Positions 1 through 64,000 are shown, counted from the first letter of the stretch. The stretch is DNA of 64,000 nt from Bdellovibrionota bacterium (GCA_050950765.1 JBMNIF010000002.1:576001-640000), one strand, 5' to 3'. Program-made: numbers and translations. Notes: generated by a model not told the origin, from the letters alone.

Positions 1-523
1 TTTTGAATTTCCAAAAGAATCTAACTACAAACCTGTTCTGCAAGATGCCATTTGGGATTTAAAAGATTCAGCGATACCAGCGAAAGAAAAGAATTACACG
101 AATGGAACAAAATGTATTGTTCCTAATCATGAATATATGATCGGTGGATTTTCAACGATATATATGTCAAGAAACCGAGTTAGGGCTTGGGATGAACCGT
201 CTTTTACAATTCAAGCAGGCGGCAGGCACGCCCCCATACATCCACAAGCACCAAAGATGACATTCATTGAACAAAATAAACGTGAATTTGTAAAAGGAAA
301 AGAGGACTTGTATCGTAGGCTATCGTTACGTGAATGTGCGAGAATTCAAACTTTCCCAGATGATTTTATCTTTAAATATGACAATCTGATAAATGGTTAC
401 AAGATGGTTGGAAATGCTGTGCCTGTAAACATGGCGTACATTCTCGCAACTAAAATAATGCAAGATCTGTCAGCAATCTTAAATTTTGAAGATATACAGG
501 AAAAGAGATCGGTTAATTTTTAA
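1..523 (+). CDS. DNA (cytosine-5) methyltransferase, C-terminal part (5' truncated by window); HaeIII-like
   Basis: Motifs IX/X '[18 protein letters not shown]...YKMVGNAVP'; TRD segment '[24 protein letters not shown]' resembles M.HaeIII-type enzymes. Confidence 0.85.
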
Positions 524-1238
524 TGGCTAAAACCTCTGCTCTTTGAGCGCCTTTTAGATCTCTAATGGCATAGAGGGTGATTGTTGAACTTACGCCCCGC
601 TTTCTCAAATCCTTAACATATTGCAGAACCTTTTCTTGGTCGCCACGCAGCACATCCTTAAGACACCAACCTACCCCTTTTCGTACGAGATCCTCCTTGT
701 CTTTAAGTAAGTTTTCACATAACGCCAAGGCAGGCTTAGTGAACTTACCACTCTCGCCACATTTACGAGTAAAAGCTACTACACTTGCTCGACGCTTCCA
801 CATATTTTTAGACCTGTTCCAGTTGCTAATCAATTTCAAGACCTCTTGGGGATACCTATTAAGAAGGGGTTGTAATACATCGATGCAAAAATCATCAATA
901 GTAGACCAACTATTAAAATAGTTTAAAGCTCTATCTAAAAAAGCTAAGTGATCTACGCCGAGAGAATCGATATTAGTTTGTAAGATAAAATTTCCTGCTA
1001 GAACTGTTTCCTCTACTCTATCACGATAAAAAAGAAGTGCTAACGCCACACTGTCTTTGCAAGAAAGCGCACTAATGCGGCGTTTGTATGATTTAAGAAT
1101 CCGGTCACGCACGGAGGTCTTCACACCGTAAGAACGATACCCGTCGTACTTATGATACCTTGCGCTATCTTGAGCTACTTTTTTATCAGCAGCACAAAGC
1201 AACTCATTCTTAATCTCTTGATATAAACTTTTTATCAC
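513..1238 (-). CDS. DNA alkylation repair protein (AlkD-like HEAT repeat)
   Basis: 'NSWSTIDDF', '[13 protein letters not shown]', '[16 protein letters not shown]' motifs. Confidence 0.8.
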
Positions 1239-1290
1239 TTTAGTTCCTTAGTGAGTCGGATAGTTGAATATCTTAGTCTGATCTAATGAT

Positions 1291-1407
1291 AGCAACGGAG
1301 TGATTATAACAGAACTTTTTTATCACCACCCTTGTAGCAACGGAGTGGTTACAACAGATCTTTTTTATCACCACCCTTGTAGCAACGGAGTGATTATAAC
1401 AGAACTT
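1291..1407. repeat. 45-bp tandem repeat, ~2.6 copies
   Basis: AGCAACGGAGTG(A/G)TTA(T/C)AACAGA at 1291, 1336, 1381. Confidence 0.9.
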
Positions 1408-1449
1408 GTCTTACCGACACCTACTTAATATCGATGCCAAAATAAAAGT

Positions 1450-1538
1450 TGGCGGAGAGAGGGGGATTCGAACCCCCGGTAGGGGTAACCTACACACGCT
1501 TTCCAAGCGTGCGCCTTCAGCCACTCGGCCATCTCTCC
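1450..1538 (-). tRNA. tRNA-Ser(GGA)
   Basis: Reverse complement GGAGAGATGGCCGAGTGG...TTGGAAA...GGTTCGAATCCCCCTCTCTCCGCCA; long variable arm; CCA encoded. Confidence 0.95.
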
Positions 1539-1622
1539 ATTAAGACGGTAACGGTGCAACTCTATCGACGAGCACCTTTTTTAAAAACAGATAAAAAACC
1601 ATCTTTCAAGGTGTAAAGAGAA

Positions 1623-1709
1623 CGGAGAGGAAGAGATTCGAACTCTCGGTACAGTTTCCCGTACACACACTTAGCAGGCGTGCGCCTTCAGCCACTCGGC
1701 CACCTCTCC
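1623..1709 (-). tRNA. tRNA-Ser(GCT)
   Basis: Reverse complement GGAGAGGTGGCCGAGTGG...CTGCTAA...GTTCGAATCTCTTCCTCTCCG; long variable arm. Confidence 0.95.
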
Positions 1710-1813
1710 AAATCAGAATACCTTTCTCTCAAAAAAGGCTCTTCTTGGTTTTTATCACTTTTTTATAGCATAAAAAATAATATGTTTAATAATATCAATT
1801 GATAAACAACAAT

Positions 1814-1900
1814 CGGTGGGAAAGGGATTCGAACCCCCGGACCCCTTTCGAGATCTCTGGTTTTCAAGACCAGCGCCTTCAACCACTCGGCCATCCCACC
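1814..1900 (-). tRNA. tRNA-Ser(TGA)
   Basis: Reverse complement GGTGGGATGGCCGAGTGG...CTTGAAA...GGTTCGAATCCCTTTCCCACCG. Confidence 0.95.
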
Positions 1901-2181
1901 ATATTTTAAACGCTATAAGGTGCGTAGAGTAGGCAGAAACGGTAAAAATGGCAAGTCTCTAAACGCTTTTTCCTAATATAGTTATAAGTTTTAGTTAAAG
2001 CTTTTAATTCACTAGCTAGAATAAAAATCGCACGCGGCTCTAAACGCTTTTTCCTAATACTCCTAACTACTTTTCAAAAGAGATCACCTTTAAAGCATCT
2101 ACTTTGTAACGTTTTTTATGCTCTAAAATATTTCTTCAAAAGACTCCCAAAAAATCTTCCTTTGTGTAAAAATGCGCTTGT

Positions 2182-2258
<77 letters not shown>

Positions 2259-2304
2259 CTTCTTACACCTCTTTCTTTTTCTTTTCATCTTGAGTTAACT
2301 CATT

Positions 2305-2775
2305 GTGATAACTAAAAAAACTCCTGATTTTTTAGATATGCTTATGCAGGAAGCTCTGCAGGAGGCTCGTATGGCCATGCAAGCAGGGGATGTTCCGATA
2401 GGGGCTGTCATAGCGCTAAAAGGAGAGATTATTGCGCGCGCGCATAATGAGATAGAGCGTTTAAAAGATGCTACAAAACACGCCGAGCTAACAGCTATTC
2501 AACGTGCTTCGCAAGTTTTAGGAGATTGGCGGCTTTCTGAAACAACTCTGTGCGTTACCTTAGAGCCGTGTCCGATGTGTGCCGGAGCTATTAGACAGGC
2601 ACGGATCGGAACAGTTGTTTTTGCTGCTCACGATGAAAAACGGGGAGCGCTGGGATCTCTCTTTGATCTCTCTCTGGATAAACGCTTAGGAGCACTTCCC
2701 CGTGTTATTAGTGGCATCAGAAGTGCTGAAGCAATAACGTTGTTACAAGATTTTTTTAAAAATCACAGATCTTAA
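2305..2775 (+). CDS. tadA: tRNA adenosine(34) deaminase
   Basis: 'DVPIGAVI', 'HAE', 'VTLEPCPMCAGAI' zinc deaminase motifs. Confidence 0.9.
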   Translation: MITKKTPDFLDMLMQEALQEARMAMQAGDVPIGAVIALKGEIIARAHNEIERLKDATKHAELTAIQRASQVLGDWRLSETTLCVTLEPCPMCAGAIRQARIGTVVFAAHDEKRGALGSLFDLSLDKRLGALPRVISGIRSAEAITLLQDFFKNHRS

Positions 2776-2777
2776 CT

Positions 2778-3065
2778 TTAAATGCCGAGCTCTTTAATAA
2801 AGGCGACTGAGATCTCTTCAGAGGTCGGGCGATACGCTCCGCTTTCAATCTGAGACGAGATGCGCTCTATCTTAGCTCGACGTTGAGCCTGCTCGCTTTC
2901 TTCGGCTTTACTATTATAAAGTGAAGAGTCTACCGTGACAGCATCATCATTAGCAAAAGATGCTACCTTGTTTGTATCTGTCTGAATTTTTTTTGGTCCT
3001 GAATATAATTGATGGGCAGGATTTCCCAATGCTGTAATAAGTCTGTCTAATTTTTCTGTTCGCAT
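2778..3065 (-). CDS. flgM: FlgM-like anti-sigma-28 factor
   Basis: 95 aa; C-terminal 'RRAKIERISSQIESGAYRPTSEEIS' matches the FlgM pattern. Confidence 0.6.
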   Translation of the reverse strand: MRTEKLDRLITALGNPAHQLYSGPKKIQTDTNKVASFANDDAVTVDSSLYNSKAEESEQAQRRAKIERISSQIESGAYRPTSEEISVAFIKELGI

Positions 3066-3203
3066 GATTTTACCTCATCCATGAATAGATAACTCCGAGT
3101 GGTACTGCATCAAAGAAACTGCGCTTCACAACTAGCCCCGTCCTTAGGCATTATAAAAATGCGTCTATACAATCCTGACGCAGAGAATCCATTCTAAGTT
3201 TAA

Positions 3204-3231
3204 TTGTCGTCCAAGCTACAAATATCCTTTA
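3204..3231 (-). promoter_or_regulatory. Possible sigma-28 promoter for the flgM-like gene
   Basis: Minus strand TAAA-N16-GACGACAA versus consensus TAAA-N15-GCCGATAA. Confidence 0.35.
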
Positions 3232-3337
3232 GTGGTTTTTTTAAATTTGTAAGAAAATTCCTAAAAAATATAAAATAGGTAACAAAATCAGGGTGTTGCA
3301 CTACGCATTTTTTACACTTTTTGCTATGGAGCGCCCT

Positions 3338-3515
3338 CTCTAAGAAGGTAAAAGGTAGTGACTGTGTGATTGATATTAGTGAGAATGTTTTTACCCCCTT
3401 TACTACAAAGCACTTCCTCTAAAAAAGTAAAAAGTAGTTACTGTGCGATTGATATTAGTGAGAATGTTTTTACTCCCTTTGTCACAAAGCACTTCCTCTA
3501 AAAAAGTAAAAAGGC
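3338..3515. repeat. 79-bp tandem repeat, ~2.3 copies
   Basis: CTCTAA.AA.GTAAAA.G...GATTGATATTAGTGAGAATGTTTTTAC...CAAAGCACTTC units at 3338, 3417, 3496. Confidence 0.85.
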
Positions 3516-3705
3516 ATTTACTGTAATTGGTGTCAAAGAAAAATATTTTTAAAAAGTGTAAGAGATCTTACAGCAAATTAGAAAAAAATTTGAACGTAAC
3601 TTAAGAGCTAGCTATGGTTTATCACACTTATTAAAATTATCACCTTTACAAAGGTAAAAGATTTATTACGAACGTTGAGATTATCAGAGTAAGGTAAAAT
3701 TTATT

Positions 3706-4164
3706 ATGAACATTGAGATCTTTAGCTTTACAAAGGTAAAAGATTTAGTAGAGGCAGAGCTTCAATATCTTAAACGGCTACAAGGAGACCTATCGCTAAA
3801 GGTGACTGTACTTTCTCAATCAAAGATAAAAGCTACTCCTACTCTTATTCTTGCTGATGAAGCGAAAGAGCTACTCTCTCACTTAAGGCCGACGCAGTAC
3901 CTTATTATTCTGGATGAATACGGATCGCAGATGACTTCAAAAGGTTTTGCGGAGTTGTTGCAAAAGCATCGTAATCAATCAACAGGAGAGTTAGTGTTTG
4001 CTATCGGAGGACCTTACGGCTGGGATGATTCTATTAGAAAAAGGGCGAATGCTACCTTTTCACTATCGAAACTAACCTTCCCTGCGCACGTCGCTAAGTT
4101 TTTATTGATTGAACAACTTTATCGAGCGATGACTATTATTAACGGACATCCGTATCATAAATAA
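3706..4164 (+). CDS. rlmH: 23S rRNA (pseudouridine1915-N3)-methyltransferase
   Basis: 'FAIGGPYG', 'SLSKLTFPAH', 'EQLYRAMTIINGHPYHK'. Confidence 0.93.
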   Translation: MNIEIFSFTKVKDLVEAELQYLKRLQGDLSLKVTVLSQSKIKATPTLILADEAKELLSHLRPTQYLIILDEYGSQMTSKGFAELLQKHRNQSTGELVFAIGGPYGWDDSIRKRANATFSLSKLTFPAHVAKFLLIEQLYRAMTIINGHPYHK

Positions 4165-4251
4165 GTCGCACTCTTTTTCAGTTGTCCTAAATTGACAACA
4201 GATAATAGGCTTTTATACTTTTAGAGACCTTTTATTAAATACTATTTTCTT

Positions 4252-5619
4252 ATGAAACAACCACAGAAGAGAGGAAAAAATTCTTCATGCTTGGAAGTTA
4301 GTACAGCAGCAGAGAGAACTTCTCCTAATAAGATCGCTGAACAGAAGAGGAAAAAAAATTCTCTCTGTTTGGGAGAACGTGTCCGCGTCCACTTTAAAGC
4401 GTTAGCGCACGGCGGCACCTGTATCGGAGACATTACGGAGGGGGCGGCTAAAGGTGTAAAGGTTTTTGCTGCGGGGGTAATTCCTGGAGAAGATGCAGTT
4501 ATCACTATTAAAGAGAATAGAGGTAATTTTTGTGAAGGAGAGTTATCTGAACTTTTAAGCACGGCACCAGCAAGGGTAACTCCCCCTTGCCCTTATTTTA
4601 CACAACCATTAAATGGGTGTGGTGGTTGCGATCTGCAACACATTGAGGTTAAAACTCAACGACAACTAAAACTCGCTTTAGTTCAAAATACGATCTTACA
4701 TCAAGGAGGAGCTTCGGCAAAGAATGGTGCTTCTGATGCTTCAGATGGACTTCCTCCTTTTCACTATCGTCACAGAGTTACGTTACACACTGATAGTAAC
4801 GGTAAGGTTGGCTTCTATAAGAAAAAAAGTGGAGAGTTAATTGAGATTGAACGGTGCTTACTTGTTACAGATGAGATCAATTTAGTTCTTCCTTTTGTTA
4901 AAGAGTTTGTAAAAAAACACCCTGCTTTAATAAGTGGAGTGGTGCTTGAGTTTCATGAAGGAGAGCACTTTTTATTATTAAAGATTGTAAAAGGTAAGGT
5001 GACGGCTTGGGATAGTTGGTTAACGGAGTTAAAACCACATTTTCACAGTATTAAACTTGAAAGTGATGGCGTTCAACTTTTTCAATATAAAAGAAGGGAT
5101 AACACCATCCCTTTTGGACATTTTTCTCAAGTTAATGAAGAAGCAAACGTGCGCTTGGTTAACCTTGTCTGTTCTGAGATAACGGGGAGTGTTATCACGG
5201 AGCTCTACGCCGGTGCTGGAAACTTTAGTATTCCGTTAGCTCAGATGGGAAAAAAGGTTACAGCGGTTGAACTAGATCCTGAATTAACAAAGTATGGCAC
5301 TCTTTTAGCATCTCAGAAAAATATCGCTCCTGAAGATCTGCACTTTATCAACTCTTCTGTTGAACGGTATTTAAAGAGAGCGTCACTTGCAGAAAGTGTT
5401 TTACTTGACCCACCACGTTCAGGTGCGCGCGTTGTAGCGGAAGTTTGTGACCCGACAAAGCAGAGAGAGATCGTGTATGTTAGTTGCAATCCAGCTACTT
5501 TAGCACGTGATATAAAAATCTTTACAACTAACGGTTTTATCTTACAAAAAATAATAACCTTAGATATGTTTTCACAAACTCAACACATTGAGACGGTCGC
5601 TTTACTTTCAAATAAATAA
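4252..5619 (+). CDS. rlmD: TRAM-domain 23S rRNA (uracil-5)-methyltransferase, RlmD family (true start may be downstream)
   Basis: TRAM region, 'CPYF...CGGCDLQH' Fe-S motif, 'ELYAGAGNF', 'LDPPRSG', 'YVSCNPATLARD'. Confidence 0.85.
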   Translation: MKQPQKRGKNSSCLEVSTAAERTSPNKIAEQKRKKNSLCLGERVRVHFKALAHGGTCIGDITEGAAKGVKVFAAGVIPGEDAVITIKENRGNFCEGELSELLSTAPARVTPPCPYFTQPLNGCGGCDLQHIEVKTQRQLKLALVQNTILHQGGASAKNGASDASDGLPPFHYRHRVTLHTDSNGKVGFYKKKSGELIEIERCLLVTDEINLVLPFVKEFVKKHPALISGVVLEFHEGEHFLLLKIVKGKVTAWDSWLTELKPHFHSIKLESDGVQLFQYKRRDNTIPFGHFSQVNEEANVRLVNLVCSEITGSVITELYAGAGNFSIPLAQMGKKVTAVELDPELTKYGTLLASQKNIAPEDLHFINSSVERYLKRASLAESVLLDPPRSGARVVAEVCDPTKQREIVYVSCNPATLARDIKIFTTNGFILQKIITLDMFSQTQHIETVALLSNK

Positions 5620-5636
5620 TAACGAGGTGATATAGA

Positions 5637-6755
5637 GTGAACGAAGATCCGTTTAAGGAATATATCAAAGAATCCGAACCAACAAAAAGAGATAAAGGTT
5701 ACGCTTGGCATACAGCCATTGGTCTGCAGGCGATAGACGGACTAAAAACATCACAATATCTGGCGCATACTGCCGTTCGAAACATTGAAGGTGAGATCTC
5801 TTTTGAAGAGGTTAATACACTTTTGCACACCTACTATAAGGAAAACCCTACCCGTGATGCGACAGACCGCACTGAAGAAGCTGACAAGGTCTCAGCTCGA
5901 ATCGTTGCACTCCTTTCCGAACGTGCCTTCACCTTTACGCCTAATGAGTACCTTTCCATTCACAAAAAATTATTTACAGGTATTTATCCCCATGCTGGAC
6001 ACCTTCGGGATTACAACATCACAAAAAAAGAATGGGTCTTAAATGGTGCGACCGTACTTTACGGCAGCGCTGCAGAGCTGCGGGCAACACTGAATTACGA
6101 TTTTTCTAAAGAGAAAAAGTTCTCCTACAAGAATCTTTCGATGGATGAGATTATCCATCACCTTGCTGTATTTATCTCCAAGTTGTGGCAGATCCATGTC
6201 TTCGGTGAGGGCAACACCAGAGCGACAGCGGTCTTCTTCATCAAGTACCTGCGCACGCTAGGCTTTGATATGACAAATAACACTTTCGCCGAGAACGCAT
6301 GGTATTTTCGCAATTCACTGGTTAGAGCAAACTATAACGATCTTAAAAACGGCATTCATGAAACAACGGAGTACCTTGAATTGTTCCTGCGTAATCTCCT
6401 TTTGAATGAGAACCATCCACTGCATAACAGAACATTACATATCAGCGGAAAATTCAAAGAAGTAGAAAAAGTGAACATTGGACCTGAAAAAGCGAACATT
6501 GAAACACAAAAAGTGAACATTGAAACACAAAAAGTGAACATTGAAACTCTATTCACTGCAAAGACCGCTTCTCATATTCAGAAATTAAGAGAGACTTTAG
6601 GCGATAACAAAACATTTGGGAGGTCCGACCTTCAAAAAATACTTGGGTTAAAGTCAACAAGGAGTTCTGCACTGCTACGCGAAATGAGAGCACACGGAAT
6701 TATAGAGCCTGTCTACGGACACGGAAAAGGAAAGTATCGTTTTTCCAACTTCTAA
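5637..6755 (+). CDS. Fic-domain protein with VbhA-like N-terminus and C-terminal HTH
   Basis: Fic motif 'QIHVFGEGNTRAT'; 'AWHTAIGLQAIDGL' N-terminus; 'EPVYGHGKGKYRF' wing. Confidence 0.85.
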   Translation: MNEDPFKEYIKESEPTKRDKGYAWHTAIGLQAIDGLKTSQYLAHTAVRNIEGEISFEEVNTLLHTYYKENPTRDATDRTEEADKVSARIVALLSERAFTFTPNEYLSIHKKLFTGIYPHAGHLRDYNITKKEWVLNGATVLYGSAAELRATLNYDFSKEKKFSYKNLSMDEIIHHLAVFISKLWQIHVFGEGNTRATAVFFIKYLRTLGFDMTNNTFAENAWYFRNSLVRANYNDLKNGIHETTEYLELFLRNLLLNENHPLHNRTLHISGKFKEVEKVNIGPEKANIETQKVNIETQKVNIETLFTAKTASHIQKLRETLGDNKTFGRSDLQKILGLKSTRSSALLREMRAHGIIEPVYGHGKGKYRFSNF

Positions 6756-6832
6756 GTTGTTTAGAAGTTTTTTAAAAGCTGCCAAGCTTTTAAAAAAGTG
6801 TCTGGGCTTATCTTAGGATAGTGCAACTTTTA

Positions 6833-9463
6833 CTACTCTTTTTTAGCTTTCGACTTACGTGTTGTTTTCTTTTTCTCTTCCACTTCCTCACTATCTTCTA
6901 CTTCCGCAACTTTAGTTGCACGTAACTCCAAAAGATTAACTGCATCATCTAAAGTCAGAGCTTCAATGTCTGCTCCCTTAGGTATAGAAGCATTGATCTT
7001 ACCATCAGTCACATAAGGACCAAAACGACCACTACGAAGAGAGATCTCTTTCTCTGTCGTTGGATGCTTTCCAAGAGCCTTTAATTTTAAAGGACTACTT
7101 CCGCCACGTCCACGCCTCTTAGGCTCTGCCAAGATCTCTAAAGCCCTCTCAAGTGTAATCGTTAAAGGAGAATCGGTTGCTGCCAAACTACGCGTATCAC
7201 TACCACATTTGATATAGGGACCGTAGCGACCGTTAGCTGCTATAACCTCTTCACTGTTTTGCGGATTACTACCTAACGACCTCGGCAAGGCGAGTAATTT
7301 TAAAGCAAGCTCAAGGTCAACCTCTTCAAGTGTCATCCCTGCTAATAATGAAGCTGTTTTATTAGGATTCTTTTTATCGTTCCGACTCTCTCCCAACTGT
7401 ACATACGGACCGAACGGTCCATTTTTAATAAAGAAAACTGGCTCATTCGTTTCTGGATCCGTTCCTAAATTTTGAGGCCCCTCACTAGCAGACTTTAAAA
7501 GCTCTTCTGCTTTTTCAAGGGTTAACTCATCAGGTGGTAATAACGGCGGCACACCAGCTCTATTTGTGCCGTCTGTTAAGAAAGCCCCGTAGCGCCCGAC
7601 GCGAACTTCTATCTCTGCACCTTCTGCCGTTTTTGCTAACGGCATGCCACAAACTAAACGGGGATCAATATTTTTTTCACCGTCTTCAACCATACCCTTT
7701 AAGCCAAGATGTCCGTTACCGTAATAAAACGTTTTTAAATACGTTAAATTATCCGCCTCTCCGCGAGAGATTGAATCTAAATTATCCTCAAACCCCGCCG
7801 TAAAACCGTAATCAACAAGGGTAGCAAAGTTTTTTTCCATTAAAGATGTTAAAATCATCGCTAAAAAGGTCGGAACTAAAGCCGTCCCTTTTTTAAAAGC
7901 GTATTCACGCGATTGAATTACTCCAACTATTGAAGCCCAAGTGCTCGGTCTACCGATACCCAACCTTTCCAGCTCTTTAATTAAACTACCTTCAGTATAA
8001 CGCGCCGCCGGTAGTGTTGTATGTTGTAACGCTTCAAGGTGTTTAATACTTAAAGGATCGCCCTGCTTTAAAGGTGGAAGGATCTTCTCCTGATCTGCTA
8101 ACTCGGCATCAGGATCATCAGAGCCTTCTACATAAGCTCTTAAAAATCCCGGAAAAGTTATGGTTTTACCAGAAGCTCTAAAACGAGCGTCGTCACATAA
8201 AATTGATGCTGTGATCCGCGTGCCGTGCGCATCAGTCATCTGCGAAGCGATCGTTCTCTTCCAGATCATCTCATAAAGTTTAAACGCCTCAATCCCGAAA
8301 CGTGCTTGCACTTCAGAGAGTGGTACAAAATGCTCTCCAGCGGGACGGATCGCTTCATGCGCTTCCTGCGCATTTTTTACCTTTGTTTTATAAAGACGTG
8401 GGGATGCGGGTAAGTATTCTTTTCCAAAATCACGCTCAATTAAAGTTCTCGATGCACGCAGAGCTTCTTCAGAGAGATTGGTTGAGTCAGTTCTCATATA
8501 GGTTATTAAACCGTTTTCATAAAGCGTCTGTGCAATCTTCATCGTACGTTGTGCTGTAAAGCGCAACTTTCTACTAGCTTCCTGTTGCAAAGTGCTTGTT
8601 GTAAAAGGTGCCGCTGGTTTATTGGTAAACGGCTTAGACTCTACGGAGCTAACTTTTATATCTCCATTTTTTAACTTAGAGCAAAGCTCTTCAGCGCTCT
8701 TTTTATTAAGGAACACGACCGCTTCAGGCTTATCAAGCTTTCCTGTTAATGGGTTAAAATCTTTACCCTCAGCTATCCTTTTTTCTCCAACGTGCGTTAA
8801 CTCCGCTTCAAAGAGGGCATTATCTTGCGTTTTAAAAACTCCTTTTAATCCCCAGAAATCAGCACTTTTAAAAGACAAACGCTCTCTTTCTCGTTCAACT
8901 AAAAGCCGCATGGCAACGCTCTGCACACGTCCAGCACTTAAGCCACGCTTAACTTTTTTCCAAAGAAGTGGACTGACTTCATATCCGAATAAGCGGTCAA
9001 CGATACGCCGCGTCTCTTGAGCACGCACCAACGCCATATCGATCTCCCTAGAAGATGAGATCGCTTTCTGAATGGCATCTTTTGTAATTTCATGAAAAAC
9101 CATCCGACGCACTGGAACTTTCGGTTTTAAAACCTCCACTAAGTGCCAACTGATCGACTCCCCTTCGCGGTCACCGTCAGTCGCCAGTAAAAGTTCAGAG
9201 GCATCTTTTATCAATTTTTTTAATTCAGTAACGTGTTTCTTCTTTCCGTCAGGAATGACATAGATCGGTTCAAAATTATTCTCTACATTAACACCGAGAC
9301 TCGCCCACTTCTCCTTTTTATACTTTAACGGCACCTCTGCTGCATTATTAGGCAGGTCTCTAACGTGCCCAAAAGAAGATGCAATTGTATAATTATCGCC
9401 CAAAAAGCGTTTAATTGTTTTCGCCTTTGTTGGCGACTCCACTATCACAAGTCGATTAACCAT
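6833..9463 (-). CDS. topA: DNA topoisomerase I (C-terminal Toprim_C repeats, no Zn ribbons)
   Basis: 'LVIVESPTKAKTI', 'SAGRVQS', 'ITYMRTDS', repeated 'GRYGP/GPFGP'. Confidence 0.97.
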   Translation of the reverse strand: MVNRLVIVESPTKAKTIKRFLGDNYTIASSFGHVRDLPNNAAEVPLKYKKEKWASLGVNVENNFEPIYVIPDGKKKHVTELKKLIKDASELLLATDGDREGESISWHLVEVLKPKVPVRRMVFHEITKDAIQKAISSSREIDMALVRAQETRRIVDRLFGYEVSPLLWKKVKRGLSAGRVQSVAMRLLVERERERLSFKSADFWGLKGVFKTQDNALFEAELTHVGEKRIAEGKDFNPLTGKLDKPEAVVFLNKKSAEELCSKLKNGDIKVSSVESKPFTNKPAAPFTTSTLQQEASRKLRFTAQRTMKIAQTLYENGLITYMRTDSTNLSEEALRASRTLIERDFGKEYLPASPRLYKTKVKNAQEAHEAIRPAGEHFVPLSEVQARFGIEAFKLYEMIWKRTIASQMTDAHGTRITASILCDDARFRASGKTITFPGFLRAYVEGSDDPDAELADQEKILPPLKQGDPLSIKHLEALQHTTLPAARYTEGSLIKELERLGIGRPSTWASIVGVIQSREYAFKKGTALVPTFLAMILTSLMEKNFATLVDYGFTAGFEDNLDSISRGEADNLTYLKTFYYGNGHLGLKGMVEDGEKNIDPRLVCGMPLAKTAEGAEIEVRVGRYGAFLTDGTNRAGVPPLLPPDELTLEKAEELLKSASEGPQNLGTDPETNEPVFFIKNGPFGPYVQLGESRNDKKNPNKTASLLAGMTLEEVDLELALKLLALPRSLGSNPQNSEEVIAANGRYGPYIKCGSDTRSLAATDSPLTITLERALEILAEPKRRGRGGSSPLKLKALGKHPTTEKEISLRSGRFGPYVTDGKINASIPKGADIEALTLDDAVNLLELRATKVAEVEDSEEVEEKKKTTRKSKAKKE

Positions 9464-9749
9464 AATTCACCTGAGTTGTTGAACTTCAATAAAATACCTC
9501 CGAAGCATACCTATATTTGCACACGGTGCAAGAAGCAAGGGGAAAAAGCTCCCCTCTCTTTATTCCCTTGATAAAGATAACTACTTTATTTTTTTAATAT
9601 ATTACTCTCTAAAGGAAAGTTTTTTCTTTTAGGAAAAGTCTTCTCCATTTTTTAGTTAGGGGTCTAATACTTCTAAGAGACTATCAGGTTGGGCGCAGAT
9701 ATAATTTTTTAAAACGTACCTCCATTAAGGTTTTAATATAAAAAACAAT

Positions 9750-9938
9750 GTGCCGCTTTAACAGGTAAAAAATTCGCCGCAAGGAAAAAGCACGCGGTTT
9801 TAGTAGAAAAAAACTTTACCATAAGAAAAAAATCATGCGGTTTTAGGAGGAAAAAGCTTTACTATAAAAATAATATGCGGCTTTAGTAGGTAAAATTCGC
9901 CGTAAGGAAAAAATCATGCGGTTTTAGGAGGTAAAAAA
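9750..9938. repeat. ~42-bp degenerate tandem repeat, 5 copies
   Basis: GCGG(T/C)TTTAG.AG cores at 9752, 9794, 9837, 9877, 9918. Confidence 0.8.
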
Positions 9939-10019
9939 TCTCTATACTTTCAAGTTGTTCCAAATTAGCTACAATGATTATATATTGAGCAAGCGGGTTT
10001 CTCCATAGGAAATATCATT

Positions 10020-11078
10020 ATGAAATACGAATTCGGAAAAGCGGAAGATGCTTTAGGAGCAGAACGTTTACAATATCAAAAATTAAGGAAAAGACACTCT
10101 AGTTTAAAAAAATGGTCTTTTTTTATATCTCTACTCTTACTTGTCGGCGTCGGCTACTGGTATTTTTATGTTTCTTCTCAACAACGTTTTCCCAAATTAC
10201 CAGAGGGATCTTATTTAGGTAGGATTTATGAGATCTTTCCTGATGAGCCCTCAGGGGTACAATTTTTTGTTGAGAGCTTACCGACGGAGGAATTGCTTTT
10301 TTCTTTGCAGCACCCAAAATGGAAACAGCAACGGGTAACAATGGTGCTAGGAGATAGTCAAGGCAACTGGTTGCATCCGATAGTTATTGTTGGAAGTGAT
10401 ACGAAGTTAAAGTTTATCGGAAAGAGTAACGGGGGTATCTATCAAGGGAGCGTAGCAACACAAGATGGGAGTAAAAAAGGGCGTTGGGAGCTCACTATGA
10501 TCTCATCCCCCGATCACAACGCCCTTGAAGACCTGACTAAACTGGAAGAGTGGTTAACTTTAAAGTTACAATCTGAACGTCTCTCTCAAGAAATTTTAGC
10601 CTCTAAAAGATCGGTTTCTGAACAAAATAAAGAGATCACGAAGTTGACTAATTTCATCACTGATGTTGATAGCCTTAAAGCTCGTGCTGAAAAAAAGTTT
10701 CGTGAAGTTACGGAAAAGATCACTGAGGAGGAAAAGGTTTTAAAGCAGAAAGAGAAGGAGGCGCAAGTAGTAGAAAATCAACTGGTTTTAGCGCAAGTAG
10801 TAACAGACATGGGAAAGTTAGTCTCGTTATCAAGACAAACTCTTGAACGTGAAAATCGATGGATTGATTCTGTCTTAGGTAGCGCCCTACCCCCACTCGG
10901 AGAAGATTTTCAATTAGCTGTTGAACAGGCAAAAAAAATCATCGGTGTAAAAAAAGCCATCGCCGAAGAGGAGGAGTATATCAATCACCTACGTAGTTTA
11001 ATGCAGGGCGGAGCGCCGCAAGCTACGCCTCCACCACCACCGACTACTTTTGGATCTTTGTGGGGGAATGCGCAATGA
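10020..11078 (+). CDS. Hypothetical membrane-anchored coiled-coil protein
   Basis: N-terminal TM helix, long heptad-rich region, Pro-rich tail. Confidence 0.7.
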   Translation: MKYEFGKAEDALGAERLQYQKLRKRHSSLKKWSFFISLLLLVGVGYWYFYVSSQQRFPKLPEGSYLGRIYEIFPDEPSGVQFFVESLPTEELLFSLQHPKWKQQRVTMVLGDSQGNWLHPIVIVGSDTKLKFIGKSNGGIYQGSVATQDGSKKGRWELTMISSPDHNALEDLTKLEEWLTLKLQSERLSQEILASKRSVSEQNKEITKLTNFITDVDSLKARAEKKFREVTEKITEEEKVLKQKEKEAQVVENQLVLAQVVTDMGKLVSLSRQTLERENRWIDSVLGSALPPLGEDFQLAVEQAKKIIGVKKAIAEEEEYINHLRSLMQGGAPQATPPPPPTTFGSLWGNAQ

Positions 11079-11926
11079 AACGAGGTATTATCTTTTTTGC
11101 TCTGATTTTTTTAGCACTATTAACTTGTAGCAGTAACGCCTTTACTCAAGAACAAGTTATTGAGGTTGTAGTTAGTAGGTTAGTTAAGACCTCCTTTGAG
11201 CCGAAGGAAGCTTTTTTTATACTTAATCTTAACGAAGAGGTACAAAAAGTTCCTGTAAAACTTTGGATTACAGATCCTAATGATACAAAAACGGAAGGGA
11301 GTGATCTTTACAGATATTTTGGCACTTTATTTAAACTTCCTGCTACTCAAGAAAGTTTTCAAGAAGCTCTTCTAATTCTTGGCAACAATGGAGAAGGTGA
11401 ATTTTTCCCGTTTAAAACTCATCAAACAGCAGATGATGTTGTTTCGAATGAAGAGCTTTTAAATCTCCTTCAAAAACAGAAAGAAGCTATTGAAAGTTGG
11501 CGGGTGCAATTACGAGTGCAATCAGAAAGTTTAGAACGTTTACGTTCTGATGCTGAAATTATCGGCAACTTAGGAAAGATTGCAGAAAAAACCACAGAGC
11601 TACAACGTATGAAGATACAACGCCGCAACCTTGATCGTGATATGGAGAACTTAAAACGTTTTATCAAGATCGCTGGTAAAACTCCAAAGCCACACAATTT
11701 TACACGCCGTCAAAATATGTTGACTGAACAGTTAGAGGAGATCGCTAAAGCTGCTAAAGCGATGGAGGCGGGAGAGAGAGATCGTAAGAATCAGAGCGAA
11801 AGCGAGTTGCAACAACAGCTGCGCATGGTAGAAGAAACTAGAGACGAAGATTATGATGCTCTAAGAGAAAGGCTTAAAGCACTTAGACAAGAAAAAGTTG
11901 CACTTGAAGATTCTTATATGAGGTAA
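11075..11926 (+). CDS. Hypothetical exported coiled-coil protein
   Basis: ATG overlaps upstream stop (ATGA); signal peptide MKRGIIFFALIFLALLTCSSNAFT; coiled-coil C-terminal half. Confidence 0.7.
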   Translation: MKRGIIFFALIFLALLTCSSNAFTQEQVIEVVVSRLVKTSFEPKEAFFILNLNEEVQKVPVKLWITDPNDTKTEGSDLYRYFGTLFKLPATQESFQEALLILGNNGEGEFFPFKTHQTADDVVSNEELLNLLQKQKEAIESWRVQLRVQSESLERLRSDAEIIGNLGKIAEKTTELQRMKIQRRNLDRDMENLKRFIKIAGKTPKPHNFTRRQNMLTEQLEEIAKAAKAMEAGERDRKNQSESELQQQLRMVEETRDEDYDALRERLKALRQEKVALEDSYMR

Positions 11927-11936
11927 AAGGTATATT

Positions 11937-12239
11937 ATGACGGAGTCGCTATCAAACACCGCTGACTATCACCGTTTAGCTCAGTTGGTGTGCGATCGAG
12001 GCTTGGCGGCTCCAGCAGTATTTTTTCTTGAAATGTATAAACCTGTTTCTACATTAATCGGTTCTGGAGCTCTCCTCTGCGAACCCCTCTTAAAGATCTT
12101 CTTTACAGGTGAGGCAACAGCAACAGCTATTGATTTTTTACAATCAAGGGAAAACATAGAACGTTTAATCTACGAGATAGAAGAGATAAGTCGCCTTAAT
12201 AAAGCGCAGAATAGAGAAAAGACTCAAAATTTATCTTAA
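11937..12239 (+). CDS. Small hypothetical protein
   Basis: 100 aa ORF with RBS, operonic with the upstream genes; 'PAVFFLEMYKPV...LQSRENIERLI'. Confidence 0.65.
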   Translation: MTESLSNTADYHRLAQLVCDRGLAAPAVFFLEMYKPVSTLIGSGALLCEPLLKIFFTGEATATAIDFLQSRENIERLIYEIEEISRLNKAQNREKTQNLS

Positions 12240-12327
12240 TAAATTCAATATATTACAAATAGGAGATCTCCATCAAAGCCGCATAACATATTAGGTTTAT
12301 TGTTATTTTTACCTATCTGGACAAATC

Positions 12328-12364
12328 CAAACTTAAACTTTGACATTGTCGAAGTTTAAGTTTG
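12328..12364. promoter_or_regulatory. 37-bp near-perfect palindrome overlapping TTGACA hexamers (operator candidate)
   Basis: CAAACTTAAACTTTGACA-T-TGTCGAAGTTTAAGTTTG, 17/18 arm match. Confidence 0.55.
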
Positions 12365-12396
12365 ACATTGCCAAAGCTGTAAAGTATATTTGTCTT

Positions 12397-13605
12397 ATGT
12401 ACTACATCCGTGACATTACAGATAGGCTTAAAGAATTAGCAAGCACATTTAATGTTGTAATCGTTACAGGTGCAAGACAGACAGGAAAGACCACATTACT
12501 TAAAGAGGTATTCCCTAATTATGAATACATCTCCCTTGATCTTCCCAGTGTAGCTGAACAAGCTGAAAAACAACCGCAGGATTTTTTTTCAAGACACTCT
12601 GAATATCTTATTATTGATGAGGTGCAATACGCCCCCTCTTTGTTTAGACACATCAAGTATCTTGTCGATGAAGATAGACAAAAAAAAGGAAGATATATCC
12701 TTTCCGGATCGCAAAAATTTAATTTAATGAAAGAAGTTTCAGAAAGTTTAGCAGGACGGTGTGCCGTCCTTAATTTAGAAACATTCTCTTTTTCTGAAAT
12801 AAAGAGTCATAATCGCTTTAAAAGTGTCTTAGATTACCAAACAATGCTTATGAAAGGCGGTTTTCCTGAACTTTGGGAGAACAGAGATCTTAAACGACAA
12901 GATTTTTTTTACAGCTATTTATCGACATACCTTGAAAGAGATGTCAGACAACTTCTCGGAATCGCAAGTCTAAGAGATTTTGAAAGATTTATCCGTCTCT
13001 GTGCTTCAAGAAATGCACAATTACTGAATAAAACCGAACTCGCAAAAGATGTTGGCGTCTCTGCTACAACCATTAACAACTGGTTGTCTGTTATGGAGGC
13101 TTCAAACCAAATAGTCTTATTGGAGCCGTATTATGAAAACTTGGGAAAAAGAATTATTAAGACACCCAAATTGTATTTTTGCGATACGGGATTACTGACA
13201 TACCTACTCGGCTTACAAAGCCTCTCAAAAACCCCTTTTACTGGAATGATTTGGGAAACATTTATTTTTTCTGAATTAAGAAAATATCTACATAAGGCTA
13301 CTTCAGGATCTTCTTTGTGGTTTTATAGAGATAAAAACGGCACAGAGGTGGATTTTGTAATCATACAAGGGGCTGAAGTTACCCTCTTTGAATGTAAGTG
13401 GTCCGAGCTACCTGTAAAGCAAGATGCCGCAGGACTACTTAAGGTAGGATCTTACTTTAAAGAAAAGAAGCCGATCCCTTTCGAAGTTAAACAGAATTTT
13501 ATCGTTTGCAGAACGGAGACCCCATTCCCTATCGCACACGATGTTACAGCCATAAACGGATTTAATTTAGCTGAAGATATGAAAAGACACTTTCAAGATA
13601 CTTAA
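12397..13605 (+). CDS. AAA+ ATPase (AAA_14 + DUF4143 family)
   Basis: Walker A 'GARQTGKT', Walker B 'IIDEVQ', 'SLAGR', 'KTPKLYFCDTGL', 'EVDFVI...ECK'; start chosen at MYYIR. Confidence 0.88.
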   Translation: MYYIRDITDRLKELASTFNVVIVTGARQTGKTTLLKEVFPNYEYISLDLPSVAEQAEKQPQDFFSRHSEYLIIDEVQYAPSLFRHIKYLVDEDRQKKGRYILSGSQKFNLMKEVSESLAGRCAVLNLETFSFSEIKSHNRFKSVLDYQTMLMKGGFPELWENRDLKRQDFFYSYLSTYLERDVRQLLGIASLRDFERFIRLCASRNAQLLNKTELAKDVGVSATTINNWLSVMEASNQIVLLEPYYENLGKRIIKTPKLYFCDTGLLTYLLGLQSLSKTPFTGMIWETFIFSELRKYLHKATSGSSLWFYRDKNGTEVDFVIIQGAEVTLFECKWSELPVKQDAAGLLKVGSYFKEKKPIPFEVKQNFIVCRTETPFPIAHDVTAINGFNLAEDMKRHFQDT

Positions 13606-13921
13606 ATCAGAGAAAAGACAAGTGTTTTTTCGTTTCGAAGAGATATAAAAGAACCTTCTAAAAAAACAATTTTAAATTCGCATAATAACCTAAATTGATT
13701 ATACTTATTCTTATATTTTAGACTAACTTTAGGATACTTGACCGAATCTGGTGGCGGCGGCGTCTATTTACGCAGCAGAAACTCACTCCTTACAAAAGGA
13801 AGTAAAATTTGCTATAGACTCGTCCCCTTATTACTATCAGTATCTAAGTTTACTTTAGTTTTACATTAGAAGTGTAACCTTAACCGTGTATGCAGTTTTA
13901 TAAATTAACTTAGGAGGATCT

Positions 13922-15430
13922 GTGGCTATTATTATTGATGACATATCTAGAACTTTCCAAGAATATCTACTCCTACCTGGGTTAACGAAAAAGGAAAATA
14001 TCCCATCTAATGTTAATTTAAAGGTTCCCATTCAACGCTTAACTAAAGATAGAAAGCAGGGGTTATCCGCAAATATACCGATCGTCTCTGCTGCAATGCA
14101 GGCAGTAACAGGTTCTGATTTAGCGATCGCTTTAGCCAGAAAGGGTGGTATCGGATTCGTCTATTGCTCACAATCCGTTGAAGAAGAAGCTAAAATCGTA
14201 CGCAAAGTTAAGGAACATAAGGCGGGCTTTGTGGAGTCAGATTCAAACCTTGCACCTGATGCTACCTTAAGAGATGCACTTAAGTTAAGGGAAAAAACGG
14301 GGCACTCCACGATAGCAATTACGCAAGACGGCACCGCTCATTCAAAATTATTAGGCATTCTAACCGGCAAAGATTTTTGGGAGTTTAAAGACGACCTCTC
14401 TAAACCTGTTTCAGAATACTACACCCCACTAGATAAGTTAGTCTACGGCGAAGAGGGTATCTCGTTGCAGGAGGCAACAGAAAAGTTGTGGTTAAATAAG
14501 AAAGAGTGCCTACCGATCGTTGATAAGACAGGGCGGCTTTCTGCTCTCGTTTTCAGAAAAGATTACTTTGATCATAAATCAAACCCTTATGAATTATCTG
14601 ACGCAAAGAAGAGACTTATTGTCGGTGCTGCTCTCAACACTCACGATTTTAAAGTGCGTGGTCCAGCTATGTTTGATGCCGGTGCAGATTGTGTCTGCTT
14701 GGACTCTTCTGATGGCTATGGCGAATGGCAAAAAGAGGCTGCGCACTGGTTACGTAAAGAGTGTGGCAGTGATGTAGTTATCGGCGGCGGCAATGTGGTA
14801 AGTGGCGACGGTTTTCGTTATTTAGCAGAAGAAGCGAAGCTTGATTTTGTTAAAGTCGGTATCGGCGGTGGTTCGATCTGTATTACACGCGAACAGAAGG
14901 GGATCGGGCGTGGACAGGCATCGGCAGTTTTAGATGTGGCGGCAGCACGTGATGCTTATTACGCAGAAACTGGGAATTATGTACCGATCTGTTCAGATGG
15001 CGGATTATTAAATGATACTCATGTAATCTTGGCACTCGCTATGGGAGCCGATTTTGTAATGATGGGACGTTATTTTGCTATGACAGAAGAGAGTCCAACT
15101 CCGAAGATCACTTATAAAGGAAGGATGTATAAGCCGTACTGGGGAGAGGGTTCAAACCGTGCTCGCAACTGGCAACGTTATAAACAATCAGAGAGAGAGC
15201 AACTTATTTTTGAAGAAGGTGTTGATGCTTACGTACCGTTTAGCGGAACTCTTTCAGAAAAGATTGATGTTACTATCGCAAAATTAAAATCAACGATGTG
15301 CAATATAGGTGTAACAACTATTAAAGAGCTACATCAGAACGCTCGCTTAACGCGAGTCTCTCCGATGACCTTAGTAGAAGGTGGCACTTCACACGTTGAA
15401 AATTTAGATAGAACACAATCTAATCAGTAA
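13922..15430 (+). CDS. guaB: IMP dehydrogenase with CBS pair
   Basis: 'KVGIGGGSICITRE', 'CSDGG', 'MMGRYFA', 'YWGEGS'. Confidence 0.95.
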   Translation: MAIIIDDISRTFQEYLLLPGLTKKENIPSNVNLKVPIQRLTKDRKQGLSANIPIVSAAMQAVTGSDLAIALARKGGIGFVYCSQSVEEEAKIVRKVKEHKAGFVESDSNLAPDATLRDALKLREKTGHSTIAITQDGTAHSKLLGILTGKDFWEFKDDLSKPVSEYYTPLDKLVYGEEGISLQEATEKLWLNKKECLPIVDKTGRLSALVFRKDYFDHKSNPYELSDAKKRLIVGAALNTHDFKVRGPAMFDAGADCVCLDSSDGYGEWQKEAAHWLRKECGSDVVIGGGNVVSGDGFRYLAEEAKLDFVKVGIGGGSICITREQKGIGRGQASAVLDVAAARDAYYAETGNYVPICSDGGLLNDTHVILALAMGADFVMMGRYFAMTEESPTPKITYKGRMYKPYWGEGSNRARNWQRYKQSEREQLIFEEGVDAYVPFSGTLSEKIDVTIAKLKSTMCNIGVTTIKELHQNARLTRVSPMTLVEGGTSHVENLDRTQSNQ

Positions 15431-15440
15431 TTGTTAAGAG

Positions 15441-16034
15441 ATGGATTGCAAAGATAATCAGGTGGTTCGTGAGCTTATCTTAGCCTCTGCTTCAGAGATG
15501 CGTAGTGAACTACTTAAGGTGTGCGGTGTTTCCTTTAAAGTCTGCCCTGCCGATATAGATGAAACGACTTTCCCTGAAGAAACTCCACTAGATGCCATTA
15601 AACGTTTAGCCTTAACAAAGGCCAAAGTTATTAGCGCTAAGTATCCTGACGCTTACGTTATAGGCGCAGATACAGATGTGGTTATTGATGGTGAGGTCTT
15701 AGGGAAACCGTTATGCGCCGAACGTGCAGAGGAGATGTTGCACCGTTTACAGGGACGAGAGCACTCTGTCATCGGATCTTTTGCCATCGTCTGCAAAACA
15801 AAGCCTCTTGAGGTGGTGGAATCAAGCGTTACAAAAGTTAAGTTTTTACCGATGACACCTGCGGAGATACGTGGCTATGTTGAAACAGGCGAGCCTCTTA
15901 ATAAAGCAGGAGCCTGTTCCATTCAAGGTTGCGGCATGCAATTTATAAGTGAAATCTGCGGCTCTTACAGCAATGTGATCGGATTAGACGTTGCAGCTTT
16001 ATTAAAAAAGATGAAAACTCTCTCCATTATATAA
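15441..16034 (+). CDS. maf: Maf-family nucleoside triphosphate pyrophosphatase
   Basis: 'LILASAS', 'IGADT.V..DG.VLGKP', 'KAGA.SIQG', 'NVIGL'. Confidence 0.9.
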   Translation: MDCKDNQVVRELILASASEMRSELLKVCGVSFKVCPADIDETTFPEETPLDAIKRLALTKAKVISAKYPDAYVIGADTDVVIDGEVLGKPLCAERAEEMLHRLQGREHSVIGSFAIVCKTKPLEVVESSVTKVKFLPMTPAEIRGYVETGEPLNKAGACSIQGCGMQFISEICGSYSNVIGLDVAALLKKMKTLSII

Positions 16035-16058
16035 ATAGCATTAAAGCGTTATTTAAAT

Positions 16059-16754
16059 ATGGAAACTCTTATTTCACGCTATCTAAATATTATTACAAAC
16101 TTAAACTCAATAGCCTCCCGCAAAGGGCTTTCTGCGCCAACCCTTGTCGCCGTTTCAAAATACCAAGCGGTGGAGCAGATGCGGATTTTGGCTGATTTTT
16201 TAATCTCTAAAGGTGAATTAGCGTTTTTTGGAGAAAGTTACATTCAAGAATATCGCGCCAAACAAAAGCTTTTACCTCCGCACCGCTCACACCTAATCGG
16301 TCGCTTGCAACGGAATAAAGCGCGTGAAGCAGTGGAGCTTTTTGATGTGATAGAAAGCGTGCACTCACTCCCCCTAGCGGAAGCGTTACAACGAGAAGCA
16401 GAGAGATGTAATAAAATACAGGATATCTTCTTACAAATTAACGTTTCAGAAGAGGAGGGTAAGGCCGGTTTTTATAAAACTGACCTTCCTGCTGTGCTAA
16501 AGGAGGTTTTATCTTTTACAGCATTAAAACTTTGCGGTGTAATGACTATCACAAGGTATTATAAAAATCGGGAAGAGGTTAGACCTGATTTTGCTAAAAT
16601 GAAGAACCTAGCCGATATCATACAGGAAAAGCACCCTTCTTTAAGCAAACCTTTTCAGATCAGTATGGGCATGTCTGCTGATTATGATATCGCCACAGAG
16701 GAGGGCGCAACCTTTGTAAGGGTCGGTAGCGCTCTTTTCGGAGAGCGTTACTAA
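16059..16754 (+). CDS. yggS: YggS/PLPBP pyridoxal phosphate homeostasis protein
   Basis: 'LVAVSK', 'IGRLQRNK', 'SMGMSADY', 'VRVGSALFGER'. Confidence 0.92.
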   Translation: METLISRYLNIITNLNSIASRKGLSAPTLVAVSKYQAVEQMRILADFLISKGELAFFGESYIQEYRAKQKLLPPHRSHLIGRLQRNKAREAVELFDVIESVHSLPLAEALQREAERCNKIQDIFLQINVSEEEGKAGFYKTDLPAVLKEVLSFTALKLCGVMTITRYYKNREEVRPDFAKMKNLADIIQEKHPSLSKPFQISMGMSADYDIATEEGATFVRVGSALFGERY

Positions 16755-16988
16755 CCACCTCTAAAGCTAATTGTTTTTAAATATTTTAGCGGTATCTTCT
16801 AGGTAATTTTTAGGCAGATGTGCCCTTAGTTACAGGTTGGCTAAAGATAAGCTAAGGATATTTTACTGGTATCTTTTAGCTAATTATTAGGTAAAGGGAT
16901 CGCTCTTTACAGTATGGTATGTTTTATAAAGTTTTTGTAAACTCCGTAATATCTATAAACAGTGCACTTTTAAGCAGGCGGTGATATT

Positions 16989-17663
16989 ATGAAACATTTA
17001 TTTATCCTTACTTTAATACTTATCACTTCTATGACTACTTCTTGTAGTCCCAGATGGCCCCACAGATACGATACCTTAGCGCCGCGCGCACCATTTCACG
17101 GCTTTGGAAAAGTTGTGGTCTTAGTACGTGATAATCGTGCTGAAGTTTTAAACGGCTTAAGGAACCCGCAAGATGTCGGTACTGTCGAATCAATGGGCAA
17201 AACATTTCCGATTGAGATAGCAACCGGTCACGCCTTTGCTCAAGATGTAGGAGTTTCCGTTTGTAATTCTCTGATAGGTAAAGGCTTTGAATGTGTCCCC
17301 CTTGTATCCGGCAGATCTGAGATTGCAGAAGAGTTAGATTACATTAAAGAAACGCAAGCTCCTGTCAGAACTTTATTTGTCACCGTTGAAGAGTGGAATG
17401 TTGAGGTCTTTGTTAAAACCCGTGTTCAATACAACTTTGCATTAAAAGTTTTTAATGCAAATGGAGAGACAAAGGCCTCACTTAACACGGCAGGAGAAGA
17501 GCAGCTCGGGAAAGTTACAACTCTCAACCCAGCTAAAGCAGCGAGTAGAAGCGCACCTGCGGTGCTAAACAACGTCTTAAGCTCTCTCTTAAGCCATTCT
17601 CAAGTAATTTCAAGTATGAATATGGTGCGTGATATCGATGTGCTGGGATCGCGTTATAAATAA
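16989..17663 (+). CDS. Putative lipoprotein
   Basis: Signal peptide with lipobox-like 'TTSC'. Confidence 0.65.
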   Translation: MKHLFILTLILITSMTTSCSPRWPHRYDTLAPRAPFHGFGKVVVLVRDNRAEVLNGLRNPQDVGTVESMGKTFPIEIATGHAFAQDVGVSVCNSLIGKGFECVPLVSGRSEIAEELDYIKETQAPVRTLFVTVEEWNVEVFVKTRVQYNFALKVFNANGETKASLNTAGEEQLGKVTTLNPAKAASRSAPAVLNNVLSSLLSHSQVISSMNMVRDIDVLGSRYK

Positions 17664-17684
17664 TTTTTTTATAGGTTATACAAA

Positions 17685-18887
17685 ATGTCACTACAACTTT
17701 CGCAGCGAGCGTGCAATACGCCTCCCTCACCGATCAGACGGCTAGCGCATTTAGCAAAACAAGCTAAAGCAGCGGGTAATAAAGTCTACTCTCTTAATAT
17801 CGGACAACCTGATATTAAATCTCCAGAGGTTTTTTTTGAAGGATTACGTCACTACCAATCTGATGTACTGGAGTATGAAGTTTCTGAAGGAAACCGCATC
17901 TTACGTGAAGGATTAGCCGCTTATTTTAGCCGCACCTTAGATCTTGAACTCGTTTCTTGGCAATTTTTAATTACCACTGGTGCTAGTGAAGCTCTGATCT
18001 TTATATTTATGATCTGCTGTGATCCAGGTGACGAAGTTATGATCTTCGATCCGACCTATGCTAACTATATGGGTTTTGCTTCTATCTGCGGTGTTAATTT
18101 AATTTCACTTGTCACAAAGATGGAGAACAACTTTGCACTACCACCAGCTGAAGAGATAGTTAAGCGTATCACACCACGCACTCGGGCAATTTTATTATGC
18201 AGCCCCAACAATCCAACTGGTACTGTTTATAGTCGTGACGAGTTACGGATGCTACTTAACATCTGTGAGGAGCACGATATATTTTTAATTGTTGATGAAA
18301 CGTATCGAGAGATTATCTTTGACGGGTTAATGCCTTTTTCAATTTTACACCTCGGTGCACGTAACGATCGTGTAATTGTAGTTGATAGTCTATCTAAACG
18401 TTTTAGCCTTTGTGGCGCACGTATCGGATGCTTAATTACCAGTAATCAAGATGTTTTAGCGAAAGCTCTAAGTGTTGCACAAGCTCGTTTAGCAGCTCCA
18501 ACGATTGAACAATTTGCCGCTGCTTATATGTTAAAACACCTCCCCAATAACTACGTTGAAGGTATAAAAACAGAGTATGCCAAAAGACGTGATATCTTGT
18601 ATGAAGCCTTATGTAACCTCCCTGGGGTTTCTGCGTTTAAGCCACAAGGAGCTTTTTACACCTTAGTGCAACTACCTGTGGATGATGCTGAGAAGTTTGC
18701 TTCATTTATGCTTTCTCAATTTTCGTATGAACATGAAACTGTTTTTGTAGCCCCTGGAACAGGTTTTTATATGACAACGGAAGAGGGGCGCAATCGAGTG
18801 CGCTTAGCTTGTGTTTTAAATCCTGAAGATATGCGGAGATCGATTGAGGTCTTAGGAAGAGGTCTTATCGCTTATCAAAATATGTGA
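17685..18887 (+). CDS. PLP-dependent aminotransferase class I/II
   Basis: 'LNIGQPD', 'SPNNPTG', 'DETY', 'DSLSKRFSLCGARIG'. Confidence 0.92.
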   Translation: MSLQLSQRACNTPPSPIRRLAHLAKQAKAAGNKVYSLNIGQPDIKSPEVFFEGLRHYQSDVLEYEVSEGNRILREGLAAYFSRTLDLELVSWQFLITTGASEALIFIFMICCDPGDEVMIFDPTYANYMGFASICGVNLISLVTKMENNFALPPAEEIVKRITPRTRAILLCSPNNPTGTVYSRDELRMLLNICEEHDIFLIVDETYREIIFDGLMPFSILHLGARNDRVIVVDSLSKRFSLCGARIGCLITSNQDVLAKALSVAQARLAAPTIEQFAAAYMLKHLPNNYVEGIKTEYAKRRDILYEALCNLPGVSAFKPQGAFYTLVQLPVDDAEKFASFMLSQFSYEHETVFVAPGTGFYMTTEEGRNRVRLACVLNPEDMRRSIEVLGRGLIAYQNM

Positions 18888-18926
18888 GCACTAGACACCG
18901 AACATAAAAAAGAGAGGTGCCTTTCT

Positions 18927-19904
18927 ATGCCGTTAGGACGTGATATTTTTGCAGAACGGATGATTCAAGCAGAGGCAAACCCTGTGCTTTTACTTGCTCC
19001 TATGCAAGGGATTACCACACCACTTTTTCGTAATGCCGTTATAAAACTTGGTGGTGTTGATTTAGTAGCAACGGAGTTTGTACGGATCGGGCAAGAGAAT
19101 CAGAAGGTACCCCCATTTGTCAGACACTCCGTGCCGCTACAAATTCAATTTATGGCAAAAGACCCTCAAGTTTTAGCAACGGTTATCCATAAAATGCAGC
19201 CGGAACAGATTAAGCCCGATGATTGGCTGGATTTAAATGCAGGGTGTCCCTCAAAACGTGTTAATTCACACGGCGCTGGCGCAGCCTTATTGTGCGATCC
19301 TAAAAAACTACGTCTGATGTTGGAAGAGATTAGAGGTGTTTGGCAAGGAGTTTTGTCTGTAAAGATTAGACTCGGTTTTAATTCAGTTACTGAATTTGAT
19401 ACTTTGCTAGAGGTTTTAAAAGACGCTCCTCTTGATTTTATCACTATCCATGCCAAGACAAGAGCTGCCGCAACTTTAGATTCAAGCGCTATCCATAAAG
19501 AGCTTTTAGCGCAAGCTACTCAAGTGCTACCGTTTCCTGTGATCGGTAATGGCGAGATCTGGAGTGCAGCAGAAGCTTTAACTTTAATAAAAGAGTGTGG
19601 TTTGCGCGGAGTTATGTTCGGACGACCTGCTATTGCTAATCCCTTTATCTTTAAAGAGGTTCGAGATCTATTAAATGGCTTACAACCATCTTCTAATGAA
19701 GAGCGTAAAAAGCAACTACTCTCTTTTATCAGATCTCTACTTAAAGAGTTTCAAGCTTTAAATAACCGTTCCCTTTGTGGCGCTTGGAAAGAGTTGTGTT
19801 TCTGGTTTTCAAAAAATCCCCTCCTCGATCTGACCTTATTTGAGAAAACAAAACGTCTTACTACCCTAACTCAATGTGAAGAGGTATTGTTAGATTTTGA
19901 TTAA
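18927..19904 (+). CDS. dus: tRNA-dihydrouridine synthase family protein
   Basis: 'LAPMQG', 'DLNAGCP', 'SVKIRLG', 'IGNGEI', 'MFGR'. Confidence 0.88.
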   Translation: MPLGRDIFAERMIQAEANPVLLLAPMQGITTPLFRNAVIKLGGVDLVATEFVRIGQENQKVPPFVRHSVPLQIQFMAKDPQVLATVIHKMQPEQIKPDDWLDLNAGCPSKRVNSHGAGAALLCDPKKLRLMLEEIRGVWQGVLSVKIRLGFNSVTEFDTLLEVLKDAPLDFITIHAKTRAAATLDSSAIHKELLAQATQVLPFPVIGNGEIWSAAEALTLIKECGLRGVMFGRPAIANPFIFKEVRDLLNGLQPSSNEERKKQLLSFIRSLLKEFQALNNRSLCGAWKELCFWFSKNPLLDLTLFEKTKRLTTLTQCEEVLLDFD

Positions 19905-20023
19905 AGTTTAATCTCTTTTAGATAAGAAATTGAACTTGCTTTTTACTACAAAAGAACATAATTCTTCTGACTCTCTTTTTTTTAAACAGATAGACGGTAT
20001 TAAAATAATTATAGTTATAAGAT

Positions 20024-20953
20024 ATGGAAAAACACGCAAAAACTATTATTCTCGGATCGGGGCCTGCTGGGCTAACGGCAGCTATCTATGCTGCTAGGGG
20101 TCGCCTAAAACCCCTCCTCTTTGAAGGTCCTCAAATAGGAGGGCAACTTGCCGCCACCTCTGAGATAGAAAATTTCCCTGGTTTCCCTGACGGGATTTCT
20201 GGTTATGACCTCTCGGAGCTTTTTAAAAAACAGGCTCTTAAATTTGGAACTGAGATAGTTTCAGACACAGTCACGGCTGTTGATCTTTTAACTCATCCTT
20301 TTACCATACGCACCACTACTGACACTACCTTTAGTTGCGATTCATTGATTATAGCTTGCGGATCAGGCAAGCGGCTCTGGGGCATTGCAGGAGAAACTGA
20401 ACTTTTCGGTTACGGAGTTTCAACGTGTGCTACATGTGACGGTGCTTTCTTTAAAGATGTGCCTGTGGCTGTGATAGGAGGCGGTAATTCTGCTTGTAAG
20501 GAAGCTCTCTTCTTAACCCGTTTTGCTTCAAAAGTTTTTATTATTAATCAAAGTGATTCATTTGAAGCTTTACCTGATACGCTTCATAGTATCAATGAAA
20601 ATAGTAAAATTGAACCTATTTTTGAGACACGTGTCACAAAAATAAACGGCACCAAAGCCGCAGGGGTGACATCAATTGAGGTCGTAAACGACAAGTTAAA
20701 GAGCACTAAAACTTTGGAATGCGCCGCTGTTTTTATTGCTAGCGGTTATAAACCGAATTCAGAACTTTTTATAAATCAACTGGAACTTGATGAAAAAGGG
20801 TATATTATTACAAAGCCTGACTCCACAGCTACTAATATAGATGGCGTTTTTGCTTGTGGTGATATCCGCCTTGCTAACCTTCATCAAGTAGCAACAGCAG
20901 TTGGAAGCGGCTGTTTAGCTGCACTTGAAGTTGAAAAGTGGTTAAAACACTAA
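20024..20953 (+). CDS. trxB: Thioredoxin reductase-like flavoprotein
   Basis: 'GSGPAGLTAAIY', 'ENFPGF', 'CATCDG', 'GGGNSA', 'VFACGD'. Confidence 0.88.
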   Translation: MEKHAKTIILGSGPAGLTAAIYAARGRLKPLLFEGPQIGGQLAATSEIENFPGFPDGISGYDLSELFKKQALKFGTEIVSDTVTAVDLLTHPFTIRTTTDTTFSCDSLIIACGSGKRLWGIAGETELFGYGVSTCATCDGAFFKDVPVAVIGGGNSACKEALFLTRFASKVFIINQSDSFEALPDTLHSINENSKIEPIFETRVTKINGTKAAGVTSIEVVNDKLKSTKTLECAAVFIASGYKPNSELFINQLELDEKGYIITKPDSTATNIDGVFACGDIRLANLHQVATAVGSGCLAALEVEKWLKH

Positions 20954-20977
20954 TAGGAAATTGATAGCAAATTACGA

Positions 20978-21011
20978 AGGTAGCCAAAGCATTTTTTTAC
21001 TTTGGCTACCT
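20978..21011. terminator. Hairpin between convergent trxB and atpE
   Basis: AGGTAGCCAAAG...CTTTGGCTACCT 12-bp stem. Confidence 0.6.
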
Positions 21012-21046
21012 AAGTAAAGAGATACAACTTGTATCTTAATCGTATC

Positions 21047-21361
21047 TTATAATTTTATGAAAGCTATAACGAATCCGAGAATAACTAGGGATTCAACTAA
21101 CGCCAAACCTATAATCATAGCCGTTTGAATTTTGCCTGCGATAGACGGGTTTCTCCCCATAGCTTCTACACTGGCAATAATAGCACGCCCCTGTGCATAG
21201 GTACCACTAATGATAGCTATACTCATTAACCCCGCGATAGCAAACGGTGTCGTCCAGTCGGGACTACTTTCAGCAGCAGTTTCAGCCTCTGCTAATGCTA
21301 ACGGTGCAAACGTCAACAAAGCGGTTAAAGAAGCAACAATGCCTAAAAGATATTTTTTCAT
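21047..21361 (-). CDS. atpE: ATP synthase F0 subunit c with signal-peptide-like N-terminal extension
   Basis: 'GRNP' loop and 'GLALVESL' carboxylate; start placed at MKKYLL. Confidence 0.9.
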   Translation of the reverse strand: MKKYLLGIVASLTALLTFAPLALAEAETAAESSPDWTTPFAIAGLMSIAIISGTYAQGRAIIASVEAMGRNPSIAGKIQTAMIIGLALVESLVILGFVIAFIKL

Positions 21362-21414
21362 CTTCAATCCTCTATTCATAAAAAACCCCTCCGCTTTATT
21401 GCGACGGGAAAAAA

Positions 21415-22131
21415 TCATTCCTCTTCAGAATGTTGTACAGCAAGTTGTATATAAATCATTGTCAGCGTTGTAAAAACAAATGCTTGAACAAACGCTACAA
21501 AGGCACCAAGAAAATACGCCGCTACCCCTAGTAATGGATATATCTCCATAAAAACTGACATGATAATATGATCAGCAGAGATGTTCCAGTAAAGACGTAA
21601 ATTCAAAGTTAAAACTCTTAAGCAGGTACTAATAGCCTCGATCACAAATATCAATGGCGCTAATGCTAAAATCGGTCCACCAAAGTGTTTTAAATACCCG
21701 ATTAATCCGTTTACTTTAACTCCGAGATAATTAAAGTAACAGAAAACGACTAGCGCCACGCCGATATTAACTGCAACTGTTGTTGTAATCGCCGCCATAC
21801 CGGGGATAAGACCGAGTAAATTAGCTGAAAGTAAAAAGAGAAAGACACTGCCGCAAAACGGAGCGTACTTTCTATTTTCAACACCTAAGATAGTGTCTTG
21901 ATAGTGAACGAAGGTTTCAACAAAAAAATCAAAAAATCCGACAAGTGAAAATTTTTTTGGTACAATATACCTTTCTCTTTTTGATACACTTGAAACACGA
22001 CCATAAGCGAGAGCTGCCATAAGAAATAAAAACAGCGCCAACAAAACAGCAGAGACAAACTTCTGCCTGATAGGATCGTCAATAATAGTACCTATAAAAG
22101 TAAAATGATCGTGCATAAATTTCTCAACCAC
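21415..22131 (-). CDS. atpB: ATP synthase F0 subunit a
   Basis: 'NLLGLIPG', 'LNLRLYWNISADH', 'VQAFVFTTLT'. Confidence 0.92.
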   Translation of the reverse strand: MVEKFMHDHFTFIGTIIDDPIRQKFVSAVLLALFLFLMAALAYGRVSSVSKRERYIVPKKFSLVGFFDFFVETFVHYQDTILGVENRKYAPFCGSVFLFLLSANLLGLIPGMAAITTTVAVNIGVALVVFCYFNYLGVKVNGLIGYLKHFGGPILALAPLIFVIEAISTCLRVLTLNLRLYWNISADHIIMSVFMEIYPLLGVAAYFLGAFVAFVQAFVFTTLTMIYIQLAVQHSEEE

Positions 22132-23010
22132 TACAACTTAGTAGATTCAGAAACTAGCCAAAAAACCGCAAAAACAACATTAACTAATATTTCCGAGACA
22201 CTAATTTTTATTAACGGTATAACACCAAAAACAAGCTGGCACATGCTAACAAATTTAATATCTTAGATAAAGGCTAGTTTTTTATAAAAGGGTGTAATTA
22301 TAACAATGTTACAAAAGAAAAAGAGCGCTTCCTTTTGCCTTTGTAAGTAATCAATTTTATAAATTTTACCCTTTCCTTTTTCGCTTTTGAGGGATCCCTT
22401 ACTTTAGGTAACTTGTAGTAAGTTTTTTTTTCTTTTCATAAACGCTTATTTTTAATAGCAATGCCGTGCGGATAATTTTTTTTTTCAAACTAACCCTTGT
22501 TTTTTAATTTTCTAATACGATAAATACAAAAGTCTGCGCCTGAATAGATAACAGGTTATAAAAAATTCTCTTAAGTAGAATAGAACTAATTTTTATTATG
22601 TTTTTGTGTTCACGTTTTTATATTTGGGTCGGGTGTGGCAGTCGGATCATTTTATGACGTTACATTAGACGGGTAAGATAGTGTGGCGTTTCATATCTTC
22701 GTGTTTTGTTTTTACTGTTTTTACATAACGTAGTTGGTAACAGATTTTTAAGATATTTTTAAAACAAAGAAGATCCGTAGCTGCGAGAAAGTTATATGTA
22801 TTTAGGCTGATCTAATCTGCTTTACTTATTAAAGGGGAAAATCACCTTTAATCTAGCAACACTATTTTGCTGTAATATCTGGTTGTGAGGTTTTGTTGTA
22901 ATATTATTTGAAGATTGCTTGGTCATAAATAACTATAACTTTAAGTGTATAAGGGGGGGGGTTATCCCTTAGTGTTAGGCTAAGTGGATAATTTAAAGGA
23001 GTAATTAGGA

Positions 23011-24432
23011 ATGAAGGGGTCAAGCATCAGTTTAGCACTGGATCTGTCTGCACCGAGTTGGCCTGCTCAATGTTGGGAAATGGGGTTAGCTGTTTTAAAA
23101 GCAGAGTTAGATCCTCAGATCTTTGCTGCTTATATTCAACCACTTAAATTTAGTTCCTACGATGAAAAAACTTTTGAATGCACCGTTCTTGCTCCGTCTA
23201 AATTAGTTTGTAGACACGTTATAGATAATTTTAAAGATAAAATTACGCAGGCACTCTCTGCTCAGTCAGGAATTCCAGATCTAGTTATAAATTTTACAGT
23301 TGATGATTCGGCAACGCTCTTTGACTCTAACACTCGCACTAGCCCCTATGTTGTTGTAAAACGTTATAAGGCAAAGGAGGACTCTAAGCCTATTGTTAAC
23401 CCAACGCCACTAACGATAGATCCGAAATATACCTTTGATAATTTCGTGGTCGGAAACAGTAATCAGTTTTGTCACGCTGCTGCCATGCGAGTAGCTGAAG
23501 CCCCTGGGTGTCATTACAATCCCCTCTTTATATATAGCGGTGTAGGTCTCGGTAAAACTCACCTCCTACACGCTATCGGAAATGCAGTCTTAAAAAAGAA
23601 TCCTAGTGCTAAAGTTTTGTATACATCTTCTGAAGCGTTTACAAATGAACTGATTCAATCGTTACGACTTGGAACGATGGAGCTCTTTAAAAATAAGATG
23701 CGCGGTATGGATCTGTTACTAATAGACGACATCCAGTTCTTGTGTGGCAAAGAGCGTACTCAAGAGGAGTTTTTCCACACCTTTAACGCCTTATACGGAG
23801 CTAAACATCAGATAGTTATTACATCCGATAAGTTGCCACAAGAGATCCCAGATTTAGAAGAGCGCTTAAGAACTCGCTTTTCTTGGGGCTTAACTGCAGA
23901 TTTACAAGCTCCTGATTTTGAAACGAGAATGGCGATTTTAAATAGAAAAGCAGCCGTTGACGGCTTTACATTACCGATTAATGTCAGCGCTTTAATTGCA
24001 GAACGGATCTCTTCAAACGTAAGAGAGCTTGAAGGCGCTTTAACACGTTTAAACGCTGTAAGTAGTTTACGTAATGTACCGATTACGGAAGACTTAGCAT
24101 ATTCTGCTTTACGTGATTTATTGGAACCTAAATATATTAACCTTAGTGTTGATGATATTAAAAAAGCTGTTTGCACTCACTTTAATTTAAAAGTTTCAGA
24201 TCTTGTTTCAAAACGAAGAACTAGAAACATCGCATATCCACGTCATATCGCCATGTTCCTTTGTAGAAAACACACCCCCGCCTCTTATCCTGAGATAGGT
24301 TCTAAGTTCGGCGGAAGAGATCACTCCAGTGTTATTCACGCTACAAATGTGATTTCAACCAAGATACAGAGCGATCATGAAACAAAAACCGCCGTTGAAG
24401 GTATTGAGAAAGCGTTGTTGGGAGTAAGATAG
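23011..24432 (+). CDS. dnaA: Chromosomal replication initiator
   Basis: 'YNPLFIYSGVGLGKTHL', 'DDIQFL', 'RELEGAL', 'FGGRDHSSV'. Confidence 0.98.
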   Translation: MKGSSISLALDLSAPSWPAQCWEMGLAVLKAELDPQIFAAYIQPLKFSSYDEKTFECTVLAPSKLVCRHVIDNFKDKITQALSAQSGIPDLVINFTVDDSATLFDSNTRTSPYVVVKRYKAKEDSKPIVNPTPLTIDPKYTFDNFVVGNSNQFCHAAAMRVAEAPGCHYNPLFIYSGVGLGKTHLLHAIGNAVLKKNPSAKVLYTSSEAFTNELIQSLRLGTMELFKNKMRGMDLLLIDDIQFLCGKERTQEEFFHTFNALYGAKHQIVITSDKLPQEIPDLEERLRTRFSWGLTADLQAPDFETRMAILNRKAAVDGFTLPINVSALIAERISSNVRELEGALTRLNAVSSLRNVPITEDLAYSALRDLLEPKYINLSVDDIKKAVCTHFNLKVSDLVSKRRTRNIAYPRHIAMFLCRKHTPASYPEIGSKFGGRDHSSVIHATNVISTKIQSDHETKTAVEGIEKALLGVR

Positions 24433-24624
24433 TTTTTCACTAAAGAAGGAAGTTATAAAGTCTTTAACACCGTATACAAAAGCGTGTGTTAAGGCTTTAC
24501 GCCCCTTTAAATTACACCCTTTACAGGCAAGGGGAGATCTGCTGCTTTTTTTACCTCACACTAAACCTAACAAAAAGGGCTCCTCTCACTCCTCGCAATA
24601 ACCTTACTGCCTTGCCTGAGCTTT

Positions 24625-24867
24625 TTACCTTACACTAAACCTAACAAAAGGGCTCCACTCACTCCTCGCAATAACCTTCCTACCCTGTTTTAACGTAACC
24701 CTATAACGCACCTGATAAAGTCCTCTAAAGACCTTGCTTTTATAACGTGGATGTAAAGTTTTCAGCTCTATCGTTTTTAAAATATCTCTATTTGAAAATC
24801 TTTTTAAGGTTAGTTCATAAATAACTTTAACTTTAGCAGGCTTAAACTTAGCATCATCAATCTGCAA
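24625..24867 (-). pseudogene. Detached 3' end of the RCC1-repeat gene (split by IS)
   Basis: Removing the IS and one target copy joins ...RRSCLQ to IDDAKFKPAKV...SPFVRFSVR* in frame. Confidence 0.85.
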
Positions 24868-26695
24868 CCTAAATTCCGCAATTTTTATCTTTTCTCCATT
24901 CCAGAAATAAGCCACCGTATTTTTTATTGATATTTTAGTTAGTTATATATTTTTCTATATTGACATTTCCTGTTTGTATGGTATGATTGCCCTATACATA
25001 TTAGGGAGGTTTTTTATGAAAAAAATAACTAAAAAAGTTGACTTACCAGATAGGCAAATTGCTCGTAAGAAAAACAAAAATGGGACTACTTATATCTATT
25101 ACAGGATGAACTTTCGTCGTGAAAATGGAGAGCCTACGTTTGATGAAATAGGTATAGGGAAGCTAGATGAAAGCGGTAAGAAATTAATTCCTAATAGAAA
25201 TTACTATGATTTGTTTCCAGATGATTCTAATAGATATGTTATTAGCAATAAATCTTTTGGTCTTACTTATGTTTTAAATAAGATTGTAAAAGATTTAAGG
25301 TTAGACAAGACATTGCTTTCAATTTTTGGAAATGACACATACGAGATTTTAACTTTAGCGTTTTATATTCTAGCAAATGGAAATGTAGTATCACATGCTT
25401 CAAGTTGGATAGATGATAGTGTCTTACCATATGAAATTTCTGAATTAACAAGTCAAAAAATAAGTCGTCTTTTTGAACGTATTGACTACGAGAAAAGACT
25501 TAATTTTTTTAAGAAATGGACGAAGCGATATTTAGCTCAAGAATGTTGGTATTATGACGTAACTTCCATATCTTCTTATAGTAAAAAAATAAGCATATTG
25601 GAGTTTGGCTATAATAGGGATATGGATAAATTGCCGCAAATAAATATAGGTATGTGCTACGGCTCTACAACGAAGCTTCCTTTATTCTATCAAGTTTATA
25701 ATGGCAGCATTACAGATAAGACATATTTTAGTTTTCTTTTAAGAGACTTTCCATTTATTAGTCTTAATAATCGTATTAACCTTGTTACGGATCAAGGTTT
25801 TGTGACGCAAGATAATTTAGCGGAAGTAGCAAATGAAGAAGGGCAAAAGTTTGGACTACTTTGTCCTTTGCCACTATATTGGAATGACGCTAAAAGAATA
25901 TTAGAAAATCACACTGCACTTATTAAGCAAGATGCTAATTATATAAAAGGAACCTCTACTTTTGGTTGTTCTGTAATAGATACTGTTATGGGACAACCTG
26001 TAAAGATTTATGTTTATTACAATATGGGAAAGGCGCCATATGAGATAGTTCAATTTTACGAGAAAATTTCTAGAATGGAAGAAGAGTTAGAAGAACTGAA
26101 AAAATTAAAATACTCTTTGCTGGATCGTAAAAAATATAGGAAATATTTTGATATTAAAATAAATGAAGATGGTTTCACTTATGAAAAAAAATCAGAAGCT
26201 ATAGATGAATACTTGAGAAATTGTGGCTTCTTAATTTTGATTGGTATTGGTTGTGATTCAAATCCGAGTGAAGCACTTTTTCGTTATCGTCAAAAAGATG
26301 TAATTGAAAAACAATTTTTCCAGCTAAAAAATGAAATTGATTTTAGAAGACTTAAAACACATAATCTTCAAACCACAGAAGGAAAACTTTTTGTTGGATT
26401 TTTAGCTCTTATACTTAGAAGTTATATTCTTAATTTACTTAAAAATGATACAAGGCAAAAAAAGTTTAATATACCTGATGTCATTAAAGAGCTTCAAAAA
26501 ATTAAAGTTATAGAAACTAAAAATGGCAGTAAATTAATGGTTCCGTTAACAAAAAAACAAAAGGATATTTTGAAAATTTTCAATATTGAAGAAGATGACT
26601 TTCTAAAAAGTATTTTTAAGAAAAAGTAAGATTATACCGCTCGAAAGCTACCTTTAAAAACACGTTTGTATGGTATAATTTCGCGGGAATTCAGG
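24868..26695 (+). mobile_element. IS1634-family insertion sequence (1828 bp)
   Basis: Terminal IRs CCTAAATTCC / GGAATTCAGG; 6-bp direct repeat CTGCAA at 24862-24867 and 26696-26701; single transposase; AT-rich. Confidence 0.9.
25016..26629 (+). CDS. IS1634-family DDE transposase
   Basis: 'YYDVTSISSYS', 'FGYNRD..KLPQINI', 'VTDQGF', 'YRQKDVIEKQF..LKN', 'GKLFVGFLALI'; RBS GGGAGG before MKKITKK. Confidence 0.9.
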   Translation: MKKITKKVDLPDRQIARKKNKNGTTYIYYRMNFRRENGEPTFDEIGIGKLDESGKKLIPNRNYYDLFPDDSNRYVISNKSFGLTYVLNKIVKDLRLDKTLLSIFGNDTYEILTLAFYILANGNVVSHASSWIDDSVLPYEISELTSQKISRLFERIDYEKRLNFFKKWTKRYLAQECWYYDVTSISSYSKKISILEFGYNRDMDKLPQINIGMCYGSTTKLPLFYQVYNGSITDKTYFSFLLRDFPFISLNNRINLVTDQGFVTQDNLAEVANEEGQKFGLLCPLPLYWNDAKRILENHTALIKQDANYIKGTSTFGCSVIDTVMGQPVKIYVYYNMGKAPYEIVQFYEKISRMEEELEELKKLKYSLLDRKKYRKYFDIKINEDGFTYEKKSEAIDEYLRNCGFLILIGIGCDSNPSEALFRYRQKDVIEKQFFQLKNEIDFRRLKTHNLQTTEGKLFVGFLALILRSYILNLLKNDTRQKKFNIPDVIKELQKIKVIETKNGSKLMVPLTKKQKDILKIFNIEEDDFLKSIFKKK

Positions 26696-29600
26696 CTGCA
26701 AACAAGATCTCCTTAGCGCCGCTACATTAACTTTATTCATCTTGATGGTAGTGCGTCTTCTTTTGACAGAAACCCTTAAAGCAAGGTTAAAACACTCTTC
26801 ATCACTTGTAGGCGTAGGAGAAACCGTCGGCGTTGAAGTCACACTCGGAGTTTCTACGGGAGTTGAGGTAATGCTCGGAGTCGGTGTAGGAGAAGGTAAA
26901 GGATCGATCACACCGTCTTTACAATTTACAATGCCATCTTGATCATAATCACCGTTACAGATGTCATAAATAGGCACTCCGGCGATCTCTCCTATTTTAC
27001 AACTATCGGTATCTCTCTTCGGATCTCCTGCTAAATCTGTAAAGTTACAACCACACACTCCCTCTTCTGTCCTTAACGGATCTTCAGGGCACTCCTCTTC
27101 GCAATCGTTTGCTCCATCTCCATCTTCATCGATCCCTTCATCAGTAAGCCCGTCACAGTCGTTATCTATTTCATCACAAATTTCTACTCCTTGCGCATCC
27201 CAATTTATCTCTGCATTACAGACGACCTCACTTGAATGACTCTCACCATCGCAGATATATACCCCTTGAGAAGCACAAGCGCCTTTTCCCACAGAGCAGA
27301 CGTTTCCTAAATCTTCGTATGCAGGAAAAACTGCATCACTTGAACAAGGCGGAGGATCTGCCTCACACGTTGAAGCTACAAGTCCGGCATTTTCGCAGTG
27401 AAAGTGAGGCTCGCAATCGAGATCGTCTCTACACGTTACACAATCAACTTGAGGCGTACCACCATCTGCGCAGAGCCCCTGCGCTAAAAAATTAGCGGTT
27501 CTAGCGCCCCGTACAACTCCACTTAATACACTCTCTTCTTCTCCTTGTACCTTAAATGATAAGCCGCTTTTTTTAACTTTTATCGCATAAGGCTTGCCAT
27601 AAGGAGCCATAATTGAATACCTTCCATTTGCAACAGTTATCATACCTCCTAAAGTATCGGCAGAAATTGTTGCTCCCGAGATAGGGGTCATCCCATCCGC
27701 TGCTAAAACAAGCCCTGATATCTCATAAGGTCTCGGCACTAGCTCCGGCGCTGGAACGATATAATCTGGCTTTCCTGTTTGTCCATAATTATCACTTCCC
27801 CAACAATAAACTTGATTATGAGCGATAGCACAGGTATGCCCCGATCCACATCCAACATCACTTACATTTATTAACTTATCTTCACCATTAGGACCGATTA
27901 CTGTTACAGGGATAGTGTTACTATTAGTAAATGTACCATTCCCGAGTTGCCCATAAGTATTGCTGCCCCAACATTTTAAAATATTTCTTCCCGTCTCTTC
28001 TACTATGGCACAATAATGACTATCGCCTGCTGCTATTTTTTTTACATTTGTTAATCCAGCAACAGCAACAGGCCGTCTATTGGTGTTACCAAAAGCAACA
28101 ACCGTTCCATCTTCTTTTAAAGCAATGGTCGCATTGTTACTCCCTGCTGCTGCTATCTCTTTTACATTTGAAAGAGGCGTTGCATCATTATCAACAATAA
28201 TAGTTGCAGGACGTAGACTCCCTTTAACGTTATTATCATCTGTTTGATTGCCTAAGTAATATTCGGAATTGCCCCAACACTTCACTGTTTTATCATTCAT
28301 CAGAGCACAGGTGTGCCTTGAACCTTTTGATACAGAAAGAGCACCCTTTAAAGGGTTTTCAGGATCTAGATAACTAGCTCTATCTTGAACTAAAACAGGA
28401 ACTGCCGATCGTCTATCAGAAGTTGATATCTCTCCTTTTTCGTTAGGTCTATTTCTAAACCCAAACTCTTGATTGCCAAGTTGCCCATACATATTACGAC
28501 CCCAGCACGCTATTTTCCCTTCATCACCAGATAAAATAACGCAGCTGCCAGTATGTGAACTTTGCCTAGAAATATGGCCTTCAAGTTTTTGAGTTTCCCC
28601 ACCTATCCCTTTTGCATAAACGGGATATGAATAAGAAATGCCCCCGTCGTTTCCAAGCTCGCCATACGTACCACAACCGAAACAAACGGCATGGTTAAGT
28701 TCTTCTTCTTCACCTATTTTAAAACACGGACTTTGCCCAGCTCCTGCACCTTTGATATTTGAAAGCTCTCCAACTCCTTCAAAACCCTTTACGTAGATAG
28801 CGCGACTAATAGTTTCGCAAAAAGATCCAAACGCTATCCCCTTACTTTCATTTGTAAGTAAAATTGTAGAGCTTTGTCCTGCAAAGATCTTTTTTGGAGT
28901 ACTATTTCGTAAATAATAATCATTAGGAAGGGTAGCAAGCTTAGGATAGGGACTCGTAACATAATCCCCATTTGCAAGCTCTCCTGAATTATTATTTCCC
29001 CACGCATAAAGCCAACCATCCTCTGTAATTGCAGCATAACTTCCATTTGATTCTTCAAGGTCGATGATATTAGTGTTCTCAGGAAATGCTATCTCCGTAT
29101 CATCAGAATTTAATACTCTGCCATCCAAAGTAAGAAAAATCGGTGCCCCGCTACCACCACTTGCGGCAATGTCTTTTATATCGCTTTTAACAGGTACCAT
29201 CTGACGATTCATGCCCCAAACAGCCACCTGATTATTATTTTTTAATGAGGTAAAAAGATTAACACTTCCGTTGCCATAGATTTTTGCGTGTCCTGAACCA
29301 AGTGCAGTAGCAAGACTGGGTAAAGGGTTGATAGAATTATTAGATGTATAAACACCATTTCCAAGATAGCCGTGTATCCCATTCCCCCAACAATAAATAT
29401 TAGTATCACTACCTATCGCACACGTTGTGCTAGCTCCTGCTGTCGCTATATCAACAATATTTGAAAGGTTCTCATCGGGTGCAAGAGATCTCTTTACAAT
29501 TACAGGAACTTGGCTTCTTGTGGTCGTACCATCTCCTAGTTGTCCAAAATTGTTAAACCCCCACGCATAAACATTGCCAGTGTTAGTTAAAGCAACTACA

Positions 29601-30196
29601 TGATAATAACCACTGGCAGATAATTTTAAAAACCTATGACTCCCTGCAAAGAGTACCTTTACTGCTTTTCTTGATGTTACATTACTATTATTACCTAGTT
29701 GTCCATAATAGTTATATCCCCAACACCACACTTCATCTTCGCTTGCTTTCTCTACAATTGCACAAACATGACTTACCCCTGCGGAGATATATTTTACATC
29801 TGTAAGTAATGAGGTTGTGCCTGTTACAAGTACATCTACCGGCACAGATGATAATTGCTTGTTAGTACCATCGCCTAATTGTCCGTAGTTATTGGCACCC
29901 CAACACTTAACACTTCCTCTGGCACGCTCATCAAGATAACCATTAGTTGAAATGAGTGCGCAAAAATACGAGCCTCCCCCTGAAACTTGTACTACATTTG
30001 AAAGCGCTGTTTCAGGAGTTTGAGAAAAAGCAAGATTGGTAAAAAAGACATTGGTAAAAACTAGAGAAAGTAAAATAAAAAATTCTCTTAACCTATCTCC
30101 TTGTTTATTTAAAATATCTTTCCACTTAGAAAGACCATTACTAAATGCTATTGTTGTATTTGTTAAATCTCTGTTATTCATCAAAATCCTCGCCAC
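26696..30196 (-). pseudogene. Large exported RCC1/BLIP-II repeat protein with Cys/Asp-rich Ca-binding-type repeats and Pro/Thr linker; C-terminus interrupted by IS (ORF reads into IS to stop at 26654)
   Basis: Many 'CWG.N.YGQLG' repeats, 'EICDEIDNDCDGLTDEG', 'CPEDPLRTEEGVCGC', 'PTPTPS' linker, N-terminal hydrophobic signal. Confidence 0.85.
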
Positions 30197-30359
30197 CCCT
30201 AAGATTCGGCTATATAATGAAAATACTTAACCTATTTTAATTTATCTTGATAGATCTTTAAGATGCTTACCATGCCTCTCATGAAAGTTGTCTTTAACTT
30301 ATCACCATACTCTCTACTTAAACAGGAGCTTTTTCTCTTATTAATTTTTAATAAATTTA

Positions 30360-30745
30360 CCTTGTGGATGTTGTAAAAGTTTTCCCAGAATGCGATAAAT
30401 CTCGGTGCAAAGTTTCTCACTCGCATTCAATTTATAAGAGATGCACGCTGTTAATAACAACAGGAGGTGTTTCCTTTTTCTGTGGATATCGTATCCAACT
30501 CGTTGTTTATACTCAATATTTTTCGGTAAAAGCTGTTGATAAGTTATTAACTTTTTGGGTAGAGTTGTAAAAGTTTGTATACGTTTTGTCTCAGTTTGGT
30601 AAAAAGTGCTTTTTTAAAGACAACTTATTCCACATTATTTACAAAGACATTTTCTTTTATTTATAAATCGTTATGGTAGTTATAAACAGTTTTTTTGTGT
30701 ACTACTACTATTACTATATATATCTATTAATATAATAATAGGAAG
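30360..30745. other. Probable oriC (DnaA boxes, DnaA-trios, AT-rich DUE) upstream of dnaN
   Basis: Box-like 9-mers at 30449, 30481 (TGTGGATAT), 30534 (TGTTGATAA), 30626, 30635, 30680; TACTACTACTATTACTA trio tract at 30700-30716 followed by an AT-rich run. Confidence 0.7.
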
Positions 30746-30914
30746 GAGGGTTGTTTTTTAAATAGAAAAAAATTTGTTAGTAAGAGTAAATTATTACCTT
30801 TATAGATTCTAAATAATGTAAAAATATTTGGTTTATAAAAGAGATTATTTTTACTTGAATTTATACCCCTCATGTATGTAAAACTAATATGTTCTAAATG
30901 TATTAACTTTTTAA

Positions 30915-32048
30915 GTGCGAATAATTATGGATATCTGTATTTCTAAATCGGAACTCAGCAAAGCCCTTTCTTACACTCAGAGAATTGCAGAATCAAAAAC
31001 TACTATGCCGATTCTTGTTAATGTTCTGTTATCAGCTTCAAGGAATGAGTTAAAGATCTCCGGTTCAGACTTGGAGATTACAGCAATTGCCAGAGCTGAA
31101 GCCGATGTGGCACAGGTTGGCAGTATAACAGTTAACGCTAAAAACTTTAGTGATATCGTTAGAGAGCTTCCTGATGGTATGGTTCATATTACAGTTAATG
31201 AGGCAGCTAGAGTTAAGATTACAGCCGATTCTACCGTTGTAAATATGATCGGTGTTAGCGCAGATGAATATCCGACCTTAAACGGAATTGGGATTAATGT
31301 TGTTAATAAAATAAATAGCGCGCATCTCTTAGAGATGATTTCAAAAACTATTTATGCCGTTTCTCTTGATGATACCCGTTTTAATTTAACAGGTGTCTGT
31401 TTTAAGATTGAAAAAGGTGCGAAAGGGGAAAAGTTCCTTAAAATGGCAGCAACTGATGGGCACCGCTTATCAGTGATTACAAGACCTGCAGGAGAGGTTG
31501 ATTTTGAAGGGTCTTGCATAGTGCCAAGAAAGGGATTGGGCGAGCTACGACGCATTTTAGAGACACAAACAGATGCTTTTGTAGGACTTACCATACAAGA
31601 TAACTTTTTAGTGGTAGACACTGAAAATGTTAAGATGTCTGCAAAGTTGATTGATGGTGAATTTCCTGATTACAGCCAAGTCCTTCCAAGCACAAAAGGT
31701 GTTATGGCAGTTTTAAATAGTGGTGCCCTATCACAAGCATTAAAGCGTGTCTCTCTAATGGTAAGTGAAAAAGATAAAAAGGTGCGCTTTGAGTTTTCCG
31801 AAAATTTATTAAAAATCTCAAGCTCTTCACCTGAGTTAGGTGATGCTAAAGAAGAGTTAGAGATAACTTATTCTGGAGAACCTATCTGCGTAGGATATAA
31901 TGCAAGGTATGTTTTTGATATAGCTTCTTCTCTAAAAGAGGATCAAAATATAGTGATAGAAGTGCATGGACCTATTGGACCAGGAAGATTTTACGCAGAA
32001 GGCGATGAGTCTTACATCGGAATAGTCATGCCGGTGCGTTTATCATAA
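30915..32048 (+). CDS. dnaN: DNA polymerase III beta clamp
   Basis: 'SDLEI', 'ATDGHRLS', 'LIDGEFPDY', 'VMPVRL'. Confidence 0.97.
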   Translation: MRIIMDICISKSELSKALSYTQRIAESKTTMPILVNVLLSASRNELKISGSDLEITAIARAEADVAQVGSITVNAKNFSDIVRELPDGMVHITVNEAARVKITADSTVVNMIGVSADEYPTLNGIGINVVNKINSAHLLEMISKTIYAVSLDDTRFNLTGVCFKIEKGAKGEKFLKMAATDGHRLSVITRPAGEVDFEGSCIVPRKGLGELRRILETQTDAFVGLTIQDNFLVVDTENVKMSAKLIDGEFPDYSQVLPSTKGVMAVLNSGALSQALKRVSLMVSEKDKKVRFEFSENLLKISSSSPELGDAKEELEITYSGEPICVGYNARYVFDIASSLKEDQNIVIEVHGPIGPGRFYAEGDESYIGIVMPVRLS

Positions 32049-32120
32049 AAAATTCAGCGAATAGCAGCGCTTGAAATGTAATAATCAATGTGTTGATGTT
32101 ATAAGGTGTGATGGCTGCAA

Positions 32121-33227
32121 GTGTATGTTGAAAAATTAAAATTATATAACTTTAGAAATTTTGAGGATTTTTCAGCAACATTTTCCAATAATGTCAACTT
32201 TATTATCGGTGATAATGCTCAAGGTAAGACTAATCTAATAGAAGCAATTAACGTTATTAGTACAACTAAATCATTTAGGACATCTCAAATTAAAGATCTG
32301 ATAACGTGGAATAAACACGAGATGTCTGTTTTTTTAACATTGCACGGCAATCTAGTTGACCAAGATCTCTGTTTTTCAGTGAGTAAAAAAGGTAGACAAG
32401 CTTATGTAAACGGCGAAAAATGTGCAGCAACTGATTTTATTTCACGACTTTGCTGCGTGGCTTTTTCACCAACAGATTTAACTTTAATAAAAGGCTCTCC
32501 TGAAGAACGGCGTAAGTTTATTGATAGGCATATCGTTGATATCTGGGGTTATTTAATAAAAGATATGCTTGAATATAATCGTGCTCTTAAAAGTAAAAAT
32601 GCAATTTTAAAAACTCCACATCCAACACCCGCTATGATCTCAGTTTGGAATGAGATTATGGCGCGTACGGCGGTTAATATTATCAATGCTAGACGTACTT
32701 TTTTATTACGTTTGGAAAAAAATGCTAATCTTGTACACGCTCTCTTTGGTGCAAATGATGGTAGATTATCATTAAGATTAAAAACAAATTTTGGAAGTGA
32801 TGATAAGGAAGTAACACAAGAAGAAATTTTAAAAAAATTAAATGATAACATCAGTAGAGAACTTGCCTTACAAACAAGTTTAATAGGTCCGCACCGCGAT
32901 GATGTTATTATTAAACTTAACGAACACGATGCTAAAGCTTTTGCTTCGCAAGGGCAGACCCGTAGTGTAGTGCTTTCTTTAAAACTAGGGGTGATTGCAC
33001 TCCTTGAAAGTGAAAGAAAAGACCCACCGGTGCTACTACTTGATGATGTTGATTCAGAGCTTGATGAAAAAAGGCGTGAAGCTTTTTTTGATTTTATCTT
33101 ATCAAGTCCGAGACAGGTTTTTATTACAGGAACAGATGCCGAAATAGTAAAAAGATGTCGTAATGCACAGTGTCAAACGATGTATTTTAAAAACGGTAAG
33201 TTGATTACCGACTCTTGTCTTAAGTGA
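32121..33227 (+). CDS. recF: DNA replication/repair protein RecF
   Basis: 'GDNAQGKTN', 'GPHRDD', 'ASQGQ', 'LLLDDVDSELD'. Confidence 0.96.
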   Translation: MYVEKLKLYNFRNFEDFSATFSNNVNFIIGDNAQGKTNLIEAINVISTTKSFRTSQIKDLITWNKHEMSVFLTLHGNLVDQDLCFSVSKKGRQAYVNGEKCAATDFISRLCCVAFSPTDLTLIKGSPEERRKFIDRHIVDIWGYLIKDMLEYNRALKSKNAILKTPHPTPAMISVWNEIMARTAVNIINARRTFLLRLEKNANLVHALFGANDGRLSLRLKTNFGSDDKEVTQEEILKKLNDNISRELALQTSLIGPHRDDVIIKLNEHDAKAFASQGQTRSVVLSLKLGVIALLESERKDPPVLLLDDVDSELDEKRREAFFDFILSSPRQVFITGTDAEIVKRCRNAQCQTMYFKNGKLITDSCLK

Positions 33228-33298
33228 GTAAAGATAGAAGTGTTGATTTTAGGGTAAGAAAAAAATTTTATTTTAACAGCACAAAACAAAACTTCTTA

Positions 33299-34039
33299 TT
33301 ACTCTTGTTTAGAAGTTACTCGTGCTAAGTGATTAAATACGGAAAGTAAGATCCCAAGCTCTCTTTCATCAGGCTGCATGCGTCGAATTAAATTACTCAA
33401 AATACGTTTTACGGCAGGAGAAGAGCTTTTGTGATAAAAACCAGAATTATTTAAAAGTTCGTCTATAAAATTATCTAAATATTTTAGCCCTTCTGCTGTG
33501 GCGGGTTTCTGACCTTTTACAACGACGTGACGTTCAGTGCTAAGTGTGCTTCTGTAAATTTCAAAAAGTGCTAATAAAACACCTTGTGCAAGGTTATAAG
33601 AGGGGTTCTCTTTAGAAGCTGGTATTTTAACTAAAGCACGACAACGGGTAAGGTGTTCGTTACGTAACCCCGTTCTTTCATTGCCAAAAAGAAGCGCAAT
33701 GCGTGAACCTTCAGGTATAACTTTAAAAGTCTCACTCCACGCCGTTAGAAAAAACTGCTCTCTCCTATTTCTACTCTCTCTAGCAGAAAAACCGATAACA
33801 TCTGTCATCTCTTGTAATGCTTGATCTAATGTTTGATAGATTTTGGTATCATTTAAAAGATGAGCTGCCCAACAGGCACTCCAAGCTGCTTTTTCAGGAT
33901 CATAATTTAGAGGCGACACTAAGTGTAGGTGCTTAAAGCCGCAATTTAACATGGCACGCGCTACACAACCGATATTAATACTATCTTCTGGTTCAACTAA
34001 AACAATATGAAAAAAATCTTGAACAGCAACTGCTGACAT
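33299..34039 (-). CDS. trmJ: TrmJ/LasT-family SPOUT RNA methyltransferase
   Basis: 'IVLVEP...NIGCVARAM', 'LFGNERTGL', 'SYNLAQ'. Confidence 0.8.
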   Translation of the reverse strand: MSAVAVQDFFHIVLVEPEDSINIGCVARAMLNCGFKHLHLVSPLNYDPEKAAWSACWAAHLLNDTKIYQTLDQALQEMTDVIGFSARESRNRREQFFLTAWSETFKVIPEGSRIALLFGNERTGLRNEHLTRCRALVKIPASKENPSYNLAQGVLLALFEIYRSTLSTERHVVVKGQKPATAEGLKYLDNFIDELLNNSGFYHKSSSPAVKRILSNLIRRMQPDERELGILLSVFNHLARVTSKQE

Positions 34040-34048
34040 TTTAAAACT

Positions 34049-34459
34049 TTACATCTTTGTTATCTGTTGTAGCGCATTAACGTATAATAACCGTTTTTTT
34101 GCTGCAAAGATCTTTGAATCATCAAAGGAGCCTTTTGCAATAATAGATTCCAGCTCTTTTTTTTCAATAATAAAATCTATGTCACAGGTATCAGGTAAGT
34201 CAGCAAGATCTGCTACAACAGTTAAGCAATTATCGTCAAAAGCACAAACTCCTTCAGAAACAGCAACTCCGGAGATTTTATTTGATGGGTGTAAAGCATA
34301 CTCTAAAACCCCCGTACCTAGCACGCCGATATAACGGGTGTGTTGTGGTAAAATACCGATCTGCCCTTCTTTTGAAGGTAATGTGACACCACTGCTGAAT
34401 TTTTCGAGCAACAGACCATTTGGTGTAAATATCTTTATTAGAAAGTTGTCTGTCGACAT
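34049..34459 (-). CDS. atpC: ATP synthase F1 epsilon
   Basis: 'IFTPNG', 'GQIGILPQH'; position after atpD. Confidence 0.88.
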   Translation of the reverse strand: MSTDNFLIKIFTPNGLLLEKFSSGVTLPSKEGQIGILPQHTRYIGVLGTGVLEYALHPSNKISGVAVSEGVCAFDDNCLTVVADLADLPDTCDIDFIIEKKELESIIAKGSFDDSKIFAAKKRLLYVNALQQITKM

Positions 34460-34577
34460 ATCTTTACCCTTTGTTGCAATGAGCAGGAATAAAAGCGTTA
34501 TTTAATATTTCTAGTTAAAAGTATCTTAGAGGTGGAGGCTTGTTTTTAAAGAACCCCACACCTCCTTTTACAGAGCA

Positions 34578-36038
<1,461 letters not shown>

Positions 36039-36056
36039 TTATAAAAAACTCCCGTG

Positions 36057-36935
36057 CTATTTCTTTACAGAAGACCCGCCAATAATATCTAAGATATCAT
36101 TAGTGATACTGCTCTGACGTAGCTTGTTATGTGTAATCACTAGCGAATCAATAAGCTCTCCAGCGTTATGAGTTGCAGAATCCATCGCTGTCATACGACT
36201 ACCCTGCTCACTAGCTTTCGCTTCTAAGCACACTAATAATAATTTAGCTTGTGCATACCTCGGCATCAAAGTAGCAACAACCTCTTCTGCAGATGGCTCG
36301 TAAAGAATTTTATTGTTAGCTCGATCGGATATGTTATGAAAATCAGTAGAGAACGGTAAGAGCTTTTCTATCGAAGGAGTGACAGACATAGCTGATTGAA
36401 AGCGGGTGAATAAAACTGTTACTTCATCAATCTCTTGATTGATGAAAGCACTTTCTGCACTGTCATATATTTCGGAAAGAGGCCACTCTTCAACATTATC
36501 AGAGAGGTCTTCATAGTCTGAAATATAATTATACCCTTTACGTTTGCAATATTCAGCAGGTTTTGTACCGATTACTACGATCTCAATTTCAACACCTTTT
36601 TGATACCGTGTTAAAGCTTTATCAAGCAAGCGATTTAAATTGGAATTGTAAGCACCGCACAAACCACGCCTTCCACCTATTACGATTAAACGCACACGAC
36701 GGATCTCTTGACGTGCTTTCATAATAGGGTGCGGGAGCGTAGCTGCTTCCTGTGTTCGTTCCACGATAATACGTTGCAGTAGTGATTCAAGAGCAGTTGC
36801 GTATTCACGCGTTTGCAACAAAGCATCTTGAACTTTACGCAACTTTGCAGCTGACACTAGTTTCATGGCGTAAGTAATCTTTTCAGTATTCTTTACCGAT
36901 CTTATTCTACGTTTTATCTCTTTCAATCCTGCCAT
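36057..36935 (-). CDS. atpG: ATP synthase F1 gamma
   Basis: 'KITYAMKLVSAAK', 'RGLCGAYN', 'RMTAMDSATHNA'. Confidence 0.96.
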   Translation of the reverse strand: MAGLKEIKRRIRSVKNTEKITYAMKLVSAAKLRKVQDALLQTREYATALESLLQRIIVERTQEAATLPHPIMKARQEIRRVRLIVIGGRRGLCGAYNSNLNRLLDKALTRYQKGVEIEIVVIGTKPAEYCKRKGYNYISDYEDLSDNVEEWPLSEIYDSAESAFINQEIDEVTVLFTRFQSAMSVTPSIEKLLPFSTDFHNISDRANNKILYEPSAEEVVATLMPRYAQAKLLLVCLEAKASEQGSRMTAMDSATHNAGELIDSLVITHNKLRQSSITNDILDIIGGSSVKK

Positions 36936-36980
36936 ATCTTCTCGCTTTAGGTATTAACTTTACTTTAATATCCTCCGATA

Positions 36981-38558
36981 TTAGGCGACTGCAGATTCTG
37001 CATCATCTGAAAGATCGCTATACTGTGTCTCAACACCTTCTACCTGAAGCCCTTGAGAAAACTCCGCTGCAAAGTCTTTAATAGCAGCAAGGAGGGTGTT
37101 TTCCATATCGTTATCCATCTCACCTGTTTCGTGTAGCTTCTCTAAAAGTTCAGTATGAGTTTCCGTTAAGTGAGCGTGTAGAGCAGCTTCAAAAGGAAGA
37201 ACTTCATTAACAGGTAAGGTATCAGTAGCACCACTATTTACAGCCAAAATAGAAACGATCTGTAATTCAACTGGCATCGGTTGATATTGTCCCTGTTTTA
37301 AAATTTCAACCAAGCGTTCGCCGCGAGCAAGTTGAGCTTGTGTGGCAGCGTCTAGATCAGAACCGAACTGTGCGAAAGCCTGCATTTCACGATACTGCGC
37401 TAAGCTGATACGTAATGTTCCAGCTATCTTTTTCATAGCTTTAACTTGTGCTGCACCACCTACACGAGAAACGGAAAGTCCGACGTTAACAGCAGGACGT
37501 ATACCGGAATAGAAGAGGTCTGATTCAAGATAGATCTGCCCATCAGTGATGGAGATAACATTCGTCGGAATATATGCAGAAACATCACCTTCTTGTGTTT
37601 CAATAATAGGCAGAGCCGTTAAAGACCCACCACCGTTTTTACTATCGAGTTTAGCAGCACGCTCCAATAATCTGGAATGCAGATAGAAGACGTCACCAGG
37701 ATACGCTTCACGACCTGGTGGGCGGCGTAGTAGTAACGACATTGAACGGTAAGCTTGAGCATGTTTTGAAAGATCATCAAATACGATCAGAGCGTGACCG
37801 CCAGATTCCATAAAGTATTCACCGACAGAGCATCCTGTAAAAGCTGCTAAGTAATTTAACGGTGCTGCCTCAGATGCCGTAGCTGCTACCACTATGGTAT
37901 GCTTCATCGCATCGTGCTCCTTTAATTTTTCAATTACTTGAGCCACAGAAGAACGTTTCTGAGCGATAGCAACATAAATACAGATCACACCGGTATCTTT
38001 TTGATTTATAATTGTATCAATAGCTACCGCTGTTTTTCCTGTTTTACGGTCTCCGATAATTAACTCACGTTGTCCACGTCCAATTGGAGTCATGGCATCA
38101 ATAGCTTTTAAACCCGTTTGCAAAGGTTCATGCACAGACTGTCTTCTAACAATACCTGGGGCTTTAATATCCAGCCTTCTTGTTTCTTGTGTATGAATAG
38201 GACCTAAGCCATCAACTGGATTGCCAAGTGCATCAATAACACGACCTATTAAAGCTTTACCCACAGGAACATCAGCGATACGTCCTGTTCTCTTAACGGA
38301 ATCTCCCTCTTTAACTTTTGCGGTATTGCCCATAACAACAGCACCGACGTTATCTTCTTCTAGGTTCAGAGCGATCCCTTTAACGCCACTTGAAAACTCC
38401 ACTAATTCACCAGCAGCGACGTTACGTAAACCGTGCACACGTGCCACTCCGTCACCTATATAAATTACAGAGCCTGTTTCGCTCATATCGGTAATAGCAG
38501 AAAACTTACCGATTTTTTCTTTTAATAACCTACTAATCTCTTCAGCTTTATTTGTCAT
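36981..38558 (-). CDS. atpA: ATP synthase F1 alpha
   Basis: 'GDRKTGKT', '[22 protein letters not shown]'. Confidence 0.98.
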
Positions 38559-38690
38559 AATTTAAACCCTTAATGTCGTATTACATAATGTCATATCAAA
38601 ACTTTGTTTCGGACAAAGTGTACAACATACCAAAAACAAAATTCAGAGTATCGTTTTTTACATGAGACTTTACTCTTTAAACTCCTTAAT

Positions 38691-39236
38691 TTATGCCAAT
38701 AAATCGTGTTTAATCCTCTCCAAAGCACCACTAAGTGAATTATCAATTACAGTGTCACCTATCTTAACAACTAAACCGCCGATCAGGTCTTGATCTACTT
38801 GCCATGTAATTTCAAGCTCTGTTGATAAAGCGTGTTCCATAGCGAGCTTTAATTCAGCACGCTCTTCTTCAAGAAGGGGAAAAGCTGAGGTTACACTTAT
38901 AGCTAAAATTCCTTGTGACTTCTGAAGTAGTGCCGTGTAATGCGCTACGATATTTTTTAGCCCTGCAAGACGTCTGTTTGCAGCGATCTCCATGATGAAG
39001 TCCATCATGACCTGATCTCCAGGACAAAACTGCTGCATGGTGTCACAAAGAAGTTTGTTGCGTTCCCATTCTGGGAAAAGAGGGTTTTCAACTAATTGCC
39101 GCATCTCTGGAACGTTATCTAAAATCTTAAGCCAACTTTTTAAAACATCCCTACGCCACTCCCGATCTGGAGCAGCGCTCAATTCAAAAAGCGCTTCGGC
39201 ATATTTACGTTCTACTTTTTCTGATCTACGTGACAT
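38691..39236 (-). CDS. atpH: ATP synthase F1 delta
   Basis: 'RKYAEALF', 'LIGGLVVKIGDTVIDNS'; start at MSRRSEK. Confidence 0.9.
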   Translation of the reverse strand: MSRRSEKVERKYAEALFELSAAPDREWRRDVLKSWLKILDNVPEMRQLVENPLFPEWERNKLLCDTMQQFCPGDQVMMDFIMEIAANRRLAGLKNIVAHYTALLQKSQGILAISVTSAFPLLEEERAELKLAMEHALSTELEITWQVDQDLIGGLVVKIGDTVIDNSLSGALERIKHDLLA

Positions 39237-39240
39237 AAAT

Positions 39241-39834
39241 TTAATTCCCAAAACTTTTAGCAGAGTGTTCAGCTTTCCAAAGGCGTAACATATCAACTGT
39301 TGCAAAACGTCTGACCTTATCACTTGCGTAAGAGTTGTCTAACTTTAAACGATTTGCTGTTTGCTTGATAATGTTTTCTACCAATTCATTTTTAACACCT
39401 TTTTCTGAAGTGGCGCGCTCCAATTCAGCGTGATTTTTCGCTTGATTGATAAGAGCATTAGCTTTGTTTTGTGCTGCCTGTAAAAGCCTAGCACTTTCTA
39501 CTTCTGTTTCCTGTTTAATTTTCTCAATAACATCTGCGATGGCTTGATCTAAATTATCAATATTTGTACGAGCAAGCATTAAACGTTCTTCTGCATTTAA
39601 AAGAGCTGTGTTGGCATCCGCAATCCCTTTTTCTACGGAATCGCCACGCGTTTTCCAAGAAGTTTTTATCGGATTTCCTGCAAAGAAATTAATAAAAAGT
39701 ATAATTGCGATAAAAATAAGGAGATCGATACTTTGCCAGATCAGGAGATAATACGGAGAGTGTTCTGCCTCTGAAGCAAAAGCTGAAAGGGGTATAAGCA
39801 AAATTAAAATAAGTGCTATTCTGAGATGTTTCAT
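39241..39834 (-). CDS. atpF: ATP synthase F0 subunit b
   Basis: TM helix plus charged coiled coil, directly upstream of atpH. Confidence 0.75.
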   Translation of the reverse strand: MKHLRIALILILLIPLSAFASEAEHSPYYLLIWQSIDLLIFIAIILFINFFAGNPIKTSWKTRGDSVEKGIADANTALLNAEERLMLARTNIDNLDQAIADVIEKIKQETEVESARLLQAAQNKANALINQAKNHAELERATSEKGVKNELVENIIKQTANRLKLDNSYASDKVRRFATVDMLRLWKAEHSAKSFGN

Positions 39835-40421
39835 CTAATGACCTCTTCAAGCGGTTCTTTCGATTGTAAAGTGTAAAGTAGAGCATCTGTTAGCTCTGCG
39901 TTGGTATGGGTTAGTTGTTGCTTTAACATGGCAGCATCATTTTTAATCTGATTACGTGCTGTAACTAAATTCTGTTCGGCACTAACTTGAGCTTGATTGA
40001 CAAGCTCTAAAGCTTGTTCTTCAACACGTGCTAACTCCTGCATCTTTTCTTTAACTGCTTCAATCTTGGTAGTAGTGATTGAGTTTTGAAATTCTTTTTC
40101 TAAAGCTAACGCTTCTGATTGTAACTTTTCTGATTTTTCAGTAACGCCAATAGTTACCGCTTCACGTTCTTCAAGTAGACTCATAAAAGGATCAAATAGG
40201 ATCTCCTTCATCTCTAACCAGAAGACGATGAAGAGTGCAGACCCGCAAGGAATCAACATAAGTTCCAGAGGAGTTAATTGAAAAATATCCTCTGCGAATT
40301 TTAAAAACTGCTCTGTATTGATGTAGACAATATAAACAGCATAAGCTGCCAGCGCCAGTAAGATCACGCCCACTACGGAATCTGCGAGACCGCTCTTCTT
40401 GCTATTAACATTATGACTCAT
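39831..40421 (-). CDS. ATP synthase F0 subunit b'
   Basis: 'ILFDPFMSLLEERE' b-subunit motif plus coiled coil; overlaps the atpF start. Confidence 0.75.
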   Translation of the reverse strand: MSHNVNSKKSGLADSVVGVILLALAAYAVYIVYINTEQFLKFAEDIFQLTPLELMLIPCGSALFIVFWLEMKEILFDPFMSLLEEREAVTIGVTEKSEKLQSEALALEKEFQNSITTTKIEAVKEKMQELARVEEQALELVNQAQVSAEQNLVTARNQIKNDAAMLKQQLTHTNAELTDALLYTLQSKEPLEEVIR

Positions 40422-40447
40422 AACAAAATGTTACTCATGCAAGCCAT

Positions 40448-40903
40448 TCAACACTTCTCTTTTGAACTTCCCTGTGTTGTTGAATGCTCCATGTAGCAAC
40501 CCCCTTGAAAAACTACACCTTCATCCATACTTAAAAGCGGTGTTCTGATGTTTCCTATAACCTGTGCGGGATGTTTAAGTGATAAACGTTTTGTTACTTC
40601 AATATCACCTTTTACATACCCCATAACGGTAACATCTTGCCCCGTTATTTTTGCTTTTAGGGTTGCTGATTTTCCGACAATTAATACACCTTCTGATACA
40701 ACCTCACCGTCGATATCACCATCAACCTCTGCGACACCCTCGAAGTATATCTGTCCGACCGCTTTAGAGCCCTTTCCAAAAACAGAATTGGAAGAAGTTG
40801 CTCCCGATTGAGTCTTTACGAAATCACGCATCTTTGATGTTTCATTTGTTGCGGGAGATGTCTCGGCATCACCTTTAAACTCTTTGAATTTACCAAAAGA
40901 CAT
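40448..40903 (-). CDS. Bactofilin (polymer-forming cytoskeletal protein)
   Basis: 'VDGDIDGEV', 'V.GYVKGDI', 'MDEGVVFQGGCYM' beta-helix pattern. Confidence 0.88.
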   Translation of the reverse strand: MSFGKFKEFKGDAETSPATNETSKMRDFVKTQSGATSSNSVFGKGSKAVGQIYFEGVAEVDGDIDGEVVSEGVLIVGKSATLKAKITGQDVTVMGYVKGDIEVTKRLSLKHPAQVIGNIRTPLLSMDEGVVFQGGCYMEHSTTQGSSKEKC

Positions 40904-41104
40904 GATTCGTATATTCCAAAAACAGATACAACAATCTCAAGACAGCAATAGAGATTATGCAATACTTTTTGCACTGCCAAAACTAACGTTTATACATGAC
41001 CTCTGTCAAACATGATTTTCAATATCTAGTCATATTAGAACTGCTTTATAAAGTTTTTGGTGCTGGAAAAAAGGAGGGGGATAGGTACGAGGTTTTATTA
41101 AGTG

Positions 41105-41535
41105 GGTGGCTTTCTGATTTTTTACCTCTTTAGTCTAAGTGGCAGAGCTTTTTTGTGACTAGTTTTTTACCTTTTTGGTTTAAGCGGTAGAGCGTTATTT
41201 GAGAGCGATTTTTCACCTAATGTTACGGTTCTGAATTAAAGTACAGGTCGTTTTTTACTAATACTGAAATTTGGCGTTTTTTCTGATTATAAGAAGGTAG
41301 ATAGGTTAATTTTAAACTTTATGGGCAACTCTTTTTCCTAGCTTTTTTGCCAACCTTACAGAAACGGCTTAATGTTAAGCTTTATAATTGATGTTTTTTC
41401 CTAGCTTTTTCTGATTGAGAGAAGATAGCTCAACTTTAAACTTTATGGATAACACTTTTTTCCTAGTTCTTTCTGATTGTAAGAAGGTAGCTTAACTTTA
41501 AACTTTATGGACGACACTTTATTTCCCTAGCTTTT
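41105..41535. repeat. Two nested degenerate repeat families (~46 bp x3; ~62 bp x3)
   Basis: TTTT(T/C)ACCT units near 41118-41218; TAAACTTTATGG...TTCCTAG units at 41313, 41437, 41499. Confidence 0.7.
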
Positions 41536-41642
41536 TGCGCCCTGCCCTACCCCCCACCGTTTTTTACGAGGGTAAGAAAAAATAACGTAGGGATAAGGTA
41601 AAATCAGCCGCTGATTAGTTATCCAAGTATAAAAACTAAGCC

Positions 41643-41805
41643 GCTACTTCAATTGTAATATCGTTACAGGTAAAAAGATCTAGTTGCTATCCCAACTACA
41701 ACACCGTTACAGGTAAAAGACCCTAGCTGTTATCCCAATTACAACACCGTTACAGGTAAAAGACTTAGCTACTACTTCAGCTACAACACCGTTACAGGTA
41801 AAAAG
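41643..41805. repeat. 42-43-bp tandem repeat, 4 copies, abutting the parB stop
   Basis: CGTTACAGGTAAAA at 41662, 41705, 41748, 41790. Confidence 0.9.
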
Positions 41806-41807
41806 GG

Positions 41808-42782
41808 TTAGTCTAAACATAAAAGATCTACTAGTCGCTCCAACTCCTCCTCTGAAAAGTAAGAGATTTCGATCTTCCCCTTCCCTGTTTTATGGTGTGA
41901 GATCATAACTTTTGTACCGAGGGCTTTTCTTAAGCGGTCTGTGATCTCGGGGAAGCTAGATTGTTTTATCTTTTTATGAGAATCGCGCCTATCCTTACCG
42001 AGAACGATAACACGAGAGACGATCTCTTCCAGTTTTCTAACGGAGAGGTTCTCTTCAACAACTTTTTTAGCGAGGTTTCTCTGAACGGAGGGTTCTTTTA
42101 CCGCTAAAATGGCCTTAGCGTGTCCAAGTGTTAGCTTGTCATCAGTGATAAGTTGGATAACTTCATCAGGAAGTTTTAAGATACGCATCATATTTGTAAT
42201 GCTTGAACGATCTTTTCCAACACGATCGGCGATCTCTTGTTGCGTTAAACTATATCTATCTGCTAAGTGCTGATAAGCACGAGCTTCTTCAACAGGATTC
42301 AGATCGTCTCTCTGAACATTTTCAATGATAGAGAGTTCGTAGCTCTCTTCATCCGATAAATCTTTAATAATTACAGGTAGTTGCTTAAGACCAGCCCTAT
42401 CTGCTGCCCGCCAGCGTCTCTCTCCCGCCACTATCTGATACTTACCATCTGCTAGCGGACGAACTATAATCGGCTGCAAAACTCCGTGTCTGGTGATGGA
42501 AGCCGCCAACTCTGCTAACTCTGATTCTTTAAAATCTTGTCTCGGTTGCGCGGCATTGTTTTCAACCTTACTGATATCAACGAAAGTTAATCCTTCCGGT
42601 AACGGTTTCTTTTCAGGTGTTAGGTCTTCGTCGTTTAAAGCGACTGAATCTGAAAAGGTGCTTTCTAATTGTGGTGTATATACAGCAGTAGAGCCTGCTA
42701 TCGTTACAGCCGGTGTTGAAATAAGAGAGCTTAAGCCCCTACCCAAAGCTTTGCGAACTGGTTTCTTTTTTGTCTTGTCCAT
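41808..42782 (-). CDS. parB: ParB/Spo0J partition protein
   Basis: 'ALGRGLSSLI', 'IVAGERRWRAA', 'IENVQRDDLNPVEEA', HTH. Confidence 0.97.
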   Translation of the reverse strand: MDKTKKKPVRKALGRGLSSLISTPAVTIAGSTAVYTPQLESTFSDSVALNDEDLTPEKKPLPEGLTFVDISKVENNAAQPRQDFKESELAELAASITRHGVLQPIIVRPLADGKYQIVAGERRWRAADRAGLKQLPVIIKDLSDEESYELSIIENVQRDDLNPVEEARAYQHLADRYSLTQQEIADRVGKDRSSITNMMRILKLPDEVIQLITDDKLTLGHAKAILAVKEPSVQRNLAKKVVEENLSVRKLEEIVSRVIVLGKDRRDSHKKIKQSSFPEITDRLRKALGTKVMISHHKTGKGKIEISYFSEEELERLVDLLCLD

Positions 42783-42828
42783 GCCGTATTCTCCTTTAAA
42801 TTCAATAAGATCAATCCTCTTGAGGAAG

Positions 42829-43629
42829 TTATTCGTTAGCTGCTTCTTGCTTTATGTTGGTAATGTTAAAGCAACGTTGATCCAACTCTTCTGCAATGCT
42901 GCGATACGCCTTTGCGCCTGGTGAGTTCGGTGAATAGAGAGAGATGGGGAGCCCGTGGCTCGGGCACTCGGCTAGACGAATGTTGCGTGGCACCCTCTCT
43001 TTAAACATCAGGTCTTTAAAATAAGAAAACGCCTCTTCTTCAACCTGCGCTGAAAGGTTCGTTCTGATATCATACATAGTCAGAAAGACCCCAAGTAGAT
43101 TTAAGTGCGGATTGAATGTTTGTCTAACAAATTCAATAGTTTCCAAGAGTGCAGAGAGACCTTCTAAGGCATAGTATTCGGCTTGTAACGGAATAATAAT
43201 ATGCCCAGCAGCGCCCATCGCATTTAAAGTTAAAAGTCCTGAAGAGGGGGGACAGTCTATAATAATATAGTCAAAATGCTCACGCAAAAGCCGTGTTTGG
43301 GTGCGTAAAATCAATTCACGTCCAGGTGTTTTCCCCAACTCTATCTCAATAGCTACTAAATCTTTTGAAGCGGGCGCTATCGAAAGGTTTTCAATAGCGG
43401 TCTTCTTGATAATGTCGTTAAGGGAGATCTTATCAAAAAACATATCATAGATATCGGATCCCTCTTCGTTAATAGAGATTCCGAGACCGCTGGTAGCACT
43501 ACCTTGAGGGTCAAAGTCTACTAAAAGAACCTTTTTCCCAAGTATGGCTAATTCTGCAGAAAGATTGACGGCGCTGGTCGTTTTTCCAACACCACCCTTT
43601 TGATTTGAAATTGCAATAATATGAGTCAT
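42829..43629 (-). CDS. parA: ParA/Soj ATPase
   Basis: 'NQKGGVGKTT', 'DFDPQG', 'IDCPPS', 'QAEYYALEG'. Confidence 0.97.
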   Translation of the reverse strand: MTHIIAISNQKGGVGKTTSAVNLSAELAILGKKVLLVDFDPQGSATSGLGISINEEGSDIYDMFFDKISLNDIIKKTAIENLSIAPASKDLVAIEIELGKTPGRELILRTQTRLLREHFDYIIIDCPPSSGLLTLNAMGAAGHIIIPLQAEYYALEGLSALLETIEFVRQTFNPHLNLLGVFLTMYDIRTNLSAQVEEEAFSYFKDLMFKERVPRNIRLAECPSHGLPISLYSPNSPGAKAYRSIAEELDQRCFNITNIKQEAANE

Positions 43630-43706
43630 AACGCCCCTCCCCTATGGAATGAATAAACAAATAACACACGTCGCCGCCGTTTCTCAATCTAAATCAAGAA
43701 AATAAA

Positions 43707-44132
43707 TGTTCCACGTGGAACATTTTCTTTAAAAGTGGTGAAAATTAAGAAAAACACCGAGCCGTGTTCCTTTTCTCATCTTGTAAGGGGCGTTTTGCAA
43801 AACAAGCTCTTCTCTCTGCGCGGTTTGTTTTTATTTGGCGCACATCAAAAAAACGCCCTCAGGGCGTTTTTTTAAGGATGGAAGATTGCGGGAGTAAAAT
43901 GTTCCACGTGGAACATTGGAAGGGGTTTTGTTTTTTAGATGGTACTGAGGGCGTTTTTTGCTTTTTGTTCCACGTGGAACAAAAAGACGGGTGAGGGTAG
44001 ATCGGTGAGTTTTGGTTTTTACCATTAATGTTCCACGTGGAACATTAATCTGTGAGTGGTGATTTAGTAGGTGAGGGCGTTTTTTTAGAAAAGCTCTTAG
44101 TTGGTGAGTGGTAAAATGTTCCACGTGGAACA
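43707..44132. promoter_or_regulatory. parS: Cluster of five perfect parS sites
   Basis: TGTTCCACGTGGAACA at 43707, 43900, 43966, 44029, 44117. Confidence 0.95.
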
Positions 44133-44304
44133 AAGGGGAGTGGAGACCTGCTGTAAAGCACCTAACCCCCGAGTTTTTCTATCTTTTTAACCTCCGTAGA
44201 AACCTAGCCGATTCGTTTTGTAGTTTTAGCCCGCTCTGTTGTCCTTGCAGGGTGAAGATTTTTGACCTCCGTCCAGATCTAGCTGGTTCCTTCCTTATAG
44301 TAGG

Positions 44305-45421
44305 CTAGGTTTCACTTCTTCTATTTTCGCTACTTAATAGATATTCTTCAATAAAAGCATCAAGGTCTCCGTCTAAAACCGCTTCTACTGAAGAGGTTTC
44401 GTAATTAGTGCGTAGGTCTTTTACCATTTTATAGGGGTGTAAGACGTAGCTTCTAATCTGATTGCCGAATTCAATCTTCTTTCTCTCTCCTTTTAGATCC
44501 GCCATCTTCTCTTCACGTTCCTGTTCTTGAAGTTCATAAAGCTTTGCCTTTAAGACCTTCATGGCAAAATCTTTATTCTTATGTTGAGAGCGTTCATTTT
44601 GACAGGAAGCTACTATTCCCGTTGGAAGGTGCGTTATCCTTACAGCAGACTCTGTCTTATTAACGTGTTGACCACCCGCACCTGAAGAACGGTAGGTATC
44701 TATCCTTAGATCCTTTTCATCTATCTCTAATTCTATGTCATCATCGATATCAGGAGTTACCGAAATAGAGGCAAAAGATGTGTGACGACGGGCATTTGAG
44801 TCAAAAGGGGAGATGCGCACCAAGCGGTGCACGCCCTGTTCTGATCTTAAAAAACCGTATGCAAAATCTCCTTTAATGTAGAGGCTGGCGTTTTTGATGC
44901 CCGCTTCCTCACCCGCTCTAAAATCGAGCTCTTCTACGGAAAACCCCTTCCGTTCTGCCCAACGAAGATACATGCGGTAAAGCATTAATGCCCAGTCCTG
45001 CGCTTCAGTCCCGCCGGAGCCACCGTTAACTTCGAGGATGGCGGCTTGAGGATCGTTCGGATTGTTCATCTTGCTTAAAAACTCTTGTCTTTTCAGCTTG
45101 TTAGCAAGGTCGCTAACTATTGAAACAGCTTCATTGAAAAAATCATCATCATTATCTTCTTCATATAAACTAAAAGCTGTGTGCGCTTCTTCCTGTAAAG
45201 AGAGGAGCTCATTAAAGGAGTTTATGCCGTTTTGATAACGAGAACGTTCCTTTAAGATAGCCTTAGCTTGATCGGCATCATTCCAGAAGTTTGGGTCTTG
45301 AGATTGCTCTTCCAGTTCATCTAATCTCTTCTGTTTATTGGGGATGTCAAAGAAACCCCCGTAAAGCTTCTATCTTTTCATCTAAGGAGGTTAATTGATT
45401 TCTAACTTCTGAAGGTTCCAT
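44305..45421 (-). CDS. prfB: Peptide chain release factor 2, programmed +1 frameshift
   Basis: 'SPF' and 'GGQ' motifs; upstream ORF MEPSEVRNQLTSLDEKIEALRGFL ends at CTT-TGA-C (45352-45346). Confidence 0.95.
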
Positions 45422-45478
45422 AACAATTGCCTTATAATAATATAGTATAAAAAGTAAGATCCCTTATAAGGGAGTCTT

Positions 45479-46410
45479 GCCTAAGATATCGATGATTGCA
45501 ACGATATATCTTACTGCCGTTTAAAATATAACCCGTTAAAATATAATTAAGTATAGTAAGTTAGTTATAACATATTGAAATGTCTAATGGGTATCACACG
45601 CTTCCCAAGATACCAATGATTGTGATGATATTTTTGATTGTAATGACAGGCGCAGATCGTTTTTGCGTTCCCCAAGATACCGATGATTGTGATGATACTT
45701 TTACTAACACACTTCCCAAGATACCAATGATTGTGATGATAGGTGTAGACAGGTGCAGGTTATTTTTACGCTTCCCAAGATACCAATGATTGTGATGATA
45801 TTTTTACTTAAGTCCTTGTTATTATTAAAAATATAGTTAAGTATAGTAAGTTAGTTACAACATACTGAAATGTCTAATGGGTATCGCACACTTCCCAAGA
45901 TACCGATAATCGTGATGATACTTTTTACTAATACGCTTCCCAAGATGCCAATGATCACAATGACTTCTTTATTAACACATTCCCCAAGATGCCGATGATT
46001 GCGATGATACTTTTACTAATACGCTTCCCAAGATACCGATGATTGCGATTATTTTTTTACTAACACGCTTTCCAAGATGCTGATGATTGTGATGATATTT
46101 TTACTTAAGTCCTTGTTATTATTAAAAATATAATTAAATATAGTAAGCTAGTTATAACGTACTGAAACGCTTAATAGGTATCACACGCTTCCCAAGATAC
46201 CGATGATTGCGATGATTGTGAGGCAGGGGAGATCGTTTTTATTTTTCCCAAGATACCAATGATTGTGATGATACTTTTACTAATACGCTTCCCAAGATAC
46301 CAATGATCACGATGACTTCTTTATTAACACATTCCCCAAGATACCGATGATAGTGATGACTTCTTTATTAACACATTCCCCAAGATACCAATGATTGCGA
46401 TGATTTTTTT
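45479..46410. repeat. Compound tandem array, ~15 copies of a ~28-bp core
   Basis: TTCCCAAGATACCRATGATTGYGATGAT cores, mostly 44-bp period, grouped into ~290-bp higher-order units. Confidence 0.92.
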
Positions 46411-46519
46411 CTTAACCCCCTGTTGTTATTAAAGTGTGTAGTTGTAAAATAATCTGTATCGAGACACCTTAGTTTAATATTAAACTATTTATTTATGAAG
46501 ATATTTTAACGGAAATGAG

Positions 46520-47608
46520 ATGGTCATAAAGCGAATTTTTACTACATTTATTTTTACACTACTACTTTGCACGATATGTAGTGTTCAACTTTTTGCTGAA
46601 GAGCAACCTGCTAAGGTGAGTTATAGTGTGGTGCATAAGTTTGATCCAGATATACCGCCTCAAGGTATCGCCTTTTTTAATGATAAAACTTTACTTGTAG
46701 CGATCTCTCAACACTTTGGCGCTAACAATCGTGTAGGAAAGATCGGTATCGGAAGTTATGATAGCACTCCTTTTCCAAATAAGGAGTGGGGCAGGGCACC
46801 TAAAAGTGCAGGTGGGATCGGATTGTTTAACGTTGCACAGGTGCATATAGTCGATAATATTGCGTGGATCCTTGATCAGGCGGAAAAAGAGGGCGAGCCT
46901 GCTAAAATTTTAGGTTGGGATATCGTAAAGAATCGTTTTTATAGAGTTTTTTATATCTATCCTCCCGTACTGACACCAAAATCTCTTTTACACGATTTTG
47001 TTGTTGATAATTCAAAAAATGTAATTTTTATTACTGATGAGAGTGCAGCTCTTATCGTTCTTAATACTACGACAGGTCACTCCCGACGTGTTTTAGATCA
47101 GGACCGTTCAACTATTTCTCAAGATATTCCGCTAATTATAAACGGTAAAAGTGTGAAGCTAAACGGGAAGCCTTTCTTCGCAGGCGCTGCTCCACTTGCG
47201 CTTGATTTAAAAAAAGAGTGGCTTTACTTCGGAGCTTTTTCCGGACACGACCTATACCGCATTAAGGTTTCAGACCTTATTAACACGGATCTTTCAGGAA
47301 AAGACCTCTCTGCAAGGGTTGCTCATTTTGCAAAACGTCCTATTACGGGCAGCATTGTTTTTACTAAAAAAGGTAACATTGTTTTATCTGACGTAGCTGC
47401 AAGTGGCATCGGGATGATTTCAAAGGATAAGGTCTATAAAGTTTTGTTTAAAGATAACAAGAAGTTACAGTGGATAGAGGGGCTTTTAGAAAAAGATGAT
47501 GGCTTTATTTACGGTGTTTCCACTCAAAGGCAAGGTGCGCCTTCTTTTAATGATGGTGTTAATCGCTCAACTCCACCGTTTTTAATGATTAAATTTAAAG
47601 AAGAATAG
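46520..47608 (+). CDS. Exported Yellow/major-royal-jelly-like beta-propeller protein
   Basis: Signal peptide; 'WILDQ', 'SLLHDFVVD...FITD', 'ALIVLNTTTGHSRRVL', 'WLYFGAF'. Confidence 0.75.
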   Translation: MVIKRIFTTFIFTLLLCTICSVQLFAEEQPAKVSYSVVHKFDPDIPPQGIAFFNDKTLLVAISQHFGANNRVGKIGIGSYDSTPFPNKEWGRAPKSAGGIGLFNVAQVHIVDNIAWILDQAEKEGEPAKILGWDIVKNRFYRVFYIYPPVLTPKSLLHDFVVDNSKNVIFITDESAALIVLNTTTGHSRRVLDQDRSTISQDIPLIINGKSVKLNGKPFFAGAAPLALDLKKEWLYFGAFSGHDLYRIKVSDLINTDLSGKDLSARVAHFAKRPITGSIVFTKKGNIVLSDVAASGIGMISKDKVYKVLFKDNKKLQWIEGLLEKDDGFIYGVSTQRQGAPSFNDGVNRSTPPFLMIKFKEE

Positions 47609-47680
47609 GATTTCTATCGATAAGTACCACTTGTAGAGCGGGACTTAATTTTTAGCGGTTTAAAGTAGCGACCTAAAGAT

Positions 47681-47944
47681 AGGGAGGAAAAGGGTTTTTT
47701 GCCTGTAACCACTCTTTGTAGCTGTAATGGGTAGTAAGTTATGACATATACTTTAAATTTCAGGGAGGAAAAGGGTTTTTATTTATAACTTTTTCTTTGT
47801 AGCTGTAATGGGTAGTAAGTTATGACATGAACTTGGAATTTCAGGGAGAAAAAAGGTTTTTGTCTGTAACCTTCTCTTTGTAGTTTTAAGGGGTAGTAAG
47901 TTATGACATATACTTTAAATTTCAGGGAGAAAAAAGGTTTTTGT
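47681..47944. repeat. 81-bp tandem repeat, ~3.3 copies
   Basis: AGGGAG.AAA.GGTTTTT...GGGTAGTAAGTTATGACAT units at 47681, 47762, 47843, 47924. Confidence 0.9.
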
Positions 47945-48046
47945 CGATGATGGCTACTCTTTATAAAGCGTATCTGTGGTAAAATATACTGTCTTAAATG
48001 ATTAGGTTGGGGTAAGTTACTAATTGTTTTTATTGATGATTTTGTT

Positions 48047-49369
48047 ATGTCGCCTCCAGAGATCTTAATTGGGCTTATTATTTTAGGTGGTGGAATTTTT
48101 GCTTTCTTTGCTTATCGCAAATGGGTGAATGATGCCATCTCAAACAGGAGAGCGCGGGAGCAGGAGTATTTTGATAGAATTGCGGAGCAGGCTAGTGCCA
48201 TTCAAAAAAATGCTTCAATTAAACGTAGTAGTGGCGACTTTGAAGATAAGTTTAGTAGTGCGGGTTTTTCTACTTCGGCACCATACGGTGCGCCGTATGG
48301 TGATAGTTCAGAGCCTAAAGGTGCCTTTCAAGAGGGCGTTCCGTTTTCAGAGGAGCGCACTCCTCTCACAGGTGTGATTGAAGATGCACAGTTTTCTCCT
48401 TTAACAACACAAGCCATCTCATCACAAGTTGTAGCAGCGCAGGCGGGAGAAGGGATTTTCTCTGGAATTCGTACCTTACCGTGTGCTTGGGTGACTAATG
48501 CGCCTGAAAATTGGCCGGATGTTGATTTCTCAATGGCTAATCGATCCCTTCGTTGTGTTAATTCCTCTTTTTATAATGCGAAGTTGCTTGATACCTTTAT
48601 ATGTGCTGGTTGTGTAGAAGGTGAGTCTATCCTGACGTTACAGACAAAACTTACTAATTTAGGGGTTTTGGAGATCCCGTTACAAGTTTTTACGGATGGC
48701 GTTTTTAGATCTGTTTTTATCTACCCTGAGGCAGACCTTGAAGATGCCGCTCATTTTAGTGGTGTAAGAGATCTCTTTAAGGAGTTAGGAGAAGTTGAGC
48801 CAGTTTTTTATGCAGGAAAAGTTTTGCCGCCCTCACCTCCCGCTTCGGTTTGTCGTCCTTTAAAGCCACAAGATCTAAGTGTTTATAGGGGAGTTGTGCC
48901 AGCCGGAGATTACGGTATTTGGTGGGATACTTCTCAACAAGATGATAGCGCTATAAATATTTTGCGCGAAACATATACGTTAATGGATCGCATTGAAAGT
49001 TATATTGCCGGACTTCTTGTGTCAGAACTAGGACTTAGTGCCAATCAGGGATCTCGACGGATAGCGTTACCTGAAAAAAATTTTCAAGTTCCGCTTCTTG
49101 CATATCACGGAGCTATCGTTCTGATGACCCTTTCAGCAGCAAAAGGGATTAGGTTTCATTTTAATATGGCGCATACTACACCATTTTATCGAGATTGTTT
49201 TTTAGCTGCCTTTAGAGATTTCATTAAGTTATATCGTAACCAGATTGAAAGAGATAAGGCTCCGCTAGACCATGCTACAAGTAATTCACCTCTAGCGTGG
49301 TGGAGTAGTATGGAAGAGGCCTACCGTGAAGATTCTAAAAATATGGTGATAGGTAAGATATCTCTTTAA
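48047..49369 (+). CDS. Hypothetical membrane-anchored protein
   Basis: 440 aa ORF, N-terminal TM helix, no motif recognised. Confidence 0.7.
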   Translation: MSPPEILIGLIILGGGIFAFFAYRKWVNDAISNRRAREQEYFDRIAEQASAIQKNASIKRSSGDFEDKFSSAGFSTSAPYGAPYGDSSEPKGAFQEGVPFSEERTPLTGVIEDAQFSPLTTQAISSQVVAAQAGEGIFSGIRTLPCAWVTNAPENWPDVDFSMANRSLRCVNSSFYNAKLLDTFICAGCVEGESILTLQTKLTNLGVLEIPLQVFTDGVFRSVFIYPEADLEDAAHFSGVRDLFKELGEVEPVFYAGKVLPPSPPASVCRPLKPQDLSVYRGVVPAGDYGIWWDTSQQDDSAINILRETYTLMDRIESYIAGLLVSELGLSANQGSRRIALPEKNFQVPLLAYHGAIVLMTLSAAKGIRFHFNMAHTTPFYRDCFLAAFRDFIKLYRNQIERDKAPLDHATSNSPLAWWSSMEEAYREDSKNMVIGKISL

Positions 49370-49546
49370 AAACCGCATTTCTTACATATATTTAATATGC
49401 CCGACCTAGCTTTATCAGAAGCAAAGGTACCTCTTCTTACGATTTATTTGCGGATGAGCGTCCGATCGTATATCGGCGGTTCCTTTAAACTTTATGTTTT
49501 AAGGCATCCGTTTTTTACTTTAACTCCCTAACGGGAGTTCCCCTTA
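49265..49546. repeat. 282-bp direct repeat copy 1 (3' end of upstream gene plus cassette leader); copy 2 at 51853-52134; leader-only copy at 50263-50384
   Basis: Near-identical sequence, offset 2588 bp, about 3 substitutions. Confidence 0.95.
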
Positions 49547-49576
49547 ATTAAGATATATAGAAAGGTGGGCAGGAAA

Positions 49577-49963
49577 ATGCCCCAAGGAGAGAGCGGAAAA
49601 CGATCTGTTATCTTTTGCGCCGAAACTGGCAAAGAGTTGACCCCAGCGCAGTTGCAGATGTGGTATGCACTTACCTTGAAAGCAACTGAAGATTATTGTG
49701 GTGAGGTCATTACCCCTTTTAAAAGGAAAAAGAACGAGCTCGGCGAAACTGAGATTAATTTTGATACTCACATCCTTACCTTCAAGTGGCCCAAAGGGTA
49801 CCCGCCCTCGTCGCTCTATTGGGAGACTGGTGTGGGTGGTCGTTTGACTGTTTTCCTTACCGCCACTAATGATAAGGAGAACCGTTACTGGGAGCTCCGT
49901 TTCTTTGAAGAAACGGAGCGCGAAAGAGAGCTAAAAAACTTCCTCGCAAGTCTTGTCCAATGA
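49577..49963 (+). CDS. Cassette ORF 1, hypothetical (~128 aa)
   Basis: RBS-like GAAAGGTGG; enclosed by shared flanks. Confidence 0.7.
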   Translation: MPQGESGKRSVIFCAETGKELTPAQLQMWYALTLKATEDYCGEVITPFKRKKNELGETEINFDTHILTFKWPKGYPPSSLYWETGVGGRLTVFLTATNDKENRYWELRFFEETERERELKNFLASLVQ

Positions 49964-50160
49964 CTCAAGCTCTGCAAGGTGCCTAAGATCTAAATGAAAG
50001 GGGAGGGGGCGTTCGCCAAAAGTAAAAACGGCTGCTACGGTTGCTTCGGAAGGTTCTTTCGATACTTATCGCGACGCTCACTCTCCTATTCTTAATAGAT
50101 CGATCTAGTATCTTTATCTCGGTGTTTTTATAAAACTAAGAGGGTATTACGTTTAAAAAA
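49961..50160. repeat. Shared 3' element copy 1 (other copies start at 50778 and 52581)
   Basis: TGACTCAAGCTCTGCAAGGTGC...GAGGGTATTACGTTT begins exactly at each ORF stop codon. Confidence 0.95.
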
Positions 50161-50417
50161 TATCGCTTTAGATTAGCCGCCTACTAAAGTACGGTGCTTT
50201 TACGAGTCATCTTTTTTTCAAACTTGTTTCTCAATTTTTCATAATAATTGCTACGATCCGATTTTATCAGAAGCAAAAGTATCTCTTCTTACGACTTATT
50301 TGCGGATGAGCGTCCGATCGTATATCGGCGGTTCCTTTAAACTTTATGTTTTAAGGCATCCGTTTTTTACTTTAACTCCCTAACTTCCTTTGTAAGGATA
50401 GAATTTAGGAGCTTGAC

Positions 50418-50780
50418 ATGAGCCTCAAGGCTGGAACCATCCAATTGGATGGCGGCGACCGTGCGAAATCTCTCTGTCAAAACTTTATCAGCAGAGGCGG
50501 GGGGGATTGCAAACAACACACGAGGTCTGACAAAGGAGATGAATTTCATTTCGACGATCGTAAAGTTTGTTACCCCACCGATCGTTGGCCCAGAAAAGTA
50601 GAGTACACGGGCGCAGTGGTTAGTTGGATGATCGAGGAAGATGTTTTGACAATCTTCGTTTTTGTCATCACGGATACCGAAGACATCCCTACTACTGTCA
50701 ACGAAGAAAATTGTCACTGCACGGCGACGTTCAACGATCCAGAAGTCGTGAAAAAGTTCTTGGCAGAGTTTTGCAACTGA
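50418..50780 (+). CDS. Cassette ORF 2, hypothetical (120 aa)
   Basis: RBS AGGAG; enclosed by shared flanks; ends DPEVVKKFLAEFCN. Confidence 0.75.
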   Translation: MSLKAGTIQLDGGDRAKSLCQNFISRGGGDCKQHTRSDKGDEFHFDDRKVCYPTDRWPRKVEYTGAVVSWMIEEDVLTIFVFVITDTEDIPTTVNEENCHCTATFNDPEVVKKFLAEFCN

Positions 50781-50810
50781 CTCAAGCTCTGCAAGGTGCT
50801 TAAGGTTCGA

Positions 50811-50951
50811 ATGAAAGGGGAGGGGGCGTACGCCAAAAGTAAAAAACGGCTGCTACGGTTGTTTCGGAAGGTTCTTTCGATACTTATCGCGACGCTCACT
50901 CTCCTATTCTTAATAGATCGATCTAGTATCTTTATTTTGGTGTTTTTATAA
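50811..50951 (+). CDS. Putative 46-aa basic/hydrophobic membrane peptide (in 3' element copy 2)
   Basis: MKGEGAYAKSKKRLLRLFRKVLSILIATLTLLFLIDRSSIFILVFL; AAGG upstream. Confidence 0.4.
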   Translation: MKGEGAYAKSKKRLLRLFRKVLSILIATLTLLFLIDRSSIFILVFL

Positions 50952-51093
50952 AACTAAGAGGGTATTACGTTTAAAAAATCACCTCTTTTTATTAAACTAA
51001 GTTATTAAATAGTTTAAATGCAAGCTTTAAAAAGAGTTTAAAAAGAGAGACTAAACGTTTTAAGAAGATAAAAATAATCGTAAAAAAGATTAA

Positions 51094-51658
51094 CTAAAAA
51101 GCGCCACCCCCCAACTTTGATCCACCGTTGGATCTGCCGCCATTAAAGGTTCTATTTGAAAAGCTTGAGCTTTGAGTGGGAGTAGTCTCTTTTTGAGTCT
51201 GTTGTTGCGGAGTCCAAGTGTTTTGTAAACGGATCTTTATCTTTGGTGCAGAAGCGTCATATCTGTGATTATTAGTGCGGTCAGCTATCTTCACTCCTTG
51301 ATGCGGATTATAGCCCATGCCACGACTAAGGACATCGATCTTACCGGTACTACTATAACCGTCATTATGTGCGCCATATCTATTAGCTATCTCGTCTTTG
51401 TAAGCGACACTATTTTTTTGACTGTATTTTTCATATAGAGAGGCAGCGTCACCATCATTTACAGTTGAGCCTACACTGTTAAAGTTTGAAGAGTAAGTTT
51501 GATAACACTTTTGTTGATACTCGTCAGCTTCGCGCTGGAACCGTTCTTTCTCTGCTTTTTGAGCTTTCTCTCTTTTTTATCTGTTGAGCCTTTACCTTTC
51601 TTTGAGCTCTTTCAGCATCATAAGTAGCTTGTATTTTTTCCCAAAATTCATCACCCAT
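51094..51658 (-). pseudogene. Hypothetical ~187-aa gene with a single frameshift near 51570-51580
   Basis: MGDEFWEKIQATYDAERAQRKVKAQQIKK frame continues after a +1 shift as EKAQKAEKERFQREAD... open to 51094. Confidence 0.6.
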
Positions 51659-52163
51659 AGAATAACCTTTTTAAAAAAGCTCCCCTTCTCTAGTTGACTA
51701 TTAATATAATCGAAGAGATCTCACGATCTGATTCAAGTTAAAATATAAAAAGCTCTCCTGTAAATTTATCCATTAACTGCTAGGGAGTTGGAAAGAGCGC
51801 TAAGCTTGGAGCTAGAAAGAAAAAAGTATATCCTTTAGCTAGAACCTTTTCACTAGACCATGCTACAAGCAATTCACCTCTAGCGTGGTGGAGTAGTATG
51901 GAAGAGGCCTACCGTGAAGATTCTAAAAATATGGTGATAGGTAAGATATCTCTTTAAAAACCGCATTTCTTACATATATTTAATATGCCCGACCTAGCTT
52001 TATCAGAAGCAAAGGTACCTCTTCTTACGATTTATTTGCGGATGAGCGTCCGATCGTATATCGGCGGTTCTTTTAGACTTTATGTTTTAAGGCATCCGTT
52101 TTTTACTTTAACTCCCTAACGGGAGTTCCCCTTATAAGGATAGAATTTAGGAGGGCAGATATT

Positions 52164-52583
52164 ATGTCTGCTAATAAATCTGGAGCTAGTGGCGGAAACA
52201 CACCCAGCTACAACCCTGGAGAGATAGAAACCGGTATGATCCATTTCTTTCCGAAGGAACGAGATCGGATGCTTGACATACTCTTCGGCGAAAAAGCGTA
52301 TCTTAACGACTTGCGCGGAAAGAAAGCTGATAAAAACGGTTACTCCGTGTACGCCTCTGTTCGTTGTCCCTTGCGCGAAGAAATGGACTTATACGAAGGC
52401 GCAATGGTTTTTTGGAAGCGTGAGAAGAGTCGTTTGACAGAAATATCCATTTACATCATCAGAGAGGGTGATGATGGAAACACCTTGCAGAACGTTATCG
52501 ATGGTCGAATCGGTGATGATATCACGGTGATAGTCAAGGATCCAGAAGTCGGGGAAAAGCTCTTGGAAGAGTTTTGCAACTGA
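52164..52583 (+). CDS. Cassette ORF 3, hypothetical (139 aa)
   Basis: RBS AGGAGG; enclosed by shared flanks; ends DPEVGEKLLEEFCN. Confidence 0.75.
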   Translation: MSANKSGASGGNTPSYNPGEIETGMIHFFPKERDRMLDILFGEKAYLNDLRGKKADKNGYSVYASVRCPLREEMDLYEGAMVFWKREKSRLTEISIYIIREGDDGNTLQNVIDGRIGDDITVIVKDPEVGEKLLEEFCN

Positions 52584-52613
52584 CTCAAGCTCTGCAAGGT
52601 GCCTAAGGTCTAA

Positions 52614-52754
52614 ATGAAAGGGGAGGGGGCGTATGCCAAAAGTAAAAAACGGCTGCTACGGTTGTTGCGGAAGGTTCTTTCGATACTTATCGCGACGCTC
52701 ACTCTCCTATTCTTAATAGATCGATCTAGTATCTTTATCTCGGTGTTTTTATAA
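52614..52754 (+). CDS. Putative 46-aa basic/hydrophobic membrane peptide (in 3' element copy 3)
   Basis: MKGEGAYAKSKKRLLRLLRKVLSILIATLTLLFLIDRSSIFISVFL; AAGG upstream. Confidence 0.4.
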   Translation: MKGEGAYAKSKKRLLRLLRKVLSILIATLTLLFLIDRSSIFISVFL

Positions 52755-52975
52755 AACTAAGAGGGTATTACGTTTTTAAAAATCCCCTCTTTTATTAAAC
52801 CAAGTTATTAAATAGTTTAAATGCAAAGTTTAAAAAGAGTTTAAAAAGAGAGACTAAACGTTTTAAGAAGATAAAAATAATCGTAAGTAAAAAAGAAGAG
52901 AACTTTTCTATTGCCACTCACTTAAAAGCGCTTAACTAACATACGTAAAAGTAAAAAAAATTAGGTTAAAAGTAC

Positions 52976-53034
52976 AAAAAAACGGACTAAATCTTCCTAC
53001 TCTCTTTCTGAAGGGTGTTTTAGTCCGTTTTTTT
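52976..53034. terminator. Bidirectional terminator-like hairpin downstream of ilvE
   Basis: AAAAAAACGGACTAAA...TTTAGTCCGTTTTTTT. Confidence 0.6.
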
Positions 53035-53085
53035 AGAGATATTTAAGTAAAAATATTTAATAAGACGTAGTAATTAATTTTTACA

Positions 53086-53988
53086 TCAATTTACGTACGC
53101 TAACCACTTCTGGTATTTCGGATTTTTACCGGAAGTTATTTCAGAGAAGCCCTCTTTAAACTTCGTTGTAATGGGACCGATCTTACCAGCACCTAAGATA
53201 TGATCATCAATAGATCGTATCGGTGTAATTTCAGCTGCCGTTCCGGAATAGAAAGCTTCGTCTGCCTTAAAGGCATCTTCTGGCAGAATCTCCCTCTCTT
53301 CAACAGCAATGCCCCAGTCGTTAGCTAACTGAATAACGGTGTCACGAGTAATGCCAGCTAAGATATTGCCTAATTTAGGGGTAAGAAGTTTGCCGTCTTT
53401 AACAATAAAAACATTCTCACCAGGACCTTCTGCTAAGAAGCCGTGCTCATCAAGAAGTAACCCTTCATGATATTTCGTTCCTTGCAACTCTTTTGCTGCT
53501 AACATACCGTTTACGTAGTGTCCTGCCACTTTAGCATCAGCTACTACCGCACGTGGGCTAAGTTTAATAAGGGATACGATCTTCACATCAACCATATCGT
53601 GCGGAAGATAAGCACCCCACGGCCAACACGAGATAGAGACATCAACAGGTGCACCTTGCGGGAAGACAGACATCACACCATAACCGTAATGCACCAACGG
53701 TCTGATATAACAAGCCTCGATATCGTTCTTTTTGAGCAGCTCTTTAGTCGCCGTCATGACCTCTTCTTTAGTATACGGAATTTTAAAGCCGAGTGCGTCG
53801 GCAGAGTAAAAGAGGCGGTCAATATGCTCCTTCAGTCGAAAGATAGCCCCACCATTAGGAGTTTTATAAGCACGAATGCCTTCAAAAACTGCGCTACCAT
53901 AATGAAGAGAATGCGAAACGATATGAATCTTTGCATCTTCCCATAAAACGAATTGCCCATTTAACCAGATATATTTTGTAGTTTCCAT
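53086..53988 (-). CDS. ilvE: Branched-chain amino acid aminotransferase
   Basis: 'LHYGSAVFEGIRAY', 'AKVAGHY', 'EGPGENVF', 'LAGITRD', 'GTAAEITP'. Confidence 0.95.
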   Translation of the reverse strand: METTKYIWLNGQFVLWEDAKIHIVSHSLHYGSAVFEGIRAYKTPNGGAIFRLKEHIDRLFYSADALGFKIPYTKEEVMTATKELLKKNDIEACYIRPLVHYGYGVMSVFPQGAPVDVSISCWPWGAYLPHDMVDVKIVSLIKLSPRAVVADAKVAGHYVNGMLAAKELQGTKYHEGLLLDEHGFLAEGPGENVFIVKDGKLLTPKLGNILAGITRDTVIQLANDWGIAVEEREILPEDAFKADEAFYSGTAAEITPIRSIDDHILGAGKIGPITTKFKEGFSEITSGKNPKYQKWLAYVN

Positions 53989-54277
53989 AACCTGAATTTA
54001 TCCTTATAAAAAAACAGCTGCAAGATAATTTTGCATAAGTAATCTTTTTTAACTTTTATATTTTTATACTAACTTATTATCTATACCGTAACCGTACATT
54101 AAGGAAAATCTCTTAGGCATCATCTGCACAGAAAAAGAGGGCGAAAATTGCAGATAATTATCTAAAATAATTTATATTTTTTACCTTTAAAAAAAATTAC
54201 ATTGTTTGCGGAAAATGAAGATTTTAGCTATACTGCAACAGTTTTGAGGTTCAACTTTTCCATGCTTAACCGTCTGA

Positions 54278-56821
<2,544 letters not shown>

Positions 56822-56835
56822 CTTCGAATTATAGA

Positions 56836-56950
56836 GATCCGTGTGTAATGTAAAAAAGTTGCCAGAAAATTTAAAAAGGATCCATGCGCGAGGCAAAAAA
56901 ACGTTGCTACAAGACTTAAAAAGGATCTGTGTATAAGGTAAAAAATGTTA
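56836..56950. repeat. ~44-bp degenerate repeat, 3 copies
   Basis: GATC.(G/A)TG...G.AAAAAA..GTT units at 56836, 56879, 56924. Confidence 0.6.
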
Positions 56951-57131
56951 AAAGAGGGGTTCTTTCTAACCATTTTTAATATTTTTATAGTTATATTAAA
57001 TAGTTGTAAATTAAGCGCTTAGCGCTCCCCGTTCTTAAGACCTTTGTGAATAAAAAAGCTCCAAAAGCTAAAGCAAATAGGAGATCGGGCGATAATCTTT
57101 ATATCAGTCATGTGGCATCCTTTAGCGAGTG

Positions 57132-57168
57132 AGGGTGATTGAGAGAACTTCTCAGTCGCCCTTTTTTT
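57132..57168 (+). terminator. Intrinsic terminator
   Basis: AGGGTGATTGAGA-loop-TCTCAGTCGCCCT followed by a T-run. Confidence 0.7.
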
Positions 57169-57362
57169 ATATAAACAGATATTGATTTTAATTTAGTTAA
57201 AGAAGCTTTTTATGTAGGCGCTTAGCGTCGCACACGTTTTCAACAACTTTAATACTTTTATAAAAATAACGTTTTTTAAAAGATCTTGATTTACACTTGA
57301 GAGGATTATTTTTAGAGTGCAGGTGATAAGTTTTATACGATCTGCACTACTATTATAACATT

Positions 57363-58244
57363 ATGAAAGAGTTCTTTTTTTGCCTTCTCCTCTCTTTATT
57401 ACCCGCAATATCTCTTGCAGAAGTTTCCACAATGAAAACCTTTGACTGTCAACAGATTATAAAAGAACCGTTTAAAGGGGGCGGATCTAGTCGTTGGAAC
57501 TACTGCGAGGGTGAGGCTAAAGGGGTTGTGGTGTTGGTGCACGGTTTAAACGTTAGTGTTACAGCTATGCAGGATCTGGCGTGCGCTATAAACGAGTTGG
57601 GGTATCATGTGCTCAGCCCTGTTTTAGCAGAAAGTGGTTCTGCGGAGAGTTGGATTGAAAGTGTCAAGAGGTCGTATTGTGCGGCAAAACTTAAGTTTCC
57701 TGACCTGCCAATTAATGGTGTTGGACACTCCGCAGGGGGAGCTTCTATCCTTGCTTTTATGGCTAAATATCAGAACCGTTATTTTGATGCAGTTGTTTTA
57801 CTGGCACCGGCGCTAAGCATCACGCGTGCTAGTTGGGTGGTGCGCCCCTTGACACCGTTACGTTATTTAGGTCTCTCCTTACCGAGTTTTTCACCGAAAA
57901 AACATAAGCGTAGCTCCTTTACTCCATTAGGAGCTTATAATGCACTCTTTGATCTGGCGAGTTCTCTGCAAGATCTTAAAAAAGGAAGTGCAGCCACCCT
58001 AGAAGGTTTTGCGAGCGCTCGAGGGGTTGTTTTAATCAGCCCTGCTGATGGCTTGGTGCGTTATAACGGTGTAAAAAGGTGGCTAAAGGAGCAAAATTTA
58101 AAGTGGCGTTTAGTTACTTTAAGACCGCAGCACACTAACGGCTTAATTGCAGATCACCTTCTTTTTGATAAAGAGACGATGGGTAAAAGTTGGGAAAAGA
58201 TGTTAAAAATCATGCAAGAAACTCTAACTTATTATAAAAGCTAA
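57363..58244 (+). CDS. Exported alpha/beta hydrolase (lysophospholipase/esterase-like)
   Basis: 'VLVHGL', nucleophile elbow 'GHSAGG', signal peptide. Confidence 0.8.
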   Translation: MKEFFFCLLLSLLPAISLAEVSTMKTFDCQQIIKEPFKGGGSSRWNYCEGEAKGVVVLVHGLNVSVTAMQDLACAINELGYHVLSPVLAESGSAESWIESVKRSYCAAKLKFPDLPINGVGHSAGGASILAFMAKYQNRYFDAVVLLAPALSITRASWVVRPLTPLRYLGLSLPSFSPKKHKRSSFTPLGAYNALFDLASSLQDLKKGSAATLEGFASARGVVLISPADGLVRYNGVKRWLKEQNLKWRLVTLRPQHTNGLIADHLLFDKETMGKSWEKMLKIMQETLTYYKS

Positions 58245-58338
58245 AAAATAAGCGATTCCAACAGTTGCACCGCTTTCTTGCCTAGTTTATCTTCTAAGTT
58301 ACAAAAATCATACCCGATTTAAAATATAGGCTACGTTT

Positions 58339-61071
58339 ATGTTTAAAAAAATTCTTGAAAGTACCATTGGTACTGCAAATAGTCGTCGCATTAAATCGTT
58401 TCGCTCAACTGTTGCTCGTATCAATGCCTTAGAACCGAACTATAAAAAACTTTCTGATGATGAATTGAAGGGGCAGACCGTTCTTTTTAAGGAGAGGATT
58501 GCACAAGGAGAAACACTTGATTCTATCTTACCTGAAGCGTTTGCAGTGGTGCGTGAAGCAGCGGTTAGAACGTTGGGATTACGTCCTTTTGATGTGCAAC
58601 TGATCGGAGGTTTGGTTTTGCATCGCGGTATGATCGCCGAGATGAAAACAGGTGAAGGAAAAACACTTGTAGCCACCTTACCAGCTTACCTTAACTCTTT
58701 AACAGGAGAAGGTGTGCATATCGTAACGGTTAATGATTATTTAGCGCGGCGTGACTCCGAATGGATGGGGCAGGTTTATAACTTTTTAAATACCTCTGTT
58801 GGTGTGGTTTATTCCGGAATGCCGGAACAGGCTAAAAAAGAAGCGTATAAAAGTGATATCACTTACGGACAGAACAACGAGTTCGGTTTCGATTATCTCC
58901 GAGATAATATGAAGTACTCGCCTGAAAGTTTGATGCAGCGCGGTCATGCTTACGCTATTGTGGACGAGGTTGATTCTATCTTAATTGATGAAGCAAGAAC
59001 GCCGTTGATTATATCAGGTCCAGCAGAAGATTCCTCAGAGTTGTATTATACGGTAGATAAAATGGTGCCGTTTTTACAAGAGGGCGCTGATTATGAGATT
59101 GAATTACGTACAAAACAACCGACTTTAACAGAGGGCGGTATAGCGCATGCTGAAAAACTGTTAAAGGTTGATAACCTTTACGATCCGAAAAATATCGAAC
59201 TTATTCACCATATCAATCAAGCTTTAAAAGCGCATAAAGCGATGGAGCGTGATGTTGATTACGTTGTAAAAGATGGTCAAATTATTATCGTGGATGATTT
59301 CACGGGGCGTTTGATGCCAGGTCGACGTTGGTCTGATGGTTTGCATCAAGCTATTGAAGCAAAAGAAAAATTACATATTGAGGAAGAGACTCAAACGCTT
59401 GCTACAATTACCTTTCAAAACCTCTTTAGGATGTATAAAAAACTTTCTGGTATGACGGGTACTGCTGTAACGGAAGCTGCTGAGTTTAAGGAAATTTATA
59501 AACTTGATGTTGTAGTGATCCCGACTAATCGACCGATGATTAGAGATGATCAATCTGATGTAGTCTTTCGTACCAGAAGGGAAAAGTATCAAGCTTTAGC
59601 AGAGGACGTTATAAAAGTTGCTAAAACGGGGCAGCCTATCTTAGTTGGAACTATCAGTATTGAGCAGAGTGAAACGATCTCAAATTACCTTCGTCAAAAA
59701 GGAATTCCCCACAATGTCCTAAACGCTAAACAACATGAGAGGGAGGCTGAGATCGTAGCACAAGCGGGACGTTTAAACGCTATTACCATTGCAACCAATA
59801 TGGCAGGACGTGGTACTGATATTATGTTGGGAGGTAATCCGAAGGGATTAGCTATCGTTGCTGCTGGAACTAAGGATGTAACAGACCCTGCTTATATCGA
59901 AGCTTATGAGAAATACGCTGAAGTTTGTAAGTTGGAAAAAGAGCGCGTTATTGCAGCAGGTGGTTTGTTTATCATGGGCACGGAGCGTCACGAATCAAGG
60001 CGCATCGATAATCAGTTAAGGGGACGTTCTGGAAGACAAGGCGATCCAGGCGTTTCACGTTTCTATGTCTCTCTTGAAGACGATCTGATGAAGCGCTTCG
60101 GAGGAGATAAGATTAAAGATATGATGAAGCGTTTAGGTTGGGATGAGGGGATTGATATCGGTGGTAAGATGATCAGCAAATCCATCGAAAATGCCCAGAA
60201 AAAAGTGGAACGCTTCCATTTCGAAAATAGAAAACACGTCACGGAGTACGATGATGTTTTAAATAAACAACGTCAAGTCGTCTACAATATGCGTAACAGA
60301 GTGCTCTTCCGTGACAAGATTGAAGATGAAGTTTTAACCATGATTGACGACCTCTTGGAAACAAATATCAATGCTGTTTGTGAAGTGCATCAACGTCCGC
60401 AAAATTGGGATATTGAAAAACTAAAAGAGACCTTTCAATTTCTCTTTAATGGACCAACCGATCTTGATAGTACAAATCCAGATCCGCAGGAGATCTTTAA
60501 TCAATTAAGAAAAGAAGCACGTCTACTTTATGATGTTATTAAAGAGAAGCATCAGAAAGTTTTAGATTCGTTACAAGAAACCTACACACAAGACGGAGAA
60601 AAATCATTTTTAATGACACAAGGTGGTTTAAAGGAATACGATTTTCAATTCACAACCTTTTTGCAAGACACCATCCTTGAGCGTTTAGATCATTACTGGA
60701 ATATGCACTTACAGGGCATGGATAATGTCAGAGATACTATCGGGCTAAGGGGGTATGCACAGCAAAATCCGTTGTATGAGTATCAGAAAGAGGGGTTTCT
60801 GTTATTTTCTCAGATGATGGACGGTATGAGGCAAGCCATTATCAGACGCATTTTTTATTCTGAAGCGGCGTTAGAAAATCTCAAAAATAGTTTCGAAGCA
60901 GAGCGTGCACGTAGAGAGGCTGTGGCGGAACAGATGAACTTATCGCAAGAGACAGAAGAAGATTCAAGCGGTGTGATGGAGTTTCATGATACTGCTGTTG
61001 GAGATCCAGCAGCGCAACGTCTTAGACTTGAAGCACAACGTAAGGCGAGAAGAAAGATGAGGAAGAAGTGA
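58339..61071 (+). CDS. secA: Preprotein translocase ATPase
   Basis: 'EMKTGEGKT', 'DEVDSILIDEARTPL', 'HESRRIDNQLRGRSGRQGDPG'. Confidence 0.98.
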   Translation: MFKKILESTIGTANSRRIKSFRSTVARINALEPNYKKLSDDELKGQTVLFKERIAQGETLDSILPEAFAVVREAAVRTLGLRPFDVQLIGGLVLHRGMIAEMKTGEGKTLVATLPAYLNSLTGEGVHIVTVNDYLARRDSEWMGQVYNFLNTSVGVVYSGMPEQAKKEAYKSDITYGQNNEFGFDYLRDNMKYSPESLMQRGHAYAIVDEVDSILIDEARTPLIISGPAEDSSELYYTVDKMVPFLQEGADYEIELRTKQPTLTEGGIAHAEKLLKVDNLYDPKNIELIHHINQALKAHKAMERDVDYVVKDGQIIIVDDFTGRLMPGRRWSDGLHQAIEAKEKLHIEEETQTLATITFQNLFRMYKKLSGMTGTAVTEAAEFKEIYKLDVVVIPTNRPMIRDDQSDVVFRTRREKYQALAEDVIKVAKTGQPILVGTISIEQSETISNYLRQKGIPHNVLNAKQHEREAEIVAQAGRLNAITIATNMAGRGTDIMLGGNPKGLAIVAAGTKDVTDPAYIEAYEKYAEVCKLEKERVIAAGGLFIMGTERHESRRIDNQLRGRSGRQGDPGVSRFYVSLEDDLMKRFGGDKIKDMMKRLGWDEGIDIGGKMISKSIENAQKKVERFHFENRKHVTEYDDVLNKQRQVVYNMRNRVLFRDKIEDEVLTMIDDLLETNINAVCEVHQRPQNWDIEKLKETFQFLFNGPTDLDSTNPDPQEIFNQLRKEARLLYDVIKEKHQKVLDSLQETYTQDGEKSFLMTQGGLKEYDFQFTTFLQDTILERLDHYWNMHLQGMDNVRDTIGLRGYAQQNPLYEYQKEGFLLFSQMMDGMRQAIIRRIFYSEAALENLKNSFEAERARREAVAEQMNLSQETEEDSSGVMEFHDTAVGDPAAQRLRLEAQRKARRKMRKK

Positions 61072-61121
61072 TTTTTTTTGGTCGGATTAAAAGCCTCAAT
61101 TAAAGATAGGGAGAAGTAAAA

Positions 61122-62852
61122 ATGAAAGTTGCTGCATTACTGGGAGAGTGTTTTAAGGAAGTTTCCGCTGATTTTCAGATTAAAAGTCATGAGTTTATGG
61201 TGCGTGGTGCATATCTGAAACAGCTCAGTAACGGCATCTACTCTCTGTATCTTCCAGCTAAAAGAATCGTTAATAAGATTGAAAATATTATCCGTGAAGA
61301 GATGGATAAGATCGATGGTCAGGAGGTGCTTTTTCCCGTAGTGATGCCCGCTTCTCTTTGGCAGGAATCAGGAAGGTATTTCAGCATCGGAAGTGAGATG
61401 GCGCGTTTTAAAGACCGTTCTGGAAACGAGATGGTGCTCGGCATGACGCATGAGGAGGCGGCTGTGCATTTAGCAAAAGGTGCGGCACAATCTTATGCTA
61501 ATTACCCTTTTATGATCTATCAGATTCAGACTAAGTTTCGTGATGAGCCCCGTTCTAGAGGTGGGCTAATTAGGGTGCGTGAGTTTACGATGAAAGATGC
61601 CTATTCTTTTCATACTTCGCAGGAAGATCTCTGCGCATATTATGATCGTTGTCATAAAGCTTATGAAAAGATCTTTGCACGCGTTGGTGTGCCTGAGGTG
61701 GTCTCCGTTAAATCTGATTCGGGTATGATGGGTGGAAAAGTTGCGCATGAGTTTATGCTTTTGACTGAGATCGGAGAAGATTCGATTGTCTTGTGTGATG
61801 CCTGTAACTACCGTTCCAACATGGAAGTAGCAGAGTGTATTATTCAAAATGAGGCGACACCTGAAAAGCCGTTGGAAAAAGTGCATACCCCAGATCTGAA
61901 AACGATAGATGATCTCTGTAAGTTTTTTAAAATTACCCCTCAAGATACGTGTAAAGCAGTGGTGTATCAGAAAAACCTAACAGATGAGTGTGTGGTGATT
62001 TTTCTTAGGGGTGATCTGGATGTAAATGAAACGAAGCTGCGTAACTTTCTCGGTGAAGAGATTCATGCAGCGCAGCACCTTACCCCTGAAAGTTGCGATC
62101 TGACACTTGGTTTTATCGGTGCCGTTAATTTAAATACAAAAGCAACCGTGCTCTATGATCAATCTCTTAAAGGAGCAACAAACCTAGTGTGCGGTGCTAA
62201 TGAAGAGGACTACCATTATAGCGGTTTTTCAGTAGCGCGTGACCTTAAAGGTGAGAATGTGCAGTTTCACGATTTTGCTAAAACATTTACAGGTGCAACC
62301 TGCCCCGTTTGCGGCAAGAAGAGTATTAAGATTAAACGTGGCATTGAAGTCGGTAATATCTTTCAACTCGGTACTAAATATACTGAATCGATGGAGATGA
62401 AGTATGTTGATAAAGACGGTAATTTGCATTATCCGATTATGGGTTGTTACGGGATCGGAGTGGGGCGTTTAATGGCATCTGTCTGTGAGGTGCGGCACGA
62501 TGATTTTGGACCGATCTGGCCGATCTCCATTGCGCCGTGGCAAGTTCAGATCTGCGCCTTGCGTATTAACGATGAAGAGGTACGACACGCTGCTGATAAA
62601 CTTTATCAGGAGCTACTTGAAAAAGGTGTTGAGGTTTTATTTGATGACCGTAATGTTACAGCCGGTGTGATGTTTTCAGAAGCCGATCTGTTAGGGGTGC
62701 CGCTAAGGGTGGTTGTTAGCCCTAAAACTTGCGCTAAAGGGTGCGTGGAGTTTTTGGCGCGTGATAAATCGTTTTCTGAATTTTTACCGTATGCAGAGGC
62801 AGTAGATAAGATCCGTCAAACTATCTCTACTACCTTAGAGAAGTATCTGTAA
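61122..62852 (+). CDS. proS: Proline--tRNA ligase with editing insertion
   Basis: 'MTHEE', 'KFRDEPRSRGGLIRVREFTMKDAYSF', 'IEVGNIFQLGTKY', 'MGCYGIGVGR'. Confidence 0.96.
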   Translation: MKVAALLGECFKEVSADFQIKSHEFMVRGAYLKQLSNGIYSLYLPAKRIVNKIENIIREEMDKIDGQEVLFPVVMPASLWQESGRYFSIGSEMARFKDRSGNEMVLGMTHEEAAVHLAKGAAQSYANYPFMIYQIQTKFRDEPRSRGGLIRVREFTMKDAYSFHTSQEDLCAYYDRCHKAYEKIFARVGVPEVVSVKSDSGMMGGKVAHEFMLLTEIGEDSIVLCDACNYRSNMEVAECIIQNEATPEKPLEKVHTPDLKTIDDLCKFFKITPQDTCKAVVYQKNLTDECVVIFLRGDLDVNETKLRNFLGEEIHAAQHLTPESCDLTLGFIGAVNLNTKATVLYDQSLKGATNLVCGANEEDYHYSGFSVARDLKGENVQFHDFAKTFTGATCPVCGKKSIKIKRGIEVGNIFQLGTKYTESMEMKYVDKDGNLHYPIMGCYGIGVGRLMASVCEVRHDDFGPIWPISIAPWQVQICALRINDEEVRHAADKLYQELLEKGVEVLFDDRNVTAGVMFSEADLLGVPLRVVVSPKTCAKGCVEFLARDKSFSEFLPYAEAVDKIRQTISTTLEKYL

Positions 62853-62856
62853 TACA

Positions 62857-64000
62857 ATGTTCTCTCTTTATCTGCATATTCCGTACTGCTTAAAAAAATG
62901 TCGTTATTGTAATTTTAATAGTGTAGCGCAGTGTGTTGTACCAGAGGAGGAGTATTGTGCAGCGCTTCTGGCAGAGCTGAAAGCACATGCAGAAACTCCT
63001 TTATGGAGAGGACGTGCAATACGTACGATCTATTTCGGTGGTGGCACACCCTCTATCTTTTCCGGTGCGGCTATTTATCACTTAATGCAGGAGGTTGCCA
63101 AAGTTTTTGATACTTCAAAAGTTGAAGAGATAACGTTGGAAGCAAATCCAGCAACTTTGACTACGGAAAAATTGCAATACTATAAAGCTTTCAATTTAAA
63201 TAGACTCAGTCTCGGGGTGCAAAGTTTAAATCAGGAAACATTAGCAACTTTAGGTAGGGTGCATACCGTTTCAGAAACGTTAGAAGCGCTAGCGTTGTGT
63301 AAAGAAAACGGCATTGATAATCTTTCGTTGGATCTGATTTATGGTGTTCCAAGACAGAGTGTTCCTGATCTTAAAAGAGATATAGCAGCTTTAACAACGC
63401 TCCAACCTAAACATATTTCCGCTTATTGCTTATCGATTGAAGAGGGCACTCCACTCTTTGGAATGGTTAAAAGTGGAGAATTAAAACCTCTTCAGGAAGA
63501 AATAGTTGCAGAGATGATGGTGTCTGTGATGACAGATCTTGAGGAAAAAGGGTATCAACACTACGAGATCAGTAATTTTGCCGTGCAAGGCTATCACTCT
63601 AAACATAATAGCGCTTACTGGGATGGTAGTGATTACCTCGGACTTGGTGCAGGGGCGCATTCTTTTAATGCAGCTGTAAAGCCTTTCGGGAGAAGATGGT
63701 CAAACCTCTCTTCACCTGAAAGGTATCTGGCAGCAGCGCACGACCTCACAAAAGTACAAGACTTTTCAGAAACTTTAACGGAACGAGACGCTCTAAATGA
63801 ATTTTTTATGTTGGGGCTACGACGTAAGGTAGGCTTTTCCGTAACTACCTTTGAGGAGCGTTTTAAACGCTCTTTTTCTACTCTTTATGGTGCTACAACT
63901 GAAGCGCTCTTTTTAAAAGGCTTACTTGAAAAAAAAGATAACAACATAAAACTTACAAAAGAGGGAGTTCTTCTAGCTGATGAAGTGATCGAATCTTTTA
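62857..64000 (+). CDS. hemW: Radical SAM heme chaperone HemW (3' truncated by window)
   Basis: Manual translation MFSLYLHIPYCLKKCRYCNF (CxxxCxxC), 'YFGGGTPS', 'HYEISNF', 'HNSAYW'. Confidence 0.9.
   Translation, partial: MFSLYLHIPYCLKKCRYCNFNSVAQCVVPEEEYCAALLAELKAHAETPLWRGRAIRTIYFGGGTPSIFSGAAIYHLMQEVAKVFDTSKVEEITLEANPATLTTEKLQYYKAFNLNRLSLGVQSLNQETLATLGRVHTVSETLEALALCKENGIDNLSLDLIYGVPRQSVPDLKRDIAALTTLQPKHISAYCLSIEEGTPLFGMVKSGELKPLQEEIVAEMMVSVMTDLEEKGYQHYEISNFAVQGYHSKHNSAYWDGSDYLGLGAGAHSFNAAVKPFGRRWSNLSSPERYLAAAHDLTKVQDFSETLTERDALNEFFMLGLRRKVGFSVTTFEERFKRSFSTLYGATTEALFLKGLLEKKDNNIKLTKEGVLLADEVIESF

What the first reader, a model, noticed from the sequence alone, without database searches (positions are those of the whole stretch)
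49265..52886. Cassette-like array: hypervariable small ORFs held between near-identical flanks
Seen: three ORFs of 120-139 aa (49577-49963, 50418-50780, 52164-52583). Each is preceded by the same ~120-135-bp leader (49411, 50263, 51999) and followed, from the stop codon itself, by the same ~200-bp element (49961, 50778, 52581). The flanks differ at only a few positions, yet the ORF bodies cannot be aligned as DNA by eye except for the last ~15 codons of ORFs 2 and 3. The proteins look like very distant paralogs (Y.GA.V.W....LT / Y..SSLYW....RLT segments; acidic helical ends KKFLAEF, EKLLEEF, KNFLASL). This reverses the usual pattern after duplication, where coding DNA is more conserved than non-coding. 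No integrase, reverse transcriptase or transposase is adjacent. Inference: a module-swapping or diversifying system (immunity, antitoxin or effector repertoire) or a non-autonomous mobile unit carrying variable cargo. Best candidate in the window for an undescribed system.
Basis: partly seen in the sequence, partly recalled or inferred. Interest (0 to 1): 0.85.

Follow-up and report, generated by a model that had tools for sequence, protein, structure and literature searches.

The report
Three-slot array of swappable gene cassettes
Three small genes of an uncultured bacterium from digesters and bioreactors sit in near-identical non-coding frames, and related strains carry other genes in the same frames, so the frames look like sockets for swapping gene versions; what the proteins do is unknown.

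Summary
Three co-oriented ORFs (128, 120 and 139 aa) each sit between a 122-nt leader (97.5-98.9% identical between copies) and a ~203-nt trailer (about 92-96%). The ORF bodies are unalignable as DNA. ORF2 and ORF3 are distant paralogs and ORF1 is not detectably related to either.

Where ORF2 and ORF3 can be codon-aligned, third codon positions are 47% identical, against 94% in the last 16 codons and ~96% in the trailer. The bodies are therefore old or unrelated, the frames are young, and the switch is abrupt. That fits recombination, not in-place hypermutation.

Contigs of related strains in other public runs keep the frames and slot junctions but hold other ORF bodies. One foreign contig joins the upstream 440-aa gene directly to a 76%-identical ORF3 allele.

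The frames occur only at this locus. I found no adjacent recombinase, no reverse transcriptase in the genome, no attC core sites and no match in Rfam, Pfam, NCBIfam, PADLOC or PHROGs.

Best reading (0.55): locally duplicated single-gene expression cassettes whose frames serve as homology arms for allele replacement. The proteins are small, acidic and cytoplasmic; an immunity-like role is a guess.

The closest analogues are phage PeSL cassettes and Bacteroidales rAID arrays. This scan noted similar arrays on other genomes. Novelty: new variant of a known kind.

The parts
48047..49369 (+). Upstream 440-aa gene. It has an N-terminal membrane helix and a long helix, a disordered linker, and a conserved ~290-aa C-terminal domain of an unnamed family. 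Its last 105 bases lie inside the repeated block.
   Evidence: ORF. 236 representative clusters at E <= 1e-3. No significant match in Pfam, NCBIfam or PADLOC. AF2 mean pLDDT 82.
49265..49410 (+). Segment A, copy 1: the last 35 codons of the 440-aa gene plus a spacer. It is the left part of the 282-nt repeat shared with unit 3.
   Evidence: 49265-49546 = 51853-52134, 98.9%, 3 mismatches.
49411..49532 (+). Leader, copy 1 (122 nt). It contains the hairpin CCGAT..ATCGG and an AU-rich stem followed by a run of six T.
49577..49963 (+). ORF1, 128 aa, acidic (pI 5.5), with no membrane segment. It is unrelated by BLASTP to ORF2 and ORF3.
   Evidence: Codon-usage score 0.246; none of 4000 off-frame control pieces scored that high.
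49961..50165 (+). Trailer, copy 1. It lacks the 3' arm of the terminator-like hairpin and has one A fewer in the A-run.
50166..50262 (+). Unique 97-nt spacer between trailer 1 and leader 2.
   Evidence: Contigs in runs X2, X7 and X8 bridge it (records 3, 12, 18).
50263..50384 (+). Leader, copy 2.
50418..50780 (+). ORF2, 120 aa, pI 4.85, 6 Cys. It is a distant paralog of ORF3.
   Evidence: Codon-usage score 0.206.
50778..51083 (+). Trailer, copy 2 (to 50980), plus the extension shared with unit 3 (50981-51083). It ends in a terminator-like hairpin.
51094..51658 (-). Minus-strand ORF of about 190 aa, broken by one frameshift in a homopolymer run (around 51570-51580). It has no family match.
   Evidence: The same stretch is present in X8 and X9 contigs (records 20, 27).
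51853..51998 (+). Segment A, copy 3: an orphan remnant of the last 35 codons of the 440-aa gene plus a spacer.
   Evidence: 97% identity over residues 406-440.
51999..52120 (+). Leader, copy 3.
52164..52583 (+). ORF3, 139 aa, pI 4.9. A 76%-identical allele (P0002) exists in another sample.
   Evidence: Codon-usage score 0.274.
52581..52886 (+). Trailer, copy 3 (to 52784), plus the shared extension (52785-52886). It has a terminator-like hairpin.
52614..52754 (+). 46-codon ORF inside the trailer (also at 50811-50951; frameshifted in unit 1). It would encode a basic N-terminus followed by a hydrophobic helix. It is probably not a gene.
   Evidence: Codon-usage score -0.11 to -0.12; none of 2000 real in-frame pieces scored that low. 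The A-run length also varies in run X8 (table 4).

Best explanation
The locus is an array of three self-contained single-gene cassettes. Each cassette uses the same non-coding frame: a 122-nt structured 5' leader and a ~200-nt structured 3' trailer, which in slots 2 and 3 ends in a terminator-like hairpin.

The frame was multiplied by local tandem duplication. One duplication breakpoint lies inside the upstream 440-aa gene and left a 35-codon remnant at 51853. This much is read directly from the sequence.

The ORF bodies are old, very divergent or unrelated versions of small, acidic, cytoplasmic proteins. They are exchanged between slots and between strains by ordinary homologous recombination, with the conserved frames as homology arms. 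Crossovers fall at the frame edges or within the first and last few codons. The same recombination between frame copies deletes or duplicates slots. These steps are inferred from the breakpoint pattern and from contigs of related strains.

No dedicated recombinase is needed. The likely biological meaning is a strain-variable repertoire kept diverse by frequency-dependent selection, as for orphan immunity or other self/non-self or anti-attack proteins. That last step is analogy only.
For: 1. The frames are young and the bodies are old.
- Flanks differ at 3 of 282, 3 of 122 and 6 of 207 bases.
- Units 2 and 3 are identical at 289 of 302 bases after the stop.
- The 100 codon-aligned positions of ORF2/ORF3 before the last 16 codons are 48% identical, with third positions at 47%. 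The last 16 codons are 88% identical, with third positions at 94%.
- Selection on the protein cannot saturate synonymous sites while leaving the flanks intact.

2. The breakpoints are mosaic.
- Units 1 and 3 share 49265-49546.
- Units 2 and 3 share the ribosome-site region up to 7-11 nt before the ATG, and also the last 16 codons.
- Unit 1 joins the trailer 27 nt or fewer before its stop.

3. Related strains differ in the bodies but not the frames (likeness >= 85).
- Run X8 keeps the slot junctions at 97.7-98.7%: 5 other letters in 213, 11 in 830 and 5 in 395. Its ORF2 copy has 40 other letters and 7 gaps in 430.
- One X8 contig of 666 letters lays 156 letters on leader 3 and the ORF3 start, and 80 letters on the ORF1 end and trailer. 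About 430 letters in between lie on nothing.
- Another X8 contig joins the leader-1 end (49566) to the trailer (50797), with unknown letters between.
- Run X9 has 246 loose letters in front of an ORF1-like end plus trailer, and 147 loose letters behind the first 19 bases of ORF3.

4. There is a slot-deletion or alternative arrangement. P0155 is 81 aa and 100% identical to the end of the 440-aa protein. It shares a 1055-nt contig with P0002, which is 76% identical to ORF3. Of the 34 differences between ORF3 and P0002, 30 fall in residues 1-68.

5. The assembly is sound. Runs X2 and X7, from different studies, hold identical contigs across every unique junction (records 1-16). Depth over the leader in X2 is about 2.6 times that of the ORFs.

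6. The ORFs look coding. Their codon-usage scores are 0.21-0.27, a level reached by at most 0.1% of off-frame pieces. P0002 keeps the frame and the length.

7. No dedicated machinery was found. The nearest tyrosine recombinase is 154 kb away, the genome has no reverse transcriptase, and there are no attC core motifs.
Against: - No recombination event was observed directly. The strain evidence rests on short metagenome contigs laid at 85% likeness, and some of these could come from other organisms or be chimeric.
- Only three copies exist, in one genome. The only other genome of the family lacks the frames, but it is 85% complete.
- Gene conversion confined to the flanks could give the same within-genome pattern.
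- Promoter-like sites are no more frequent than in shuffles: 9 found against 9.6 expected. 'Self-contained expression cassette' is therefore inferred.
- No RNA holder was listed, so transcription is unknown.
- The function is unsupported. There is no family hit and no significant fold match. The ESM-Atlas leads for ORF1 score 0.90 or less and name immunity families only in a minority of cluster members.
Confidence: 0.55

Rival explanations
1. The ORFs are ancient paralogs that diverged in place. Only the flanks are kept alike, by intragenomic gene conversion under selection for a shared regulatory RNA (a 5' leader with an attenuator-like hairpin and a structured 3' UTR). There is no exchange of bodies between strains.
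For: ORF2 and ORF3 are true paralogs. The leader and trailer fold somewhat better than shuffles, with z -2.6 and -2.2. Leader and trailer are complementary on the + strand only: -72 to -76 kcal/mol against -57 on the minus strand, while random genomic controls give -48 (sd 7.7) and -52 (sd 8.2). One compensatory pair and two G-U-preserving changes occur among the units.
Against: ORF1 is unrelated to ORF2 and ORF3. Related strains carry other bodies in the same slots, and one contig has a different neighbour arrangement. Two or three predicted pairs are broken in some unit. In the minimum-energy fold of trailer 1, spacer and leader 2, each element folds on itself (z -1.8).
Confidence: 0.15
2. 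This is a site-specific cassette system of the integron or rAID type. Trailer plus leader would form a large imperfect palindrome recognised by a recombinase encoded elsewhere.
For: The genes are co-oriented, short, and separated by conserved intergenic sequence, which is two of the three rAID features quoted in 10.1101/2025.05.03.651265. Trailer and leader are collinearly complementary, with 109 predicted pairs including one perfect 14-bp helix.
Against: There is no tyrosine recombinase within 154 kb. There are no GTTRRRY or RYYYAAC core sites. The junctions between slots differ (a 97-nt spacer in one, about 0.9 kb with a broken gene in the other). Breakpoints are scattered rather than fixed. 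The frames occur nowhere else in the genome.
Confidence: 0.08
3. This is a polymorphic toxin/immunity-like locus. The 440-aa membrane protein would be the toxin or effector, ORF1 its partner, and ORF2 and ORF3 orphan partners. The repeated 3' gene fragment would be the homology handle, as in orphan CdiA-CT/CdiI or Rhs modules.
For: A 3' fragment of the upstream gene precedes the orphan slot. The downstream proteins are small, acidic and cytoplasmic. Residues 172-264 of the 440-aa model weakly resemble a restriction-endonuclease-like fold: 1y88, Z 7.6, rmsd 3.0, 88 aligned.
Against: The C-terminus of the 440-aa protein does not vary with the cassette. It is 100% identical over 81 aa next to a 76% ORF3 allele, and P0004 is 98% identical overall. 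In the 3 distant-homologue loci I opened, out of 10 found, no small downstream ORF array is present. Z 7.6 is within the noise range stated by the tool.
Confidence: 0.08
4. The conserved element is itself the gene. The trailer would encode a 46-aa membrane peptide, like a type I toxin or small membrane protein, and the variable ORF would be its partner.
For: An intact 46-codon ORF with a basic N-terminus and a hydrophobic helix is present in 2 of 3 trailers (hydropathy). The surrounding RNA is strongly structured. One codon differs as CTT / TTG / TTT, that is Leu / Leu / Phe (read).
Against: Its codon-usage score is -0.11 to -0.12, and none of 2000 real in-frame 46-codon pieces scored that low. 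It is frameshifted in unit 1, and the same A-run is shorter in X8 contigs (table 4). The non-coding parts of the trailer are as conserved as the ORF.
Confidence: 0.07
5. The array is an assembly artefact of a repeat.
For: No single contig in the laid runs spans a whole unit together with both of its neighbours.
Against: Every unique junction is covered by identical contigs in two runs from different studies, and depth over the leader is about 2.6 times that of the ORFs. Seven runs hold 81-94% of the sampled words of the stretch.
Confidence: 0.02

Closest known systems
PeSL (promoter-early stem-loop) regulatory cassettes of T4-type phages (Arbiol et al. 2010, PMC2839356; I read the abstract and sections 14 and 16)
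   Same: Conserved non-coding regulatory modules of about 100 bp flank small genes that have no homologues. Differences between close relatives map to the genes between the modules. The proposed mechanism is homologous recombination between modules, which carries expression signals along with the gene. No dedicated recombinase is involved.
   Different: PeSLs are single intergenic modules (promoter plus stem-loop) in phage hyperplastic regions, present in many copies per genome. Here there are two distinct modules (a 122-nt leader and a ~200-nt trailer) in a bacterial chromosome, at one locus only. Promoter activity is not shown and no circles were seen.
rAID-1 (recombinase-associated acquired interbacterial defence) arrays of Bacteroidales (bioRxiv 10.1101/471110 and 10.1101/2025.05.03.651265; passages read)
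   Same: [quoted passage not shown] The products are small and fast-diverging. The content varies between strains.
   Different: rAID is defined in part by a XerD-family tyrosine recombinase next to the array. None lies within 154 kb here. No homology to known immunity families was found. There are 3 genes rather than up to 31. The locus is not on a recognisable mobile element.
Integron cassette arrays and integrase-less attC clusters
   Same: Unrelated small ORFs are separated by conserved, partly palindromic non-coding repeats.
   Different: There is no IntI gene, no attC core sites and no fixed crossover point. The repeats are split into a leader and a trailer separated by unique DNA.
Orphan toxin-tip/immunity modules behind cdiA, rhs, mafB and tpsA genes (from my own knowledge; PMC4287609 and PMC3848433 seen only as search listings)
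   Same: A repeated fragment of the 3' part of the upstream gene precedes a downstream orphan slot. Recombination between the copies would bring the orphan behind the main gene, and that arrangement is seen in another sample.
   Different: In those systems the variable part includes the toxin tip of the large gene. Here the large gene's end is constant and only the separate small ORF varies.

Membership tests
Integron / attC cassette array | IntI tyrosine recombinase with attI next to the array | tested here: not met
   The 3 PF00589 hits in the genome are at C2:471421, C2:1062602 and C3:312627. The array is at C2:625265-628886.
Integron / attC cassette array | attC sites with R''/R' core motifs (RYYYAAC ... 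GTTRRRY; motifs recalled from memory) | tested here: not met
   There are 0 matches to either motif in the three trailer-to-leader stretches.
rAID-1 array | Adjacent XerD-family tyrosine recombinase | tested here: not met
   Pfam scans of 15 neighbouring ORFs show housekeeping genes or no hit.
rAID-1 array | [quoted passage not shown] | tested here: met
   Three ORFs of 120-139 codons, all on the + strand, with 122-nt and ~203-nt conserved flanks.
rAID-1 array | Genes homologous to known immunity genes | tested here: inconclusive
   No hit in Pfam, NCBIfam or PADLOC. The ESM-Atlas leads (Imm52 in 16% and TsiV in 38% of cluster members, scores 0.84 and 0.80) are below the tool's bar. Foldseek's top row is a CdiI at E 0.12, on a model with pLDDT 57.
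PeSL-type regulatory cassette shuffling | Conserved intergenic module holding a promoter and a terminator/attenuator stem-loop | tested here: inconclusive
   Terminator-like hairpins are present in each leader and at the end of trailers 2 and 3. Promoter-like sites are no more frequent than chance: 9 against 9.6.
PeSL-type regulatory cassette shuffling | Differences between close relatives map to the genes between the modules | tested here: met
   X8 and X9 contigs; P0155 and P0002 on one contig.
Diversity-generating retroelement | Reverse transcriptase and a template/variable repeat pair | tested here: not met
   There are 0 PF00078 hits in the genome, which is 94% complete. The ORF bodies have no second copy in the genome.
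IS / MITE-type mobile element | Multiple dispersed copies, terminal inverted repeats and target-site duplications | tested here: not met
   nhmmer profiles of leader and trailer find only the 3 local copies; the next best hits are at E 0.19 and 4.2. No direct repeat appears at the unit edges by eye. The leader/trailer complementarity is weak at DNA level, with only one 17-of-18 match.
Polymorphic toxin with orphan immunity modules | The variable C-terminal toxin tip of the upstream gene co-varies with the downstream gene | tested here: not met
   The upstream C-terminus is 100% identical over 81 aa beside a 76% ORF3 allele.
Type I toxin-antitoxin | A translated small hydrophobic peptide with an overlapping antisense RNA | not testable with these tools
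   Codon usage and frameshifts argue against translation. No RNA data were available.

The most novel reading that the evidence does not exclude
This would be a recombinase-free 'plug-in' gene-exchange platform. A conserved 5' leader and 3' trailer, mutually complementary on the mRNA strand (109 predicted pairs, + strand only), form a reusable RNA and DNA frame. Into it a population swaps unrelated small ORFs, so the frame supplies both expression control and the homology arms. Together with the look-alike arrays this scan noted in Patescibacteria, a planctomycete and a CPR bacterium, it would point to a widespread, undescribed class of chromosomal cassette systems that do the job of integrons without an integrase.
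Probability: 0.18. Interest if true: 0.8.

Novelty: new variant of a known kind. Interest (0 to 1): 0.55.

Why it matters
If the reading holds, this is a compact chromosomal example of gene-version swapping that needs only conserved non-coding frames and ordinary homologous recombination. That mechanism is documented for T4-type phages but hardly at all for bacterial chromosomes.

The locus also marks a small, strain-variable protein repertoire in an uncultured Bdellovibrionota lineage found in anaerobic digesters, bioreactors, wastewater and landfill samples. It would be a ready marker for strain-level ecology, and a candidate for immunity-type or recognition functions with no known family.

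The frames themselves are candidates for a new cis-regulatory RNA pair.

Tried and rejected
- **Rfam.** An E-value scan of 47000-54000 gave 0 matches.
- **Protein family libraries.** Pfam, NCBIfam, PADLOC and PHROGs scans of ORF1-3, P0002, the 46-aa ORF and the 440-aa protein gave nothing above cut-offs.
- **Word-indexed homology searches.** ORF3 found itself plus P0002. ORF1 and ORF2 found only themselves.
- **Exact-pattern scans.** A 24-nt leader word and a 22-nt trailer word gave 0 hits in JGI metagenome contigs and 0 in viral contigs.
- **blastn of 49265-52886.** No match against plasmids or phages.
- **The other genome of the family (G001).** It has no frames. It also gave no match to the ilvE-like or MRJP-like neighbours, so synteny could not be compared.
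- **The 440-aa protein in the phylum.** It was not found in the 123 other genomes of the phylum with this query.
- **The search for related loci.** The smaller alignment A5 worked.
- **Structure of ORF3.** The AF2 model has mean pLDDT 57. It gave no Foldseek match at E <= 0.001 and no VIA-align Z of 5 or more, so no fold is assigned.
- **Structure of the 440-aa protein.** The model has no Foldseek match at E <= 0.001. The second sub-domain (about residues 288-430) was not searched on its own.
- **Complex prediction.** The 440-aa C-terminal domain with ORF3 returned no verdict (score 0.00).
- **RNA runs.** No RNA holder was listed.
- **Gaps in cover.** Parts of the stretch without cover in X8 and X9 are not used as evidence.
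- **Replication origin.** The idea that the AT-rich gap at 45.1-46.5 kb is the origin was dropped, because none of the 23 one-mismatch DnaA-box matches in the window lies there.
- **In-place hypermutation.** Rejected on the saturated synonymous sites.
- **Paper searches.** Three searches found no paper describing this locus or these frames. No supplementary file was opened.

Full report
**What is there**

Window 49265-52886 holds three co-oriented units.

- Unit 1: segment A (49265-410; the last 35 codons of a 440-aa gene plus a spacer), leader (49411-532), ORF1 (49577-963, 128 aa) and trailer (49961-50165).
- A unique 97-nt spacer follows unit 1.
- Unit 2: leader (50263-384), ORF2 (50418-780, 120 aa), trailer (50778-980) and an extension of about 100 nt (to 51083).
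- Next comes a minus-strand ORF of about 190 aa broken by one frameshift (51094-658), followed by about 190 unique bases.
- Unit 3: segment A again (51853-998), leader (51999-52120), ORF3 (52164-583, 139 aa), trailer (52581-784) and the same extension (to 52886).

Pairwise blastn gives the following matches.

| Units | Region | Identity |
|---|---|---|
| 1 vs 3 | 49265-49546 = 51853-52134 | 98.9% |
| 1 vs 2 | leaders | 97.5% |
| 2 vs 3 | 50263-50411 = 51999-52153 | 91.6% |
| 2 vs 3 | 50731-51083 = 52534-52886 | 94.4% |
| 1 vs 3 | 49958-50161 = 52577-52783 | 95.7% |
| 1 vs 2 | 49934-50161 = 50751-50979 | 92.2% |

Nothing aligns between the ORF bodies.

**Is it more than chance or an artefact?**

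- Leader and trailer occur three times each, only here, in the 2.64-Mb genome. nhmmer profiles find nothing else better than E 0.19.
- Two public runs from different studies (X2, X7) hold contigs identical to the window across every unique junction. These are leader end-ORF-trailer start for all three ORFs, trailer 1-spacer-leader 2, and extension-broken gene-segment A.
- Depth over the leader in X2 is 148 against about 56 for the ORFs.
- Seven of the 24 listed runs hold 81-94% of the sampled words of the stretch.
- Misassembly is unlikely.

**Are the ORFs genes?**

I trained a codon-usage log-odds score on 388 long ORFs of this genome.

- ORF1-3 score 0.246, 0.206 and 0.274 in their own frame.
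- Real 130-codon pieces average 0.364 (sd 0.097), and off-frame pieces reach 0.206 in 0.1% of cases.
- For ORF2 the antisense frame scores as high (0.246).
- ORF3 has a 139-aa allele of the same length, 76% identical, in another sample (P0002).
- ORF2 and ORF3 are paralogs: 36% identity over 78 aa, E 1e-9.
- ORF1 matches neither.
- All three are acidic (pI 4.85-5.5), hydrophilic, and have no membrane segment.

The 46-codon ORF inside the trailer is probably not a gene. It scores -0.11 to -0.12, and none of 2000 real in-frame pieces scored that low. It is frameshifted in unit 1 by a shorter A-run. The unit-2 A-run is likewise one base shorter in two X8 contigs.

**The key contrast**

- In a protein-guided codon alignment of ORF2 and ORF3, the last 16 codons are 88% identical (third positions 94%).
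- The other 100 aligned codons are 48% identical (third positions 47%).
- The flanks differ at 3 of 282, 3 of 122 and 6 of 207 positions, and at 13 of 302 after the stop for units 2 and 3.
- Saturated synonymous sites beside nearly intact non-coding DNA cannot come from fast protein evolution in place.
- Either the frames are young copies (duplication or conversion) or the bodies were brought in. In both cases the boundary is a recombination junction.
- The junctions differ from pair to pair, which fits homologous crossovers and does not fit one fixed site.

**Related strains**

I laid contigs of four runs at 85% likeness or more.

Run X8 (digester):
- It keeps trailer 1-spacer-leader 2 with 5 other letters in 213.
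- It keeps extension-broken gene-segment A with 11 in 830.
- It keeps the 440-aa gene with 5 in 395.
- Its ORF2 copy has 40 other letters and 7 gaps in 430.
- One 666-letter contig lays 156 letters on leader 3 plus the first 55 bases of ORF3, and 80 letters on the last 23 bases of ORF1 plus the trailer. By my subtraction, about 430 letters in between lie on nothing.
- A further contig joins the unit-1 ribosome-site region (49566) to the trailer (50797), with unknown letters between.

Run X9 (landfill):
- One contig has 246 loose letters ahead of an ORF1-like end plus trailer.
- One contig is 88.6% like the ORF3 start. Its loose end, translated by me, reads like the P0002 allele.
- A minor contig diverges after the first 19 bases of ORF3.

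From the protein collection:
- An 81-aa fragment 100% identical to the end of the 440-aa protein shares a 1055-nt contig with P0002.
- In that strain the 440-aa gene is therefore followed directly by an ORF3-type allele. This is the product expected from a crossover between the two 282-nt repeats.
- Of the 34 differences between ORF3 and P0002, 30 lie in residues 1-68, so this allele is itself a mosaic.

Caveat: these are short metagenome contigs, and the tool warns that joints at likeness under 95 can come from other organisms.

**Machinery**

- The genome (94% complete) has three tyrosine-recombinase hits, the nearest 154 kb away, and no reverse transcriptase.
- The neighbours within about 13 kb are parA, parB, a bactofilin, ATP-synthase genes, prfB, an MRJP-like protein, an ilvE-like aminotransferase, gyrB, secA and proS.
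- The trailers have no integron core motifs.
- Rfam has no match.

**The frames as RNA**

- Each leader has a 5-bp hairpin and an AU-rich stem followed by TTTTTT.
- Each trailer folds into a long imperfect hairpin, and in units 2 and 3 it ends in a terminator-like hairpin. The z-scores are modest (-2.6 and -2.2).
- Leader and trailer are collinearly complementary. In unit 3 there are 109 predicted pairs (40 GC, 55 AU, 14 GU), including a perfect 14-bp helix between the leader's T-run and the trailer's A-run.
- For the 122-nt core against the trailer, duplex energy is -72 to -76 kcal/mol on the + strand and -57 on the minus strand. Controls with random genomic pieces give -48 (sd 7.7, minimum -66.5, n = 300) and -52 (sd 8.2, minimum -73.6).
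- Among the three units, one pair changes on both sides (G-C / A-T / G-C), two keep pairing through G-U, and two or three are broken.
- In the minimum-energy fold of trailer 1-spacer-leader 2, each element folds on itself (z -1.8).
- I rate the 5'-3' pairing as suggestive only. If real, it acts on the + strand RNA.

**The upstream gene**

- The 440-aa protein has a membrane helix, a long helix, a disordered linker and a C-terminal domain of about 290 aa.
- The domain belongs to an unnamed family with 236 representative clusters at E <= 1e-3, 14 of them at 1e-30 or better.
- None of the 25 members scanned has a Pfam hit on that domain.
- The AF2 model has mean pLDDT 82. Residues 172-264 have a helix-three strands-helix-strand order. 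They weakly resemble restriction-endonuclease-like folds: 1y88 at Z 7.6, rmsd 3.0, 88 aligned; Card1 at Z 6.8. Foldseek finds nothing at E <= 0.001.
- Ten distant homologues lie in MAGs of an archaeon, Bacteroidota, Acidobacteriota and Planctomycetes.
- In the three loci I opened, no small-ORF array follows the gene.
- I therefore treat this gene as a bystander whose 3' end was caught in a duplication. A functional link is not excluded.

**Function of the small proteins**

The function is unknown.

- No family library matches them.
- The ORF3 model is poor (pLDDT 57) and gives no significant fold match. The immunity proteins near the top of both lists (CdiI at E 0.12; TriTu at Z 4.0) are within noise.
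- The ESM-Atlas feature search puts ORF1 at 0.90 to unnamed clusters of 113-116 aa. It scores 0.84 and 0.80 to clusters in which a minority of members carry Imm52 or TsiV. The tool counts these as leads only.
- Small size, acidity, cytoplasmic location, strain-level replacement and stacking of several versions all resemble orphan immunity genes. That is an analogy, not a result.

**Comparison with known systems**

- The nearest mechanisms are the PeSL cassettes of T4-type phages. There, recombination between conserved promoter/stem-loop modules shuffles the orphan genes between them (PMC2839356; abstract and sections 14 and 16 read).
- The rAID arrays of Bacteroidales are also close. They are defined by a tyrosine recombinase, co-oriented short genes and conserved intergenic motifs (passages of 10.1101/2025.05.03.651265 and 10.1101/471110).
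- This locus shares the array form and the variability. It lacks the recombinase, is chromosomal and single-locus, and has two different frame modules.
- It fails the tested defining features of integrons, DGRs, IS/MITE elements and polymorphic-toxin orphan modules (see the membership table).
- Earlier notes of this scan describe similar leader-and-tail or junction-framed arrays on other genomes. I did not test them.
- The taxon label 'uncultured Bdellovibrionota' also comes from such notes, not from my own calls.

**Verdict**

The feature is real and strain-variable, and is best explained by recombination-driven cassette exchange inside duplicated non-coding frames. The function of the proteins is unknown. 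Novelty: new variant of a known kind. Interest: 0.55.

Noticed in passing
window 47681-47942: About 3.2 tandem copies of an 81-nt unit (82-84% identical to the first copy) lie directly upstream of the 440-aa gene. The unit occurs only here in the genome and has no Rfam match.
   Followed up: partly
window 51094-51658 (-): An ORF of about 190 aa is broken by one frameshift in a homopolymer run near 51570-51580. It has no Pfam hit. The stretch is also present in the X8 and X9 strain contigs, so it is a stable part of the array scaffold.
   Followed up: partly
window 48479-49366 (residues ~145-440 of the 440-aa protein): The C-terminal domain of the 440-aa protein belongs to an unnamed family of about 290 aa. 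The family has 236 representative clusters, is scattered over archaeal, Bacteroidota, Acidobacteriota and Planctomycetes MAGs, and is sometimes fused to TPR or WD40 repeats. The AF2 model is confident (pLDDT 82) but has no clear fold match. Many members start with MG followed by basic residues.
   Followed up: partly
window 45070-46520: A 1.4-kb AT-rich stretch (GC 0.32-0.36) has no ORF of 110 aa or more. The cumulative GC-skew minimum of the profiled 44-57 kb stretch falls near 46.2-46.6 kb, between prfB/parAB and gyrB. None of the 23 one-mismatch DnaA-box matches in the window falls there, so an origin is not supported.
   Followed up: partly
window 46520-47608 (+): A 362-aa protein with an N-terminal hydrophobic leader matches the major royal jelly protein family (PF03022, E 3e-10). 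It lies just upstream of the 440-aa gene.
   Followed up: no
window 44305-45069 (-): The release-factor ORF covers only 254 aa, with the PCRF domain matched from profile position 95. This is probably the downstream part of prfB with its usual programmed frameshift. I did not check it.
   Followed up: no
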